Assembly: GCA_965219415.1 (NCBI GenBank)
Contig: CBDCNP010000002.1
Span: 2,144,001 to 2,208,000 of the forward strand
Direction of reading: 5' to 3'
Origin: Candidatus Marinacidobacterales bacterium
Lineage (GTDB): Bacteria; Acidobacteriota; Vicinamibacteria; Marinacidobacterales; DATDRI01
DNA length: 64,000 bases
The number at the start of each line of letters is the position of its first letter. Positions within the stretch are counted from its first letter, which is position 1. Below are positions 1 through 64,000 of this stretch, piece after piece. Under the pieces are notes generated by a model, which did no database searches, was not told the DNA's origin, and saw only the letters and a list, made by a program, of their open reading frames with translations. The position numbers and the translations under genes were made by a program.

Positions 1-23
1 TCTAACAAAAATGATCTGGCCGA

Positions 24-845
24 TCAGTTCGTAGGACTCTCCGCCGTTTCCGTCCCGTCGAGGCGAGCGAGAATCAAATCTCGCCGCTTGAGCACCAGCT
101 TCTGATTGTAGCCCCAGATGTATTTCTTGATCGCGTTCTTGATCTCTTTGTCGCTCAGCGAGCGAAGTCGCTCGACGACGTCAGCCCGGTAGCTCGTCGG
201 CCAGCGAACCCGCTCCGCATCGTAGGGAACACACCAGAACTTGGCGTGGGTACCGATCCCGGCACCGTTGAGATCGTTCAACAACCTGCGATAGCCCCGA
301 AACGTCCTGGAGTTATCGATGAGAACCAAACGGTGCTCGGGAGTCATCATCGCGTTGTTCAGATGGCGATCGATGTTGGCGATGAGATCGTCGAAGAGCC
401 ACATCATGCTCACCTGTGCACGCCAGCTCTCTAGGTTCTCGGGAGTCCCTTCAAACTTCTCCATCGTTTCCCCGGTCACCCAGAGCTGGAGACCGCCCTT
501 TCTACCCCCGATGCGCCGAGCCACCGTAGGTGGGACCATCCCCAACTGGAGGAGCTTGTCCAGCTGGTAGGCAGCGACCTCCCCGCGATAGGTATCATGC
601 TCCTTGTCAACCTTCTTGAAGACCGCATAGCGTGTCTCCCCGTTCCACTCCAGGGTGACCTTCTCAGGGTTCGTGACTCCGGTACCCAGCTTTTTGCGGT
701 CTACGACATCGGCTTCCTTTAGAAACTCCTCTAGCTCTTGGGCATCGGGCCACAGCGGGGGAAGGGGAGGCGATTCCTGCCCGCGCGCGGGAGCTACGAA
801 TGCGAAGCTCAGAATCAGGACGAAGTACTCGAGACGATATTTCAC
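24..845 (-). CDS. Secreted atypical kinase-fold protein (PI3/4-kinase/HipA/CotH/Fam20-like)
   Basis: Signal peptide (MKYRLEYFVLILSFAFVAPARG); GTGVT loop, AVFK lysine, EVAAY helix, DRHLNN catalytic loop, LIDNS metal-binding motif. Confidence 0.7.
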   Translation of the reverse strand: MKYRLEYFVLILSFAFVAPARGQESPPLPPLWPDAQELEEFLKEADVVDRKKLGTGVTNPEKVTLEWNGETRYAVFKKVDKEHDTYRGEVAAYQLDKLLQLGMVPPTVARRIGGRKGGLQLWVTGETMEKFEGTPENLESWRAQVSMMWLFDDLIANIDRHLNNAMMTPEHRLVLIDNSRTFRGYRRLLNDLNGAGIGTHAKFWCVPYDAERVRWPTSYRADVVERLRSLSDKEIKNAIKKYIWGYNQKLVLKRRDLILARLDGTETAESPTN

Positions 846-936
846 GGCTTTCTATTAGCATCAGAGCGCGCCCGTTTCAACTGCCCGCATTGCGCCTTGT
901 ATCGAGCTTAATCGATGCATTAAGCTGGGCGGCGTT

Positions 937-3748
937 ATGAGCCTGCCGGCCCTCCTATGGGTACCGCTCGCGACGATCGTTTTCGACCTTCCGCTTCTCG
1001 GCTCCCCACTCACGTCTCCCATACTCGACGAGTTGAAAAACTTGAACGGTGTCGCCGCTATCCAGGCGGACAGTGGCGCTCTCCATTTAGAAGTCGAGGC
1101 GCATGGCTTGGTGCGGCTTTCGGCGATATCGGGAACGATTCGCCGTCATACCGTCAAGACCGAGATCGACTACGACCGCGTCCCTCTCGGCGCGCATACC
1201 ATCTTCGAAATGGATGCGGGTCAATGCTTCAATTGCAGTGAGGGGCCACTGAAGCAGCGACTATCGCGCAAGGATTGGGTCAACCGGTGGTCGGTCGTAG
1301 ACTACGCGGCCAAGGGTCGGCTGCGCTTTCGCATCACGCCCCGGGGTGATGCACAGCTGGCAGCATTAGGAAGACTTCCGTTCGAGGACATTCTCTTCAC
1401 CGCTCGTTACGATACGACCGAGCGGGTGAGTCTCGACTGGCCGACAGGATCGGTCCACTGGCGCAGTAGCGAAGAGGGAGCGAGGTGGGAATCGAGCCGT
1501 TCCTTGAAGCCCCTCCTCGTCTTTCCAACCGCGGGCACGTGAGAGGGCGGCCTCTTCGTGAGAACGGGTCCGTTCTCCGAACCCACAGTGGTCACTCTCA
1601 TCAACCGATACTTCGTGCCGGTGCACGTGGACAACCAAGAATGGTCAGAACCGCGCTACGGGATCAAGCCCGGGGAAGAGAATGCTTACATTATTCTAGA
1701 GACGCCGCCCGGCCAACCCACCGGCCAGCCGGCTCGCCAGAACGACGCGCCCGACGTCGTCTTCCTCAAGACACTGAGCCAAGTACTCGAGCCCGAGAAT
1801 ACGCGAGCTACCCTCAGAAGGTGTGGAAATAAAGTAAAGGCGGAGTAACCTTCCGCGTCACGAAACACGGCGTGAAGGGGCCAACGGAAGGAGACACCGC
1901 CATGAAGGAAAAGACCACAAGACGACGGAGCTCGTCAAGGGTGGCTTGGGAGTCGCTGGAGAAGTGGGCGAGGCTCGAGATCCAGGATTGGGTGCAGGAG
2001 CTGATGGTAGCCGAAGTCACGGAGCTTCTCGGGCGTGAGAAATCGGAGAGACGGAAGCCCGTGGACACAACGGCGGGCTATCGAAATGGATACGGTAAGC
2101 CTCGGAAGCTGACGATGAGCGTGGGCACGGTGACGGTTCGCCGGCCGAGAGTACGGGACGTGGAGGAGAGGTTCGAAAGTCGAGTGCTTCCGCTGTTCAA
2201 GCGTCGGAGCGAAACGGTGAGCGAGTTGATTCCGGAGCTGTACCTGCATGGATTAGCTCACGGAGATTTCGATCTGGCGCTCCGCGGGCTTCTAGGGGAG
2301 GACGCTCCACTTTCTCCCAGCACGGTGTCGCGGCTGAAACAGAAATGGCAGGGAGAGTACGAGCAGTGGCTAGCTCGCCCACTGGATGAACTCGAGCTCG
2401 TGTCCCTGTGGGTAGATGGCGTGTACGTGAAGGCCGGCCTTGAGAAGGACAAGGCGGCGGTGCTAGTTGCGGTTGGTGGCCTGTCCGACGGGACGAAAAT
2501 CGTCCTGACGCTGGAGGCCGGGCATCGAGAATCCGAAGCGTCATGGTCGTCGCTGCTACGGAGACTGAAGAAGCGCGGTCTGAGATGTCCCCGTTTGGTG
2601 ATCGGTGACGGTCATCTCGGCATCTGGGCCGCGACCCGAAACGTATTTCCAGAAGCTGAGGAGCAGCGGTGCTGGAACCACCGAATCCTCAACGTACTGG
2701 ACCGGATTCCGAAAAGGGACCAGGCGCAGGCCAAGCCGCTGTTGACGGCGATCCCCTACCCCACCAGCCTGCAGGAGTGCGAGACGAAGAAGGCCAAGTT
2801 CCAGGATTGGTGCTTGCGCAAGGGTCTTCCGGGGGCCGCGCACGTGCTCGACGAGGACTGGGAGCGGATGGTCAGCTTCTATTCCTTTCCCAAGCCTCAC
2901 TGGCAACACCTTCGCACGAGCAACGTCGTGGAGTCACCGGTTCGCTGTACTGAGATTGAGAACGGATGCGGCCAAAAGGTTCAAGAAAATCGAGTCCGCC
3001 ACTGCGACAATCTTCAAACTGCTTCTGGTTGCGGAGAAGAATTTTCGCCGGCTCAACGCACCGGAGCTGATGCGAGAGGTTCACCTGGGCGTTCGATTTG
3101 AAGATGGAGACAGGGTAACGGAGTCGTCGAAGGTTGCTGCTGCCTGAACTTTTTTACACACCTATTGACAAGAGCTCGAATACGCTCGCCGCACTCCTTG
3201 CGTTCTTGGAAAAACATCCCGAGTTCCACCAACCGTGGCCGGAGCTCGAGGGGCTCGATAGAGACTCGGATCCGTCCTCGCGCACCAGGCGCGCGGAGCT
3301 TCTTTTGGAAGAGGGTAAGGCCGAGCAGGCGCTCGAGCTATTGAGGGCGCCAGGTCTACCCGAGCGAGCGGTTCTAGTTCGTGCGCGCGCCTATCATCGC
3401 TTGAAGCGCCTTGATGAGGCCGCGGCCGAGCTCGACCGTGCGCCCGATTCACTCGAGGTATCGCTCGAGGAGATTCGACTCGCTTACGATCGAGGGCAGC
3501 GCAAAGAGGCGGCGGATGCGCTCGACGAGCTCTTGTCCCAACATGGCAGCAATCTGAAAGCGGCAGAGGCCTATTACCTTCGCGGTTGGCTCTACCACCT
3601 CGAAGGCGACGACGCTCGGGCCATAGACGTGTGGTCCGACGGGATCGAACGGCACCCGCCGACGTCTTCGCTTTTCAGCCAGAAGGCCTACCTCACGCTC
3701 ATCCGGGCAAACTGGGAGCCCCCGGACAGCGTCGACCAACCACGCTAG
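937..3748 (+). CDS. Putative selenoprotein (CxxC/HMA-like + Sec thioredoxin-like + TPR), interrupted by IS256; join(937..1804,3186..3748), UGA at 1540..1542
   Basis: ORFs 937..1542 and 1558..1848 share a frame separated only by TGA, in Trx-like context KPLLVFPTAGT-U-EGGLFVRTGPFSEPTVVTLINRYFVPVHVD; after IS excision LEPENT joins LAALLAFLEKHPEF and the TPR helices of ORF 3134..3748. Confidence 0.8.
1555..1581 (+). promoter_or_regulatory. Candidate bacterial SECIS hairpin
   Basis: TTCG-T(bulge)-GAGAACG-GGTC-CGTTCTC-CGAA; GGUC loop about 25 nt after the UGA, resembling the E. coli fdhF SECIS. Confidence 0.72.
1805..3177 (+). mobile_element. IS256-family insertion sequence (1373 bp)
   Basis: Imperfect terminal IRs GAGCTACCCTCAGAAGGTGTGGAAATAAAGT / rc GAGCTCTTGTCAATAGGTGTGTAAAAAAGT; 8-bp TSD GAATACGC at 1797..1804 and 3178..3185. 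Confidence 0.93.
1902..3147 (+). pseudogene. IS256-family DDE transposase, +1 frameshift near 2940
   Basis: YRNGY, WVDG, IGDG, QRCWNH and RTSNVVES motifs; C-terminus (RTDAAKRFKK...) in another frame after an extra G. Confidence 0.88.
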
Positions 3749-3756
3749 AAAGTTTG

Positions 3757-3778
3757 ACGTGGGGCTTTCCCCACGTTT
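3757..3778 (+). terminator. Hairpin, possible intrinsic terminator
   Basis: ACGTGGGG-CTTT-CCCCACGT just after the stop at 3748; weak U tract. Confidence 0.45.
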
Positions 3779-3937
3779 AGCGAGTGTTGCAGATCACCGC
3801 GTATCACCCCTGCTTCGCGCTACACTTCCCTCCGTCCGCGCCGACTCTGGTTCTCGTCTCACGACTCGGGGCTTCCCGAGTGCCAGAGATTTTGCAATGA
3901 AGCTCCCTAGCAAGAGAGACCCAGAACAGAGGAGACT

Positions 3938-4741
3938 ATGAGAACTACATTCACGTGGATGGCGACCGCTCTGGGAGTGCTTTTCCTGGCGGTGATGCTG
4001 GTTCCAGCTTGCAGCGACAGCGATGACAATCCAATACCCACGGGATCTTCGGCCATCTCGCCGTCGTCGAGCCCGGGGCTGGTGTCGACGAGCGCAGTTC
4101 CTCAACGAGATAGCGACAGCGAAAGTGACGATAGTGAGAGCGACGACTCCGAGGGTGAGGACAGTGAAAGCGACGACTCCGCAAGCGAGGACGATGACAG
4201 TAGCGACGACCTCAGCGGCGACGGCGGTCTCGCGGACGGCGCTCTCGGGGGCGACGACCTTGATGACAATGAAAGTCGCGTCCGCGATGTCCTCTTGTCG
4301 GCCGATGCCTGCCCCGGCTCTTTCACCGTTGGAGGCACGGTAGTCAACACCACAGCGGAAACGCGGTCCGACTGCGAGCCCGGCTGTGATGGTCACTTCG
4401 AGCGTCTCACCCCGGATCAGTTTTGCCCGTTCCTCGTGGCGGGGCTTCCCATCCGGGCCCGGGGGACCAACGACGCCGGTACCCTGAACGCTTCCCGGGT
4501 TCGAATCGACGATGAGATAAAAGTGACCGGTACCATCTCCGTCGGTAGTGCCGCGTTGGCACCCGGCACGCCGTTCACATTATCGGTTCTCGGCTTGGGC
4601 GACTTGCAATTCGTCGTGGCGCCGGGTGCGTTGATCGAGACCTTTGCTGCAGGAAGCACCGTCCGTGTGGAGGGCGTGGTTCCACCCTTGACCGCCGGGG
4701 GCGGATTGCCAACTTTCGGCGCCACCGAGATACAAAACTAG
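3938..4741 (+). CDS. Lipoprotein with Asp/Ser/Glu-rich repeat and DUF5666-like beta domains
   Basis: RBS GGAG; lipobox-like VPAC; DSESD repeats; VRVEG/IRARG strands typical of DUF5666. Confidence 0.6.
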   Translation: MRTTFTWMATALGVLFLAVMLVPACSDSDDNPIPTGSSAISPSSSPGLVSTSAVPQRDSDSESDDSESDDSEGEDSESDDSASEDDDSSDDLSGDGGLADGALGGDDLDDNESRVRDVLLSADACPGSFTVGGTVVNTTAETRSDCEPGCDGHFERLTPDQFCPFLVAGLPIRARGTNDAGTLNASRVRIDDEIKVTGTISVGSAALAPGTPFTLSVLGLGDLQFVVAPGALIETFAAGSTVRVEGVVPPLTAGGGLPTFGATEIQN

Positions 4742-4764
4742 CCTTCCTCGGATCAAAGCAGTAG

Positions 4765-4798
4765 GAGTTGGGGAGGCGGACCGTCGCTTCCCCAACTC
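4765..4798. terminator. 14-bp stem-loop after the lipoprotein gene
   Basis: GAGTTGGGGAGGCG-GACCGT-CGCTTCCCCAACTC. Confidence 0.5.
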
Positions 4799-4864
4799 TC
4801 CTTCATTTCTGGACAACCCAGACAACACACCGTATAAGCTTTCCCCTTGCGGAGGTGTGAACCC

Positions 4865-5638
4865 ATGAACAAAGCAACCCCGGTCGCTTGCGATCGCTTG
4901 GAAACCGGCGCCTATTGGCGCGTCTTCCTGGATCGTCCCGAGGGCAACATTCTGGACGGCGAGATGTTCGAGGCACTGGAGACGGTCTTTCGGCAGGCAA
5001 GTAAGGACAAAAACCTCAAGGCACTTTGCATCGAAGGGCGCGGAAACCATTTCTCTTTCGGATCCAGCATTCAAGAGCACCTGCCCGGGCACGCCGAGAA
5101 CATGCTTCGCGGCTTCCATAGAATGCTCGAAACCATGTTCGACGGCTCCTATATCGTCCTCGCGGCAGTGCGGGGGCACTGCCTCGGAGGGGGGCTGGAG
5201 TTGGTGAGCTGTTGCCATCGTGTCTTCGCGTCGAGCAACGCGCGGTTGGGGCAACCCGACATCATGCTCGGCGTCTTTCCACCGGTGGCGTCGGTCATTC
5301 TTCCCGAGCGAGTGGGTCGGGCGAACGCGGAAGAGCTGTGCCTTTCTGGGAGGAGTGTCACCGGCGAGGAAGGACTCTCGATGGGCTTAGTTGATGTCGT
5401 CGCCGATGATCCGAGTGACACCGCGTTGGCCTATGCCAAGGAACACTTGCTCCCTCACTCAGCGTCGAGCCTACGATACGCGGTTCGCGCGACCCGGCAC
5501 GGCCGAAGGGAGCGGTTCTTAGCCGAGGTCGGCAAGGTCGAGCGGATTTACCTCGACGAGTTAATGAAAACACACGATGCAGTGGAAGGACTAGAAGCCT
5601 TTATCGAAAAGCGTCCTCCCCAGTGGAAAAACGCTTGA
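4865..5638 (+). CDS. dch: Cyclohexa-1,5-diene-1-carbonyl-CoA hydratase-like crotonase
   Basis: HFSFGSSIQEHLP, VRGHCLGGGLE, SASSLRYAVRA and LYLDELMKTHDAVEGLEAF resemble Thauera-type Dch. Confidence 0.75.
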   Translation: MNKATPVACDRLETGAYWRVFLDRPEGNILDGEMFEALETVFRQASKDKNLKALCIEGRGNHFSFGSSIQEHLPGHAENMLRGFHRMLETMFDGSYIVLAAVRGHCLGGGLELVSCCHRVFASSNARLGQPDIMLGVFPPVASVILPERVGRANAEELCLSGRSVTGEEGLSMGLVDVVADDPSDTALAYAKEHLLPHSASSLRYAVRATRHGRRERFLAEVGKVERIYLDELMKTHDAVEGLEAFIEKRPPQWKNA

Positions 5639-5650
5639 GCCCGAGAACGT

Positions 5651-8600
5651 TTACTTATAAACAACGCCTCCCTTGATCACCCGAGACACCCGATATTGAA
5701 GGAGAGAAATATCGTCGAGCGGATTCCCGTCCACCACGATGATGTCGGCCAGCTTGCCGACGGCGATGGTCCCCAAACGATCGTCGACGCCCTGCATTTG
5801 GGCGGGCCGCAGCGTGGCCGACTGGATGGCTTGCTTCGGGGATACTACGATCGCGGGTGTCCCGTGTTCTTCGAAGAGCGCGTTGAACCGAGCCAAGTCT
5901 TGTTCCATTAGCTCCGTCATCTCTGTCTGAAGTGCCTCCCACTGAGCCTGGAGTTCGTCGAAACGTTTCGTCGCGCTCTCCGTGGGCGGCGCATCGGCAC
6001 TGGCCACCGCACCTTTCAGAAAAAGGAACTGCTCGTTCAGCATGGTCGGGAAGTTGACGGCGTCCATGATCGTTTCGAGCCGTGGCTGCATGAGCCTCGT
6101 CTCTAGCTGCAAGAGTTTCTCGGACAAACTCTCGCCGGCTTCCGCGATCTCGCTTTCACCTTCGAGCCCCTTGGTCGAAGCGACACGAGCCTCAACCTGC
6201 TCACGTAATTGCTGAAGTAGGATGACCGACTTATGGACGGCGTTGATCGATTCCCGGATTCGGCCTAGAAACGCCGCCTGTTCTTCGAGCTCGGCATCCG
6301 TCGCTGTCACGCGGGGGTCCTTGAGGACTTGGAGCGACTCGGTCAGCACTTCATCGCCGACCGTCAAGCGAACCTCATATTTTCCCGGTGGGACGCGGTA
6401 GCCGGGGACGGTTCCGAAGAAATCCGCGGCAAGGAAAGTGCCCGGCACCCGATCGATATCTTCACGCCTTAAATCCCAGACCAAGCGAGTCAAACCAGCC
6501 TCGGTGGGAGTCGAATTCAAGGTTCGAATCACCGTTCCGCTCTCGTCTCGGAACTCGGTTCGAACCGGTTCTTCCGGCGCGTCTGACAAATAGTAATAAG
6601 CGATGGCCCCCGCGGGAGCATTCTCACCCTCACCGGGTCTCGCCCTCGAGCTTCCCTTCGTACGATAGCTATCTCGCGGGCGGAATAAGAAAACTCCCGT
6701 ATCCCGAGTGACGGAGCCCATCTGCTGCAGCGGCGAGAGATCATCGAGAATCCAAAAGCCGCGCCCCTCGGTCGAGGCGACGAGGTCGTTGTGGCGAACG
6801 ACCAGGTCGGTAACCGGTACCGAGGGGAGATTGAGTTTGAGGCCTTGCCAGAGAGCACCGTCGTTGAACGAAACGTAAACACCGCTTTGGGTTCCCGCGT
6901 ACAGAAGTCCTTTTCGGCCCGGGTCCTCCCGAACCACACGCACCGAGTCACCACTGGGCAGACCTCGGGTGAGGGATCGCCAAGTCCCTCCGTAATCGCT
7001 AGTCTTATAGATATGGGGTTCGAAGTCGTTGCTAACGAACCCCGTCGCCACAATATAGGCAGTCGCCGGATCGTGTGGCGATACATCGATGGCGTTGACC
7101 CTCGTTTCCCCGACCCCCGGCGGGGTGACGTTCTGCCAACTCGCACCTCCGTCCCGAGTGATCTGCACGGTTCCGTCATCTACTCCGACCCATAGCGTGC
7201 CGGCTTCGTGCGGAGATTCCACCAAGTAAGTGATGGTGTTGTAGTACTCGCCACCGGCGGCTTCGCCCATGATGGGGCCGCCACCGGCGCCATGCTTGTC
7301 CACTTCGTTCCTTGTCAGATCGGGACTGATCTCCTCCCAGCTCTGCCCCCCATCCGTCGTTTTCAAAACCAGCTGCGCCGCGTGATAGATCGTTTTGTAG
7401 TCGTGCGGGGACGCAACGATGGGCGCGTTCCAATTGAACCGGTAGCGCAGATCCTCGGTATCCAAACCGAGTCCTTGCACGGGAATGGCCATGATGTTTT
7501 TCGCCTGTCCGCTGCGACGGTCGTACTCGGTGATCTGATTCATGTTCGCGCCCGCGTAAATGAGGGTCGGATCGTCCGGATCGAGAGCCACGAAGCCGCT
7601 TTCGCCTCCCCCTACGGTGTGCCAATCTTGCCTCGCGATCCCGGTACCCGATGTCCGGCTCGGGACCGCCGCACATCCGGTGAAGTCCTGCTGGCAGCCA
7701 TAGACCCAGTAGGGGAACCGATTGTCGGTGGTGACGCGATAGAACTGGGCCGTCGGTTGATTGTCTTGAGGTCCCCAGGTTCGCCCCCCATTGAAAGTAA
7801 CGTTGGCGCCTCCGTCGTTGCCGTTGATCATCCACCCGTTCTGAAGCGGGTGAATCCAGAGATCGTGGTTGTCGCCGTGCGGGGTGGGTACGTTCTCGAA
7901 ACTCTTGCCGCCGTCGGTGGAACGCAGCATCTGCATGTTGAGGACATAGACCGTATCGGGGTCGACGGGATCGGCGTAGACGCGCATGAAGTACCAGGAG
8001 CGGGCAAAGAGGACGCGCTCGGAGTTGACGCGACGCCAATTCACGCCCGCGTCGTCGGAGCGATAGAGTCCGCCCTCGTCGGCTTCTACGATCGCCCATA
8101 CTCTCTCCGAATCGGCGGGCGAGACGGCGACGCCCATCTTCCCCAGAGTACCTTCGGGCAATCCTTCGGTAAGCTCCTCCCAGTTCTCACCTCCATCCGA
8201 AGTCTTGTAGAGACCACTCCCCGGCCCGCCGCTGGTAACCTTCCAGGGCTGCCTTTGATACTCCCACATGGCAGCGTAGAGGATTCGCGGGTTGCTGGGA
8301 TCCATACTCAGATCCACCGCTCCCGTTTTGTCGTCGACGAAAAGAATCCGCTTCCAGCTCTCCCCACCGTCTTCGGATCGATAGACCCCCCGCTCTTCGC
8401 TGGGTCCCCAGGGACTCCCTTGAGAAGCCACGTACACCAGATCGGGATTTTTGGGGTGAATGCGAATTCTCGGAACGCGTCGACTGGACGTAAGACCTCG
8501 ATGCTCCCACGTTTTTCCACCGTCAGTAGATTTGTAGACGCCGTCTCCATCGGACGAGGCCTGGCCTCGCGGCGGCCCCTCCCCCATCCCCACGTAGATG

Positions 8601-8905
8601 ACGTTGGGATCGGATACGGCAACGGCAATCGCCCCGACCGAGCCGGACGCGAATTGGCCGTCGGAAATGGCGTTCCATGTCATGCCAGCATCTTCCGTTT
8701 TCCAGAGGCCGCCGCCCGCGGCGCCTGAAAAGAAGGAATGGATCTGACCAGGGACACCGGTGACCGCGGTGACCCGGCCGCCTCGAAACGGCCCGATGTG
8801 CCGCCACTTCATCGCCTGTTCGAGATTGAGATCAACGTGTTGCCCGTAGGCGTGTCCCCCGTACACGGTCAGAACTAAGATGAGCGTACCGATGAGCCTC
8901 TTCAT
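5651..8905 (-). CDS. VPS10/sortilin-like BNR-repeat glycosyl hydrolase with a fused C-terminal amidohydrolase fragment
   Basis: GGAGG RBS before MKRLIGTLIL signal peptide; WRHIGPFRGGRV; many S/TxDGGxxW Asp-boxes. Confidence 0.85.
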   Translation of the reverse strand: MKRLIGTLILVLTVYGGHAYGQHVDLNLEQAMKWRHIGPFRGGRVTAVTGVPGQIHSFFSGAAGGGLWKTEDAGMTWNAISDGQFASGSVGAIAVAVSDPNVIYVGMGEGPPRGQASSDGDGVYKSTDGGKTWEHRGLTSSRRVPRIRIHPKNPDLVYVASQGSPWGPSEERGVYRSEDGGESWKRILFVDDKTGAVDLSMDPSNPRILYAAMWEYQRQPWKVTSGGPGSGLYKTSDGGENWEELTEGLPEGTLGKMGVAVSPADSERVWAIVEADEGGLYRSDDAGVNWRRVNSERVLFARSWYFMRVYADPVDPDTVYVLNMQMLRSTDGGKSFENVPTPHGDNHDLWIHPLQNGWMINGNDGGANVTFNGGRTWGPQDNQPTAQFYRVTTDNRFPYWVYGCQQDFTGCAAVPSRTSGTGIARQDWHTVGGGESGFVALDPDDPTLIYAGANMNQITEYDRRSGQAKNIMAIPVQGLGLDTEDLRYRFNWNAPIVASPHDYKTIYHAAQLVLKTTDGGQSWEEISPDLTRNEVDKHGAGGGPIMGEAAGGEYYNTITYLVESPHEAGTLWVGVDDGTVQITRDGGASWQNVTPPGVGETRVNAIDVSPHDPATAYIVATGFVSNDFEPHIYKTSDYGGTWRSLTRGLPSGDSVRVVREDPGRKGLLYAGTQSGVYVSFNDGALWQGLKLNLPSVPVTDLVVRHNDLVASTEGRGFWILDDLSPLQQMGSVTRDTGVFLFRPRDSYRTKGSSRARPGEGENAPAGAIAYYYLSDAPEEPVRTEFRDESGTVIRTLNSTPTEAGLTRLVWDLRREDIDRVPGTFLAADFFGTVPGYRVPPGKYEVRLTVGDEVLTESLQVLKDPRVTATDAELEEQAAFLGRIRESINAVHKSVILLQQLREQVEARVASTKGLEGESEIAEAGESLSEKLLQLETRLMQPRLETIMDAVNFPTMLNEQFLFLKGAVASADAPPTESATKRFDELQAQWEALQTEMTELMEQDLARFNALFEEHGTPAIVVSPKQAIQSATLRPAQMQGVDDRLGTIAVGKLADIIVVDGNPLDDISLLQYRVSRVIKGGVVYK

Positions 8906-9073
8906 TCTTTCCTCCGACATGGACCAAACCCTCCGCTCGCCCACGAAGAATATCAATAAGATGGCAAACCTGCCGCTCGATGATGGCAAACTTACCGCTC
9001 GATGCTGAGCGACAGTGCGGCTCGATTCGTGGTACAAACATTCCCCTATTTTCTTGTTTCGAAGGAGTCAGTG

Positions 9074-9829
9074 ATGTCCGGTGTCCGCGTTCTCTTGGCT
9101 GGCGAGTCTTGGGTCTCGAGCAGCACCCACTTCAAAGGATGGGATTTCTTCTCCAGCACTGTGTACGAGACCGGCACCGAGTATTTGGACAAAGTGCTCG
9201 TGCCGTCGGCTTTCGAGTTTCACCATATGCCAAGCCACATAGCCGCCAAGGAGTTCCCCCTCGACAAGAAGGGGTTGGCGAACTACGACGTCGTGATCCT
9301 GAGCGACATCGGTGCCAACACGCTTCTTCTGCATCCCGACACCTGGGCGCGCGGCAAGGCAACACCTAATCGCCTACGACTCCTCGCCGACTGGGTGAAC
9401 GAGGGCGGCGGACTGGCGATGGCCGGCGGATATTTCTCCTTCGCGGGAATCTACGGCGCCGCCAAGTACTACCGGACTCCGATTGAAGAAATCCTGCCCG
9501 TCAGCATCCACTGCTTTGACGATCGTCTCGAGACTCCGGAGGGCACGTCTCCCCAAATCGTCGACGCGTCTCACCCGATCGTCGAGAACATGCCCGAGCC
9601 ATGGCCACACCTTCTCGGATTCAACGAGCTCTCACTTAAGAAGGAAGCGATCCTTATCGCGAAGGCAGGAGAACATCCCTTGCTCGCGGTGCAACAGGTC
9701 GGAAAGGGTCGCACGCTGGCCTGGGCATCGGATATCGGTCCTCATTGGTGTCCCGAGGCCTTCGCGAGCTGGGAAGGCTACGCGTCGTTGTGGTCGCAAT
9801 CCATGGAGTGGTTGGCCGGACGACGGTAG
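9074..9829 (+). CDS. Glutamine amidotransferase-like protein (DUF1355/STM3548 type)
   Basis: VLLAGESW, YDVVILSDIGANT, MAGGYFSFAG, SDIGPHW; RBS AAGGAG. Confidence 0.85.
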   Translation: MSGVRVLLAGESWVSSSTHFKGWDFFSSTVYETGTEYLDKVLVPSAFEFHHMPSHIAAKEFPLDKKGLANYDVVILSDIGANTLLLHPDTWARGKATPNRLRLLADWVNEGGGLAMAGGYFSFAGIYGAAKYYRTPIEEILPVSIHCFDDRLETPEGTSPQIVDASHPIVENMPEPWPHLLGFNELSLKKEAILIAKAGEHPLLAVQQVGKGRTLAWASDIGPHWCPEAFASWEGYASLWSQSMEWLAGRR

Positions 9830-9858
9830 GTTTACTCCCCGGCCTAACGACATCCAGC

Positions 9859-10715
9859 TCAGGCATTCCAGGTGGGCTCTTTCGAGATCAGCGCTCCTGC
9901 CACCAGACCCAGCTTACTCGGCAGCGAGAGACCTACCCTGCGTTCGAGCACCGGATAACCAAGTGTTTCGATTCTCTCCAATATGCGACTGTAGACCGTG
10001 CCCATGAGGGACGTGCAGCGGCGGCTGTCTTGCTCGATCAAGTCGAGAAGCGGCGCGGCGGTAGTACTCCCGGACGCGCTCGACCTGAAAACGCATAAGT
10101 TCTTTAAAGGCCGGAGTAGCATGTCGTTCCTTGAGGTCCTTCTCAGACACCCCGAAGCGGTCGAGCTCTTCCTTCGGAAGATAGATTCGATCCTTCTCGG
10201 CCGCGTCTTCTCCGACGTCACGCAGGATGTTGGTCAGCTGAAACGCGGTTGCCAAGTCGCGCCCTCTATCGATGGCCGTTTCGTCCTTGTAGCCGAAAAT
10301 CGAAAGCGACATCGTGGAGATAGTGGTTGCGACCAACTCGCTGTAAACGAGAAGCTCTTCGTAAGTGGCGTAGCGATTCTTGACCAAATCCATCCGGCAC
10401 CCTTCGATGAGACCGGCGAATGATTCTTTGGGAATCGGGTACCGTTTCGCCGAGTCGGCAAGAACGAAAGCAATCGGATGTGTGGGTTGGCCCTGATAAC
10501 ATCGCTCGAGCTCTTCTTCCCAGCGATCGACGCGCTGTCGGACGTCGGCGCCGGGCTCCTCATCGACAATGTCGTCTGACGAAGCGACAAAAAGCGTACG
10601 TGGCATATACCGCGCGACGTTTGAGCAAGGGCAGAAAACGGAACCCAACGGAGAAGTTCGGCCCGTAGCGGTGGGCGACCTGGCGGCAGAGGGCGTAGGC
10701 GTCGTCCAGCTCCAT
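9859..10715 (-). pseudogene. Squalene/phytoene synthase family (HpnD/CrtB-like), two apparent frameshifts
   Basis: YAFCRFV|DDIVDE, FQLTNILRDVGED, RIYLP; frame changes near 10578 and about 10050, possibly sequencing error. Confidence 0.85.
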
Positions 10716-10720
10716 CGCGC

Positions 10721-11872
10721 TCACTCCTCGAGATAGCGGGCCACGAAGTCCGCAGGAAGAGGCTGCGGCTTCCCGGATCTTCCCTCTCGTGGCCGACACC
10801 ACCCGCACAAGAGTTTGTGTCCACATCGCTCGCCACGACCGAAGATCTTTTGTGCGACCGGCCGCATCGCTAACCTCCACCAAGCCGGCCGCGCCCACGA
10901 ATGTAGAAACTTTCGGAAATCACGATGGCCCGCTTGCCAAACGAAGAAACGCAGCCCGTAACGGCCGAGCGCCTCATAAAGGAAACGAGTGAAAACGCTC
11001 GAGCGCATGGTGCGCCCAAACTGTTCCGTCCACAAACGATCGAAATGAACTTTCTCGACGAGACTCCTCGCCGCCAGACGGCCGGTGGCAATAGCATAAC
11101 GAATGCCGAGTCCGAACAAGTAATCCTGAAAACCACCCGCCTCGCCCGCAAAGAGCGAACGTCCCTGAACCGAGCTCTCGTGAAGAAAGAAATTCATGTA
11201 AGAGTACCCGGGCCGAGGTGAATCGATGTCGAACGGCTGAATGCCTTGAAAGCGCTCGACCGTCCTTTCGAAGTGGCTCTCCAGGCGACCATACTCTTTC
11301 AAGAGCGCCAGCCCCAGAGTGCCCCAACCGTCCAGCACGAAAAAATAGGCATAGCCTCCCGGTGCCAACTCGGGATCGAAGATCACTTCGATGCGGTCGG
11401 GGCTTCCGGTTCGAAACGCGATCTCCTTCGCGATCCCGTCGGCGGGGCCTGGCCCGGTCGCGACGATGTCCGCCTCTTCGGGCGAGAGTTTCTTTCCGAA
11501 TTGGATCACCGCCCCCAGATCGCGTGCTTGAGCTTCGAGCCCGCGATCGAGGGTGCCCGATTCGACACCGCGGCGTAAGAAGTAGCCGTAAGGCCTTGAA
11601 CTCGCCACCGAAAAAGCCTTGCCACGATCGTCGAAGAGGTGGGCCCAGTGAGCGGCCCTTAGCTCGAAGTTAACGGCAATTCCCAAACGAGCGAGCTCCT
11701 CTCGCACGTCTTCCTTACGGCTATAGCTCTCGAGAACTTGATACTCTCCGATGAAGCGAGCCCCCACATCGTCTCTTCGCTCGAAGACCTCGACCGGCAA
11801 CCCGCTGCGTCGGAGATGGATCGCGGCGGACAATCCAGCCGGACCGGCACCGGCGATGATCACTTTCTTCAT
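10721..11872 (-). CDS. FAD-dependent oxidoreductase, geranylgeranyl reductase-like
   Basis: GAGPAG Rossmann motif, APGGYAYFF, AGEAGGFQD...GIRYA; C-terminal CGWC. Confidence 0.75.
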   Translation of the reverse strand: MKKVIIAGAGPAGLSAAIHLRRSGLPVEVFERRDDVGARFIGEYQVLESYSRKEDVREELARLGIAVNFELRAAHWAHLFDDRGKAFSVASSRPYGYFLRRGVESGTLDRGLEAQARDLGAVIQFGKKLSPEEADIVATGPGPADGIAKEIAFRTGSPDRIEVIFDPELAPGGYAYFFVLDGWGTLGLALLKEYGRLESHFERTVERFQGIQPFDIDSPRPGYSYMNFFLHESSVQGRSLFAGEAGGFQDYLFGLGIRYAIATGRLAARSLVEKVHFDRLWTEQFGRTMRSSVFTRFLYEALGRYGLRFFVWQAGHRDFRKFLHSWARPAWWRLAMRPVAQKIFGRGERCGHKLLCGWCRPREGRSGKPQPLPADFVARYLEE

Positions 11873-13002
11873 GGCAGAAGGAGTCTCGAGAGCGTGGCTT
11901 CCCAGGTAATACCGCGAACGCTCTCCTCGGCAATGTTGCCCATCCGCATCGCGAGCTCTTGGTTGCCGGTGAGGATATCAATCTGGCGGGCAATGAAATG
12001 AGGATCCGGCAACAAGACGTAGCCCGAACGCCCGTTGTTCACGAGCTCGGCAGGGCCGCCGCTGTCCACGCACGTGATCACGGGCTTTCTCGAGCGAGCG
12101 GCCTCCAGGGTGACGAAACCAAAGTCCTCCATGAACGGAGCGAAGAAAACGGCTCGGCACCGTGCATAGTGATGAAGGAGGGTCTCCTCGTCGACGCGGC
12201 CCAAGAACTCCACTCGTTTCATAATATCGAGCTCGGCGGCGAGTCGGCGCAGTTCGTCCTCTTCCTCACCGCTTCCGGCGATGACGACTCGTAGGTCACC
12301 CGACTTGACGTGTTGCATCGCCTTCAGCAGCAAGCTGACTCGTTTCAAGGGATGGAGTCGGGAAACGGTGAATATGTAATTCTCATAAGCTTCGGTGCGG
12401 TAGGCCCTGCCCGGTGGCGGCGGGTAAAGCACCTCGCTCGGGATCTTCCCCCACTTCATCAGTCTTGCTTGAACCGTCTTGGAAAGTGCGAACAGTCGGG
12501 TCACGTTTCGCCGAAGCAGATATCCGTCGGCGCGGTGCACCATGAACCGACGGGTCCCCTCCTTGATCCTACCTTCCCACGAAAGCTGTTCCTTGAAACG
12601 CGGCCACAGGTCGTAGTACTCGCGCATGCGATGCGTGAGCCAGCACACGTGACGAGGGTGGCGGACCGCGTAGCTCGGAAAACGAAGCGAGATCACCTGA
12701 TCGACGGGGACGCCGTCTCCAGACTCGGAAACGTCGGTCAACCAGTTGGCCAGGTAAGCCGCGAATTGGCGGCCGAAGCGGTTTTGAGCGGTTCGAATGA
12801 TCTCTACTCGAAAACCGTGCTGCTGCAGCGCTGCGGCAAGGTTGCGGGCGATGACCCGATGTCCGCCCTCCACGAACGGCACATCGGACGTGACCACCGC
12901 AACGCGGGCCGGCTCCGCCTTGGACCCAGTGGCCTCCTTGGCGGTCGTGGCCCTAGTGTCAGCGGTCGCTTTCGACGAAGCCGGACCGTTCAAGGTCTCC
13001 AT
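11869..13002 (-). CDS. Glycosyltransferase family 4
   Basis: SRLHPLKR, EDFGFVTLEA motifs. Confidence 0.85.
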   Translation of the reverse strand: METLNGPASSKATADTRATTAKEATGSKAEPARVAVVTSDVPFVEGGHRVIARNLAAALQQHGFRVEIIRTAQNRFGRQFAAYLANWLTDVSESGDGVPVDQVISLRFPSYAVRHPRHVCWLTHRMREYYDLWPRFKEQLSWEGRIKEGTRRFMVHRADGYLLRRNVTRLFALSKTVQARLMKWGKIPSEVLYPPPPGRAYRTEAYENYIFTVSRLHPLKRVSLLLKAMQHVKSGDLRVVIAGSGEEEDELRRLAAELDIMKRVEFLGRVDEETLLHHYARCRAVFFAPFMEDFGFVTLEAARSRKPVITCVDSGGPAELVNNGRSGYVLLPDPHFIARQIDILTGNQELAMRMGNIAEESVRGITWEATLSRLLLP

Positions 13003-14011
13003 GCCGGACGTCTTCCTTTCCGCTAACCGACTGGCTGGCTGCAAACCCCTCTATCGCGTAGATGAACCCGCCTGGAAGATTCCCGATGACACCGAGAGCA
13101 AGGATGAGTATCGAGAGCACAAACGCGCCGTCGGGATCCATCCCTACACTTCCGAAAAGAGCCACGTAGGCAAGGTTGGTGGTTCCCAACCCGCTGACTG
13201 AGATCGGCAGCATGGTGATCAACAGTATGAGGGGAACGAAACAAAAAAAGTAGACTAGAGCCGTATCGAGAGCCATCGCTTCCGAAAGAAGATAGGCCTG
13301 TAGGATGCGAAGAATTTGAACACCGACCGACATCGCGAGCACCAAGCCTAGGAGCCCCGGTTGGCGTCGGTAGCGTTCCATGGCTCCGACGGCCCTTCGT
13401 ACCGAACTTCGCCAGCCGGGCCAGCCGGCTTTCTCATCTTCACCGCCGTCTTCGCTGGCAGGCCGGATGTGAGACAGGATCCAACGGTGAAAAGACGGGG
13501 ACAACAACAAAGCGAGTCCCGCCAAAGCCAAAACCGACAAGGCCAGCACCGTCGCCAGCAAGGCGGGGTGAGGATAGATGCGATAGAAAACGACGAGAGC
13601 GACCAGACCGATCAACAACATCGAGAGCATGCCCATGATGCGATCCATTGCCACCGAAGCAACGGATTCGACACCCTTGGACGATAACCGGGAGAAGGAC
13701 ACGGCACGAACCGCCTCTCCCCCGATTCCAGTGGGAAGGAAGCTTCCGAAGAACGTGCTCAAGAAGAAGATCTTCACGACTCTGACGCGCGGTGGATGAA
13801 ACCCGAGGCCCTCTAGAAGGTAGGTCCAGCGCCCCGCCATGAGACTGCGATCCATCGCCACCGTCACGAGTGTGAGGGCGACCAGCCACCAATCGGCCCG
13901 GACAAGAAAACCCGCCATGCTTCGAACATCGAGCCGAGAGAGCAGCAAGGCGATTAAGGCCACGCTCACGACGATGCGCAGCGTCCACCAAAAACGACGG
14001 CGGTTCGTCAT
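12959..14011 (-). CDS. Flippase-like membrane protein (lysylphosphatidylglycerol synthase TM/UPF0104)
   Basis: FLPTGIGGEAVRA, DRIMG, LPISVSGLG; multiple TM helices. Confidence 0.85.
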   Translation of the reverse strand: MTNRRRFWWTLRIVVSVALIALLLSRLDVRSMAGFLVRADWWLVALTLVTVAMDRSLMAGRWTYLLEGLGFHPPRVRVVKIFFLSTFFGSFLPTGIGGEAVRAVSFSRLSSKGVESVASVAMDRIMGMLSMLLIGLVALVVFYRIYPHPALLATVLALSVLALAGLALLLSPSFHRWILSHIRPASEDGGEDEKAGWPGWRSSVRRAVGAMERYRRQPGLLGLVLAMSVGVQILRILQAYLLSEAMALDTALVYFFCFVPLILLITMLPISVSGLGTTNLAYVALFGSVGMDPDGAFVLSILILALGVIGNLPGGFIYAIEGFAASQSVSGKEDVRHGDLERSGFVESDR

Positions 14012-15273
14012 TGAGTGAGGGCACCGGCGGGAGTGTTCTCCCGCGTCGAGCCGGTTCCCGATTTCCCTCGGTCGTCATCGAGGAAAGTAAAGTCCCGCTC
14101 GTAATCCCATCTCGGGCGGCCGGAGGCCACGTCGCGGTAACGGTTCACCAAAACTTCATAGAGCCGCGACATCTTGTCCACAAACGTCTGAATATCGAAA
14201 CGACGTGAGCTCTCTCGAGCGCTTTCCGAGATTCGAGAGGCGAGGGACGGTTGGTCGAGCACCTTGGAGATGGCCGCGGCCAGCGCCTTTGGATCCCGAG
14301 GGGGCACCACCACAGAATTCACGCCGTTCCGCAAGACATCCCGCAGCCCATCGACGTCGGTGGAAACAATGGGCTTGGCCATCGCCATCGACTCGAAGAC
14401 GGTGAGCGGCGTGCCTTCCCAAAGCGACGGAAAGACCGCCACATCGAAGCTCGCGAAACAACTTGCCACGTCTTTTTGGAAACCAAAGAAGATCACCTTG
14501 TCCTTTATCCCCAACCGCACCGCCTGAGCCTCGAGCTCCGGTTGCAGTGGGCCCTCCCCCACCAAGACGAATCGGAGCTCGGGCCGTTGGCGCGACAAGA
14601 GAGCGGCGGCGTCTACGAAGAAACTATTTCCCTTCGACTCCATGAGTCGAGTGACGGTGCCGACGACTCGAATGCCCTTTTCGGAAAGTCCGGAGACACC
14701 AAGTTTACGGCGAGCCTCCTGTTCCCTTTCGCTGCTCCACGGCTGGAACTCATCGAGGGGCGCACCCAAGTAGACCAGCTTCACTCGCTGCGGGGAGAGT
14801 TTTCTCGCCTCTATGCAGAATTGGCGCGTACTATCGGAGACCGCGATGGCCAGATCGGTAACCGGGTCGAAGAGCTTGTCCGGAATCTTTTGAAACCAAG
14901 GTGTGTCGGTTAGGTTCGCGTGCTCGTGGAGGACGTTGGGTATCCGCAAGGCCAGCGCCGCCGCTCGTCCGAAGGTCGTCGCCCCGTAGCCATGGGCTTG
15001 GATGACATCGATCTCGAGCCGCTTCAGCAAACGAACCAGCGCCGGGAGGGTCGTCGGATCGAACTTCGATTTCTCGAGATAGTAAACGGGAAATCCGAAC
15101 TGCTCGAGTGTTTCCTCCGACAAATCCCGTCGGCGGAGACACAAAAGCGATACTCGGAATCGATTCGGATCGAACCGCGGGATCATCCAAGAGAAGAGCC
15201 TCTTCACCCCGTGCATCCGGGAGCCTTCCCAGCCGAGGTGATCGCAGACTTGCAGGACGTTGATAGGAGCCAA
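14008..15273 (-). CDS. Glycosyltransferase family 4 (TTG start)
   Basis: RBS AAGGAG before TTG; PSLWEGTPLTVFESMA. Confidence 0.85.
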   Translation of the reverse strand: MAPINVLQVCDHLGWEGSRMHGVKRLFSWMIPRFDPNRFRVSLLCLRRRDLSEETLEQFGFPVYYLEKSKFDPTTLPALVRLLKRLEIDVIQAHGYGATTFGRAAALALRIPNVLHEHANLTDTPWFQKIPDKLFDPVTDLAIAVSDSTRQFCIEARKLSPQRVKLVYLGAPLDEFQPWSSEREQEARRKLGVSGLSEKGIRVVGTVTRLMESKGNSFFVDAAALLSRQRPELRFVLVGEGPLQPELEAQAVRLGIKDKVIFFGFQKDVASCFASFDVAVFPSLWEGTPLTVFESMAMAKPIVSTDVDGLRDVLRNGVNSVVVPPRDPKALAAAISKVLDQPSLASRISESARESSRRFDIQTFVDKMSRLYEVLVNRYRDVASGRPRWDYERDFTFLDDDRGKSGTGSTRENTPAGALTQ

Positions 15274-15277
15274 CGGG

Positions 15278-16573
15278 CTACTTCTCCTTCGACTGGAGTG
15301 GCGACTGAGGTGGATGCAGGCGGTTGTACTTCTTGCCGACCTCGAGCACCCGCTCAATGGAAAGCGCCTCGACGGTTCGATCATCCCGGCCGGAGACGGT
15401 GGTGGCCTGAAGCAGTGAATTGTAAATGGCCTCTTCGGTGGCTTCGACGACCGCTTCGAAGAGCGGCGAGAGCGCATTCCCCCGAAGCACCGGAGAACCT
15501 TCGGTGAGGCTCTCGGATTCATAAGCGCTTCGGAGCTCGGCGACTGTCGAGAAGGCGATGACGAAGTCGCCGCTCCCGTGAGTCGATGGACCACCCGTCC
15601 GGCCCATACCTAGCATGGCTCGACTCGCCAGCCTTCTGAGCCCGTGTGTTGCGACCGGTGCGTCGGTCGCAACCACCATCATGACCGACCCGTCGGCCCG
15701 GTCAGCACTTTCCGTACCTTCAGCGGGCGTCTCGACGTCTTCCCGCAAGTAGTAACGGCCTAGTTCTTTACCGATCGGCAGTCCGTCCATCTGAAGGACG
15801 CCGCCGAAATTGCTCTGCACCAGAACACCGACGGTGTAGCCACCGAGAGAGTCGGGAAGGCGCCGGGATGATGTTCCGATGCCTCCCTTGAAACCAAAAC
15901 AGATCGTCCCCGCGCCGGCGCCTACACTTCCCTCTTGGACCGGGCCCTCTTCCGCTCCGCGTATGGCGGTGAGCACGTGCTCCTCCTTGACGTGGCGGCC
16001 GCGGATGTCATTCAGATAGCCGTCGTTCGTCTCACCAACAACGGGATTAACGGAGCGCACGTCTTCGTTTCCCGGAAGCACAAGGATGTAAGTAACCACC
16101 GCGTTCGCAGCCTCCCATACCGACAAGGTGTTGGTCAGAACGATGGGAGTCTCGACAAAGCCCAATTCCTCGACTTGCGTCGATCCCACGAGTTTCCCGA
16201 ATGCATTGCCGATGTGTACGGCGGCGGGAACCTTGTGTTGGAAGAGGTTACCTCCATGAGGAAGAATCGCCGTCACCCCGGTTCTTACGGAGTCGCCTTC
16301 GATGAGCGTGACGTGTCCTACCCGCACTCCCTCAACGTCGGTGATGGCGTTCAATGGTCCGGTCGGGAGGACTCCCGGTACCAGACCGATCTCCCTGGCA
16401 CGCGGTCGCTCGGGCTCTGCCTGGGCCCCGTGCGTGGCAAAGGCGAGAAGGATCACGAGGACCGCCCGTCTCCTGCTATTTGCCGGGTGCCTGACTCGGC
16501 ACGGCTTGCTCAGGCTCCGCCCTCCTCGACAGGAAATCCAAAACGCGACGGGTCCTCTCCAAGTAGTTTTCAT
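15278..16573 (-). CDS. DmpA/P1 family aminopeptidase (S58); true start probably downstream
   Basis: NAITDVEGVRVGH, GFKGGIGTSSR, DGS autocleavage site, HGSGDF. Confidence 0.88.
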   Translation of the reverse strand: MKTTWRGPVAFWISCRGGRSLSKPCRVRHPANSRRRAVLVILLAFATHGAQAEPERPRAREIGLVPGVLPTGPLNAITDVEGVRVGHVTLIEGDSVRTGVTAILPHGGNLFQHKVPAAVHIGNAFGKLVGSTQVEELGFVETPIVLTNTLSVWEAANAVVTYILVLPGNEDVRSVNPVVGETNDGYLNDIRGRHVKEEHVLTAIRGAEEGPVQEGSVGAGAGTICFGFKGGIGTSSRRLPDSLGGYTVGVLVQSNFGGVLQMDGLPIGKELGRYYLREDVETPAEGTESADRADGSVMMVVATDAPVATHGLRRLASRAMLGMGRTGGPSTHGSGDFVIAFSTVAELRSAYESESLTEGSPVLRGNALSPLFEAVVEATEEAIYNSLLQATTVSGRDDRTVEALSIERVLEVGKKYNRLHPPQSPLQSKEK

Positions 16574-17690
16574 AACTGTATTCGTTTTCCGCTCGTCGCC
16601 GGGCAGCTTCGCCCAACGCCTGGGCCCGATTCGGATCGCGCAGCACGGTCAAAATCCCCTCACCGAACGCTTCTGGGTCGGCCGCAGTGAGCTGGGAAAT
16701 CTCGTCGTCCAAGACTTGTGTGTGTGTCAGCAGTCGCGTGGCGACGATCGGTTTTCCGGCGCGAAGATAAGCGTAGATCTTCAACGGAGTGTTGTTTCCG
16801 TGTGAACGGGGAGATACCAGCACCTCGGTGGCTGCCAAATAGACGGACATCTCGTCTGGCGGGCGCTGTCCCGCGAAGACGACTTTGTCCTCGAGACCTC
16901 GTTGCTGAACCGCGCTGCGCGCCTCTTCGATTTGCTCAGGGTGACCGCCCACCATAAGGAGACGGGCCTTGGTGTCGCGCTCGGCGACCCATCGGACGGC
17001 GTCGAAGAGCAGTTCGAGTCCCTGATAGGCTTCAAACGTACCGGTGTAACCGATGACCGCCGTCCCCTCGAGCCCCAGAGACTCTCGGAGAGCCGTCACC
17101 TCTTCACCATCGGCGACGCGATTCGCCTCCGCCAGAGGAGAGTTCTCGATCAAGAAACAAGGCTTCTCTGGGTCGAAGTCGGCGACGACCTCCTGCAAGT
17201 AAGGACAGATCACGATGACCGCCGTCGAGCCCTTGATGGTCCAGCGCTCTGCGATCGCGAACAGTCTTCGCAATATCGCTGACCGTGTGTAGCGAAAGTT
17301 CACGAGTTGCTCGGGCAGAGACGAGTGCATATCGTAAACCGTTGGGACGCCGAACAGTTTAGATAGCAAGGCTCCCATCAGCCCCGCCTCTTCGTGGCAA
17401 TCGAGCAGATCGTAGCGAGCCGACATCAGCCGCCGCACGGCGGAGAAGAACACCATGACATCGAGCGGAAGCTTGGCGAGCGAGGGGCCGATCGAGATCT
17501 TGCGGATTCCCGGGATTCCTGGAGCGCGAAAGATTCTCAGCCCGGAGATGGAAACGTCTTCCCCTATCGGATACGTCACCATATCGACTTCGTGTCCCAG
17601 CTCGGTCAAGGCGCGGGTTCGGTAGTACTCGCTGAAGGGCGTGCCCCGCGGCTGAAAGAAGGGCTCGGGGGCGATCATCAGGATACGCAT
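16476..17690 (-). CDS. Glycosyltransferase family 4
   Basis: APEPFFQPRGTP, YTGTFEAYQG, NTPLKIYAYL. Confidence 0.85.
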   Translation of the reverse strand: MRILMIAPEPFFQPRGTPFSEYYRTRALTELGHEVDMVTYPIGEDVSISGLRIFRAPGIPGIRKISIGPSLAKLPLDVMVFFSAVRRLMSARYDLLDCHEEAGLMGALLSKLFGVPTVYDMHSSLPEQLVNFRYTRSAILRRLFAIAERWTIKGSTAVIVICPYLQEVVADFDPEKPCFLIENSPLAEANRVADGEEVTALRESLGLEGTAVIGYTGTFEAYQGLELLFDAVRWVAERDTKARLLMVGGHPEQIEEARSAVQQRGLEDKVVFAGQRPPDEMSVYLAATEVLVSPRSHGNNTPLKIYAYLRAGKPIVATRLLTHTQVLDDEISQLTAADPEAFGEGILTVLRDPNRAQALGEAARRRAENEYSYENYLERTRRVLDFLSRRAEPEQAVPSQAPGK

Positions 17691-17963
17691 GGTTTTCGGT
17701 GCGGTAGCCGCCTTATCTCCCTTATCTCATTGACCAGACGAGACTAAGTCAAAGAAGATTATAGGCTTGGAGGCGAAGAGGGGTCAAAGGCAGGACATCA
17801 ACACCGTGAACGGTTCGGTGACAGATAGACAAGAGTTCCGCTCCCCTCGATCGCCCACCTCGTGTTAACCTCCCGCAGCGCCTGACAACTTGACAGGCCG
17901 ACAGGCTGTCAGGCCTCGCGGCTCCCGAAAGCGCCCAAAATCTATTTCGCAAAGGACAATGAC

Positions 17964-19319
17964 ATGAAGCATTTCGCCATCACGTGTGCTGCGTTGCTGG
18001 TGTCGATCGTTTCCGCCTCTGCTCAGACCCAAGGACTCCTCATCGAGAACGTCACCCTCATCGACGGAACCGGGGCGTCTCCGGTCACCGGGGCCTTCAT
18101 CTGGATCGAAGGCGATCGCATTCGAGGAGTTAGTGATGAACCCATCGAAGTACCGCGTGGAACGACCCGCCTTAAAGGAAAAGGTAAGTACGCCATCCCT
18201 GGACTCATGGACATGCACGTACACATAAGGGGACCCGGATCGGGATTCGATGGCGCCGGGCCTGGAGCCTCTCCCGCAGCCTTCGGGCTCTCCGCGATTC
18301 AAGGCTATCTGTATGCCGGGGTCACAACCATTTACGACGCCGGGAACGACCAGGACTATATCTTCTCCTTCCGGGAACAGGAACGATCCGGCGAGATCGT
18401 GGCCCCCCGCATCTTCGCCACCGGTTACATCGTGACCGCTCCCAACGGTCATGGCAGTAACTACCCGATCACAATTGGAATCGAGGATTGGCCGGCGGAT
18501 CGCGACAAGTTGGATGCTCACATCGCAGCGAAGCCTGACATTCTCAAAATCACTCAGGACGAACACGGCTGGGGCACCCGGCCCATGATCAATAAGCTCC
18601 CGCTCGACCTGCTGGAGACGATCATTCGCTACTACCACGAGCACGGAATCCGAACCACCATCCACGCCTCGAACGAGCTTCGCACGTGGGAGGCCATTTA
18701 CGCCGGCATCGACACGCTCGTTCATCCGGTCATTCAGGCACCGGTGAGCGATAAGTATCTCAACATGATGAAGGTGAAACGGATCCCACAAGTGACTACC
18801 TTGGCGATCGGGGAAAGCTATAGCCGTTTGGCCGAGGACCCCAATCATCTGGATCAGCCGCTTTACCGGGCCACGCTCGATCCAGAGGAGATCCGAAGGC
18901 TCAAAGAATTCGAGGCGCAGAAGCAGGCCGAACGACGGTGGGCCGCGTGGATGAAAGTGATGACACCCGTAGCGCAAGACAATGTGAAACGAGTCAACAA
19001 GGTGGGTGGCGTGGTGGTGCTAGGCACGGATCAAAGTCTCGCGGCGGCAGTACACCGAGAGCTAGAGCTTCTCGTCGAGGGCGGGATTCCGGCCCTGGAC
19101 GCTATCAAGATCGCATCGCTCAACGGCGCTCGCTTTCTCGGCAAAGAGGCTGACCTGGGTTCCGTCGAAAAAGGGAAGATCGCTGACCTAGTCCTCCTGA
19201 CCGCCGACCCGATCGCCGACATCAAGAACACCACGCGGATCGACACCGTCATCAAGGGGGGCCGCATTATCGACCGGTCCAACCTCCAGATTCCCGCCAA
19301 CGCGACGGGCACTCAGTAA
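17964..19319 (+). CDS. Secreted metal-dependent amidohydrolase
   Basis: Signal peptide; PGLMDMHVH, GVTT, LGTD, GKIADLVLL. Confidence 0.88.
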   Translation: MKHFAITCAALLVSIVSASAQTQGLLIENVTLIDGTGASPVTGAFIWIEGDRIRGVSDEPIEVPRGTTRLKGKGKYAIPGLMDMHVHIRGPGSGFDGAGPGASPAAFGLSAIQGYLYAGVTTIYDAGNDQDYIFSFREQERSGEIVAPRIFATGYIVTAPNGHGSNYPITIGIEDWPADRDKLDAHIAAKPDILKITQDEHGWGTRPMINKLPLDLLETIIRYYHEHGIRTTIHASNELRTWEAIYAGIDTLVHPVIQAPVSDKYLNMMKVKRIPQVTTLAIGESYSRLAEDPNHLDQPLYRATLDPEEIRRLKEFEAQKQAERRWAAWMKVMTPVAQDNVKRVNKVGGVVVLGTDQSLAAAVHRELELLVEGGIPALDAIKIASLNGARFLGKEADLGSVEKGKIADLVLLTADPIADIKNTTRIDTVIKGGRIIDRSNLQIPANATGTQ

Positions 19320-19351
19320 AGGCTCGGGTTCACCTTATGAAAGCCTGCTGG

Positions 19352-19380
19352 TTGACTAGAAGCGCTGCCTCGCATAGCAT
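19352..19380 (+). promoter_or_regulatory. Sigma70-like promoter
   Basis: TTGACT-17 bp-TAGCAT. Confidence 0.55.
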
Positions 19381-19440
19381 CGGGCCGGATTAGGAAACCT
19401 CTCTCAAAGGGCCGTTCCCAACGACCGGGAGGAAGGGGAA

Positions 19441-20544
19441 ATGAACATGGACCGACGAGCCTTCCTCGCCGCATTGGCGGCGGCCAGCGCCGGTGCCGCG
19501 TTGCCAGGCCGAGCCGACCCGCTTCTCGCCGATACTTCTCGTGTACCTTTCGATGATTTACCGGAACGGCTCTTCGAAAGGACACCGGTCTTCGACGCCC
19601 TCGGTTTCATCGACGACGAACTACTGACCGATACCGATTGGGATCTGGTTCGGCGCTCCGGCGTCACCGCGCTCCACACCAGCCTCGACAACCGCAACTT
19701 GCGCGTCGCGCTCGAAGCTCTCACTCAATGGCAGGCTCGATTCGACAGCCAACCGGATCGACTGGTCAAAGTGCTCGGCGCGGACGATATCGACCGCGCG
19801 CACCGAGAGGACAAGCTCGGGATCTTGTTGGGTTTCCAAAACGCGACGTGTATCGAAGGGGATATCGACAACCTGCCCCTTCTTCACGACGCCGGCACCC
19901 GCATCATCCAGCTCACCTACAACTCGCGAAACCTCCTCGGGGACGGCTGCACGGAGAGAACCAATGCCGGGCTTTCCGATTTCGGTGTGGCAGTTGTGGA
20001 AACGATGAACGAGCTGGGAATTGCCGTCGACTTGTCTCATTGCGGGGAACAGACGAGTCGGGACGGCATCGCAATCTCCCGGAAACCTCCTGCCTTCACC
20101 CATACGATGTGCAAGGCACTGCACGATCATCCACGCGCCAAGAGTGACGAGTTGCTCCGCGCCATGGCCGACCGCGGCGGAATGGTCGGCATCGTGTCTC
20201 TCGGCTACTTCATTGGCCCCACGGCGGAAACCACATTGGAAGACTACCTGCAGCACGTCGACCACGCCGTCAACGTTGCGGGCGTCGATCACGTGGGCCT
20301 GGCCTCGGACTACTCGCTGCGAGGGATTCGCGCGACGGCCAGCCGCGAGAGCTGGTACGAGCCACGGCTGACGAGATACAAACCCAGCTATAACGTCCGC
20401 TGGCCTCCTTGGATCTCTGAGCTTGATGAACCCGAACGTTTTCGCACAACCGCCGAAGCACTGAAAGAGCGCGGCTATCGCAACGAGGACGTCGAGAAAT
20501 TATTGGGCGGAAATTGGAGCCGATACTTCCGGCAGGCGTTGTAG
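19441..20544 (+). CDS. Membrane dipeptidase (M19) with Tat signal
   Basis: DRRAFL twin-arginine signal; QLTYN, DLSH, HVGLASD. Confidence 0.88.
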   Translation: MNMDRRAFLAALAAASAGAALPGRADPLLADTSRVPFDDLPERLFERTPVFDALGFIDDELLTDTDWDLVRRSGVTALHTSLDNRNLRVALEALTQWQARFDSQPDRLVKVLGADDIDRAHREDKLGILLGFQNATCIEGDIDNLPLLHDAGTRIIQLTYNSRNLLGDGCTERTNAGLSDFGVAVVETMNELGIAVDLSHCGEQTSRDGIAISRKPPAFTHTMCKALHDHPRAKSDELLRAMADRGGMVGIVSLGYFIGPTAETTLEDYLQHVDHAVNVAGVDHVGLASDYSLRGIRATASRESWYEPRLTRYKPSYNVRWPPWISELDEPERFRTTAEALKERGYRNEDVEKLLGGNWSRYFRQAL

Positions 20545-20567
20545 TTCCCCGCCGGACCCACCGCAAG

Positions 20568-22346
20568 CTAGTCCGGCAGGGTTCGACCTTCATCCCCACC
20601 TAGCAACAAGAGCCGAACCAGCCGCAGGGGGGGCTCACCGCAGTGTAGAAACGCATCGTGGAAGTCTCGAAGGGTCTTCGTTTCCATTCCGACGTTCACG
20701 TAATCGGCGCGTAGCTTCAAGATTTGCAGCTTCCCCAAGGCGGCACTCAGCCGTGTCGGATCGGCGGCGATCAAGCTGACCTCTCGCGCCGCGGCGGTAG
20801 CATCGAGGAAGGCCTCGTTCACGAAAATCAAGGCCGCGGTCTCGAGGCTCAACCCTTCGGCATGAATCAAGATCGTTGCAACTAGACGACATAGCTCAAC
20901 AAGCGCCCGACGAAGCTGAACCAAACGTAGAAGCGGATCGGCGCTTCCATAGCCCTCGTCGAGAAACATCTCCTCCGCGTAATGCGCCCAGCCTTCTCGA
21001 TTGGCGCGGGAGAAAAGAAGACGCCGGAGCTCACTCAAGCGATTCTCCGATTCGTTTCCAGACAGAACTCGAACGTAATTTCCTGGATACACTTCACGCA
21101 TGGAAAGTAGCTGCAACATGTAGGGCTCAAAGGGCAATAGACCGCCGACGTTAGGTCCCTCGGCGAGAGGCATCGCCAACCTTAGGACGGCATCGCCCGT
21201 GGATTCCGCAGGCCCGGGCACGTGCAATTTCCCCAGCTCACCTTGTGGCAACGAAGGCGCTGCTTCGACTGCCGGATCGGCCGCGTAAGTCAGAACCCCG
21301 GCGATATTCTTCTTGAGTGCAAACTGCCTCAAGTCTTGAAGGAGCTCCACCGTATAGGGCAATACCTCCTCCCGTTCGAACCGTTGGTTAGAGACTTCGG
21401 CCAAAAGCATGGGGAGCGAGAGCTCGGAGCTGGTATTGGCGGCTATCGCTCGGATTCTCTGCTTCGTTTCTCCGAGCTGACGCTCGGTTAACCACCGAAT
21501 TTCGTCGAGCGGAGTCTCGTCCATCTCCGTATAGAGGAGCTGGACCCGGAGCAAGTCTTCACCCAGACGAAACGAATCGATTTCACTCCGCGTCACACTG
21601 GTCTGAAGGTGAACAATGAACTCCTCCATGGAATCTAGAGCCGCGAGGCTCGCGACTTCGATCTGTCTGCGCAGCAGGTCGTCCGTAGCTCCGGGCGATT
21701 TGTCCAGCACCGCTTCGAGCCCGCGCACTTGCTCCTGACAATTCCGGAGCTCTGCGATCCCGTCCTCGATAAGGATTGGAGAAAGACTCTCGATGTTCTG
21801 GAGCGCCGATTCCAGGAGAGACGGGATTTGATTGAGTCGAGACAGAAGCGCATCCAGCCTAGTCGGAGCTCCCGGCTGAAAAAGGCTCCATATGCCTGAA
21901 CGGATGACATCGCTGTAGAAGCGGGGCGATCGCCGCCATGACTCGATTTCCTCCAATTCAAAGATCTCCGTCTTGACCGCATTGGTTAGCAGCAGTGCGT
22001 CGATGAACGCCGGGCTCGAGAGTTTTGTCAGGTCGATCCCTAAGATCCTCTGGCGGAAATCGCGGAGCTCCGCCACTCGGGACTTGACCTCGCTGGCCGA
22101 GAAGCGACCCAAATCGGCATCGCTGTCGTGGACGCCGACCATCGTCGCCTGGACCGGATAGAATCGAAAGCGCGCATCGAAGTATTCTCTCGCCCTCTCC
22201 TCCAAAATCTGATCTTCGCGCGAGATGTCCGGACCGGGGCTTTCGGAGCAGGCGAAGGGGAAGACCAACGCGGCGAAAAGAGCAAGGATGGCCCGGCGAA
22301 GGGGTTTTTGACAGTCTTGTCGCCCTCTGCTAATTTCCGCCCGCAT
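20568..22346 (-). CDS. DUF885 family lipoprotein
   Basis: Lipobox PFAC; EGWAHYAE, LGKLQILKLR, FHDAFL. Confidence 0.8.
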   Translation of the reverse strand: MRAEISRGRQDCQKPLRRAILALFAALVFPFACSESPGPDISREDQILEERAREYFDARFRFYPVQATMVGVHDSDADLGRFSASEVKSRVAELRDFRQRILGIDLTKLSSPAFIDALLLTNAVKTEIFELEEIESWRRSPRFYSDVIRSGIWSLFQPGAPTRLDALLSRLNQIPSLLESALQNIESLSPILIEDGIAELRNCQEQVRGLEAVLDKSPGATDDLLRRQIEVASLAALDSMEEFIVHLQTSVTRSEIDSFRLGEDLLRVQLLYTEMDETPLDEIRWLTERQLGETKQRIRAIAANTSSELSLPMLLAEVSNQRFEREEVLPYTVELLQDLRQFALKKNIAGVLTYAADPAVEAAPSLPQGELGKLHVPGPAESTGDAVLRLAMPLAEGPNVGGLLPFEPYMLQLLSMREVYPGNYVRVLSGNESENRLSELRRLLFSRANREGWAHYAEEMFLDEGYGSADPLLRLVQLRRALVELCRLVATILIHAEGLSLETAALIFVNEAFLDATAAAREVSLIAADPTRLSAALGKLQILKLRADYVNVGMETKTLRDFHDAFLHCGEPPLRLVRLLLLGGDEGRTLPD

Positions 22347-22359
22347 ATCCAGTTCCCGA

Positions 22360-22406
22360 GACTATGCCTAGACTATGCCAGACTACGCTGGGCTATGCCG
22401 GACTAT
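22360..22406. repeat. Phased ~10-bp tandem repeat GACTATGCCN in a divergent intergenic region
   Basis: GACTATGCCTA GACTATGCCA GACTACGCTG GGCTATGCCG GACTAT. Confidence 0.6.
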
Positions 22407-22467
22407 TTTTGACACGCCCATGGAATATCAAGAGTAACAGGATCATCGGGAGCCGGCTCTCACCGAA

Positions 22468-23835
22468 GTGAACCGACCGAGACTCCATTTCTACGGTGGA
22501 CAAGCGGGAGCCCTCGCGCCATTCGTGCTCTTTCTCGCCGGAGTGGCCTGGTTGGGGCTTTCCGGCGCTCCCGACGAAAAGGGCTTTTGGCCAGTGCTTC
22601 TGGCGGCGCTCGCCCTAGGACTCTTGGTTACTAAGGACCGCACCGCGTACTCGGAGATCGTCATTCTCGGGATGAGCCAACCGATCGTGATCTTGATGAT
22701 CATGGCATGGCTCCTCGCCGGCGTCCTCGGAACCATCATGGCTGGAACCGGTTTCGTCGAGGCCCTGGTGTGGCTCGCCCGACAGACCGGCGTTTCCGGC
22801 GGCGGATACGTGGCCGCGGCGTTCTTGATCTGCTGCGGCGTCTCGACCTCGACCGGTACCAGCATTGGAACGATCCTGTTATGCGGACCGCTTCTCTATC
22901 CGGCGGGGAGCGCGATGGCCGTGGAACCGGCGGTACTGATGGGTGCCATCTTGGGCGGCGCCGTATTCGGCGACAATGTGTCTCCGATCTCCGACACCAC
23001 CATCGCGTCCGCCTTGACTCAAGATGCGCAAATTGGCGAAGTGGTACGGAGTCGACTGAAGTACGCGCTGCCCGCGGCGGGCGTGGCTCTGGTTTTCTAT
23101 GCCGCGTTGGGTGGCTCGGCGGCCGCGCCCGGCGCCGGCGCGGAGCAGATCGGCTCCCCGCGAGGATTGCCCATGGTGGTGGCGCCTGCCTTGACGGTTG
23201 GTCTTCTCTTGGCCCGGCGTCATTTGCTCGAAGGACTCATCTCCGGGATCCTTGCCGCGGCCGCCATCGGCATAGTCCTCGGGCTCTTGGAACCCTCTGA
23301 GCTTCTCTACATAGACTCCGAGAGTTTTAGCGCCAAGGGCATCGTCCTGGAAGGCCTGGAGCGAGGGGTGGGTGCTTCCATCTTTACGCTTTTTCTGATG
23401 GGGATGGTGGCGAGCATCGAGGCCGCCGGCATCTTGGAGAGAGTCGTCGAGTTCGCGCGAAAACGAACCGGATCACCCCGTGGGGCGGAGCTATGGATCT
23501 TCGGAACGGTCTCCGCGGCGGTCGCGATCACGACGCACAGCGCGGTTGCCATCCTCACCGTCGGTCAGTTCACGCGGGAGACCGGCCAACGTTTCGGAAT
23601 CTCGCCATCCCGCCGCGCCAATTTGCTCGACGTTACCGTGTGCAGCTTCCCGTTCAATCTCCCCTACTTCGTGCCGGTGATCCTCGCCGCAAGTACCAGC
23701 GCATCGGGAGTCGATTTCGGAATGCCACGCGTCTCGCCCTTCGAGACCGGATTCAATAATTACCACTCGTGGATGCTGTTGGTCGTCGTTGTTTTGGCCA
23801 TCACCACCGGCTTCGGCAGAGAGCGACAGGAATAA
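22468..23835 (+). CDS. NhaC-family Na+/H+ antiporter or amino acid transporter
   Basis: STGTSIGT, GAVFGDNVSPISDTTIASA; many TM helices. Confidence 0.85.
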   Translation: MNRPRLHFYGGQAGALAPFVLFLAGVAWLGLSGAPDEKGFWPVLLAALALGLLVTKDRTAYSEIVILGMSQPIVILMIMAWLLAGVLGTIMAGTGFVEALVWLARQTGVSGGGYVAAAFLICCGVSTSTGTSIGTILLCGPLLYPAGSAMAVEPAVLMGAILGGAVFGDNVSPISDTTIASALTQDAQIGEVVRSRLKYALPAAGVALVFYAALGGSAAAPGAGAEQIGSPRGLPMVVAPALTVGLLLARRHLLEGLISGILAAAAIGIVLGLLEPSELLYIDSESFSAKGIVLEGLERGVGASIFTLFLMGMVASIEAAGILERVVEFARKRTGSPRGAELWIFGTVSAAVAITTHSAVAILTVGQFTRETGQRFGISPSRRANLLDVTVCSFPFNLPYFVPVILAASTSASGVDFGMPRVSPFETGFNNYHSWMLLVVVVLAITTGFGRERQE

Positions 23836-23872
23836 GGCGTATGAGCCTTCGGCCCGCGCACAGTCGCATGTC

Positions 23873-23976
23873 GGCCGCCAAATTACGAGGTTGCTTGACC
23901 GGAGCTCGCCAGGCGGGCACTCAGTTCCCGCTGGCCGCCAAAATAGGTTGTTGCTTAGCTGGAGCTAGCCAGGCGG
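23873..23976 (+). repeat. Two tandem copies (60-bp period) of a 44-bp dispersed repeat
   Basis: GGCCGCCAAA-N7-GTTGCTT-N9-(C/A)GCCAGGCGG at 23873..23916 and 23933..23976. Confidence 0.8.
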
Positions 23977-25891
23977 CGGTGGGGCCCCGCGCGCACTAAT
24001 TGATTTCTTCGGCCGCCGGCCTCACTCGGCCCGCAACGCCTCCGTCGGATCCACCGAAGCCGCCCGCCTCGCCGGGACATAGCACGCCACCAGCGCGACC
24101 GCGGACAAGACCACTGCCGTCGCTGCAAAGCTTGCGCCATCGGTAGCGCTCACCTCAAACAAGAGACTCGAGAGGACGCGACCCAGGCCGAGAGCGGCAA
24201 ACAGACCCATGGCGATACCGACCAGCGTCAGGACCAAGCCCTGACCAAGAACTAGTCGCACCAGGTCGACTCGACTCGCGCCCAACGCGATACGGACTCC
24301 GAGCTCCCGGGTGCGGCCCCCGACGACTTGCGACAACAACCCGTAGACCCCCACTGCAGCCAGCAGCAGCGCTACCGCAGAGAAGACCGCCAACAAAAGC
24401 GTGGTGAGCCGTTGTCGGGCTACCGAACGCGTCAACAGCGCTTCCATCGTCGTCACGTCGGAGATCGCGAGGTCTGGATCGAGCTGCCACGCAGCGCGGC
24501 GCAGCGGCTCGGCCAAGGTTCCGGGAGCGATGTCCGTTCGCACAACGAGCGTTGCCCTGCGCGGCAGCCCGTAACCGTAAAAGGATTCTTGAGCGTGCGG
24601 AACGAAGACTGTTGGTTGCGATGGCACTGCGAGACCCTCATGTCGGACGTCTCCGACGACACCGACGATCTCGAACGGCACTTCCTTCGGTCTGCTAGCG
24701 ACGATTAGGATCCTTTGCCCCAGCGCCTCATCCCGGCGAAAGAAGCTTCGCGCCAGCGTCTCGTTGACGATCACCACACGCGGAGACGATTTCGTATCGC
24801 TGGCCGTGAAGTCTCGACCGCGAAGAGGAATCCCGAGCGTGCGGAAGTATCCCGGGCTCACTGTCTGGTGCCCGACGGCCGGAAACGGATCCTGAGGACG
24901 AAACTCGCTGTCCACGTGATCGAATCGCTCGGTACGCAGTCCCTGTGCAAACGGTAGGTTGCTTACATGGCTGACCGATCTCACCCCGGGGAGAGCTCCC
25001 AGTTTGAGCACCAACTCCGGAAAAAAGGCCTCGACATCACCGGAATCGGGATAACGAGCTTCCGGCAGCGAAATCCTCGCGCTCAGTACACCCGTCGGTT
25101 CGATGCCCGGCTGAATCTGCAGAAGATTCCAGAAGCTGCGAAGCAAGAGAGTGGAGCCCAGACCAGCACCACCGCCAGGGCAATTTCGGCGACAACGAGG
25201 ATGCCTCGCAACCGTGGTCGTCCCGCGCTCTCACCGATCTCACGAGCGCCCGATACGAGAGAGGAGCCCAAGGTCTGACGCGAGGCACGTAACCCCGGAA
25301 CCAGGCCGAAGGCCAGTGCAGACAAAACTGAGACCGCGAGCGTGAAAGCACGCGATGGAACCCGGTAACCTTCCGCGGGTCGATCAGATCGGTGTTGATG
25401 CAGCCGTGGCTGAGAAGCACATCGACTCCCCAGACCGCGAATAGCAACCCGAGCGCGCCGCCGACCAGGGCGAGGACCAAGCTCTCGGCCAAGGTTTGCG
25501 AGAGAAGTCGTGCCCGTCCGGCACCAAGTGCAGTCCGAATCGCCATCTCCTTCTGTCGCCCTTCGGCTCGGGCCAGAAATAGGCTGGCCACGTTGACACA
25601 AGCAATCAAGAGAACCAGCCCCACCGTCCCCAGGAGAACGAAAAGCAGCGTTCGAACATCGCCTACTAGCTGCTCCTTCATCGCGAGCGCGTTCAAGGGA
25701 TGGGCGTGCTCGTAATCGCTAGCCCACCGCTCGCTCACGACGTCCATCTCCGCAAGCACCTGCGGTAGACCGATCCCCGCGCGTACACGGCCTATCACCG
25801 TCAGGTAGTGCCCGGATCGATCGGTGATGGAGACTCGGTCGAGAACGAGGGGAACCCACAGCTGCGCGCCCTTGAAAGGAAAAATAAAAGC

Positions 25892-27276
25892 GGGTTTACG
25901 CGGATTCGTGTAGGTAAGTTCTGACGGAAAAACAGTGTAACTCATTGTGTGGAAAAGGTATCGAGTACTTCATCAGGTGCTGAAAAGTGGTCCATTTTTA
26001 GGATAGGCTAACCGAGTGAAAAATTCCCAGTCGATCCGCTCGCTGTTTGCGCTGCCAGGTTTCGTGGTTGGTGCCGGATTGAAGGGTCTATTCGGTGACC
26101 GATACGCCCGCGTCATCCAGCTCAAGAGGCGAAAAAAACAGCTGTGTGCTCTTACTGTGGGCAACGGTGCCGGGGGCGCTATGACAAGCAAGTGTGCCGG
26201 GTCCGCGACCTGTCGTTGGCAGGCTGGCGGATCTATCTGGAATACGAGCGTTGGCGCGTCAACTGTTCTGGGTGCGGCGGTGTGCATGTAGAACAACCTA
26301 GACTGGCTGGCGAACAACTCGCGCTACACCCAGCGTTTTGCGACGCATGTGGGCAAGCTGTGCCGGGATATGCCGAACAAGGCGGTGGCCGAGATGGAAC
26401 GTCTGCACCACGGTACGGTGAAGGCTCTGGATACGCTCTACATGCAAGAGTAGGTCGACCGGGCGGGGCTACCGGCGCCTCGGGCCATCGGTGTCGATGA
26501 GATCTCCATCCGCAAGGGACATAACTATCGCGTCATTGTCAGCGACCTGGAGCGGGCGCGTCCCATCTGGGTGGGCGGTGAGGGTCGCAAAGAAACCGAC
26601 ATCGATTTGTTCTTCAAGGCGCCGGGCGGAAAGAAAAGCGCCCGTATCAAGCTGGCCGCCATGGATATGTGGAAGCCCTTCCGGAACTCGGTGATTCACA
26701 ACGCGCCTAATGCGCGGATCATCTTCGACAAGTTTCATATCATGCGTCATCTGTCAAAGGCCCTCGATGAGGTCCGGCGCGGTGAGTACAAACGCCTCAG
26801 CGGCAAGGACCGGTCGTATATCAAGGGGCAGCGTTACACTTTGCTTTCCCGGCGGGAGAACCTGAGCCTAGACGGTCGCCGCGCACTCAAAAAGTTGCTC
26901 CAGGCCAACCGGCGCCTGAACACCGCCTATATTTTGAAGGAGGCCTTCGGGCAACTCTGGGATTACCGCACCGAACGCGGCGCTCGCGCCTTTTTCACTC
27001 GTTGGAAAGACAGCCTCAAATGGCAACGCCTGCATCCGTACCAGAAGTTCGCCGGTATGATTGAGTCCCATTGGGATGGTATCGCCTCCTACTGTCATCC
27101 GGAGAACAAAGTCAGTCTCGGCCTAGTTGAAGGGGTCAACAACAAAATCCGTGTTCTGCAACGACGCGCCTACGGCTATCGCGACGAGGAATATCTCAAG
27201 CTGAAGATCGTGGCGGCTTTCCTTCCGCTATTACCCAGAAATGCAGTTTTCAACCCACACGAATCCGCGTAGACCC
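25892..27276 (+). mobile_element. ISL3-family insertion sequence
   Basis: IRs GGGTTTACGCGGATTCGTGTAGGT / rc GGGTCTACGCGGATTCGTGTGGGT; flanks ATAAAAGC / ACAAAAGC (8-bp TSD, one mismatch). Confidence 0.9.
26016..27272 (+). pseudogene. ISL3 transposase, frameshifted with in-frame TAG
   Basis: CSYCG and CSGCG zinc finger, IGVDE, MDMWKPF, FDKFH, EGVNNKI, AYGYRD; A-run near 26135, extra C near 26297, TAG near 26450. Confidence 0.88.
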
Positions 27277-27497
27277 ACAAAAGCTTGCGGCATAAGACCA
27301 TCGCGAAGCCGGGTCGCTTTAGCAAGGTGCGGATTGCCGGGCGCAGATCGTGAGCTAGATTCGGCATGACGACTCCCTCCGAGCCGAAGGAAAGCAAAAC
27401 GTAGGCCAACACAATACCTGTATGGAACAGCGTTTTAGCGGCGGGTCGGAGAAAGACCGTCCAGTTTCGGGACGCGCAAGGTTCCGAGATCGGACAG

Positions 27498-27600
27498 CCG
27501 CCTGGCGCGCCCGCTAGAAGCAACGCCCCGTTTGGGCGGCCAGAACGATCCGCTAAGCGCCTGGCGCGTCTGCTAGGAGCAACGCCCTGTTTTGGCGCCC
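27498..27600 (-). repeat. Two tandem reverse-strand copies of the 44-bp repeat
   Basis: Reverse complements GGCCGCCCAAACGGGGCGTTGCTTCTAGCGGGCGCGCCAGGCGG and GGGCGCCAAAACAGGGCGTTGCTCCTAGCAGACGCGCCAGGCGC. Confidence 0.7.
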
Positions 27601-27633
27601 AGCGCGATGGGACAGCCGCTCGGTGGACCGCCC

Positions 27634-28320
27634 TTAGAGTCGGATCAGAATCTCTTCAAGCAGTTTTCTGTGGAGATCGGGCACCTCGGCGTCCTTCGCC
27701 GGGTAGCCCACCGGAATCAGAACGAACGGTGTTTCGTTGGCGGGTCGCTTCAAGATCTCGCGAAGGAACTTCATGGGGCTCGGGGTGTGGGTCAGAGTCG
27801 CAAGGCCCGCGTTATGCAGCGCCGCGAGAAGCATGCCCACTGCGATCCCCACCGACTCCACAACGTAATAGTGTTTGCGCTTGACCAAGGTACCGTCGTC
27901 GAGCGCGGCGCCTTCGAGACCGTAGTCGGCCCGAAATACAACGATCAGATACGGGGCGATCTCCAAAAATTCCTTGTGCCAATCGGTTCCTAGGGGAGCC
28001 AAGGCCTCTTTCCATTCCTCCGGCATTCGCCGCTCGTAGTTCTCGCGTTCCTCCGCTTCCGCGGCTTCACGAATCCGGCTCTTGATTTGCGGGTCGGAGA
28101 CCACCACGAACCGCCATGGCTGTTGATGTGCGCCGGAGGGTGCGGTCCCGGCTGTTTGGATCGCGTGTTCGATGAGGTGGAACGAAACCGGCCTTGGCGA
28201 GAAGTCGCGCACGGTTCGGCGGCGATCCATGACCTCGTAAAACTCCTGCGCCCTCCACCGTTGCTCATCCTCTGCGAGCTCGTCGAAACGAAGGGGTATG
28301 AACTTGGGAGTTCCTCTCAT
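27634..28320 (-). CDS. Iodotyrosine deiodinase-like nitroreductase
   Basis: RRTVRDFS, TAPSGAHQQPW, EERENY lid, LGTDWHKEFL, LTHTPSPM. Confidence 0.82.
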   Translation of the reverse strand: MRGTPKFIPLRFDELAEDEQRWRAQEFYEVMDRRRTVRDFSPRPVSFHLIEHAIQTAGTAPSGAHQQPWRFVVVSDPQIKSRIREAAEAEERENYERRMPEEWKEALAPLGTDWHKEFLEIAPYLIVVFRADYGLEGAALDDGTLVKRKHYYVVESVGIAVGMLLAALHNAGLATLTHTPSPMKFLREILKRPANETPFVLIPVGYPAKDAEVPDLHRKLLEEILIRL

Positions 28321-28362
28321 GAGTTCACACATCGGGCTCGGGCGGACGACGCCGAGCGCAGC

Positions 28363-29724
28363 TCAAACCTTGAAGAAGGCTTCCTTTTCGGCCATCGGCG
28401 CCCCCTTCAGCAGGTGCCGGGCAAGATGAATTGACATCTTCATCGAGTGATCGGAATTGTTGTACCAGTAGGCACCGGTGCGTCCAAGAAGTTTTAGATT
28501 CTTGAAAGGCTTCGCCATGCGCGCCGCCGCCGCGAAACTCTCCTTGTAGCGAAGATCGTAAATTGGATAGGTGTCGCGAACTTTCTCGATGTGCACCGCG
28601 CCAAAATCCTCGAGAGAGCGAACCAATTTCAATCGGACGAGATCGGATTGGACCTGCGATACCAGTGCCTCTGGATCGCGCCACGCCTCGCCACCTTCGA
28701 AGCAGGTAACTTCGACGCAGAGCCCCGTCTTTCCGGACGGCGACATGTAAGGAGCTAGCTCCTTGGTGATGGTCACGCGGGAGAGGACCGTGTCGGAACT
28801 GCCGTAGTAGATCCACTGTTCGTGCTCCAGCACGTCGGCATGGACTTCGATATTGAAAAGCACCGTCGACAGATACCGGATCGCCGGAGGCTCCTTTCCC
28901 AGAAGCCGCGCGAGGGCAATCAGGTTTCCGCTCCAAATCAGGTACTTGGGTCTTAGCTTGGTCCCGTCGGTCAGCTCCACTTCTTCGACTTTCCCGTCCT
29001 CGGTACGGATCGCGGTGACCGTATCGCTGAGCCGGATTTCGCCGCCTCTCTCGGGGATCTGTTCCGCCAGTTTCTCGCAAAAAGTACCGAAGCCCCCGTA
29101 GCTAGGATAAAGAAACTTGGTCACCACAGGACGAGGCAGAAGCACGTTGCGCACCAGATCGAAAAGGGAATCGCTCTTCACCCGCTTGTCGATCACCGCA
29201 CGATTGATTCCAGTCGTAGCCCAATCTACATGAACATCTTCGCAGGGGATCTGAAGAAATTTCTCGGTGTACGGCTTAAAGAAGAGACGATACAGGGTGT
29301 CTCCATAGCGGGAGCGCGTGTACTCCGTGAAAGAGTTATCGTCCGCCGGTGGCCGACGCCTCAGAAGGTCGAGTCCCGACGAGAACATGACGGGAAGCGG
29401 GAGTCGAAACAGAGCGCGACTATCGAGAGGCCAAGCGAAATACTTTCCGAACAAGTGCACCGAGCTCGACCGGTCCACCACCAGGCAGTCATCACCGAGA
29501 ACCTCGAGAAGAAAGTCCAAGACTTCTTTGTCTTCGGTGTGGAATCGCTTGGGTCCGACATCGAAGGTGAAGCCGTTGTAATGAAACGAGCGGGCCAGTC
29601 CACCGACCACATCGTTGCGCTCGACGACGGTCACCTGCTGTTTTTCCTTGAGGACCGTGTGGGCGAAGGTGAGACCGGCCACGCCGGCACCCACTACTAG
29701 GAAGTCTTTGTCAGTACTCATCAC
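28363..29724 (-). CDS. FAD-dependent oxidoreductase (protoporphyrinogen oxidase/UDP-galactopyranose mutase-like)
   Basis: GAGVAG, GGLARS, FDVGP, YPIY, LGRTGAYWYNNSDHS. Confidence 0.75.
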   Translation of the reverse strand: MMSTDKDFLVVGAGVAGLTFAHTVLKEKQQVTVVERNDVVGGLARSFHYNGFTFDVGPKRFHTEDKEVLDFLLEVLGDDCLVVDRSSSVHLFGKYFAWPLDSRALFRLPLPVMFSSGLDLLRRRPPADDNSFTEYTRSRYGDTLYRLFFKPYTEKFLQIPCEDVHVDWATTGINRAVIDKRVKSDSLFDLVRNVLLPRPVVTKFLYPSYGGFGTFCEKLAEQIPERGGEIRLSDTVTAIRTEDGKVEEVELTDGTKLRPKYLIWSGNLIALARLLGKEPPAIRYLSTVLFNIEVHADVLEHEQWIYYGSSDTVLSRVTITKELAPYMSPSGKTGLCVEVTCFEGGEAWRDPEALVSQVQSDLVRLKLVRSLEDFGAVHIEKVRDTYPIYDLRYKESFAAAARMAKPFKNLKLLGRTGAYWYNNSDHSMKMSIHLARHLLKGAPMAEKEAFFKV

Positions 29725-29798
29725 TCGACCCGTGCAATCGGTTACTCTAGCACGGGCGACGACGCGTCGGAAACGTCAGGGCCCTACCAGGAAAGACG

Positions 29799-31790
29799 TT
29801 AGGATGGAGTAACTTGGAAGATCGTCGCGCCGGCGTTGGAATAGACCTCGTGAAAGAGCTCGGGGGCCTCCCAGAGTTTTCGGACCAGCTCACCCCGCAC
29901 CGCGACTTCGCGCGTGCCGATGACCAGATAGTCGATTCCCGCCTCCATCGCCAGCTGGTGAGCTCTCACCGGATCGCGCGACACAAAAATGGGTCGCAGC
30001 TGCCGTTCTCTCTTTCGATATTTGCGATTGTCGAGCAGGAAGATGGGGAACCCGACCGCCATCCGCCTCTCGGCAAGGGCGGGTATCAGTGCCCATTCCC
30101 CGGGCTCGCGCGCGCGTACGTCCCACTGAACCACGGCCTGCAAAGGAGTATTGGACCGGATCCACCGAAGAGCTTGGTAATCCGAGCGATCGACGACGGT
30201 CGTCCAACGGAACGTGCCGCGCGAGAAGTCACGATTCGTCACGTCCTGGGCGTTATAGATGTCGAGCACCGCGGTGAGCAACGCCGGTACCAGAATGACC
30301 GCCAGTGCCCAACGCCTGCGATTTCCGAGGGTGAACGCTGCCATCAGGAAGAGTGCAACGAGGAGAATGCTGCCGGCCCGCCAAGCCATCCAAACGCCAG
30401 GGTAACTCCCGATATCCATAAAGAGAATGGCCATCAACGCCATTCCCGCCAGCGCGATGATCGGTCGCGCGTAGCGCTCGGTGAGAGCGGGAAGAGCGAG
30501 TAGGAAAAGCGGCCCCGCTTCGAGTAGCAAGAGCACCGGCATCTCGGCAGGGCTAGGCACGCGGGGAACCAAGGCTCCGCCTGCTTCTTCGAAGAAACCG
30601 AGCACGAAATACCATCCGAGAAAAGCGAGCGCCGTCGTTCCCATGACGAAGAGGTCGCGCAATAAATAACTCTTCTGACCTCGTTCCATGGTGCGGCTCA
30701 TGACCAACCACGGGCCCGCGATCATGGCGGTCACGATACTGGTGCCGGCCATGCCGCCGAGAACGACTCCCGCGAGAACCGAGCTCGCGACCCCTCGTGG
30801 TTCGCCTCGATAGAGAAGAAGAACCAAGATCAAGAGGAGGCTGTAGGAATAAAGATGTTGGGGTGTATAGAGAAGGGAACGATGGAGACCATCGAGGGAA
30901 GTAAGCTCGAAGAACCAACGCGAAAAGGCATCCAGGTTCACATCGCGAAAACTTCCCAAAGGCTCGCCGATCCACGCCGCCCGAACCAGAACCGCCAAGC
31001 CCTCGTAGCTAGCAGCCGCCAGCCCGATGACCACCGCGGCGAAGGCGTAACCCGGGCCCCGGGCGAACCGGCAGGCGGCGGCAAAGGCGAGCGTTACGAA
31101 GAGCAAGCCGCTCCCCAGGTTTGTCAAGATGAGCGCAGGTTGGTTGCCGATCCAATCTCCGACCAGAGCGGGGAAGAGAAAGAAAAGCCATTGGTAGCCG
31201 AGCGAGCGACCGGCGTAGAACGGATTCTGGGGCGGGAAATCCCCTTTCTGAATCTCCCCTAAGATCGAGAGGTGGGTCATGAGGTCGGCACTGAAGTAGG
31301 ACCGATAAGCGAAACCTTCTACCGTTTCTTGCCCAATTCGCAGGTAAGGCAGCGCTACCAAACTCATCGCGACGGCTAGAGTCGCCACTAGCCAGAAGCG
31401 TTCTTCCTGGCTGTCTTGCCGGAAGCTGACCTGGGATCGACGGGCGGCATAGACGATCACCGCAGTGACGGCGACGAGCACGAAGCCGAGTTTGACCGGC
31501 GTCAGAACGCCGAGACGATAGAGGAAACTGGCTGTAATCGTGCTGAGAAAATATCCGATGGCAATGCCGGTGGCGTGCCGTTCGAAACCTGAGAACCACC
31601 GCCCTGCCAGCGCCCAACCAGGCGCGGCGAACAATGCGAGTGCCGCGGCGAAGGCGAGTATCCGGGCGAACGATCCGGAAACCACGGTCGCCAACACGAC
31701 TGCCGCCGTCCCGACGACGGCGATGCAAGCCAGGCTGGAATACCGCCAGCCGCTGCTTGCTATTTCGTGGCCCGTATCATGATGTGCCAT
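29799..31790 (-). CDS. Polytopic membrane protein, possible GT-C glycosyltransferase
   Basis: Many TM helices; PPQNPFYAG-x-LGYQW loop; C-terminal ALRWIRSNT domain. Confidence 0.55.
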   Translation of the reverse strand: MAHHDTGHEIASSGWRYSSLACIAVVGTAAVVLATVVSGSFARILAFAAALALFAAPGWALAGRWFSGFERHATGIAIGYFLSTITASFLYRLGVLTPVKLGFVLVAVTAVIVYAARRSQVSFRQDSQEERFWLVATLAVAMSLVALPYLRIGQETVEGFAYRSYFSADLMTHLSILGEIQKGDFPPQNPFYAGRSLGYQWLFFLFPALVGDWIGNQPALILTNLGSGLLFVTLAFAAACRFARGPGYAFAAVVIGLAAASYEGLAVLVRAAWIGEPLGSFRDVNLDAFSRWFFELTSLDGLHRSLLYTPQHLYSYSLLLILVLLLYRGEPRGVASSVLAGVVLGGMAGTSIVTAMIAGPWLVMSRTMERGQKSYLLRDLFVMGTTALAFLGWYFVLGFFEEAGGALVPRVPSPAEMPVLLLLEAGPLFLLALPALTERYARPIIALAGMALMAILFMDIGSYPGVWMAWRAGSILLVALFLMAAFTLGNRRRWALAVILVPALLTAVLDIYNAQDVTNRDFSRGTFRWTTVVDRSDYQALRWIRSNTPLQAVVQWDVRAREPGEWALIPALAERRMAVGFPIFLLDNRKYRKRERQLRPIFVSRDPVRAHQLAMEAGIDYLVIGTREVAVRGELVRKLWEAPELFHEVYSNAGATIFQVTPS

Positions 31791-32533
31791 CCCAAGGGTC
31801 GCCTGATCCGATCGGGAAGTAGCTCGAAGAAAGGAACGAGAAGGTTGTTGTTGAGCTTGGCAAAAAGATTGTCGAACTTGACGGTGCGTTTCGGGAATCG
31901 GTCGACATGGATTTGGACGTCTCGAAATCTGTGAAACATCTTGCGACACTCGCCGGTCGAGTAGCGCCTAATGATGGGGGCGTCCTTCTTCGCATGCTCG
32001 ATGTTGGTACCGGAAAGCACTGCCGCCAGGTTGAACCACGAATGGCGGTTGTAGAGCATGATTATGGCTTCCCCGCCGGTCCGAAGCACGCGATAGACTT
32101 GATCGATCGACTTCTCAGTGTCGACCGTATGGTGAAGCACGCCGTGTGAGTAGACGACGTCGAAGGACCCATCGGGAAAGTCGAGAGACTCTGCGTTACC
32201 GACGCGGAGGTCGCCTTGGTACCCTTCGCGTGCCAGGTTCGCGGTGGCCAGCTGGATCCCGTTTGGGGTGAGATCGACCGCGCTCACGTCCGACCCGGAA
32301 CGGGCGAATTGCAGAAGGTCGATTCCAACACCGCATCCTATCTCGAGAATTTTTTTTCCCTTGTATTTCGAGAACCCGACGTAGTCTCGCAGATAGTCGA
32401 TCTTTTCGTAACGATAGCGCTCGAGGGCGTCGAAGAACTCTGGAGATCCGACCGGGAGATCGGTGACCTCGATGTCGTTGACGAACTCGTTCCAATACGC
32501 CCGAACGTCCTCGAGCGTGGTCGCATCAGTCAT
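31760..32533 (-). CDS. Class I SAM-dependent methyltransferase
   Basis: LEIGCGVG, FDVVYSHGVLHH; upstream TTGACG-17-TAGACT promoter. Confidence 0.88.
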   Translation of the reverse strand: MTDATTLEDVRAYWNEFVNDIEVTDLPVGSPEFFDALERYRYEKIDYLRDYVGFSKYKGKKILEIGCGVGIDLLQFARSGSDVSAVDLTPNGIQLATANLAREGYQGDLRVGNAESLDFPDGSFDVVYSHGVLHHTVDTEKSIDQVYRVLRTGGEAIIMLYNRHSWFNLAAVLSGTNIEHAKKDAPIIRRYSTGECRKMFHRFRDVQIHVDRFPKRTVKFDNLFAKLNNNLLVPFFELLPDRIRRPLGWHIMIRATK

Positions 32534-32734
32534 GGAGAGGCGGGAGTCTACCAAGGGGGCCCCGAACCGTCAAGCTCCGTTAAGTTTCGTCGAGTGATGG
32601 CTTCCGCTCATACTCTTCCTTGATCTCAGAACCTCGTCACCTTATGATGTAAGGACCCGATCACAAATTCAAAAAGAAAGATTTAATTACCTCGATATGA
32701 AGCGTGCACTCAACCCTGGCCATCGTGTATCTGT

Positions 32735-33715
32735 ATGCCCGATCCCGAGTCCTCCGATTTCCTAGAAGAGTTCGCTCGCGACGTCCGGGAGGGCTTGCGC
32801 AGCGAGCCGAAGTTTCTCCTCGCCAAGTACTTCTACGATGAGGCCGGCTCCAAGATATTCGAGCAAATCACCGATCTTCCGGAATACTATCCGACCCGGA
32901 CCGAGGCTTCCATACTACGCGAGAACGCTTCGGAGATTCGGGACGCATTGGAAAGCGACATCAGCCTCGTGGAGTTGGGTAGTGGGAGCTCGACGAAGAC
33001 CACTATCCTTCTCGAGAACATCATGGAGGCACAGAAAGAGCTCCATTACCTTCCTATTGACATCTCGCCGACGATTCTCGACCAAACGGCCCGCAAATTG
33101 GACGCTCTTTACCCCGGCCTGACAACGATTCCCATAGCTTCCGAATACGGAGACGGGTTGCGACGGGCCACACGCATCGCGGTGGAGGAACCCGAGGTCG
33201 CGGATAGGAAGCTGGTACTCTTTTTGGGCTCGAGTATCGGGAATTTCGAGCCCCGGGACGCGGGGGCCCTGCTCGACACGGTGCGCGACGGGATGGAGTC
33301 CAACGATGCGCTCCTCATCGGGTTCGACCTCCAGAAGGACAAGAAGGTCTTGGAAGCCGCCTATGATGATGCGGCCGGCGTGACTGCTCGTTTCAACCTC
33401 AACATCCTGACCCGCATCAATCGAGAACTGGGTGGAGAATTCGATCCGGAGACGTTCCGTCATCGAGCCGTCTATAGCGCGGAGGTCGGACGAATCGAGT
33501 TGCATTTGGTGTCTCAGAAGAGCCAGGAAGTACGTATTGAGCAGATAAAGGAGACCGTCCGCTTGGAGAAGGACGAATATATCCACACCGAGAGCTCCTA
33601 CAAGTACACGAGACCCCTCATCGAATGGATCGCCCATGCCGCCCGCTTCAAAGTGGGCAAAGTGTTCACCGACGACAACAACTGGTTCGCGGTGGCTCTT
33701 TTCTTCCCCACCTAG
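32735..33715 (+). CDS. egtD: L-histidine N-alpha-methyltransferase
   Basis: KYFYDEAGS, LPEYYPTRTE, ELGSGSSTKT, FLGSSIGNF, AYDDAAGVTARFNLN, TESSYKY. Confidence 0.9.
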   Translation: MPDPESSDFLEEFARDVREGLRSEPKFLLAKYFYDEAGSKIFEQITDLPEYYPTRTEASILRENASEIRDALESDISLVELGSGSSTKTTILLENIMEAQKELHYLPIDISPTILDQTARKLDALYPGLTTIPIASEYGDGLRRATRIAVEEPEVADRKLVLFLGSSIGNFEPRDAGALLDTVRDGMESNDALLIGFDLQKDKKVLEAAYDDAAGVTARFNLNILTRINRELGGEFDPETFRHRAVYSAEVGRIELHLVSQKSQEVRIEQIKETVRLEKDEYIHTESSYKYTRPLIEWIAHAARFKVGKVFTDDNNWFAVALFFPT

Positions 33716-33770
33716 CGCCGCGCGGCCTGCCAGTTTGTCGGCCCGGTCCAGTCCGCATATGATCCCTAGG

Positions 33771-35600
33771 ATGTTTCAGCGTCGTCATGCCCTAGGGGTA
33801 CTCTTCACCATCGGAATCGTTTTGCTGGGGTTTTCCCTGTCCGTAGACTACCCCCGGCAGGCGGGGGCGATGTGGAGTGACGAGGCCACCTATTACACCA
33901 TGGCTCACAGCCTCGCCTACGATGGCGATCTCCGCTTCACCCGCAAGGACCTGGAGCGGGTGTATCGCGAGTTTCGCGGAGGACCTTCCGGAATTTTCCT
34001 GAAGCGGGGACGGGAAGGCTCTCTGACCTTTGGAAGCCCATTCCCCATGGTCATCCGGGACGGCGAAGTGACCGAGGAGATCTACTTCGCCAAATCATTC
34101 CTGTACTCGCTGGCGGCCGCGCCCTGGGTGCGGTTGTTCGGAACCCACGGCATGCTCGTCCTACACACGCTCGCGGTGATGGCTGTACTAGTCTGCGGAT
34201 ACTTCTTTCTTGCAGCGACGAGCTCACCCGGGGCTTCTCTCGCATACACGCTAACATTTCTCTTCGCCTCGGTGGTGCCGGCTTACTTCGTGTGGTTGAC
34301 ACCTGAGATCTTCAACTTGAGCCTCGTATTCCTGGGGGCCTTCTTCTGGCTGTACAAGGAAAGAGCACCCGCGCCACCGAGATTGCTGAGAGGACTCACT
34401 TCGGATCTCATTGCGGCGGCCATTCTAGGAGCGGTAACCTATTCGAAGCCTTCGAACGTCTTCGTGATCCTCCCGGTGCTCGCTCTTCTCGCGATCCGGC
34501 GACAATGGAAGCGTGGTTTTGTCACCGGGGCAGTCTTTGGAATCGTTCTGAGCGGATTCTTTCTCGCAAACCTCGCGGTGACCGGGGAGATGAACTACCA
34601 GGGCGGCGACAGGAAGACCTTCTATGGACGCTATCCCTTTCAGCGCCCAGACCTCAATTTCGAGAACACCGGTCTCGCCAAAGTCACCGCCGAGATCTAC
34701 ACCCAACAGCCATGGGACATCGTGGTTCACGATCTATATTTCTTCCACATCGGGCGATTTTCCGGCATCGCAATCTACTTCTTCCCTGCGGTCGTAGCGG
34801 TAGCACTCTTCGCCTTCGGTCCGAAGAAAAGTTGGCAATGGATGGTTCTCGCGCTGGCCACCTTCGACTGTTTGCTCCTCATCGTCTGGATGCCGGTCAA
34901 CTACTTTGGGGGAGGTGGTACGCTTGGAAACCGCTACTTCTTGAACATTTACCCTCTTTATTTTTTTCTGACTCCGACACTCCTGCGACCTCTACTCGCC
35001 ATTCTTCCTTCATGGATCATGGCGGGCGCCTTTTTGACGTCGATTCTGATCAATCCCTTCGCCGCGGCCCGCCGCCCCGGCCAGCACGCGACCACTGGTC
35101 TCTTCAAATGGCTGCCGGTCGAGCTTTCTCTCATCAACGATCTGCCCACCAATATCGATCCCGCAAAATTTCGGCAACGGTTCGAAGACGGGTACCTGGG
35201 GTACTTCCTGGATAACAACACGTGGGGGCGAGAACGGTACCGCGGAGTGGGCTTCTGGGTCCGGGGCGGAACGAAAGCAGAAATGGTCGTGCGTACTCGT
35301 TTCCCGCTCGACCAGCTCACCGTTCGCGTGTTGAACGTGAGCGTTCCCAATCGAATCAAGGTCTGCGTTCCCGGCGGGTGTGACACGTCGGACTACCAGC
35401 CTGGCGAGAAGAAAATTCTGGAGCTACCCGCCGGCCGCGGTTTCCCCTACGAGGATTTCGGGGCGCGCAGCTATTGCTATTTGGTGACGATTTCTCCAGA
35501 GCAAGGAGATGTTCCCATGTTGGCAAGGCGAGGAGAGAGTGACAGCCGTTTCTTAGGTGCCTTCGTTCACATCGAACCGGATCCGTACCCGGGAATCTAG
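33771..35600 (+). CDS. Polytopic membrane protein, GT-C/PMT-like
   Basis: SDEATYY acidic motif after TM1; GGGTLGNRYF; many TM helices. Confidence 0.6.
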   Translation: MFQRRHALGVLFTIGIVLLGFSLSVDYPRQAGAMWSDEATYYTMAHSLAYDGDLRFTRKDLERVYREFRGGPSGIFLKRGREGSLTFGSPFPMVIRDGEVTEEIYFAKSFLYSLAAAPWVRLFGTHGMLVLHTLAVMAVLVCGYFFLAATSSPGASLAYTLTFLFASVVPAYFVWLTPEIFNLSLVFLGAFFWLYKERAPAPPRLLRGLTSDLIAAAILGAVTYSKPSNVFVILPVLALLAIRRQWKRGFVTGAVFGIVLSGFFLANLAVTGEMNYQGGDRKTFYGRYPFQRPDLNFENTGLAKVTAEIYTQQPWDIVVHDLYFFHIGRFSGIAIYFFPAVVAVALFAFGPKKSWQWMVLALATFDCLLLIVWMPVNYFGGGGTLGNRYFLNIYPLYFFLTPTLLRPLLAILPSWIMAGAFLTSILINPFAAARRPGQHATTGLFKWLPVELSLINDLPTNIDPAKFRQRFEDGYLGYFLDNNTWGRERYRGVGFWVRGGTKAEMVVRTRFPLDQLTVRVLNVSVPNRIKVCVPGGCDTSDYQPGEKKILELPAGRGFPYEDFGARSYCYLVTISPEQGDVPMLARRGESDSRFLGAFVHIEPDPYPGI

Positions 35601-35601
35601 A

Positions 35602-37299
35602 TCATTGAGCCAATAAAATTCGAGCCACCACCCCCTGCCCTTGCTTGACTACATGAAGGATGCCGGCCTCCATAGGTCCTAGTTGCTCGGAAGCCCCTCC
35701 TGGCCAACGGATGCTAGCTGCCTTGGCTCGACCAACCTCTCCTAAACCAAAGTGCAACCGAGGATCATTCGATCCCATGTAGCCATCCGAGAAACGAACC
35801 TCCCGATGTTGCGTCGCGTCTCCGACCTGCAGAGCGACGCGGGCCCCTAAGGCGTCTCGATTGGCGGGGGTGCCGATCAACAAGAGCTTGAGGGCGTTCG
35901 CTTCGCTCGAACCTTCGTGACGCAAGAGACTCGGTCGGTCATCGATTTCATTGATGAAGATGTCGAGCCTTCCGTCGTTGTCGAAATCCCCTAGCGCCGT
36001 CCCCCGACTACTTTTCCTGACCTCGAATCCGGGACCGAGATCCTCGAGCTCTCGCCACTTCGTTTGTCCCGCCTCATCAACCTGATTCTCGAATACCTGA
36101 TTGCGTTGCGCGTAGGATTCGCCCATGGCCTCGGCCTGCGGGTAAACATGGCCGCTCGCCACGAACAGATCCTCGTCCCCGTCGTTGTCGAGATCGGCGA
36201 AATGGGTTCCCCAGGACAGGTAACTAAGGCTGGGCGCGCCCAAGCCGACTCGCTCGGTGACCTCTTCGTACTCTCCTCCGCCCACGTTGAGATAGAAAGT
36301 GTTGGTATCGTTTTGGAAGTTGGTGACGAAGAGATCGAAGTCACCATCGCCGTCGGGATCTCCGGCGCTGACTCCCATTCCCGACTGCTCGAACCCTTTG
36401 CCGCTGTAGCCGGCTCCGGAAAGAAGCGAGTCGTCCAGGAATTCAAGGTTGCCGCTGTTCCGAAAGAAGAGGTTGATGGTGGAATCGCAAGCCGCGTAGA
36501 TATCGGGGAGACCATCGTTGCTTAGATCTGCGATCAACAACCCTAAGGTTTTCGCTTCCGTAGAGAGAATGCCCGACTCGCGGGTCCGGTCCTCGAACCT
36601 TGTGTCGCCACGATTCCAAAAGAGCGCGTTGGAATCTCCCGGTAAGCCGTCGGGACCGCAGTAGACTTCGAAACCGCGGTAGTAGCATTCCCCGTCTCCA
36701 ATCCGAGCGACCGTTTCTCGTTCGAAGCGAAGATAAGTGCCTACAACCAGATCGATGTAGCCATCACCATCCAGGTCCCCGAAAGCTGCGCTAGCGCTCG
36801 GTCGGGGATCGGAGAGTCCTGCGGCCTGCGTGCGCTCGACGAACGTTCCGTCGCCACGATTGAGGTAGAAGGCGTTCTCCCCGAAGTTGGTGATGTAGAG
36901 ATCCGGGTCACCATCGTTATCGACATCACCCACTGCACAACCACCGCCCCATCCTCGATCCCGTATGCCGGCCCGGGTGGTGACATCCTCGAAGGCCGCC
37001 CCGCTTCGATTTCGGTACAGCGCGTCGTGCGGTGCGCCGACCGCGTCCGCTGCCTGCTCGAGAGTCGCACCATTGACGACATAGAGATCCAGGAAACCAT
37101 CCCCGTCGTAGTCGAAGAAACACGCACCGGATCCCGTGCTTTCGACGATGTACGTTTTCTCTGCAGTTCCGGAGACGTTCTCGATCCGAATTCCCATGGC
37201 TTCCGCCACTTCTCGGAACTGAATGCGCCGGGGTGGGGAGGCATTCCCGATCGAGTGGGTGCAAAGGAGACAGGCCGCGGCAAGAATCCGGCGTCGCAT
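35602..37299 (-). CDS. CRTAC1/ASPIC-UnbV FG-GAP repeat protein
   Basis: Repeated DxDxDGxxD motifs; SGMG; RLHFGLG. Confidence 0.9.
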   Translation of the reverse strand: MRRRILAAACLLCTHSIGNASPPRRIQFREVAEAMGIRIENVSGTAEKTYIVESTGSGACFFDYDGDGFLDLYVVNGATLEQAADAVGAPHDALYRNRSGAAFEDVTTRAGIRDRGWGGGCAVGDVDNDGDPDLYITNFGENAFYLNRGDGTFVERTQAAGLSDPRPSASAAFGDLDGDGYIDLVVGTYLRFERETVARIGDGECYYRGFEVYCGPDGLPGDSNALFWNRGDTRFEDRTRESGILSTEAKTLGLLIADLSNDGLPDIYAACDSTINLFFRNSGNLEFLDDSLLSGAGYSGKGFEQSGMGVSAGDPDGDGDFDLFVTNFQNDTNTFYLNVGGGEYEEVTERVGLGAPSLSYLSWGTHFADLDNDGDEDLFVASGHVYPQAEAMGESYAQRNQVFENQVDEAGQTKWRELEDLGPGFEVRKSSRGTALGDFDNDGRLDIFINEIDDRPSLLRHEGSSEANALKLLLIGTPANRDALGARVALQVGDATQHREVRFSDGYMGSNDPRLHFGLGEVGRAKAASIRWPGGASEQLGPMEAGILHVVKQGQGVVARILLAQ

Positions 37300-37360
37300 C
37301 CCGCCGATTATCGCACAGCGACTAGCCCTTCGGCCCCGAGCTATGCGTAGTCGGCCTGCC

Positions 37361-37405
37361 GGCCGCCAAATTACGTGGTTGCCTTGACCGGAGCTAGCCA
37401 GGCGG
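37361..37405 (+). repeat. Fifth copy of the 44-bp dispersed repeat
   Basis: GGCCGCCAAATTACGTGGTTGCCTTGACCGGAGCTAGCCAGGCGG; GGTGGGGCCCCGCG near 37507 also follows the 23933 copy. Confidence 0.8.
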
Positions 37406-37572
37406 CGGTGGAGCCCTCAGCCGCGAAGTCGGCGCAGCGGCGAGCGCTCGAACGCAGCCCTGAGCCCATGCGTAGTCGCGTAGTCGACGAAGCATGAATG
37501 CGTGGGGGTGGGGCCCCGCGCCATTTATTGAAGAGTGAGGCCCCGACTGATTGAAGCCGGTCGAGCGGGAAC

Positions 37573-38175
37573 CTAAAGTACCAGGGATTCACGCTCGAGA
37601 AAGTAAGGAGCGATAGTGCTTGCATCCAATCCCGAGAGATGCCGTTCAAGAGTCTCAATGACGATCGAGTCCAACTGGCTACGAACGAGGCCGTCCGGGT
37701 CGTGTTCTCCCAAAAGCATGCCCATCCCTTGGGGAAGACTAGTGACACCTGAGCGGTCGGTAGTCCAAACGACTTTTCCCTTGGCCTCAAACAGCGAAGC
37801 GTTATTGGGATTGGCGAGGAACAAAACCAGCGTTGCCTCGATAGGAAGGGCCCTTTCCGCCGCGAGGAACACTCCACCGCGGCTCAAGTTCAAGACTTGC
37901 CCCGAGAGAAACTCCTCTCCACACTGGATGACGATGGACAGATCGGTAGGCACTCGGAGGCGCTGCCGATCCTTCACGCGCCGGCGGATGTCTTCCACCG
38001 AAAAGTGATGGGTCACTGGGCGACGGGGGATTCCGTTATAGGCGGTGAGGAGCTCGTAAAAGCCCTTCAACTCCAACCAGCGCCGCTCCGCGTCCTGCGA
38101 CAGCTCTCCCCCTCGATGAACCTTTTGGTCGTTAAGGGCGGCGAACTCACCAACCAGATCCAGGACTGTTTTCAT
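37573..38175 (-). CDS. PilZ-domain protein
   Basis: RQRLR (RxxxR) and NLSRGG motifs; GKVVW...GMG. Confidence 0.8.
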   Translation of the reverse strand: MKTVLDLVGEFAALNDQKVHRGGELSQDAERRWLELKGFYELLTAYNGIPRRPVTHHFSVEDIRRRVKDRQRLRVPTDLSIVIQCGEEFLSGQVLNLSRGGVFLAAERALPIEATLVLFLANPNNASLFEAKGKVVWTTDRSGVTSLPQGMGMLLGEHDPDGLVRSQLDSIVIETLERHLSGLDASTIAPYFLERESLVL

Positions 38176-38586
38176 ACTTGCTCCCTTGAATCTCTGGGCG
38201 AGGCGGCCATGCCGGGGAGAGGCGTGCCTTGCCTGCTGTTGCCATTAGGCCGAGCGGGGTGGGAGCCCAGTGTCCATCAATAAGTTTTCGTTTTGATAGG
38301 TCCTATTCTCCCTCAAAAACCCATTTTGTTCAGTGATAGCGATCGCTGGGATTTCACCGGTGGGTCGGAGTGCCGTCCGGGACTCCTGAGTCTTCGAACC
38401 GCGGGCCTCGAACCTTCCTGTAAACCGTTACCATACAACAGCTTAGGTCACAAACTGGGGCGATTCGAAGATCTTCCATGAGTTGGGCCGAAGCCGCGGC
38501 GACGTGAGGTCCTTCCCCTACAAATGTAGGTGCGCCAACCCGTGTGGCGGTGGCGAGCCCCCCCCGCCCGGTATTACTAAGGGCAC

Positions 38587-40674
38587 CTATTGGAGTGTGG
38601 CCAGGACGTCGGGCCCGGCCAGGACGTCCCCCGGAGAGACGTGAATCTTGGATACTTGACCTCGTGCGGGAGCGCGAACCTCGAGTTGCATCTTCATCGA
38701 CTCGATGACGAAGATGACCTGGCCCTGTTCCACTTCGTCGCCTTCTCGCGACCGAACCTCCAAAACTTTTCCTGCCATGGGTGCGCGAACCTCTCCATTG
38801 CCGGAAGCCACATCCAGCCCTTCCCGCGCGGTGTGCCGCGGGCAAGCTAGGCGCAACGTTTCACCGAACAAGGTCACCGTGAGTTCTGCGGCCGATGAGC
38901 GCGAAGCATAGAATCCCGCCGATGGCAATTCTCCTCCTTTGATTCGAGAGGCCAGCTCTCGCAGAGACGTCGAGAAACGCGACGCCGGTTCTGACAATCT
39001 CAAAGCCTCGACCAAACCTGGACCCGACAAAACGAACCGCCCCCGATCGCCCCCTGCAGTAACGACCAATGCGGGGCGCTCTAGCTCGCTTCCAATGCGA
39101 GCCTCGGTGTTGCCTTGAGCGGCGAAACGTTCAGCCGCCGCCGGCCGCGACGTCGCACCTCCAGAAACGGCGAGAGAAAGTCTCTCCCGAACGGTCCTTG
39201 ACTCTAATCGACCTCTAAGTGCGCGCGGCAAGAGTGATGTATTGAGGGATTCCAGGTTTCGATCGATCCATTGCGTCGACTCCCGTCCGGCTCGGAAATC
39301 GCTATGTCTTACCAGGGCTTGTAGAAAAGGGAGATTGGTTGTCGGGCCATGAACGATCATCTCTTCGAGCGCCAGATCCAGCCGTTCCAAAGCCTCGTCA
39401 CGACTCTCGCCGATGGTGATCACTTTCGCGATCATGGAATCGTACTGAGCGTTGACTCGCCCCCCCTCGTGAACTCCTGAATCCACGCGCACGCCATCGC
39501 CGCGCGGTTCCCGATAAAGGACCAGCGATCCTGGGGTCGGCAAGAAATCGTTCCGCGGATCTTCCGCAAGAACACGCGCCTCTACCGAAACGCCTCGCGG
39601 CTCGAGGAGCGTGAAGGTTTCTGAATCGGGCAAGCCGGAAGGCCATGAGCCTTCGGCCAGATCAAATTGAGCCTGAACCAAATCCACGCCGTACACCATC
39701 TCGGTAACCGGGTGTTCGACCTGAAGACGGGTGTTGACCTCCAGGAAGTGGAACTTCTTTTCCGAATCGAGCAAGAACTCGACGGTGCCGGCACCGCGGT
39801 ACCGCGTCTCGGCAACGAGTGCGAGGGCCGCCTTGCCGAGAGACTCTCGGAGAGCACCGTCGACCACAACGCTCGGAGATTCCTCGACGACCTTTTGGTG
39901 GCGTCTCTGCATCGAGCACTCGCGCTCGCCGAGAAAGACGCCCCCCCCTTCGCCATCTCCGAAGACCTGGATCTCGATATGGCGCGGCTCCTTAAGGTAG
40001 CGCTCAACAAAGACGGAAGGGTCTCCGAACCCGGAAAGGGCCTCCTCCGATCCACGACGAATCGCCTCCGGCAGTTCAGCCGCCGAGTTCACGACGCGCA
40101 TCCCCCTTCCTCCTCCACCACCGCTGGCCTTCACCAAGTAAGGAGGTGATATGCCGCGTGAAGCGAGTTGGTCGGCGATGGTACTTGCGGGCAAGCCCTC
40201 TAGTTCCTTTGAGGCGAGGGACGTCAGGCTAGGAACGCCGCATCGCACTGCGAGCGTCTTGGCGGACTCCTTGTTGCCGAGCGCTCTCATGCTTGCCGGC
40301 GTCGGCCCGACGAAGACGAGACCCGCCTTTTCGACCTCCTCGGCGAACTCGGCGTTCTCGGAGAGAAATCCGTAGCCGGGATGAAGCAGATGGGCGCCCC
40401 AATTGCGGGCGGCACGAACGATGCTCTCTCCATCGAGAAAACTCTCTACTTCGAGAACCTCGTCCGCTTCGGTGCGTACTAGAGCATCAGCGTCTTCCAC
40501 GGTGGAGATGACCGCAACCTGGTATCCGCGCTCACGAGCGGCACGCAGAACGCGCCGTGCGATTTCCCCACGATTCGCGATGACTAGATTTGGCAAAATT
40601 TGGATTAGGGCACCCAGGGAGGAGCCTTCTTGTCGAAGAAGGATGCTAGCCCGGCCTGGCCTTCCTCCGAGCAT
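38587..40674 (-). CDS. Acyl-CoA carboxylase alpha subunit (biotin carboxylase + BCCP; LiuD/AtuF-like); start probably near 40600
   Basis: IANRGEIA, HPGYGFLSEN, RECSMQRRHQK, EVNTRLQVEH, ESMKM. Confidence 0.9.
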   Translation of the reverse strand: MLGGRPGRASILLRQEGSSLGALIQILPNLVIANRGEIARRVLRAARERGYQVAVISTVEDADALVRTEADEVLEVESFLDGESIVRAARNWGAHLLHPGYGFLSENAEFAEEVEKAGLVFVGPTPASMRALGNKESAKTLAVRCGVPSLTSLASKELEGLPASTIADQLASRGISPPYLVKASGGGGGRGMRVVNSAAELPEAIRRGSEEALSGFGDPSVFVERYLKEPRHIEIQVFGDGEGGGVFLGERECSMQRRHQKVVEESPSVVVDGALRESLGKAALALVAETRYRGAGTVEFLLDSEKKFHFLEVNTRLQVEHPVTEMVYGVDLVQAQFDLAEGSWPSGLPDSETFTLLEPRGVSVEARVLAEDPRNDFLPTPGSLVLYREPRGDGVRVDSGVHEGGRVNAQYDSMIAKVITIGESRDEALERLDLALEEMIVHGPTTNLPFLQALVRHSDFRAGRESTQWIDRNLESLNTSLLPRALRGRLESRTVRERLSLAVSGGATSRPAAAERFAAQGNTEARIGSELERPALVVTAGGDRGRFVLSGPGLVEALRLSEPASRFSTSLRELASRIKGGELPSAGFYASRSSAAELTVTLFGETLRLACPRHTAREGLDVASGNGEVRAPMAGKVLEVRSREGDEVEQGQVIFVIESMKMQLEVRAPARGQVSKIHVSPGDVLAGPDVLATLQ

Positions 40675-41405
40675 CGGGCCTTCGCAATGCTCTCCGCGGT
40701 GAACTCGATCTGATCCGCGCTCGGAAGGGGAGCCGCATTGTGGAGGAGTTTTTTCGTCCTGCGAGCCGATTCCGGACCAGCATGCAGAAACTCCGCCACC
40801 AGTTCCTCGAGCTCAGAGTCGAAACTTTGCTCGCTGGTCGTGCGTTGCACCAAACCTAGCTCTCGCGCCTCCGGAGCCTTGATGCGCCGACCGGTAAGAA
40901 GAAGAGACGACGCGGCCGCCAGCCCTATCTTTCGAACGATGTACGGGCTGATGACCGCGGGGACGATTCCGAGCCGGACCTCGGTGGTCGCGAAGGTCGC
41001 CCTTTCTTCGGAGAACACGTAGTCGGTCGAAACCGCGAGGCCCATTCCGCCCCCGATCGCGGCGCCACGAACCGCACAGATGACCGGAGTAGGAAACGCC
41101 GCTAGATCGTAGAAGAGCTGGGCGAGGCTCTTCGCATCGGCGAGGCTCTCGGCTTCACCGCTCCCCGCCAACCGCTTCATGTAGTTCAGATCGGCGCCCG
41201 CGGAGAAGAGCTTTCCTTCACCAGTGAGAATGAGCAACCTCATCTCGCCCGGGTCTGGTATCGCGGCAAGCTTGGCTAGAACGTCCTTGAGCTCTTGGAT
41301 CATCGTCTCGTCGAACGCGTTCCGGGCGTCCGGACGTGAAAGAACGATGCGTTTCACGCCATGGGGTTGGGACTCTACTCGGAGAGTAGAAGCTTCGAGT
41401 TTCAT
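40605..41405 (-). CDS. Enoyl-CoA hydratase (methylglutaconyl-CoA hydratase, LiuC/AtuE-like)
   Basis: FSAGADL, AIGGGMGL, EVRLGIVPAVISPY. Confidence 0.85.
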   Translation of the reverse strand: MKLEASTLRVESQPHGVKRIVLSRPDARNAFDETMIQELKDVLAKLAAIPDPGEMRLLILTGEGKLFSAGADLNYMKRLAGSGEAESLADAKSLAQLFYDLAAFPTPVICAVRGAAIGGGMGLAVSTDYVFSEERATFATTEVRLGIVPAVISPYIVRKIGLAAASSLLLTGRRIKAPEARELGLVQRTTSEQSFDSELEELVAEFLHAGPESARRTKKLLHNAAPLPSADQIEFTAESIAKARCSEEGQAGLASFFDKKAPPWVP

Positions 41406-43282
41406 GTTATGAGCTCGCCCGGACAAGGCATGTTCTCCGGGGCAATGGTTTCCAGAAGCGGTTTCGGGACCTCGACCCGACACCGCAAGAGCGCCTGGCT
41501 ATAGGTCTTGCCTTGCGGATCCATGTAGAGACTGACCGTCCCTCCGCCGCCGAGCGATTCATCCAGCAAGAAATTCAGAGCCCAGAGGTTGGGGACCAAG
41601 TAACGGTGCACCTCGCCGCGCGCGATGCTCTCGAACCATTTCTTGATGCGCTCGGCGGTAACGTTCTCTCGCAACCAAACATAGCACTCCGGACTCCTGC
41701 CAATGAGGCCGATGTTGGCGGTATCTCCCTTGTCACCGCTCCGGGCATGAGCGATTTGCATGAGTGGTACCTCGATCGTTGCCGCATCATCCCACTTCTC
41801 GATAAGGCTCCGAGCAAACGGATCTTCGGGCGCGACACCAGCTTCTCCCGTGCCACCCGTTTTCGGCCAGGCCAGATCCTTGTGCTCCGCCTCGACCTGC
41901 AACTTAGGGCGCTCTTTCTCCTGCACGCAGATGGTCACCGAGGGAAGTGCACACTCTTGCGGAATCAAAGCCGGCCAATAGCGAACGACATCCGAGATCG
42001 CGGGAGCGCCGCCGGTAACGGCGACGCCCGAGGGACCGCTAAGAATCAAGCTGGGGAGAAGCTTGCGGAACATCGCCAGCTTTTGCCGTTCGTGATCCCG
42101 GGCGGATAGGCGCAGCAAGATCTCGGTGGGCTCGTGAGACGGAGTCAGGTCGCGGTGCGTGCTGTCGTCCCCGACAAGATCGGTATGCCTGCCCTCGAGC
42201 GGCGAGACCCCGGCGCGCGTCAGCTCGGCCTCGAGCCGGCGCCAGAATATCTCGGCGAACGCCTTGGCTTTGGCTCTCGCGTCGGGCCCGGAGATGATGA
42301 TCATGCCGCTCGCTTTGAACCCGTCCGCCAAGGACACACTCACCTTGAGCAGGTCGGTCGGCTTCGTACCTCGGACCCCGGAGACCCGAACGCGCTCGGC
42401 GCCCGCTTGCTCGAGTTGGATCCCGGTGAAGTCGGCGATCACATCGGGAGTGAGATAGGCCTGGGGATGTCCCATCTCGTAAAGGAGCTGCTCCCGGATG
42501 GTCTGGCACGTCACGAGACCGCCCGAACCGGGGTGTTTCGTGATCACAAACGATCCGTCCGGCTCGATCTCTAGAATCGGAAACCCGACATCCTGGAAGC
42601 TCGGGACCTTGCACCAATCGGTGAAGTTCCCGCCCGTGGCCTGCGCCCCGCACTCGATGATATGTCCGCCAACGATCCCGTGTGCCAACTTGTCGTAGTC
42701 GTCCATCGACCAGCCGAACTCGTGAATCAACGCACCGAGTGTGATCCCGGTGTCGCTCACCCGTCCCGAGAGAACGATGTGCGGGTCGGCGGTGAGCGCC
42801 TTGACCACCGGTAAGGCTCCGAAGTAGGCATTCGCGGAAAGAACACTCGCCGTGTAGTCGCCCAGTTCCTCGCCGGTCTCCATGTTCCTCAGATCGACGC
42901 CCTGCTCTCGCAGCTCGGAGAGCCGGGGCACAATGTTGTCTCCTTCGATGACGGCCACCTTGAGTGTCAGGCCGCGGGCGCGCGCCGCCGTAAAAAGCGC
43001 TTCCGCACAGGCCGAGGGATTGACACCACCCGCATTGGTGATGATCTTGATCTTGCGAGCAACTACATCTTCGAGGAGCGGCTCGACCTGAGTAATGAAG
43101 TCGGGCGCGTAGCCGGCGTTCGGATCACGAGCCAACTGCTTCTGCATGATGCTCATCGTGATCTCGGCCAGGAAATCGATCGAAATGTAGTTGACTGGAA
43201 GTTCACCTTCCACTTGCCTTCTGAGCGCGTAGGGATCGTCGCCCCAGTAGCCTCCTGCGTTGGCGATGCGAACGATAGCCAC
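41402..43282 (-). CDS. atuA: Acyclic terpene utilization AtuA family (DUF1446)
   Basis: GTG start, VRIANAGGYWGD, FLAEITM, GHIIECGAQATGGN, ARSGDKGD, DPQGK. Confidence 0.85.
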   Translation of the reverse strand: MAIVRIANAGGYWGDDPYALRRQVEGELPVNYISIDFLAEITMSIMQKQLARDPNAGYAPDFITQVEPLLEDVVARKIKIITNAGGVNPSACAEALFTAARARGLTLKVAVIEGDNIVPRLSELREQGVDLRNMETGEELGDYTASVLSANAYFGALPVVKALTADPHIVLSGRVSDTGITLGALIHEFGWSMDDYDKLAHGIVGGHIIECGAQATGGNFTDWCKVPSFQDVGFPILEIEPDGSFVITKHPGSGGLVTCQTIREQLLYEMGHPQAYLTPDVIADFTGIQLEQAGAERVRVSGVRGTKPTDLLKVSVSLADGFKASGMIIISGPDARAKAKAFAEIFWRRLEAELTRAGVSPLEGRHTDLVGDDSTHRDLTPSHEPTEILLRLSARDHERQKLAMFRKLLPSLILSGPSGVAVTGGAPAISDVVRYWPALIPQECALPSVTICVQEKERPKLQVEAEHKDLAWPKTGGTGEAGVAPEDPFARSLIEKWDDAATIEVPLMQIAHARSGDKGDTANIGLIGRSPECYVWLRENVTAERIKKWFESIARGEVHRYLVPNLWALNFLLDESLGGGGTVSLYMDPQGKTYSQALLRCRVEVPKPLLETIAPENMPCPGELIT

Positions 43283-43293
43283 TTGTGATTTGC

Positions 43294-44904
43294 CTACATT
43301 CGAAAGACGCCGACCTTCGTTTCCTCGAGAGGAGCATTCAAGACGGTAGCTAGGCTCAACGCCAAAACGGTCCGAGTCGCCTTCATATCGACGACACCAT
43401 CGTCCCAAAGGCGCGCCGATGCATAGTAAGGGTGTCCTTCCTTTTCGTACTTCTCCAAGATTGGCGCAGTTATTTTCTCCGCTTCTTTCGCGCTCAGGGT
43501 CTTGCCTCGCCGCTCGCGTTGATCTCGCTTGACGGTAAGCAACACTTGGGCGGCTTGCTCGCCTCCCATCACGGAAATACGGCTTCCCGGCCAGGTCCAG
43601 AGGAATCGTGGCTCGTAGGCTCGGCCAGCCATTCCGTAGTTTCCCGCTCCGAAACTGCCACCCAAGATCATGGTGATCTTCGGAACTTTGGCGGTGGCAA
43701 CCGCGTGAACCATCTTCGCTCCGTCCTTCGCGATACCACCTCGCTCGTACTGAGCCCCTACCATGAAGCCAGTGATGTTCTGGAGGAAAAGAAGAGGGAT
43801 CTTCTCGGCGGTACAAAGCTCGATGAAGTGCGTCACCTTGAGTGCGCTCTCGCTGAACAGGACTCCGTTGTTCGCGATGATTCCACAGGGCATCCCTTCG
43901 ATATGTGCGAAACCGGTAACCACCGTGGAACCGTAGCGCTCCTTGAACTCGAAGAGACGACTGCCGTCCACGATGCGCGCAAGGACCTCGCGGATATCGA
44001 CCTGGCGGTGCAGGTCCTTTGGCCAAATCCCTAGAAGCTCTTCCGGTTCGTAGGCGGGAGGTTCGGGTGACTTGAGATCCACCACCGCCTGCGAACGTTG
44101 CCCCAAGTGGAAAACGATGTCTCGCATCACCTCGAGCGCGTGGGCATCGTCCACCGCGAAATGATCGGCCACGCCACTGAGCTCAGTGTGAACGTGCGCG
44201 CCGCCGAGTTCTTCGGCGGAAACGTCTTCACCGGTGGCGGCCTTCACCAAAGGTGGACCTGCCAGGAAAATAGTTCCCGTCTTGTTGACGATGACCGCCT
44301 GATCGCTCATCGCCGGGACATAGGCCCCGCCGGCGGTGCACATCCCCATGACGGCTGAGAGTTGGGGAACACCGGCCGCGCTCAGGACCGCTTGGTTGTA
44401 GAAGATGCGGCCGAAGTGTTCTTTGTCCGGAAAAACCTCCGCTTGCAGGGGCAGGAAGGCTCCGCCGCTGTCTACCAAATAGATGCAAGGCAAGCGATTC
44501 TGAAGCGCGATCTCCTGCGCTCGGAGATGCTTTTTCACAGTGATCGGATAGTAAGTACCCCCCTTCACCGTGGCGTCGTTCGCGACCACCATGCACTGGC
44601 GCCCGTGAACCATGCCGACGCCGACCACGACGCCGCCCGCTGGCGCTGGGTCGTCGTCGTAAACCTGGTAGCCGGCCATGGGCCCAATCTCCAAGAAAGG
44701 TGCCCCTTCGTCGCACAGAGTGGCGACCCGATCGCGGACGAACATTTTCTTTTGTTCACGGTGCCGGGCGTGGGCTTTTTCATCACCGCCCTTTCGAACC
44801 ACGGCGAGCTTCTCCGCGAGATCATCCGATAGTGCCAAGTTGTGCTCGAGGTTCTTCTTGTACTCGTCGCTTTTCATGCTCACCTGGCTCTTGATAAAGC
44901 CCAC
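43294..44904 (-). CDS. Acyl-CoA carboxylase carboxyltransferase beta subunit (LiuB-like)
   Basis: RBS AAGGAGG; [41 protein letters not shown]. Confidence 0.9.
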
Positions 44905-44975
44905 GTTTCGGGACCTCCTTTTTCCGCTCAGGATCCTACAACGTCGCACCAAAAGAATGGCAGTGGGTGGCCAGG

Positions 44976-46295
44976 CTATCGGATTGCCCTGTCGACCGCT
45001 CTCCGAAAGTCATCGTCGACTCTCGCCAGCTGATTGGGCCACAGTTGAGCCATGAAGATCCCGATGACTTCGAGTTCCGGATCGATCCAGAACGACGTGA
45101 AGAAGAAGCCGCCCCAACCGAACGCCCCGGCTGTATCTGCTGTCTCGACGGACACCCCGAATCCATACTTCCCGTCCCCGATGCTCAGCTCTCCGATCTG
45201 GTTTGCGGTCATCTCTCGCACGGTCTCCGGCTTCAGCAAGCGCACGCCGGTCAGCTCCCCCCGGTTGAGGAGCATCTGGCAAAAACGATAGTAGTCGTCG
45301 ACGGTGGAGACCAGACCAGCCCCACCCGAGAAATAGGTTTGCGGCCCCTGATAGTGATAGCTGGTGGAAAAGACCACTGCGCCTTCTGCGATTGGCCCTG
45401 CCAGGAGCTCGCGAAGGCCACCGCCCCTTCGAGGTCGGTAGACGGACGCCAGCCGAGAAACTTTTTCTTCAGGTAGGAAAAAGTAGGAGTCTTTCATTCC
45501 CAGCGGTAGAAAAATGTCTTCTTCGAAGAACTCCGCGAGCGTCCTTCCCGACGCAACCTCCACCAAGCGTCCCAGCACATCCGTCGATAGCCCGTACTTC
45601 CACGCGGTCCCCGGTTCATGAAGAAGCGGCTGCTTCGCTAGCCTCCGGATTCCCGGCCCGATGGTTCCCTCGGTCTGCACCAATCCATCGGAGATTTCTG
45701 CTTCAGCATATAGACGTGTGAATGGCTGAACCCCCGAAAAACCATAGCTAATGCCGGAAGTATGAGTAAGAAGGTGGCGAATCGTGATCTCGCGTGATGC
45801 CGGGACGCGCTCGAACGCTCGGGGGCTGCTCGTTGCATGAACGACAATCTCCGGGTGCTCGAACTCTGGTATGAAGCGCGCGATGGGGTCATCGAGCTGG
45901 AAACTGCCCTCTTCATGAAGCATCAAGACCGCCACGCTGGTAATCGGCTTGGTCATCGAGGCGATCCGGAAGATGGTGTCTTCGCGCATCGGAGCATCGT
46001 CGGCTATATCCTTCCAACCGAACGCCTCTCGAAAGACGACCCTTCCACCCACTGCGATCAAACCGACCGCCCCAGCGATGTCTTCTCGGTCGACCGCTTT
46101 ACTTAAAACCTCGCGCGCCGCCTCGAAGGTGTAGCGCGGAATGACGCGAGTCGAGGGACCGGCAACTTCGGAAGAGGGCACCTGACAGGAAAGACAGGCC
46201 TGACAGAAAAGACAGAAAAGACCAAGAGCGAGAGAAGCCCGCAACTCGCCCCGATGCGGATCGAATAGGGCCTTCACCTCGCGAATTCCCTCCAC
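44976..46295 (-). CDS. Serine hydrolase, class C beta-lactamase family
   Basis: IASMTK (SxxK), LLTHTSG, WKYG, FGWGG. Confidence 0.88.
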
Positions 46296-46314
46296 GGCCT
46301 TGGCGGCCTTGCGA

Positions 46315-48177
46315 TCAAGCTGCCGGATAGGAGCCTAGAACCTTGAGCTTCTCCGTCGAGTCGGGGAGCGAATCCAGAAGCTTGCGGACTCCGGGCGTTT
46401 CGACCTTACCTTCGAAGTCCATGTAGAACATGTACTCCCACGGTCGGCCCGGAATCGGGCGGGACTCCAGTTTGATCAAGTTGACCTCACACTCGGTGGC
46501 AAGTTTCAACACTGCGAAGAGTGCGCCCGGCTCGTTGGGCGTTGTGAATACGACCGACGTCTTGTCGCACTTCTCGTGCACCTGCGCTTCCTTGGCGATC
46601 ACCACGAAGCGCGTGTAGTTTTGCGGGTTATCCTCTACCGCTTCCGCGAGCACGTCGACGTCATAGATCTTGGCCGCCTGGAGGGAAGCTAGGGCTGCGG
46701 TATCGGTGGCACCTTCGTCGCAGATGAGCTTCACCGACCCCGCGGTGTCGTAGGTCTGGAAGACCGTCCAGTCCGGGTGGTCCCGTAGAAAACGATCGCA
46801 TTGCGCGAGAGCCTGCGGGTGCCCGTAGAGTTTCTTGATGTCTTCCTTTTGGACTCCACGGTTGGCCAGGAGATTGTGGGAGACCCGCAGCTTGATTTCA
46901 CCGACGATCGCCAGTTCGAACTCCAGTAGTAAGTCGTAGTTCTGATTGATGGACCCTGCCAATGAGTTCTCGATGGGGACGATCCCGAAGGCCGCTTCAC
47001 CGGAATCCACCTTCTCGAACACATCGCGAAACGCGGGGTAGCCTTTGGGCAATATGTCCCCGAAGTAGGCGAACGCTGCCATCTCACTGAACGCGCCGGG
47101 TTCACCCTGATACGCGGCGTCCACTTTCGGCGACGTGGGCCCAGACCTTTTCTTGGGATGCCGCCATGACAACTCGAGCTCGCGTCCCACTACCGGCGCC
47201 ATCGATTGGAGCGCCTTCAGTAGTCGATCGAGATCCGGAAGGGTCAAGGATTGAGCGCCGTCCGAAAGCGCCTTCTCCGGCTCGGGATGCACTTCAACGA
47301 GAAGACCGTCGGCACCGGCCCCCATCGCGGCGAGCGACATCGGTAAGACGTAGCGGCGCACTCCCGTCCCGTGGCTCGGGTCAACGATCACCGGCAGGTG
47401 TGTCAGTTCTTTCAAAACCGGAACGGCATTGAGATCGAGCGTGTTCCGCGTCTTGGTTTCGAAAGTTCGGATGCCACGCTCACACAGGATGACTTTCTGA
47501 TTGCGGCCGACGATATACTCGGCGCTCATGAGCCACTCGTCGATAGTCGCGGCTAAACCTCGCTTCAAGATGATGGGTTTGTCGATCTCCGCTACTGCCT
47601 TCAGAAGATCGAAGTTTTGCATATTGCGGGTACCGATTTGGAGTATGTCGGCGTAGCGGGCAACCAAGTCGACCTTGTCAGCGGTCATGACTTCGGTCAC
47701 CACCAACATGCCGGTGAGCTCGCGGGCTTCTGCCAATAGTTTCAGCCCCTCTTCGCCCATGCCCTGAAACGAGTAGGGTGACGTCCGCGGTTTGAAGGCG
47801 CCACCTCGCAAGACGTTGACCCCCATCTCGGAAAGCTTGATGGCGGTGTCGAGCAGGGTATCGCGGCTCTCGACCGCGCAAGGCCCTGCCATGACGAGGA
47901 ACTTGGGGCCGCCAACCAAACAATCGCCGATCTGAACTTGCGGCTTAAACCCGGACTCGCGCGATGCGATCTTGTAGGGTTTCGAGACCCGAAGGACCTC
48001 TAGCACCGCGGGATGATTCTCGAGCTCGTCACCGGTGAATTGGATCGCTCCGATTACCGCGATCACCGAGCGCTCCTCGCCTCGGATGACCGTGGTGTCG
48101 GTGTCGCGGTCACGGAGCCAGTCCTGAAGATTCTTGATCTCCCGTGGCGATGCGTCTTGTCGTAAAACGATAATCAT
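46315..48177 (-). CDS. aroF-pheA: Fused DAHP synthase (class I-beta) and prephenate dehydratase-ACT
   Basis: [38 protein letters not shown], then [34 protein letters not shown]. Confidence 0.92.
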
Positions 48178-48225
48178 AGATACCTACCCAAATGACAGAA
48201 GCGGCTGGGGAAAAAGTGTGCGCCG

Positions 48226-48276
48226 CTAGGCGCTAAAAAAACGGCGGGAAATGAAGGGATGCCGGTTAGACATCAT
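48226..48276 (-). promoter_or_regulatory. Putative pheL-like leader peptide MMSNRHPFISRRFFSA
   Basis: 16-codon ORF with 3 Phe (tandem TTT TTT) between the promoter and aroF-pheA. Confidence 0.55.
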
Positions 48277-48285
48277 AACCCGCGA

Positions 48286-48314
48286 AGTGTATCAGCCGCC
48301 GAGCCAGAGGTCAA
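48286..48314 (-). promoter_or_regulatory. Sigma70-like promoter of the leader/aroF-pheA transcript
   Basis: TTGACC-17 bp-TACACT. Confidence 0.6.
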
Positions 48315-48384
48315 GGGAAAGACTGTAATCGCGCCTACTTGTTTGGAGGTCACTTCCTTGCTATGCTGCGCGTTCTTCAACACC

Positions 48385-49165
48385 ATGCTGGCGCGCCGAT
48401 TCCTCCTCGCTGTCATCTTGCAGCTTGGTTTTGTCGGGATCGTTTCCCCGCAGTCCACTCGCCCGCAACCCACCCACGACGACTCCTGGCGGGCCCCCGC
48501 TAGCCAACCGCAATCAGTTTCCTCCCGCTTTTTTGTTCATCGCCCTCGAACCCGAGAGGGCCACCGTGCTGTCCAAAGGAGAGAGGCGCCTTTTCGTCAA
48601 CGTCGATTACTCCAACATCCTAGTACTGCAAGATACGATGAACGAAGACCTCGAAGTCGATCTCGAGTCGCTCAGGGTGAACCTCCAGGTCAAGTACGGC
48701 CTGGGGTGGGACTTCGAGATTGCCGCCGCCTTACAGATCTATTCGATTCACGCTGGATTCTTGGATCCCTTCATTTCCTCTTACCACAACGCTCTCAACC
48801 TTCCGAACAAGGTCCGAGATCGTGAACCGAATAACTTTCTCAGATATCGCTGGCAGATCGATGACCGGATCGTCACCGAGCAAACAGAAGGGTTTTCAGC
48901 GCTCGGCGATCTGACGCTACAGGTGAAACGAGCCGTCACGTGGAAAAAACTAGAAGCGACCGAGCTGGCGGTGAAAGCGGGTTTGAAATTGCCGACCGGT
49001 AGTCGGGATCGCTTCGTTTTCGAGTGGCGCTTGGCAGAGGATCTTTCCTCCAGCGCGCCGGATTTCACCATCGGCTTTCAAGTCACCTACAACTGGAAGC
49101 GCGCCAAGAAAACGGAGGGGATCAGTCCTTTTCCAAAAGTGCCGCCGCCAGGAGAGGAACCATGA
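48385..49165 (+). pseudogene. DUF3187-like outer-membrane protein, frameshifted and apparently shortened
   Basis: Signal peptide in one frame; RNQFP, GFLDPFISSYH, GDLTL and KLPTG in another; very short after KLPTG. Confidence 0.5.
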
Positions 49166-50072
49166 TCTCGTGGTGCCCCACGATCTCGTAGCCACGACCG
49201 GAGCCGGAAACTGGCCGCTCTACGACGTTCTTGCGCGGGCGGTAATGGCGCAAGAAATCGAAGCTCGCGGTCGAAAAGTTCGAGAGAGGATGCCCCAGGT
49301 TGCGAACCACACTCACCGCCTTGAGGAAGACTTCGGGCAAGACCACTGCCGAGCCCAGGTTCAAGTAAACCCCACCGTCATCGAGTTTTTGGACCATGGC
49401 GGCGAGTAGCTTGAAGTCATGCAAGCTCCCTCTCCCAATGAGGTCGCCCGACGCCTGCGGATGCATGTGAATGATGTCGGTACCGACTGCGACGTGAACG
49501 GTCACCGGAATGGACAAACGGTACCCGGCCCAAATCAAGCTGAGATTCATGAACTGAGGCTGGTGATGTTCCACGAACGCTCCGATCGCCTCGCCGATGC
49601 CCGCCCCCTGCGAAACACCCTCCTCGATGGCCCGATTGAGGAGCGAACCGGTCTCTTCGGCCATACCAAAATCGCCGGACCCTAGGCCTTCCTCCACCTC
49701 TTCCGACGTCTGTCCCACCAAGGCCATCTCGAAATCGTGAATGATGCCAGCCCCATTGAGAGCCAAACCACTGACGTAGCCTTGTTCCATGAGATGAATG
49801 ATGAGTGGCGAGAGACCCACCTTGATGACGTGCGCACCGACTCCCCAGATCAGCCCGCGCTTTCGATCGCGAGCCGCCTTCATGGAACGGACCAGCTCTT
49901 TCAGATCGCGAGCCGCAAGGACTCCGGGCAAGCCATCCCAAAACTCACGAAAGCTTTGGCCGGCCTTGGGGACCGCACCCAGGTCATCCATCCCCACCTT
50001 GCTCTTACGCGACTTGAGTGGGTAGGTGCGGAGACCCGATAAGTCCAGCGGATCGACGGGGTAGTTCGGCAT
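49122..50072 (-). CDS. Deoxyhypusine synthase-like conserved protein
   Basis: GAHVIKVGL, NGAGIIHDFE, GTDIIHMHP, GSAVVLPEVFLKA, GHHEIM. Confidence 0.65.
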   Translation of the reverse strand: MPNYPVDPLDLSGLRTYPLKSRKSKVGMDDLGAVPKAGQSFREFWDGLPGVLAARDLKELVRSMKAARDRKRGLIWGVGAHVIKVGLSPLIIHLMEQGYVSGLALNGAGIIHDFEMALVGQTSEEVEEGLGSGDFGMAEETGSLLNRAIEEGVSQGAGIGEAIGAFVEHHQPQFMNLSLIWAGYRLSIPVTVHVAVGTDIIHMHPQASGDLIGRGSLHDFKLLAAMVQKLDDGGVYLNLGSAVVLPEVFLKAVSVVRNLGHPLSNFSTASFDFLRHYRPRKNVVERPVSGSGRGYEIVGHHEIMVPLLAAALLEKD

Positions 50073-50653
50073 CAAGCGTCCCGATGAAAAAGCTCTTCCT
50101 CGATAGCCTGACAAAGCAGGTGAATGATCATCGAGTGAACTTCTTGAATACGGGACGTCTCTTGATGGGAAACGACCAGACAGATGTCAACTTCGTCAGC
50201 CATCGTGCCTCCGTCCCGCCCGGTAAGCCCAATGGTTTTCAGTTTCTTCTCTCGACAGGCGGCGACCGCTTCCAAGACGTTGGGGGAGGTCCCGCTGGTG
50301 CTGATGGCTAGCGCCACGTCTCCCGCTGCACCGAGTGCCTCTACCTGACGGCGAAACACCATTCGGAAATCACTGTCATTGGCCACGCTAGTCAGAATGG
50401 ACGAGTCGGTAGTCAGAGCGATAGCGGGAAGGGCCGGGCGATCGAAGCTGAATCGATTGACCAGCTCTGAAGAAAAATGTTGGGCATCCGCGGCGCTGCC
50501 ACCGTTTCCGAAGGCGAGGACCTTCTTGCCGGAGCGGAGCGCGGCAGCCATAGCCTGTCCGGCTTCGAGCACCCGATCCGTTTCGTCCTCGAAGAATGAT
50601 CGCTTGAGAGCTAGGCTCTCCTCGACGATGTATCGCAGTTCATCCCTATTCAC
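50072..50653 (-). CDS. gmhA: D-sedoheptulose 7-phosphate isomerase
   Basis: GNGGSAADAQH, ISTSG, RIQEVH. Confidence 0.92.
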   Translation of the reverse strand: MNRDELRYIVEESLALKRSFFEDETDRVLEAGQAMAAALRSGKKVLAFGNGGSAADAQHFSSELVNRFSFDRPALPAIALTTDSSILTSVANDSDFRMVFRRQVEALGAAGDVALAISTSGTSPNVLEAVAACREKKLKTIGLTGRDGGTMADEVDICLVVSHQETSRIQEVHSMIIHLLCQAIEEELFHRDA

Positions 50654-50660
50654 GGCGCGA

Positions 50661-51707
50661 TTATGAACCGGGGTACAACAGCATGCAATCACCATAGCTA
50701 TAGAAGCGATAGCGCTCCTGGACCGCTTTCCGATAGGCGCGTCGTACCGGCTCAACGCCTCCAAACGCCGAGACCAGTAGCAGCAAAGAGCTCTTGGGAA
50801 GGTGAAAGTTGGTCAAGAGGCCGTCCACCACCCGAAACTGAAACCCTGGAGTGATGAAGAGCTCCGTCTTGGCCGGGCCCGCCTTTAGCTCTCCAGAAGC
50901 CAAGGTCGCCGATTCGAGAGCGCGAACCGTCGTCGTCCCGACGGCAACCACGCGCCCGCCTCGAGACCGAGCCGCATCGACCGCGGCTACGGTTTCCTCC
51001 GGGACCGAGTAGCGTTCATGCTCCATGCGATGATCCTCGATGGCTTCTTCGCGAATCGGCTGGAACGTCCCATAGCCAACGTGGAGCGTCAGTTGGGCGG
51101 TGGCGATGTCGCGATTGGCGAGGGAACGAAGAATGTTTGGTGTAAAGTGAAGCCCCGCGGTGGGAGCCGCCACCGACCCCCGCTGGCGCGCGTACACCGT
51201 TTGGTAACGTTCCCGATCTCTTTCGCCGAGCTCGGCGCTTCGTCGTTTGATGTAGGGAGGAAGTGGAGTTTGGCCCACACGGTCGAGAACATCATAGAGG
51301 TCTCCCTCATAAAAAAGCTCGATGCTTCGTTGACCAAGCTCCAAGAGGTCCGCAACGATTGCCCGGAGCTCTCCTTTTCCGAAGACGATCCTCGTCCCGA
51401 CGCGCAGCTTCTTCGCGGGGCGAGCCAGGACCCGCCAGACATTGCTCTCGTCGCGTTGGAGCAGCAGCAGCTCGACCAAACCGCCGGACTCGGTCCACCC
51501 GTGCAGCTTGGCAGGAAAGACACGGGTGTTGTTGAGAACTAGCAAGTCTGCCGGTCGTAAAATATTGGGAAGCTCCAGGATCCGGGAGTGGTGAAGCGCT
51601 GCACGCGGAAGCTCTAGGTGAAGAAGCCTTGACTGGTCCCTCCGTTCGAGGGGCTGCTGAGCGATGAGCTCGGGAGGAAGCTCGAAGTCGAACTCGGAGA
51701 GGAGCAG
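50661..51707 (-). CDS. queA: S-adenosylmethionine:tRNA ribosyltransferase-isomerase (CTG start)
   Basis: FDFELPPELIAQ, PLPPYI, YQTVY, AAPTAGLHF, TNFHLP, FYSYGD. Confidence 0.93.
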   Translation of the reverse strand: MLLSEFDFELPPELIAQQPLERRDQSRLLHLELPRAALHHSRILELPNILRPADLLVLNNTRVFPAKLHGWTESGGLVELLLLQRDESNVWRVLARPAKKLRVGTRIVFGKGELRAIVADLLELGQRSIELFYEGDLYDVLDRVGQTPLPPYIKRRSAELGERDRERYQTVYARQRGSVAAPTAGLHFTPNILRSLANRDIATAQLTLHVGYGTFQPIREEAIEDHRMEHERYSVPEETVAAVDAARSRGGRVVAVGTTTVRALESATLASGELKAGPAKTELFITPGFQFRVVDGLLTNFHLPKSSLLLLVSAFGGVEPVRRAYRKAVQERYRFYSYGDCMLLYPGS

Positions 51708-51709
51708 GG

Positions 51710-52723
51710 CTAGAAGAGTCGCTTTTGGGGGCTGGGGCGGTCGAGCCCGAAATGACGGTAGGCGCGCTCGGTCGCCACGCGACCCCGCGGCGTGCGATCG
51801 AGAAAACCGATTTGCATGAGAAAAGGTTCGTACATGTCTTCGATCGTGTCTCGCTCTTCGCTGATGACCGCGGCAATGGTACCGAGACCGACCGGCCCCC
51901 CCTCGAACTTCTCGATAATCGTCATGAGGATCTTGCGATCCATCTCGTCGAATCCGTGCTCGTCGACTTCCAACAGGCCTAGTGCTTCGAGCGCCACCGG
52001 CTCCGTGATTCTTCCATCCGCTTTGACTTGAGCGAAATCCCGTACTCGTCGAAGCAGTCGGTTGGCGATACGTGGCGTCCCACGGGAACGTTTTGCCAAA
52101 GCAGGCGCGGCATCGGCATCGATTGCGACCCCGAGGATGGCAGCGGAACGCAGCACCACCGCGGTGAGCTCTTCCTCGTCATAGAAGTCCAACCGATGAA
52201 CGATTCCGAAGCGGGCGCGGAGTGGGGAAGTGAGAAGCCCGGCCCGAGTGGTGGCCCCGACGAGCGTGAATCGAGAAACCGGGAGCTTCACGGATTTCGC
52301 GGAGGGGCCCTGGCCAATAATGATGTCCAGCCGATAATCCTCCATGGCTGGATAGAGCACCTCTTCGATGGATGGATGCAGGCGATGGACCTCATCAATA
52401 AAAAGAACGTCCCGTGTGTCCAGGTTGGTAAGGAGCGCCACCAAATCACCCGATTTTTCGATCAGCGGCCCGGCGCTCGGCTTGATGTTGACACCCAGCT
52501 CATTGGCGACCACGTGGGCCAGAGTGGTCTTGCCTAAACCAGGAGGGCCATAGAGCAGGAGGTGGTCCATTGCTTCACCGCGCTCGCGGGCGGCTTGCAC
52601 GGCGATTTGAAGCTGGTTCTTGACTTTCTTTTGCCCGATGTAGTCAATGAAGCTCTTCGGACGAAGGCTGGTGTCTAACGAGAGGTCCTCGTCGGACCTC
52701 TGGGCGGAGATCAACCGATCCAT
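51710..52723 (-). CDS. ruvB: Holliday junction helicase RuvB
   Basis: [29 protein letters not shown]. Confidence 0.97.
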
Positions 52724-52741
52724 GGTTTTGCCGAGATTAAA

Positions 52742-54574
52742 TCACACCTTGAGTCCAACCGCACGCATGAGCGCCAAGGCGTTGCTCTTCTGCACGACAC
52801 CCGATTGGATTTGGTAGCTGAACGTCATCTTTCCGTCTTCGAGGTGATCCTCGAAATGGACGTTGGCGGCAGCAGGGGCGAGAGAATCCGCAATCTTGGC
52901 TAGGGCCAAGTCGTGCGTGGTGATGAGACCAACCGCTCCGCGTTCGACCAAGCTGCGCACTAGGCCGTCCGCGCCGATTCGCCGATCGTGAGAGTTCGTG
53001 CCCTGTAGGATTTCATCCAAGAGAAAAAGCAAAGGCAACTCGTTCTCGGTCATCTCCATGATCTGCCGCAAGTGTAGAACCTCGGCATAGAAGCGCGAAA
53101 TCCCACTCTGCAGTGAATCTTGGATCCGGATGGAAGCGCCGACCGACAGCGGAGACAGACTGAGCGCTCTCGCCCGCACCGTCGCCCCCGCGAGGGCGAG
53201 TACGCTATTGGTACCCACTGTCCGAAGGAGCGTGCTCTTGCCGGACATATTCGATCCGCTTACGATCAGTAGCCGCTGCTGCCCGGTTCCCAGTCGCAAG
53301 TCGTTCCTAACCATCTGCTCTTCGGGGATGAGAGGATGACCGAGCGCTTGGCCCTCGAACCGAAGCCCTTCATCCACGAACGTCGGAAAGGGGTCGGCTG
53401 GATGCTCATACGAGTAGCTAGCGAGAGAAACCAAGGCCTCGAGCTCGCCGGTGGTCACTAGCCAACGATCGACCGAGCTCCCGAAACGAGCGCGCCAGGA
53501 TTCGATCGCGAAAGCCAACTGCGTGGCCCACAGCATCAAGGCGGCCAAGGGGGCAAACATTTGATTGCGCCGACCGTCGAGCAGATCGATGCGGCGGCGC
53601 AGGCTTCTCACCTGCTTCGACGCCGGAATCTCATGCGTGCGAAGCGATTGCTGAAGGCTGACGAGCCGAGGTGAAGAGAAGGACTCGCGCTCGATAAGCA
53701 CCAGGAGCTTCGATAACACCGCCAGGTCGCGGGCCGGTTTCTCGACCGCGGTGATCACTCGAAGGACGCGAGATCGTAACCAGAAGGCAAAGGTGGCTTC
53801 AACGAAGAGAACCCCGAGTAGCGGCAAGCGGCTGACCAGCGAACCCAGCCAGGCGGCAACCAACATCACCGACGCGGCACCGAGGATCACCGCGACGCAA
53901 CGTCTCCAGTCGGACACGAGCACCGGAGGCGCCGACGCCCAGCGAGACAGAGCGTCCGGATCGACCTGGGCCAGCGGTACCTTCTCTTCTTTGTCGAGGG
54001 TTGCGATCTCCTCTCTCAGATCGAGTCTCGGGCGTAGCTCCTCAATCGCCGCCTGTCGAGCACGGATTTCGGCGGGAGCGGCGGGGGAGAGAAGCCAATC
54101 GGCCAGCGTCTTGGCGCCCCAGCTGGTCGTTGCCGTAGAGAGGAGCTCGAAGAGCGAGCCGCGGCCGAAAAGATCCAGGTCGAGCGCGTAGGGGTGTGAG
54201 TCGGGAAGGAAGCGTTCTCCGGAATCGCCGGCCCCCGCCCACCGGTTCTCTAGCCGTGCCAGTCCCCTGCCATAAAAAGAAGTGGCGCTGGCTTCCCTTC
54301 GCCAGCTACGCAAGACCCCGTCATGAATGATCACCAATCCCACGAACGTCGCGACAGGAATCGCCATCCACCATGGCGACAAAACGGGAGTGCCCCAAGT
54401 AAACCAAGCCGAAACAAACCCCACCGCGAAGGTCGCCACACGACCTCGAGAAATCCAATCCGCCTTGAGATGGTGACGGTTCGCCTCGGCCTCCCGTTCT
54501 TCGCGAAGTTTGACGTAGACCAAGCGTGGAGTCGCCAGTGGAGTCGAAGCTGGGGTAGAGCGTTTGTCGTTCAC
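52742..54574 (-). CDS. Membrane-anchored MutS-family ATPase (domain V, no mismatch-binding domain)
   Basis: N-terminal TM helices; GSNMSGKST, SRFYAE, LDEILQGTNS, TTHD. Confidence 0.85.
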   Translation of the reverse strand: MNDKRSTPASTPLATPRLVYVKLREEREAEANRHHLKADWISRGRVATFAVGFVSAWFTWGTPVLSPWWMAIPVATFVGLVIIHDGVLRSWRREASATSFYGRGLARLENRWAGAGDSGERFLPDSHPYALDLDLFGRGSLFELLSTATTSWGAKTLADWLLSPAAPAEIRARQAAIEELRPRLDLREEIATLDKEEKVPLAQVDPDALSRWASAPPVLVSDWRRCVAVILGAASVMLVAAWLGSLVSRLPLLGVLFVEATFAFWLRSRVLRVITAVEKPARDLAVLSKLLVLIERESFSSPRLVSLQQSLRTHEIPASKQVRSLRRRIDLLDGRRNQMFAPLAALMLWATQLAFAIESWRARFGSSVDRWLVTTGELEALVSLASYSYEHPADPFPTFVDEGLRFEGQALGHPLIPEEQMVRNDLRLGTGQQRLLIVSGSNMSGKSTLLRTVGTNSVLALAGATVRARALSLSPLSVGASIRIQDSLQSGISRFYAEVLHLRQIMEMTENELPLLFLLDEILQGTNSHDRRIGADGLVRSLVERGAVGLITTHDLALAKIADSLAPAAANVHFEDHLEDGKMTFSYQIQSGVVQKSNALALMRAVGLKV

Positions 54575-54589
54575 GAATGGAGTCGAGCC

Positions 54590-55201
54590 CTAACTCGAAA
54601 AACGGCGGAGCGCGCCCTTCAGCGCGCTCTCGAAAGACGGGTTAGTCAAGTTCTTCAACGCCTCACGCACCGCTTGGTCCACTTGGCTCCTTTGGTACCC
54701 CAGATTGAGGAGAGCGGATACGAGGTCGTCGCGCAACGCGGTCTCTGGAGCCGACTCGGATACCTCACCCTTGGCGGGCTCCTCGACTCGAGCCAGTAGC
54801 TCAGGCATTTTGTCCTTGAGCTCCACCACCAAGCGCTCGGCCGTTTTCTTCCCGATGCCCGGGATCGAACCGAGGCGTCGCAGGTCGCCATGTCGAATGG
54901 CATCGACGAGATCCGCGGGCTCTAAACCGGATAGCACTTTGAGGCCAAGCGACGGACCAACCCCGGCTACCGAGATCAGCCTTTGAAAGAGCACCTCTTC
55001 GATCTCGGTGCGGAAGCCGAATAGTGCGATCATGTCTTCCCGCACGTGAGTATGAACGCGAAGAGACACCGTCGCTCCCTGTGCCGCGAGCTCGTAATAT
55101 GTAGACAAAGGGATGAGGACTTTGTATCCAACCCCTGAGACGTCGAGGATCACCTGTCCTGGTTTCTTGTCGCGAAGAGTACCGCTAAGGTAAGCGATCA
55201 T
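54590..55201 (-). CDS. ruvA: Holliday junction binding protein RuvA
   Basis: MIAYLSG, GVGY, VREDMIALFGF, IPGIGKKTAER. Confidence 0.96.
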   Translation of the reverse strand: MIAYLSGTLRDKKPGQVILDVSGVGYKVLIPLSTYYELAAQGATVSLRVHTHVREDMIALFGFRTEIEEVLFQRLISVAGVGPSLGLKVLSGLEPADLVDAIRHGDLRRLGSIPGIGKKTAERLVVELKDKMPELLARVEEPAKGEVSESAPETALRDDLVSALLNLGYQRSQVDQAVREALKNLTNPSFESALKGALRRFSS

Positions 55202-55219
55202 TCTGGTCTAAGTCGAGGT

Positions 55220-55714
55220 TCAACGACCCGGGGCGACGCGCTCGGTGAAGCGGAGTCGGTGGGCGTCGCAAAGAGCCACTGCCAAGGCGTCAGCAGCATC
55301 GTGGGGTTCCGGAGGCTCCTGTAACCGAAGCAGAACCATCACCATCTTTTTCACCTGTTCTTTGTCGGCCCGGCCGTACCCGACGACAGCCTGCTTGACC
55401 TCGAGGGGGCTATACTCGAAGACTGGCACGCCTTGCGAGACACCCGCCAGAAGGGTGACCCCTCTGACGTGGCCGAGACGCAACGCACTCTTTACGTTGG
55501 CGGCGTAAAAGAGGTCTTCGACGACCACCCGCTCGGGATGGCAGCGCTCGATGACCTTCAAGAGCTCGAGGTGGATGTAGTGGAGTCTTTCCGCGAAAGC
55601 AACCCGGGGACTTCGGATGACGCCGTACTCGACGAGGGAGTGTTCGTTCCCGTCGGAGTCGATCGCCCCGTAGCCAGTGGCCTGGGTGCCCGGGTCGATA
55701 CCGAAGATTCTCAA
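55220..55714 (-). CDS. ruvC: Holliday junction resolvase RuvC
   Basis: GIDPG, EYSPLEVK, GYGRADKEQV, DAADALAVA. Confidence 0.96.
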   Translation of the reverse strand: MRIFGIDPGTQATGYGAIDSDGNEHSLVEYGVIRSPRVAFAERLHYIHLELLKVIERCHPERVVVEDLFYAANVKSALRLGHVRGVTLLAGVSQGVPVFEYSPLEVKQAVVGYGRADKEQVKKMVMVLLRLQEPPEPHDAADALAVALCDAHRLRFTERVAPGR

Positions 55715-55735
55715 GGTACCCGCTCGGGGTCAACT

Positions 55736-56491
55736 TCAATTAGAAGCCAGGGCAGCCTCGATCTCCTTTTCCTCTATGTCGAAGTTGGCCCAGACATTCG
55801 TTGAGTCTTCATGATCTTCCAGGACTTCCATGAGTCGAAGCATTTGTACTGCGTTCTTGCCGGAAAGCTTAACGCTGCTCTGCGGGATCATGATGATCTG
55901 TTCCGCCGCAAGAGCAATGTTCTTCGTTTCGACGGCCTGGCGCACGGCGTCGAAGGACTCGAGAGGCGTAAAGATCTCCCAGTTACTGCCGTCATTGTTC
56001 ACGTCTTCGGCGCCGGCCTCCAAGGCGATGTCGAGGAGATCCTCCTCAGCGATTTTCTCCTTTTCTACGACCAAGTAACCCTTCTTTTGGAACATCCAGG
56101 CCACCGAACCCGCCTCACTCAGGCTGCCGCCGAACTTCGAGAAGAGATGTCGGAGCTCTGAAACGGTACGGTTCTTGTTATCGGTCGTCGCCTCGATGAG
56201 AACCGCCACCCCCCCTTGCCCATAACCTTCATAGATCACTTCTTCCAGGTTGAAACCTTCGAGCTCCCCGGTCCCCTTTTTGACCGCGCGGTCGATATTG
56301 TCCTTCGGCATGTTCAGAGCCTTGGCTTTTTGAACCGCTAGCCGAAGGCGGGGATTGGCCCCCGCGTCGCCGCCACCGAGGCGAGCCGCGACCGTGATCT
56401 CCTTGATCACTTGCGTGAAGGCTTTGCCTCGCTTGGCATCGGCGCGGCCCTTCTTGTGCTTGACGGAGTGCCACTTGGAATGTCCGGACAT
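55736..56491 (-). CDS. yebC: YebC/PmpR family protein
   Basis: MSGHSKW, YEGYG, TDNKNRT. Confidence 0.95.
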
Positions 56492-56518
56492 AACTACACC
56501 GTTTACTTAAGGTTTCCG

Positions 56519-56547
56519 ATGCTAACAGATGCCTGGTGCGGGTTCAA
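56519..56547 (-). promoter_or_regulatory. Sigma70-like promoter of the yebC-ruv operon
   Basis: TTGAAC-17 bp-TAGCAT. Confidence 0.55.
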
Positions 56548-56563
56548 TCCCGAGTAACCGGAG

Positions 56564-57442
56564 TCAATCGTCAAAAACGAAGGTCGGCTCCTGATAATAC
56601 CGGACCCTCTTCTCGCCGACTTTCTCGTTGATGGCCTCCTGAAGCCAGTGGCGCTTTTCATGCAACGGTAAATGAGACTTCAAGAGCGCGAGTTGCAGGT
56701 TGAAGCCCAGTACGCGGCGCGGGACCAGAATCCGCGTTACGCCGGAGGGCAGACGCTCCCCAGCTTCGGCGACTCGGCGCACTTCGTCCTTCGAAAATTT
56801 AGGGAACAGTACCAGCGCCCCGAAGTGAGGATAGTGTTGCCTCACCGACGGAAAGTCGGTGTGGTTCACGCGATCCATCCGCCCTGGACCGTGGTAGTAG
56901 ATTTGGGTGAGCCCTCTCAGATGGCCCACCCGCTCGCTCAGCTCGAGCTTGCCATGTAGGTGAAGGGCCTTCGACTCGCTGAGAGCAATCGTGCACAGGT
57001 AATCGGGGTTCGACTCATCTCCTAGATCCCCGAGCTCGCCTTCTTTCACGGTCACACCAGGTATCGAGCTCGCTTTCTCCACGATGGTTTTCGCCTCGAT
57101 GTCCCGCACCACGTGGTTCCAATGAGAGATGACAAGCTCCGGCTCCTCATAACGTTCCACCTGGACGAGTAGATGCGGTACCTCGAGGTTGCGAAGCGCG
57201 GAGACGCGGTTGGCTCCGTCGAGCAACATGTAGCGCTCGCTGCCGGCGAGGCTCGCGGCAATGGGAGGATTCTTCAGGACGCCGTCGGCGGACAGACGGT
57301 CGATCAAGCGAGCAACCCGTTCGAGGTCTTCCTCCTCATGCAGCAGGAGATCATCCTGCGCCACGATGCGCAGATCGGGAAACTCCCCGCCCCGACCTCG
57401 ATGTCCCTGATGTCCCTGCGGTCGTTTAGAGGCCATCTTCAT
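56564..57442 (-). CDS. ParB/Srx-fold protein, SbnI/SerK serine-kinase-like
   Basis: LLLHE, GVLKNPP, LLDGANR, LPSGVTR; no HTH. Confidence 0.55.
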   Translation of the reverse strand: MKMASKRPQGHQGHRGRGGEFPDLRIVAQDDLLLHEEEDLERVARLIDRLSADGVLKNPPIAASLAGSERYMLLDGANRVSALRNLEVPHLLVQVERYEEPELVISHWNHVVRDIEAKTIVEKASSIPGVTVKEGELGDLGDESNPDYLCTIALSESKALHLHGKLELSERVGHLRGLTQIYYHGPGRMDRVNHTDFPSVRQHYPHFGALVLFPKFSKDEVRRVAEAGERLPSGVTRILVPRRVLGFNLQLALLKSHLPLHEKRHWLQEAINEKVGEKRVRYYQEPTFVFDD

Positions 57443-57950
57443 TCATCAGTTGGGGTGCCAGAAAACTCGACCCCCGCCAACCGTAGATACACGTAGAGAC
57501 TTCCTCGGTGGTGAAACTCTTGCTCGAGCATGCGAGGCGAGCTCGGCGCGGGTCATTCCCGGTTCTGGACCACCTTCCGGGTTCGTCTCGCTCGGCGCCG
57601 CTGTGAAAGGTGAGTCGATTTTCTTGTGGAAAGCATCGTCCGTCATCATCGCCAGCCCACTGACGACGTCTTCGTGAAGCCTTCGAAAGAAGCTCATGGC
57701 CTCATCACGGCGCGCCCAGTCGAGCCGTGGCTCGAGATCCCACTCCTCCTCCAGGATGCCTCGGCTCATTACCAGCTCGTTGCTTATGATCTGACCGACC
57801 AACTCTCTAAAACTGCTCATCGACTCGGCCGGCCTCCATTCCCCATTCTTCTTGCGGAACGAGATTGCAAATTTGGAGGGTTCTGGCGAAGGTGCGACGG
57901 TAGCGATCGCTAAACTGCTTGACGTCGGTGTCACTCCTTTCCACTGTCAC
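57439..57950 (-). pseudogene. DinB family protein with two apparent frameshifts
   Basis: Reconstructed TFARTLQICNLVPQEEW|EWRPAESM...|MLEQEFHHRGSLYVYLRL; one shift lies in a G4 run near 57842. Confidence 0.7.
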
Positions 57951-57996
57951 GCTGCCGACCCCCCTCGTTGACGACTCCCATTATAGACCCAATGCA

Positions 57997-58026
57997 TTGA
58001 CAATTCGTGGCATCGGACCATAGCAT
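57997..58026 (+). promoter_or_regulatory. Sigma70-like promoter, probably leaderless transcript
   Basis: TTGACA-18 bp-TAGCAT, 8 nt before ATG 58035; no SD. Confidence 0.5.
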
Positions 58027-58034
58027 CGCCAAGC

Positions 58035-59249
58035 ATGTCCCGACTGTTTTACGCTCTCCTGGCTCTGGCGATTGGCTGTGCGGCGCCGGTTCCCACCGGG
58101 CCGGTGTTGACCTTGGGCGCGGCGATCCCCTTGAGTGGTAAGCATGCGAAGGCGGGGAGGTTTTTCAAACAGGGCTATGAGCTCGCCATCGAGGAGAAGA
58201 ACAACCAGGGTGGCGTCCTCGTAGGCGGCGAACGTATTCCGGTGAAGCTAGTTCTGTACGACGACAAGAGCGACGCCGCCACCGCGGTGAGCCTGGTCGA
58301 ACGACTGGTGGCGGTGGACGAAGTGAACGCATTGCTCTCCGGTTACAGCACGCCCCTCGTTCAAGCACAAGTGGTGGTGCCCGAGAAATACGGCATCCCT
58401 TATCTGAACGCGGGCGGAGCCTCCCAACCCATTTTCAAACCCAACAACAGGTGGATCTTCGGACTGTTGAGCCCAGTCGAGAAGCTTGCTGAAACAACGA
58501 TGGACTGGCTTGCGCTCGAGCAAGACGCCCAACGTCTGCCCTCGCCAGCCCGGATCGCGCTCGTATGGCAAAACACCGATCACGGCAGGGAGTACCGCAC
58601 GGGCGTTCAAGGAGCGCTACGTCGCTACAGAGGCCGTTTCGATTTGGCATTGGACGAAGGCTTCGAGCACCTCGCCAAAGATCACACAGCGCTTCTCATC
58701 AAAGTAAAGGCCGCGGAGGCGGATGTGTTCCTTTCCGACGCGCATGAGCCCGATTACGTACTGCAGCACCGCGCCTACGTCGAGCAGGGCCTGAATCACA
58801 AAGTCGTCTCCTATGGCGCGCGCGGCCCAGAGAGTAGTGTTCGCCGCGCACTCGGGGACCACGTGAACTACAACATATCCGCTCAATGGTGGTCGCCGGC
58901 ACTTCCGTACCCGCAATCGAAGTTATTCCTCGAAAGCTTCGGGAATGCCTACAATCAGCACCCCACCGAGTACTACCCAGCTCTAGCCTATGAAGGCGCG
59001 CGAACCATTATGGCGGCCGTGGAAACCGCTGGCTCGGTGGATAGAGACCCTATTCGCGAGGCACTCGCCTCGCTCGAGCTCCGCGATCGCCTGATCCCCG
59101 GTGAGCGTGTCTACTTCCCCGCCGAGAATCGGTATCAGATCGATAACACCTGCCTCATCGTTCAGAACAAGCCGGGTGGCGGCGTGGATATCATTTACCC
59201 GCCCGGGGCGGCGACGGGCGAAGCCATCGTCCCTCGCCCCGTCCGCTGA
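58035..59249 (+). CDS. Liv-type ABC transporter substrate-binding lipoprotein
   Basis: Lipobox AIGC; IPLSG, YDDKSD, SGYST. Confidence 0.85.
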   Translation: MSRLFYALLALAIGCAAPVPTGPVLTLGAAIPLSGKHAKAGRFFKQGYELAIEEKNNQGGVLVGGERIPVKLVLYDDKSDAATAVSLVERLVAVDEVNALLSGYSTPLVQAQVVVPEKYGIPYLNAGGASQPIFKPNNRWIFGLLSPVEKLAETTMDWLALEQDAQRLPSPARIALVWQNTDHGREYRTGVQGALRRYRGRFDLALDEGFEHLAKDHTALLIKVKAAEADVFLSDAHEPDYVLQHRAYVEQGLNHKVVSYGARGPESSVRRALGDHVNYNISAQWWSPALPYPQSKLFLESFGNAYNQHPTEYYPALAYEGARTIMAAVETAGSVDRDPIREALASLELRDRLIPGERVYFPAENRYQIDNTCLIVQNKPGGGVDIIYPPGAATGEAIVPRPVR

Positions 59250-59278
59250 TCAAGCACACCGCATGCCGTGAAGCACTG

Positions 59279-60148
59279 ATGACTTTGACGTGGCCAGATC
59301 TCGCGGCGGTGGTCGTTTCGGGGATGCTTCTGGGTGCCCTATACGGATTGATGTCCTATGGGCTCGGACTCATCTATGGCGTTATGAAGATCGTGAACCT
59401 AGCGCATGGCGCCATGCTCACGCTCGGAGCCTACGGAACTCTCTGGCTCCACACCAACTACCGCATCGATCCCTTACTCTCGATTCCACTGATCGCAGCC
59501 GGCGGATTCGTCATCGGTTTCTTACTAGAGATCAGCCTGGTCAAGAGGATTCGACAAGCTCCCGCTATTTCCTCGTTGCTTCTTCTCTTCGGAGTCTGGT
59601 TGGTCGTGAAGAACGTCCTCTACCTCTTCTTCGGCGGTGACGATCAATCGATCCTGACGAGCTACACCTTCGAGCGCTTGGACCTCGGTATTCCCGTAAA
59701 CGTGACGCGTCTCCTCGTCTTCGGGATCTCGCTTGTTTGCTTCGGGGGGCTCCAGTACCTGCTTCACCATACGTACTTGGGGCGGGCGATCCGAGCGGTG
59801 GCACAGGATTCCGCCGCCGCGGCACTTGCTGGCATCAATGTGGACCGCGTTTCGGCTCTGACCTTCGGGCTCGGGTCGGCCCTGGCGACCATCGCCGGTA
59901 GCCTCATGGCATTGATCTATTCGTTCAACCCCGAGTTCGGCGGAAGCTTCTTGCTGAAGAGCTTTTGCGTCGTCGTGCTTGGCGGATTGGAAAGCACGAT
60001 AGGGATTCTCCTCGGCGGATTCGCGCTCGGACTCGCGGAGTCTTTGTCGGTAGTCGTCCTGCCTGCTTCCTTCCAAGACTTGGTGAGCTTCGTTCTGCTA
60101 GTCGTCATCCTGGTGATTCGGCCCCCGCGAACAGGAGAAAGAGCATGA
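59279..60148 (+). CDS. livH: Branched-chain amino acid ABC permease
   Basis: GLIYGVMKIVNLAHG, GRAIRAVAQD, VVLGG. Confidence 0.88.
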   Translation: MTLTWPDLAAVVVSGMLLGALYGLMSYGLGLIYGVMKIVNLAHGAMLTLGAYGTLWLHTNYRIDPLLSIPLIAAGGFVIGFLLEISLVKRIRQAPAISSLLLLFGVWLVVKNVLYLFFGGDDQSILTSYTFERLDLGIPVNVTRLLVFGISLVCFGGLQYLLHHTYLGRAIRAVAQDSAAAALAGINVDRVSALTFGLGSALATIAGSLMALIYSFNPEFGGSFLLKSFCVVVLGGLESTIGILLGGFALGLAESLSVVVLPASFQDLVSFVLLVVILVIRPPRTGERA

Positions 60149-61092
60149 GGTGGCTCCGCCCAGGGGCAGTGGCGATCGCGGTGGTGACGCTCTCCATGCT
60201 TCCATTCGCCCTGAGGGGACGTCCCTACCTCCTTCACCTCGTTATCCTCTGCTTGCTCTACGTTTGCTTCGCGAGCGCTTGGAATATCGTCGGCGGTTTT
60301 ATCGGACAAATCTCGTTTGGCCACGCCGCTTTCGTCGGCATCGGCGCCTATACGACTGCCCTGCTGTGGCTGCGGCTCGACGTGCACCCCATTTTCACGA
60401 TGCCGGTCGCGGGGTTGCTCGCCGCTGCCTATGGATGGCTCTGGGGCTGGCCGTGCTTGCGTCTCACGGGCCCGTACTTTGCGATCGCGACCATCGGCGT
60501 CGGTGAGGCGACGCGATTGGTGATGAACAATCTCGAAGTGACCGGCGGCTCTTCCGGGCTCACCCTGCCGACCCCTGAGTCCTACAGCCGGCTCCCGGAC
60601 TACTACCTAGTAGTCTGCTTGGCGGCGATAACAGTGGGGACGTCCCTATGGATCGCTCACTCTCGATTCGGGTTGGGACTCCGCGCGATTCGCGACGACC
60701 GCGACGTGGCCGAATCGCTGGGAGTTCCCACCGCCCGCTACCAACTCTATGCCCTCTCCATCTCTAGCTTTCTCGCCGGAATGGCCGGTAGCTTCTATGC
60801 TCAATACATCTTTTTCGTCGTACCGGAAGAAGTCTTCGGTTTCGATCTCTCGATCAGCATGATCCTGATGGCGCTCATCGGCGGTTTGGGAACGATCCTT
60901 GGACCGGTGGCAGGCGCGGTTTTGTTCTTGCTCCTCGAGCAACTCGTACTAATCAGCTTTCCGAATCTTCACCTCGGAACCTTCGGGTTATTGCTCATTG
61001 CGATCGTTCTCTTCGAGCCGCACGGAGTGGGGGGTGTCTTGCGGCGTGTACGCGACCGCGTGTTTAGGGAGTCCGCACGTGACGCTTCTTGA
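60145..61092 (+). CDS. livM: Branched-chain amino acid ABC permease
   Basis: GQISFGHAAF, GPYFAIAT, GGLGTILGP. Confidence 0.88.
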   Translation: MRWLRPGAVAIAVVTLSMLPFALRGRPYLLHLVILCLLYVCFASAWNIVGGFIGQISFGHAAFVGIGAYTTALLWLRLDVHPIFTMPVAGLLAAAYGWLWGWPCLRLTGPYFAIATIGVGEATRLVMNNLEVTGGSSGLTLPTPESYSRLPDYYLVVCLAAITVGTSLWIAHSRFGLGLRAIRDDRDVAESLGVPTARYQLYALSISSFLAGMAGSFYAQYIFFVVPEEVFGFDLSISMILMALIGGLGTILGPVAGAVLFLLLEQLVLISFPNLHLGTFGLLLIAIVLFEPHGVGGVLRRVRDRVFRESARDAS

Positions 61093-61822
61093 GGTTCGAG
61101 GATTGAGTCGCCGCTTTGGCGGCTTGATGGCCGTCAGCGGCTTGGACCTTCGGGTAGAGCAGGGCGAGATCTTAGGTCTCATTGGTCCCAACGGGGCCGG
61201 AAAGACAACCGTGTTCAGCATGCTGAGCGGGGGGCTTCAGCCGACCGGGGGCGACATTCACTTCAAAGGAAGGCGACTCGATGGTCTCCCGCCTCACCAA
61301 GTGGCGGAGCGGGGACTCGTTCGCACCCATCAACTCGCGAGACCCTTCGCAAATTTGAGCGTTCTGGGGAACGTTTTGGTCGGAGCCTCGTTCGGACATC
61401 GAGAGCGTCCCTTGCACGACGCCCGCAGCCCCCGGCGGGACGCCATGCGCGTTCTGGAGATGACTGACCTCCTCAGCAAGGCCGATCAACCGGCCAGCGC
61501 GTTGACGCTTCCAGACCGAAAGCGTCTCGAGATCGCCCGAGCTCTGGCTACTCGTCCGGAGCTCCTTCTTTTGGACGAAATGGCGGCGGGATTGACTCCT
61601 TCCGAGCTCGCGAAAGCGATCACGTTGCTACGCTCGATCCGCGAGCAGGGTACCAGCCTTGTCTTCACCGAGCATGTGATCAAGGCGGTCATGGATCTCT
61701 CGGATCGCATCGTGGTGCTCGACCATGGGGAGAAGATCGCCGAAGGAGCGCCCGAAGCGATCGTTCAGAATCCCCGCGTCGTAGAGGCTTACCTCGGGAG
61801 TCGGGACAGAAAGGTCACTTAG
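61079..61822 (+). CDS. livG: ABC ATPase
   Basis: GPNGAGKTT, LLLLDE, VVEAYLG. Confidence 0.9.
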   Translation: MTLLEVRGLSRRFGGLMAVSGLDLRVEQGEILGLIGPNGAGKTTVFSMLSGGLQPTGGDIHFKGRRLDGLPPHQVAERGLVRTHQLARPFANLSVLGNVLVGASFGHRERPLHDARSPRRDAMRVLEMTDLLSKADQPASALTLPDRKRLEIARALATRPELLLLDEMAAGLTPSELAKAITLLRSIREQGTSLVFTEHVIKAVMDLSDRIVVLDHGEKIAEGAPEAIVQNPRVVEAYLGSRDRKVT

Positions 61823-61823
61823 G

Positions 61824-62543
61824 TTGACCGAGACCACCAGGATGCTAAGGGTCGACAACGTTTCGGTGTCCTACGGTGACGTGCCGGCGCTAACCGGCGT
61901 CTCACTCGAAGTGGGCGAAGGCGAAGTGGTGAGCCTCATCGGAGCCAACGGCGCGGGCAAGACGACGCTCCTCGAAACCCTCGCCGGGCTGAACCATCCA
62001 CGGAACGGTTCCATTCGGCTTCACGGGGAAAACCTTATCCTCCCTCCTCACCAAATAGTCGAGCGCGGAGTGGCCCTGGTGCCGGAGGGGCGGCGCTTGT
62101 GGCCACGAATGACGGTTCGAGAGAATTTGGAGCTCGGCACATATTCGGCCAGAGCGCGTCCTCATCGTCGAGAAAGCGCCGAATGGATCCTGGAACTATT
62201 TCCGCGCCTCCGAGAGAGACAACGCCAGGTCGCGGGAACTCTCTCGGGGGGTGAGCAGCAAATGGCAGCGATAGCCCGCGCTCTCATGTCACGTCCGCGG
62301 CTGCTCCTACTGGACGAGCCGTCCCTCGGGCTGGCACCACGCGTCGTTCAAGAAGTCTTCGAGGTGGTTGAGAAAATCAGCAAACAGAGCGTCACCATTC
62401 TGCTCGTCGAGCAGAACCTCCACCAAGCCTTGGCCATTTCCAAACGCGGCTACGTGTTGGAAACGGGACGGATCGTGAGAGAAGGACGGAGCGCCGATCT
62501 CGCTGCGGACGAGTCGATTCGATCCGCCTACCTCGGCCTATAG
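61824..62543 (+). CDS. livF: ABC ATPase
   Basis: GANGAGKTT, LSGGEQQM, DEPSLGLAP, AYLG. Confidence 0.9.
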   Translation: MTETTRMLRVDNVSVSYGDVPALTGVSLEVGEGEVVSLIGANGAGKTTLLETLAGLNHPRNGSIRLHGENLILPPHQIVERGVALVPEGRRLWPRMTVRENLELGTYSARARPHRRESAEWILELFPRLRERQRQVAGTLSGGEQQMAAIARALMSRPRLLLLDEPSLGLAPRVVQEVFEVVEKISKQSVTILLVEQNLHQALAISKRGYVLETGRIVREGRSADLAADESIRSAYLGL

Positions 62544-62606
62544 ACTCTTAGGTTGTGATGGACGCCAAACCGTCGAGTTGCCGCTATCAGCCGAGCCAGG
62601 CGTCTC

Positions 62607-62776
62607 TTAGGACTGGATCCAATCCGTCAGGTAGACGTACTGGCCTTCATCAGGCGTACGGAGTCGAATCCATGATGACTCTGAGGCGTGAACTCGTAGG
62701 TGACGCCCAGAACGTTATCAGAATAGGTCAGGTTCTCGAGTGCGTAGATCAACCTAATCCGAGTCAAGTCCTCGCC
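62607..62776 (-). pseudogene. 3' remnant of a Liv-type substrate-binding protein truncated by IS3
   Basis: Minus strand reads GEDLTRIRLIYALENL...YEFTPQSHHGFDSVRLMK|GQYVYLTDWIQS*, abutting the IS3 end. Confidence 0.5.

Positions 62777-64000
<1,224 letters not shown>

Follow-up and report, generated by a model that had tools for sequence, protein, structure and literature searches.

Does the TGA at positions 1540 to 1542 of the window (the whole stretch of 64,000 nucleotides that was analysed) end a gene, or is it a codon for selenocysteine (Sec) within one? A sequence-only reading had proposed that a multidomain selenoprotein, with a CxxC domain, a Sec-containing thioredoxin-like domain and TPR repeats, is hidden here behind that TGA and an IS256 element. 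From comparison of the locus with its homologues, we conclude that it very likely holds a gene of a conserved and unannotated bacterial selenoprotein family, about 450-500 amino acids long, found mainly in marine Acidobacteriota metagenome genomes.

An in-frame TGA in a gene interrupted by an insertion sequence

The features of the locus, in order along the window, are the following.

937 to 1539, plus strand: first 201 codons, an open reading frame ending at the TGA of 1540-1542, with FPTAGT as its last residues
1225 to 1236, plus strand: invariant CxxC (Cys97 and Cys100), at the strand-1/helix-1 junction of the second HMA-like domain
1540 to 1542, plus strand: in-frame TGA, very probably read as Sec (residue 202), TGA in 18/18 loci and aligned with the first Cys of CxxC
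1543 to 1804, plus strand: thioredoxin-like domain, remainder up to the insertion point, with UEGG, helix 1 and the invariant Thr-Pro 256-257
1560 to 1577, plus strand: SECIS-like hairpin of 18 nt, with a 7-bp stem (1560-1566 paired with 1571-1577) and the loop GGUC at 1567-1570
1797 to 1804, no strand: target-site duplication GAATACGC, left copy of the 8-bp direct repeat
1805 to 3177, plus strand: IS256-family insertion sequence of 1373 bp, with Transposase_mut at 195 bits and inverted ends beginning with GAGCT
3178 to 3185, no strand: target-site duplication GAATACGC, right copy of the 8-bp direct repeat
3186 to 3748, plus strand: C-terminal part, 187 codons and a stop, with TPR repeats and the conserved tail …IR.NWELP..VDQ, its frame continuous with 1804

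The open reading frame that begins at 937 is ended by the TGA after 201 codons, and the same frame goes on beyond it with EGGLFVRTGPFSEPTVVTLINRYFVPVHVD, so that the frame is open on both sides, as had been claimed. Excising the IS256-family element (1805-3177) gives a gene of 476 codons with the frame kept across the 1804/3186 joint, and the rebuilt junction, ...EPENT-LAALLAF..., is also present in an uninterrupted database fragment, P0027, which is 99% identical. Both the predicted length of 476 codons and the TPR-like nature of the C-terminus, where Pfam finds TPR_16 (E 5e-11), TPR_14 and TPR_6 above cut-off, were thereby borne out. The expectation that gene callers would split such a gene was also correct: in public databases the family exists only as paired fragments of about 200 and about 260 amino acids, each named 'hypothetical protein'.

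The element resembles the IS256 family in its Mutator-type transposase, its terminal inverted repeats, its 8-bp duplication (8-9 bp being expected for IS256) and its many near-identical copies, with 31 full-length copies at 99-100% identity among the 41 matches listed for the genome. Unlike the family, the copy in the window has a transposase frameshifted by a one-nucleotide insertion, an extra G near 2939, which leaves 422 amino acids; the other copies are 1372 bp long with an open frame of 437 amino acids. Contigs of three other sequencing runs carry the uninterrupted allele and join 1796 directly to 3178, the eight letters in question fitting both sides. The insertion, after codon 289, is recent, and the gene in the window has lost its function or, at the least, its TPR domain; read-through from the gene into the element would stop after 14 codons.

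Conservation of the TGA among homologues

The TGA at codon 202 is present in all 18 homologous loci (16 distinct nucleotide sequences), in frames that are open for 329-594 codons around it and with both parts of the gene sharing one frame at every locus. It is the sole TGA in each of 17 related ORFs. Protein identity is 42-52% on either side of it, over the whole length, and the five sites that vary in codons +1 to +5 behind the TGA are without exception third positions, with synonymous changes alone. The motif U-E-G-G occurs in 13/13 full-length sequences, and 33 database fragments terminate exactly at FPTA[GS]T. No homologue among the 18 loci has Trp or another sense codon at codon 202, and the contigs of four runs, taken from as many studies, are without a variant letter at 1540-1542. 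Looked at for what the sequence-only reading had named as counter-evidence (Trp or another non-Cys residue at 202, an end of coding there, TGG or TGC in the reads), homologues and contigs thus show TGA throughout.

No Cys orthologue was found either: searches of 5.8 and 1.84 billion proteins gave 52 strong family members, none of which spans the site. Three distant full-length relatives without Sec, the nearest of their kind, have Ala or another non-Cys residue at this position, which suggests that the wider group of proteins with thioredoxin and TPR domains does not share a redox role throughout. Distant relatives without a stop at this place keep the Gly-Gly of U-E-G-G.

A SECIS-like hairpin within the coding sequence

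The hairpin at 1560-1577 begins 17 nt past the UGA, within coding sequence, with 24 nt from the UGA to its loop and a minimum free energy of -9.5 kcal/mol. In the bacterial SECIS (bSECIS) model as drawn in Fig. 2 of PMC13188914, the loop has 3-9 nt, the stem 4-16 bp, a G lies in the first two loop positions at 16-37 nt from the UGA, and the minimum free energy is -7.5 kcal/mol or lower; with its loop of 4 nt beginning with G and its stem of 7 bp, the hairpin falls within all four criteria of that figure. The claim of a SECIS element behind the UGA is in this sense compatible with the published bacterial model.

The nucleotide sequence of the hairpin is also conserved. Codons +8 to +11 are each written as a single codon in 16/16 distinct sequences, and codon +7 is AGA in 15 of them and AGG in one, a change that keeps a G.U pair. 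These frozen codons contrast with the invariant residues outside the hairpin, 21/21 of which are encoded by 2-4 codons. True compensatory covariation in the hairpin was not seen, the hairpin being invariant except for that single change from A-U to G.U. A scan of 1500-1640 against Rfam, at E up to 10, gave no family match; we did not count this against the Sec reading because Rfam covers bacterial SECIS elements poorly. Compared with the hairpin behind the UGA of the genome's own selD, that at 1560-1577 has no obvious loop in common.

The machinery for decoding UGA as Sec, which the earlier reading had asked for, is complete in the source genome: selA (570 bits), selB (376 bits), tRNA-Sec (selC; 69.7 bits, anticodon TCA) and selD (328 bits, with an in-frame TGA of its own within CAGUASK) all exceed curated cut-offs. 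Two further whole genomes that carry the gene both have selB and tRNA-Sec above cut-off. Since selB is common in the phylum (296/401 sampled Acidobacteriota genomes), finding it in all three carriers is of little discriminating value.

Domain architecture

The region 937 to 1539 is made up of a short hydrophobic N-terminus, two tandem HMA-like domains, a linker and strand 1 of the thioredoxin fold. The N-terminus differs by clade, being signal-peptide-like in some; in others the first strand begins already after about 10 residues. AlphaFold models predict two consecutive beta-alpha-beta-beta-alpha-beta (ferredoxin-like) units, the helix of the second beginning at residue 98. Canonical HMA domains have their CxxC between strand 1 and helix 1, and it is there, in the second unit, that the motif CFNC lies, at residues 97-100 as had been stated (TGC 1225-1227 and TGC 1234-1236). 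The description of the N-terminal CxxC region as HMA-like is thus supported by the predicted folds and by structure matches. The CxxC is invariant in 20/20 and 13/13 aligned sequences, and Cys97, Cys100 and Sec202 are the only Cys or Sec residues conserved in the whole protein.

The first unit matches known structures at Z 8.3 to 6.9, best CsoZ (6ff1, rmsd 2.0 over 62 residues), and the tandem domains WLN5-6 of ATP7B (2ew9) are matched by Foldseek at E 2.3e-3. The module shares with these, and with CopA (1p6t) and NmerA (2kt3), the ferredoxin-like fold and, in its second unit only, the CxxC at the strand-1/helix-1 junction. It differs from HMA domains in a first unit without Cys, in the motif A-G-x-C-F-x-C and in the absence of a match to Pfam HMA (PF00403) at E up to 1 or up to 0.1, and metal binding is a candidate property only.

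For the thioredoxin-like domain, the sequence-only reading had placed the UGA at the position of the attacking Cys, and the alignment agrees: the UGA codon aligns, without gaps, with the first Cys of CxxC in the ordinary Thioredoxin_7/DUF255 proteins of the phylum, and the Gly with their second Cys. The AlphaFold model of the protein (pLDDT 84.7, pTM 0.82) has strand 193-198 followed by helix 203-210 around the Sec site, and residues 168-296 match the structures 2lst (Z 13.4), 3f9u (Z 13.2) and DsbH 2ju5 (Z 11.8). In common with the Thioredoxin_7/DUF255/DsbH group (PF13899, PF03190, including forms like the C-terminal part of DsbD), the domain has the thioredoxin fold (3f9u, rmsd 2.3 over 115 residues), an active site at the N-terminus of helix 1 and a sequence frame of a K-P-hydrophobic strand, the active site and ...F-S-D/E-P...V-P-V-.-V-D. 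It is unlike that group in having U-E-G-G for C-x-x-C, without a resolving Cys, in its Pfam scores (14.2-20.7 bits for Thioredoxin_7 PF13899 and 16.6-20.3 bits for PF03190, below the gathering threshold of 27) and, in the selenoprotein family, in the fusion to two HMA-like domains and a TPR domain. Searching PDB sequences with the family profile returned TPR proteins and weak thioredoxin matches (3ira, E 0.013; 3f9u, E 0.85). Six weak matches in the phylum (L026-L031) were rejected as family members, being ordinary CxxC Thioredoxin_7/DUF255/DsbD-like proteins; the TGA of L030 belongs to a spurious low-complexity frame.

The C-terminal part matches TPR structures at Z 14-16, and the top Foldseek match to the whole model is E. 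coli YbbN (3qou; E 1.8e-6, probability 1.00, 296 columns), the YbbN structures 3qou and 3qdn being aligned over 295-301 columns. Like YbbN/CnoX, the protein has a thioredoxin domain followed by a TPR domain; unlike them, it combines a thioredoxin domain of the Thioredoxin_7 type, Sec and, in the selenoprotein family, an extra N-terminal module of tandem HMA-like domains, with an identity of 16-18% and another orientation of the domains (rmsd 23 A). In Pfam, no PF00085 match was listed, and TPR_20 matched only at E 0.09.

Among known selenoproteins, the best NCBIfam match is NF041383 (VPGUxxT, type 2), at 20.4-28.5 bits against a cut-off of 275 (E 1e-6 to 3e-4), with residues about 170-240 matched to profile positions 2-67, that is, the active-site half of the thioredoxin-like domain. 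This family, listed as 'hypothetical protein OS_HP5' in Table 1 of PMC13188914, is also a thioredoxin-like selenoprotein with Sec and no resolving Cys after it; the family studied here has the motif TAGTUEGG, not VPGUxxT, together with HMA-like domains and TPR repeats. The U-x-x-G motif had been likened to the UGSG of selenoprotein N, which we take to be a resemblance of motifs. Thioredoxin_7/DUF255, the VPGUxxT family (a weak match) and, for the order of thioredoxin and TPR domains, YbbN/CnoX are closer comparators.

Distribution and novelty of the family

The family falls under no model of Pfam or NCBIfam, and we did not find it in the table of 119 families and subfamilies of a 2026 review; the sequence-only reading, too, had not recognised the architecture as that of a described family. 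The words 'TPR' and 'tetratricopeptide' do not occur in the main texts of PMC13188914, PMC12013277 and PMC13326102, nor 'TPR' in that of PMC2398784; the supplementary family tables of these papers could list it. Literature searches on bacterial selenoproteins with thioredoxin-like and tetratricopeptide domains, and on selenocysteine or selenoproteins in marine Acidobacteriota, returned nothing relevant. The ESM Atlas cluster of one stored homologue has 125 members and no Pfam family. Gene neighbourhoods vary between clades, with no conserved operon partner, and none of the 24 sequencing runs listed is on record as RNA. Selenoproteins with a thioredoxin fold are well known as a kind; this family adds a combination of HMA-like domains, a probable Sec-containing thioredoxin domain and TPR repeats.

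There may be a second clade in Planctomycetota, more distant and with the split at the same place. It would be represented by the C-terminal 'MLRAGPFSD' fragments P0094, P0154, P0176 and P0180, with one cluster member labelled Planctomycetota; a profile of these fragments run against 401 Acidobacteriota genomes found no member, only TPR matches and the selenoprotein family itself.

Alternative explanations

That this is a genuine Sec-decoding family, whose copy in the window an insertion sequence has disrupted, is in our assessment highly probable from sequence comparison. The locus could otherwise hold two adjacent genes, the first stopping at the TGA of 1540 and the second restarting by termination-reinitiation at a GTG or ATG 15 nt downstream, the products being an HMA-like protein of 201 aa and a separate one of about 270 aa that carries a thioredoxin remnant and TPR repeats. 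Codon +6 is a possible start in 16/16 distinct sequences (GTG in 11, ATG in 5), a purine-rich GAGG/GAAGG lies about 10 nt upstream of it, and gene callers give exactly two such products in every database. The 15-nt spacer, however, evolves as coding sequence in the upstream frame, to judge from its synonymous third-position changes, and its Gly-Gly is conserved where distant relatives have no stop; at 18/18 loci one frame runs through both parts, the conserved hairpin takes in the last base of the putative start codon, and the break would fall at the catalytic position, between strand 1 and helix 1 of the thioredoxin fold. We regard two genes as very improbable on these grounds. A conserved TGA could also be read through without Sec, by a near-cognate or suppressor tRNA (Trp, Cys, Gly), by stimulation from the hairpin or under an alternative genetic code. 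The inserted residue cannot be identified from sequence alone, a hairpin could in principle stimulate generic read-through, and an Rfam SECIS match is lacking. A code in which UGA is sense is nevertheless at odds with the single TGA that each of 17/17 related loci has in its ORF of about 470 codons; the genome in question also possesses the full Sec machinery and employs TGA as a Sec codon at the canonical position in SelD. With the codon at the position of the catalytic Cys of a thioredoxin fold, and with a hairpin that shows the four bSECIS features of the figure in PMC13188914, the G in the first loop positions included, we hold such read-through to be exceedingly improbable.

A third possibility, that the TGA is an inactivating mutation or a sequencing error in a decaying gene and the continuity of the domains a relic, is suggested by the certain damage done to the copy in the window by the insertion sequence, and by three internally deleted or frameshifted members (P0017, P0049, P0052). 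It is effectively refuted by a TGA shared by 18/18 loci, whose proteins are 42-85% identical and under purifying selection to either side of it, by the four runs, from as many studies, whose contigs contain it and by 33 independent database fragments that end at one residue; the divergence of the loci excludes copies of one assembly error.

Possible function and implications

We return to the family as very probable Sec-containing proteins. In the reading that we favour, the UGA of codon 202 is recoded to Sec through a SelB-type SECIS hairpin within the coding sequence, giving a predicted order of a Cys-free HMA-like domain, a CxxC HMA-like domain, a Thioredoxin_7/DUF255-type domain and a TPR domain, with Sec in place of the nucleophilic Cys and Gly in place of the resolving Cys (U-E-G-G). 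As in YbbN/CnoX, the TPR domain would hold a client, and the selenolate would attack this client at an oxidised thiol, a disulfide or an electrophile; the CxxC of the adjacent HMA-like domain would then resolve the selenenylsulfide. Some YbbN/CnoX proteins are described, in PMC10998233, as having an active site that is non-canonical, in which one reactive Cys alone makes mixed disulfides with clients. We put this redox mechanism forward tentatively, by analogy, as one that may or may not hold.

Within the same Sec reading, the protein might instead mainly handle soft metals or metalloids (Cu(I), Hg(II), As(III), selenium), with Sec202, Cys97 and Cys100 forming one site and the TPR domain docking a partner instead of a redox client, a role that we think rather unlikely. 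In its favour, the tandem HMA-like folds match domains of chaperones or ATPases for copper, zinc, cadmium and mercury (Z 6.9-8.3), the CxxC occupies the place usual in HMA domains, the three residues are the only conserved Cys or Sec, and the 2026 review (PMC13188914) gives metals a part in about 70% of predicted Sec interactions. Such a role is at odds with the lack of a Pfam HMA match at E up to 1, with the Cys-free first HMA-like domain and with neighbourhoods that vary by clade and hold no conserved metal-resistance genes.

For the annotation of marine Acidobacteriota genomes, the Sec reading would mean that the two fragments are to be merged and marked as Sec-containing. According to summaries of the field, nearly all selenoproteins have Cys homologues, and that no Cys orthologue was found for this family is unusual. 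The main SECIS-independent search strategy relies on Cys homologues; if Cys forms are indeed lacking, standard searches for Sec/Cys pairs would systematically pass the family over, which suggests a blind spot in selenoproteome inventories. The family also bears on the question of what prevents the replacement of Sec by Cys, and its Sec-Gly site, accompanied by a TPR domain and by an HMA-like domain that bears a CxxC, would be a natural test of how a lone selenolate is recycled in a thioredoxin fold. If the Planctomycetota clade is real, the design might predate the Acidobacteriota clade and reach beyond it. It is conceivable, though we would not expect it, that Cys orthologues do not exist at all and that Sec and the HMA-like CxxC form one Se/S/S centre, as a relay or for the binding of soft metals, metalloids or selenium; if such a centre passes electrons to clients held by the TPR domain, the protein would be a selenium-dependent chaperedoxin.

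Conservation of the in-frame TGA

The open reading frame that starts at 937 runs for 201 codons, with CFNC at residues 97-100, up to a TGA at 1540-1542 (residue 202), after which the same frame continues as EGGLFVRTGPFSEPTVVTLINRYFVPVHVD…. The sequence-only reading had taken this TGA for a selenocysteine (Sec) codon, and comparison with 17 further loci corroborated that homologues keep it: TGA directly follows …FPTA(G/S)T in 18/18 loci, the window counted. Of the 17, 15 lie on metagenome contigs (50-83% identity), one in a Candidatus Marinacidobacterales MAG (83%) and one in another genome from the phylum (48%). A nonsense mutation at TGA 1540-1542 is excluded by the conservation of the codon, and contigs from four sequencing runs, each of a different study, show no variant letter at these positions. 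The frames around the TGA are open over 329-594 codons, none of the 17 related ORFs holds a second TGA, and the full-length read-through translations have 42-52% identity to the reference over the whole length. Furthermore, codons +1 to +5 after the TGA (E-G-G-L-F), present in 16 distinct nucleotide versions, differ at third positions only and always synonymously, which argues that this spacer is translated in the upstream frame.

In the protein databases searched, the family appears in fragments only. When 5.8 billion proteins were searched by word index, 43 matches came up and none crosses the TGA: some are fragments of about 200 aa that stop just before it, and the others, 160-283 aa long and mostly near 260, lie wholly after it. 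HMMER, run exhaustively with a profile over 1.84 billion representatives, found 15 matches below 1e-30, each of which either ends at profile position 201 or begins no earlier than position 208. When all 187 returned proteins were re-scored, 52 proved to be strong family members. Of these, 33 have FPTA[GS]T as their very last residues, 16 begin past the site and 3 are internally deleted or frameshifted; none of the 52 crosses the TGA site, so no Cys form was found among them. The family is rare, being present in 2/401 sampled genomes of the phylum, the window's own among them.

The host genome carries the complete Sec machinery, as the proposal of a Sec codon implied, with selA (570 bits), selB (376 bits), selD (328 bits) and, as selC, a tRNA-Sec of 69.7 bits with anticodon TCA. 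Its selD has a TGA of its own at the canonical position, in the motif CAGUASK (locus L019, around 1531; G000:C3), so the organism does decode UGA as Sec. In both other whole genomes carrying the gene, selB and tRNA-Sec are present too. This evidence is weak, since 296 of the 401 sampled genomes of the phylum have selB above cut-off, a tally that includes three unpublished genomes. Sec use is thus widespread in the phylum.

A SECIS-like hairpin frozen at the RNA level

Shortly after the TGA the coding sequence can fold into a hairpin:

1560-1577: GAGAACG-GGUC-CGUUCUC, codons +7 to +11 (R-T-G-P-F) plus flanking bases

Each of codons +8 to +11 is represented by a single codon in 16/16 sequences despite 4-, 4-, 4- and 2-fold degeneracy, and at codon +7 there are 15 AGA and a single AGG, where a G.U pair keeps the stem. 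Outside the hairpin, over a 52-codon stretch, 21/21 invariant residues with degenerate codons use 2-4 codons, and this difference argues that selection acts here on the RNA and not on the protein. The SECIS of E. coli fdhF likewise has GGUC as its apical loop. Covariation gives no real test because the hairpin is invariant, and no Rfam match was found for the region 1500-1640 at E up to 10. The bacterial SECIS model of PMC13188914 (legend of Fig. 2) calls for a stem of 4-16 bp, a loop of 3-9 nt that has G in its first two positions and lies 16-37 nt past the UGA, and an MFE of at most -7.5 kcal/mol. With a 4-nt loop starting GG, a 7-bp stem, a spacing of 24 nt and an MFE of -9.5 kcal/mol, the hairpin agrees with all four constraints, and the SECIS expected after the UGA thus has a candidate that fits the published model.

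A split gene, in which translation stops at the TGA and restarts at codon +6, seems to us very improbable. With a GAGG-like stretch about 10 nt upstream, codon +6 is a potential start (GTG or ATG) in each of the 16 distinct sequences, which is why gene callers invariably predict another ORF there. However, the synonymous, period-3 variation of the spacer speaks against such a restart, the split would cut the thioredoxin fold right at its active site, and the two halves share one frame in 18/18 loci. Moreover, the Gly-Gly of the spacer is kept in a distant relative that has no stop (hhalign probability 98.7), with U opposite Ala. Internal initiation alongside Sec read-through is a small possibility. 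Generic read-through or an altered code would also carry the frame across the TGA, and both are unlikely given the single TGA per ORF and the canonical Sec-containing selD in the same genome.

Interruption by an IS256-family element

The window's copy of the gene has recently been broken by an insertion sequence:

1805-3177, + strand, 1373 bp: IS256-family element with GAGCT-initiated inverted ends and a Transposase_mut ORF
1797-1804 and 3178-3185: 8-bp direct repeat GAATACGC flanking the element

As it stands, read-through would end 14 codons into the element, giving a product that lacks the TPR domain. Joining 1804 to 3186 preserves the frame and restores 476 codons with TPR repeats at the end (Pfam TPR_16, E 5e-11, and others), and the predicted junction …EPENT-LAALLAF… is present in an uninterrupted database fragment that is 99% identical (P0027). 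The frame, motif, insertion and restored gene were thus described correctly from sequence in every detail checked. The gene has one copy in the genome. Upstream lies a divergent gene (24-845, - strand) whose product of about 272 aa begins like a signal peptide, and downstream a gene with a signal- or lipoprotein-like start and a long Asp/Ser/Glu-rich stretch (3938-4741, + strand). Both have syntenic counterparts in L032, the Marinacidobacterales locus with 83% identity (2095-2910, - strand, and 4290-5405, + strand), and none in more distant loci; no neighbour gene was kept across clades in the gene neighbourhoods compared.

The ORF of the element scores 195 bits with Pfam Transposase_mut. Among the 41 matches listed for the 8.05-Mb genome, with 40/69 candidates scored, 31 are full-length copies of 99-100% identity, the window copy counted, which points to a strongly expanded element and a recent transposition burst. 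Other copies are 1372 bp long with an open frame of 437 aa, whereas in the window copy a single additional G near 2939 throws the transposase out of frame and leaves 422 aa; this G is absent from two other copies and from collapsed contigs of four runs, so the window copy is either dead or carries a homopolymer assembly error. In contigs of three other runs, from other studies, 1796 is joined straight to 3178, skipping 1381 bases (the element and one repeat copy), and a fourth run has a contig with the insertion junction, which is why we regard the insertion as a recent polymorphism. The family members with an internal deletion or frameshift are P0017, which joins residue ~80 to ~222, P0052 and P0049. 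Together with the insertion in the window, these damaged members suggest that some populations can do without the gene and are losing it.

Domain architecture and predicted fold

Pfam detects the TPR part, while Thioredox_DsbH and Thioredoxin_7 stay below threshold (14-21 bits vs 27), and the best NCBIfam match, NF041383 (VPGUxxT thioredoxin-like selenoprotein), reaches 20-28 bits where the cut-off is 275. Ordinary Thioredoxin_7/DUF255/DsbD-type proteins of the phylum, which have CxxC, align without gaps around the site, and this alignment places U on the first, nucleophilic Cys, as had been proposed, and Gly205 on the second. An AlphaFold2 model of an intact 468-aa homologue, built from a 13-sequence alignment (pLDDT 84.7, pTM 0.82), comprises:

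Residues 14-77 and 88-154: two beta-alpha-beta-beta-alpha-beta units
Residues ~168-296: thioredoxin fold, in which Sec opens helix 203-210
Up to residue 453: helical repeats

The best whole-model Foldseek matches are E. coli YbbN/CnoX (3qou; E 1.8e-6, 296 columns) and its Salmonella orthologue, with TPR proteins after them. In exhaustive structural comparison, residues 168-296 resemble 2lst (Z 13.4), 3f9u (Z 13.2) and DsbH (Z 11.8), and residues 297-464 resemble TPR structures with Z up to 14-16. The N-terminal 155 residues of the window's own sequence, modelled alone (pLDDT 92.8), match HMA metallochaperone and ATPase domains, namely CsoZ (Z 8.3) and ATP7B, Ccc2a, CadA, CopA, ZntA and NmerA (Z 6.9-7.6), as well as tandem Wilson-ATPase domains 5-6 (E 2.3e-3), so that the HMA-like character proposed for the CxxC domain is borne out by the predicted fold. 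HMA domains carry a CxxC between strand 1 and helix 1, and the invariant CxxC is predicted at this place in the second unit. Cys97, Cys100 and Sec202 are the only Cys or Sec positions conserved in the family, and the N-terminus is signal-peptide-like in some clades and consists of about 10 residues before the first strand in others.

Relatives and a possible function

We consider this very probably a genuine selenoprotein family, so far unannotated, and the view of a multidomain Sec-thioredoxin protein is thereby supported. In the databases its members come from Acidobacteriota MAGs, ocean-survey records among them, and all bear the name 'hypothetical protein'. None of the 119 families and subfamilies in Table 1 of the 2026 review PMC13188914 has its architecture or a TPR domain; the nearest entry is the VPGUxxT family, whose model rejects the present one. 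Literature searches and term look-ups in the main texts of selenoproteome papers found nothing on the family, and the apparent lack of a Cys form would hide it from Sec/Cys-pair searches. The distant full-length relatives P0068 (743 aa), P0091 (711 aa), P0141 (843 aa) and P0111 (358 aa) combine thioredoxin-like and TPR parts with a non-Cys residue at the site and look like a redox-inactive sister group, the first three with an extra C-terminal domain of about 350 aa bearing repeated 'QRxDGSW'-like motifs. The 280-294-aa fragments P0094, P0154, P0176 and P0180 have (M/V)LRAGPFSD at their N-terminus and begin where, in the thioredoxin fold, the family's C-terminal fragments also begin. They may represent a second TGA-split selenoprotein clade; one cluster member is labelled Planctomycetota, and none was found in the 401 Acidobacteriota genomes.

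The family falls within the known thioredoxin-fold selenoproteins. Since Gly stands where a resolving Cys would be, we infer that Sec alone would not run a complete classical dithiol cycle. For the biochemical role we infer, a lone selenolate at the thioredoxin nucleophile position would form mixed Se-S adducts with TPR-bound clients, and the nearby CxxC would resolve them. Such a route resembles that of single-Cys YbbN/CnoX types, which form mixed disulfides according to a passage in PMC10998233. Alternatively, the three chalcogens together may constitute a soft-metal or metalloid site.
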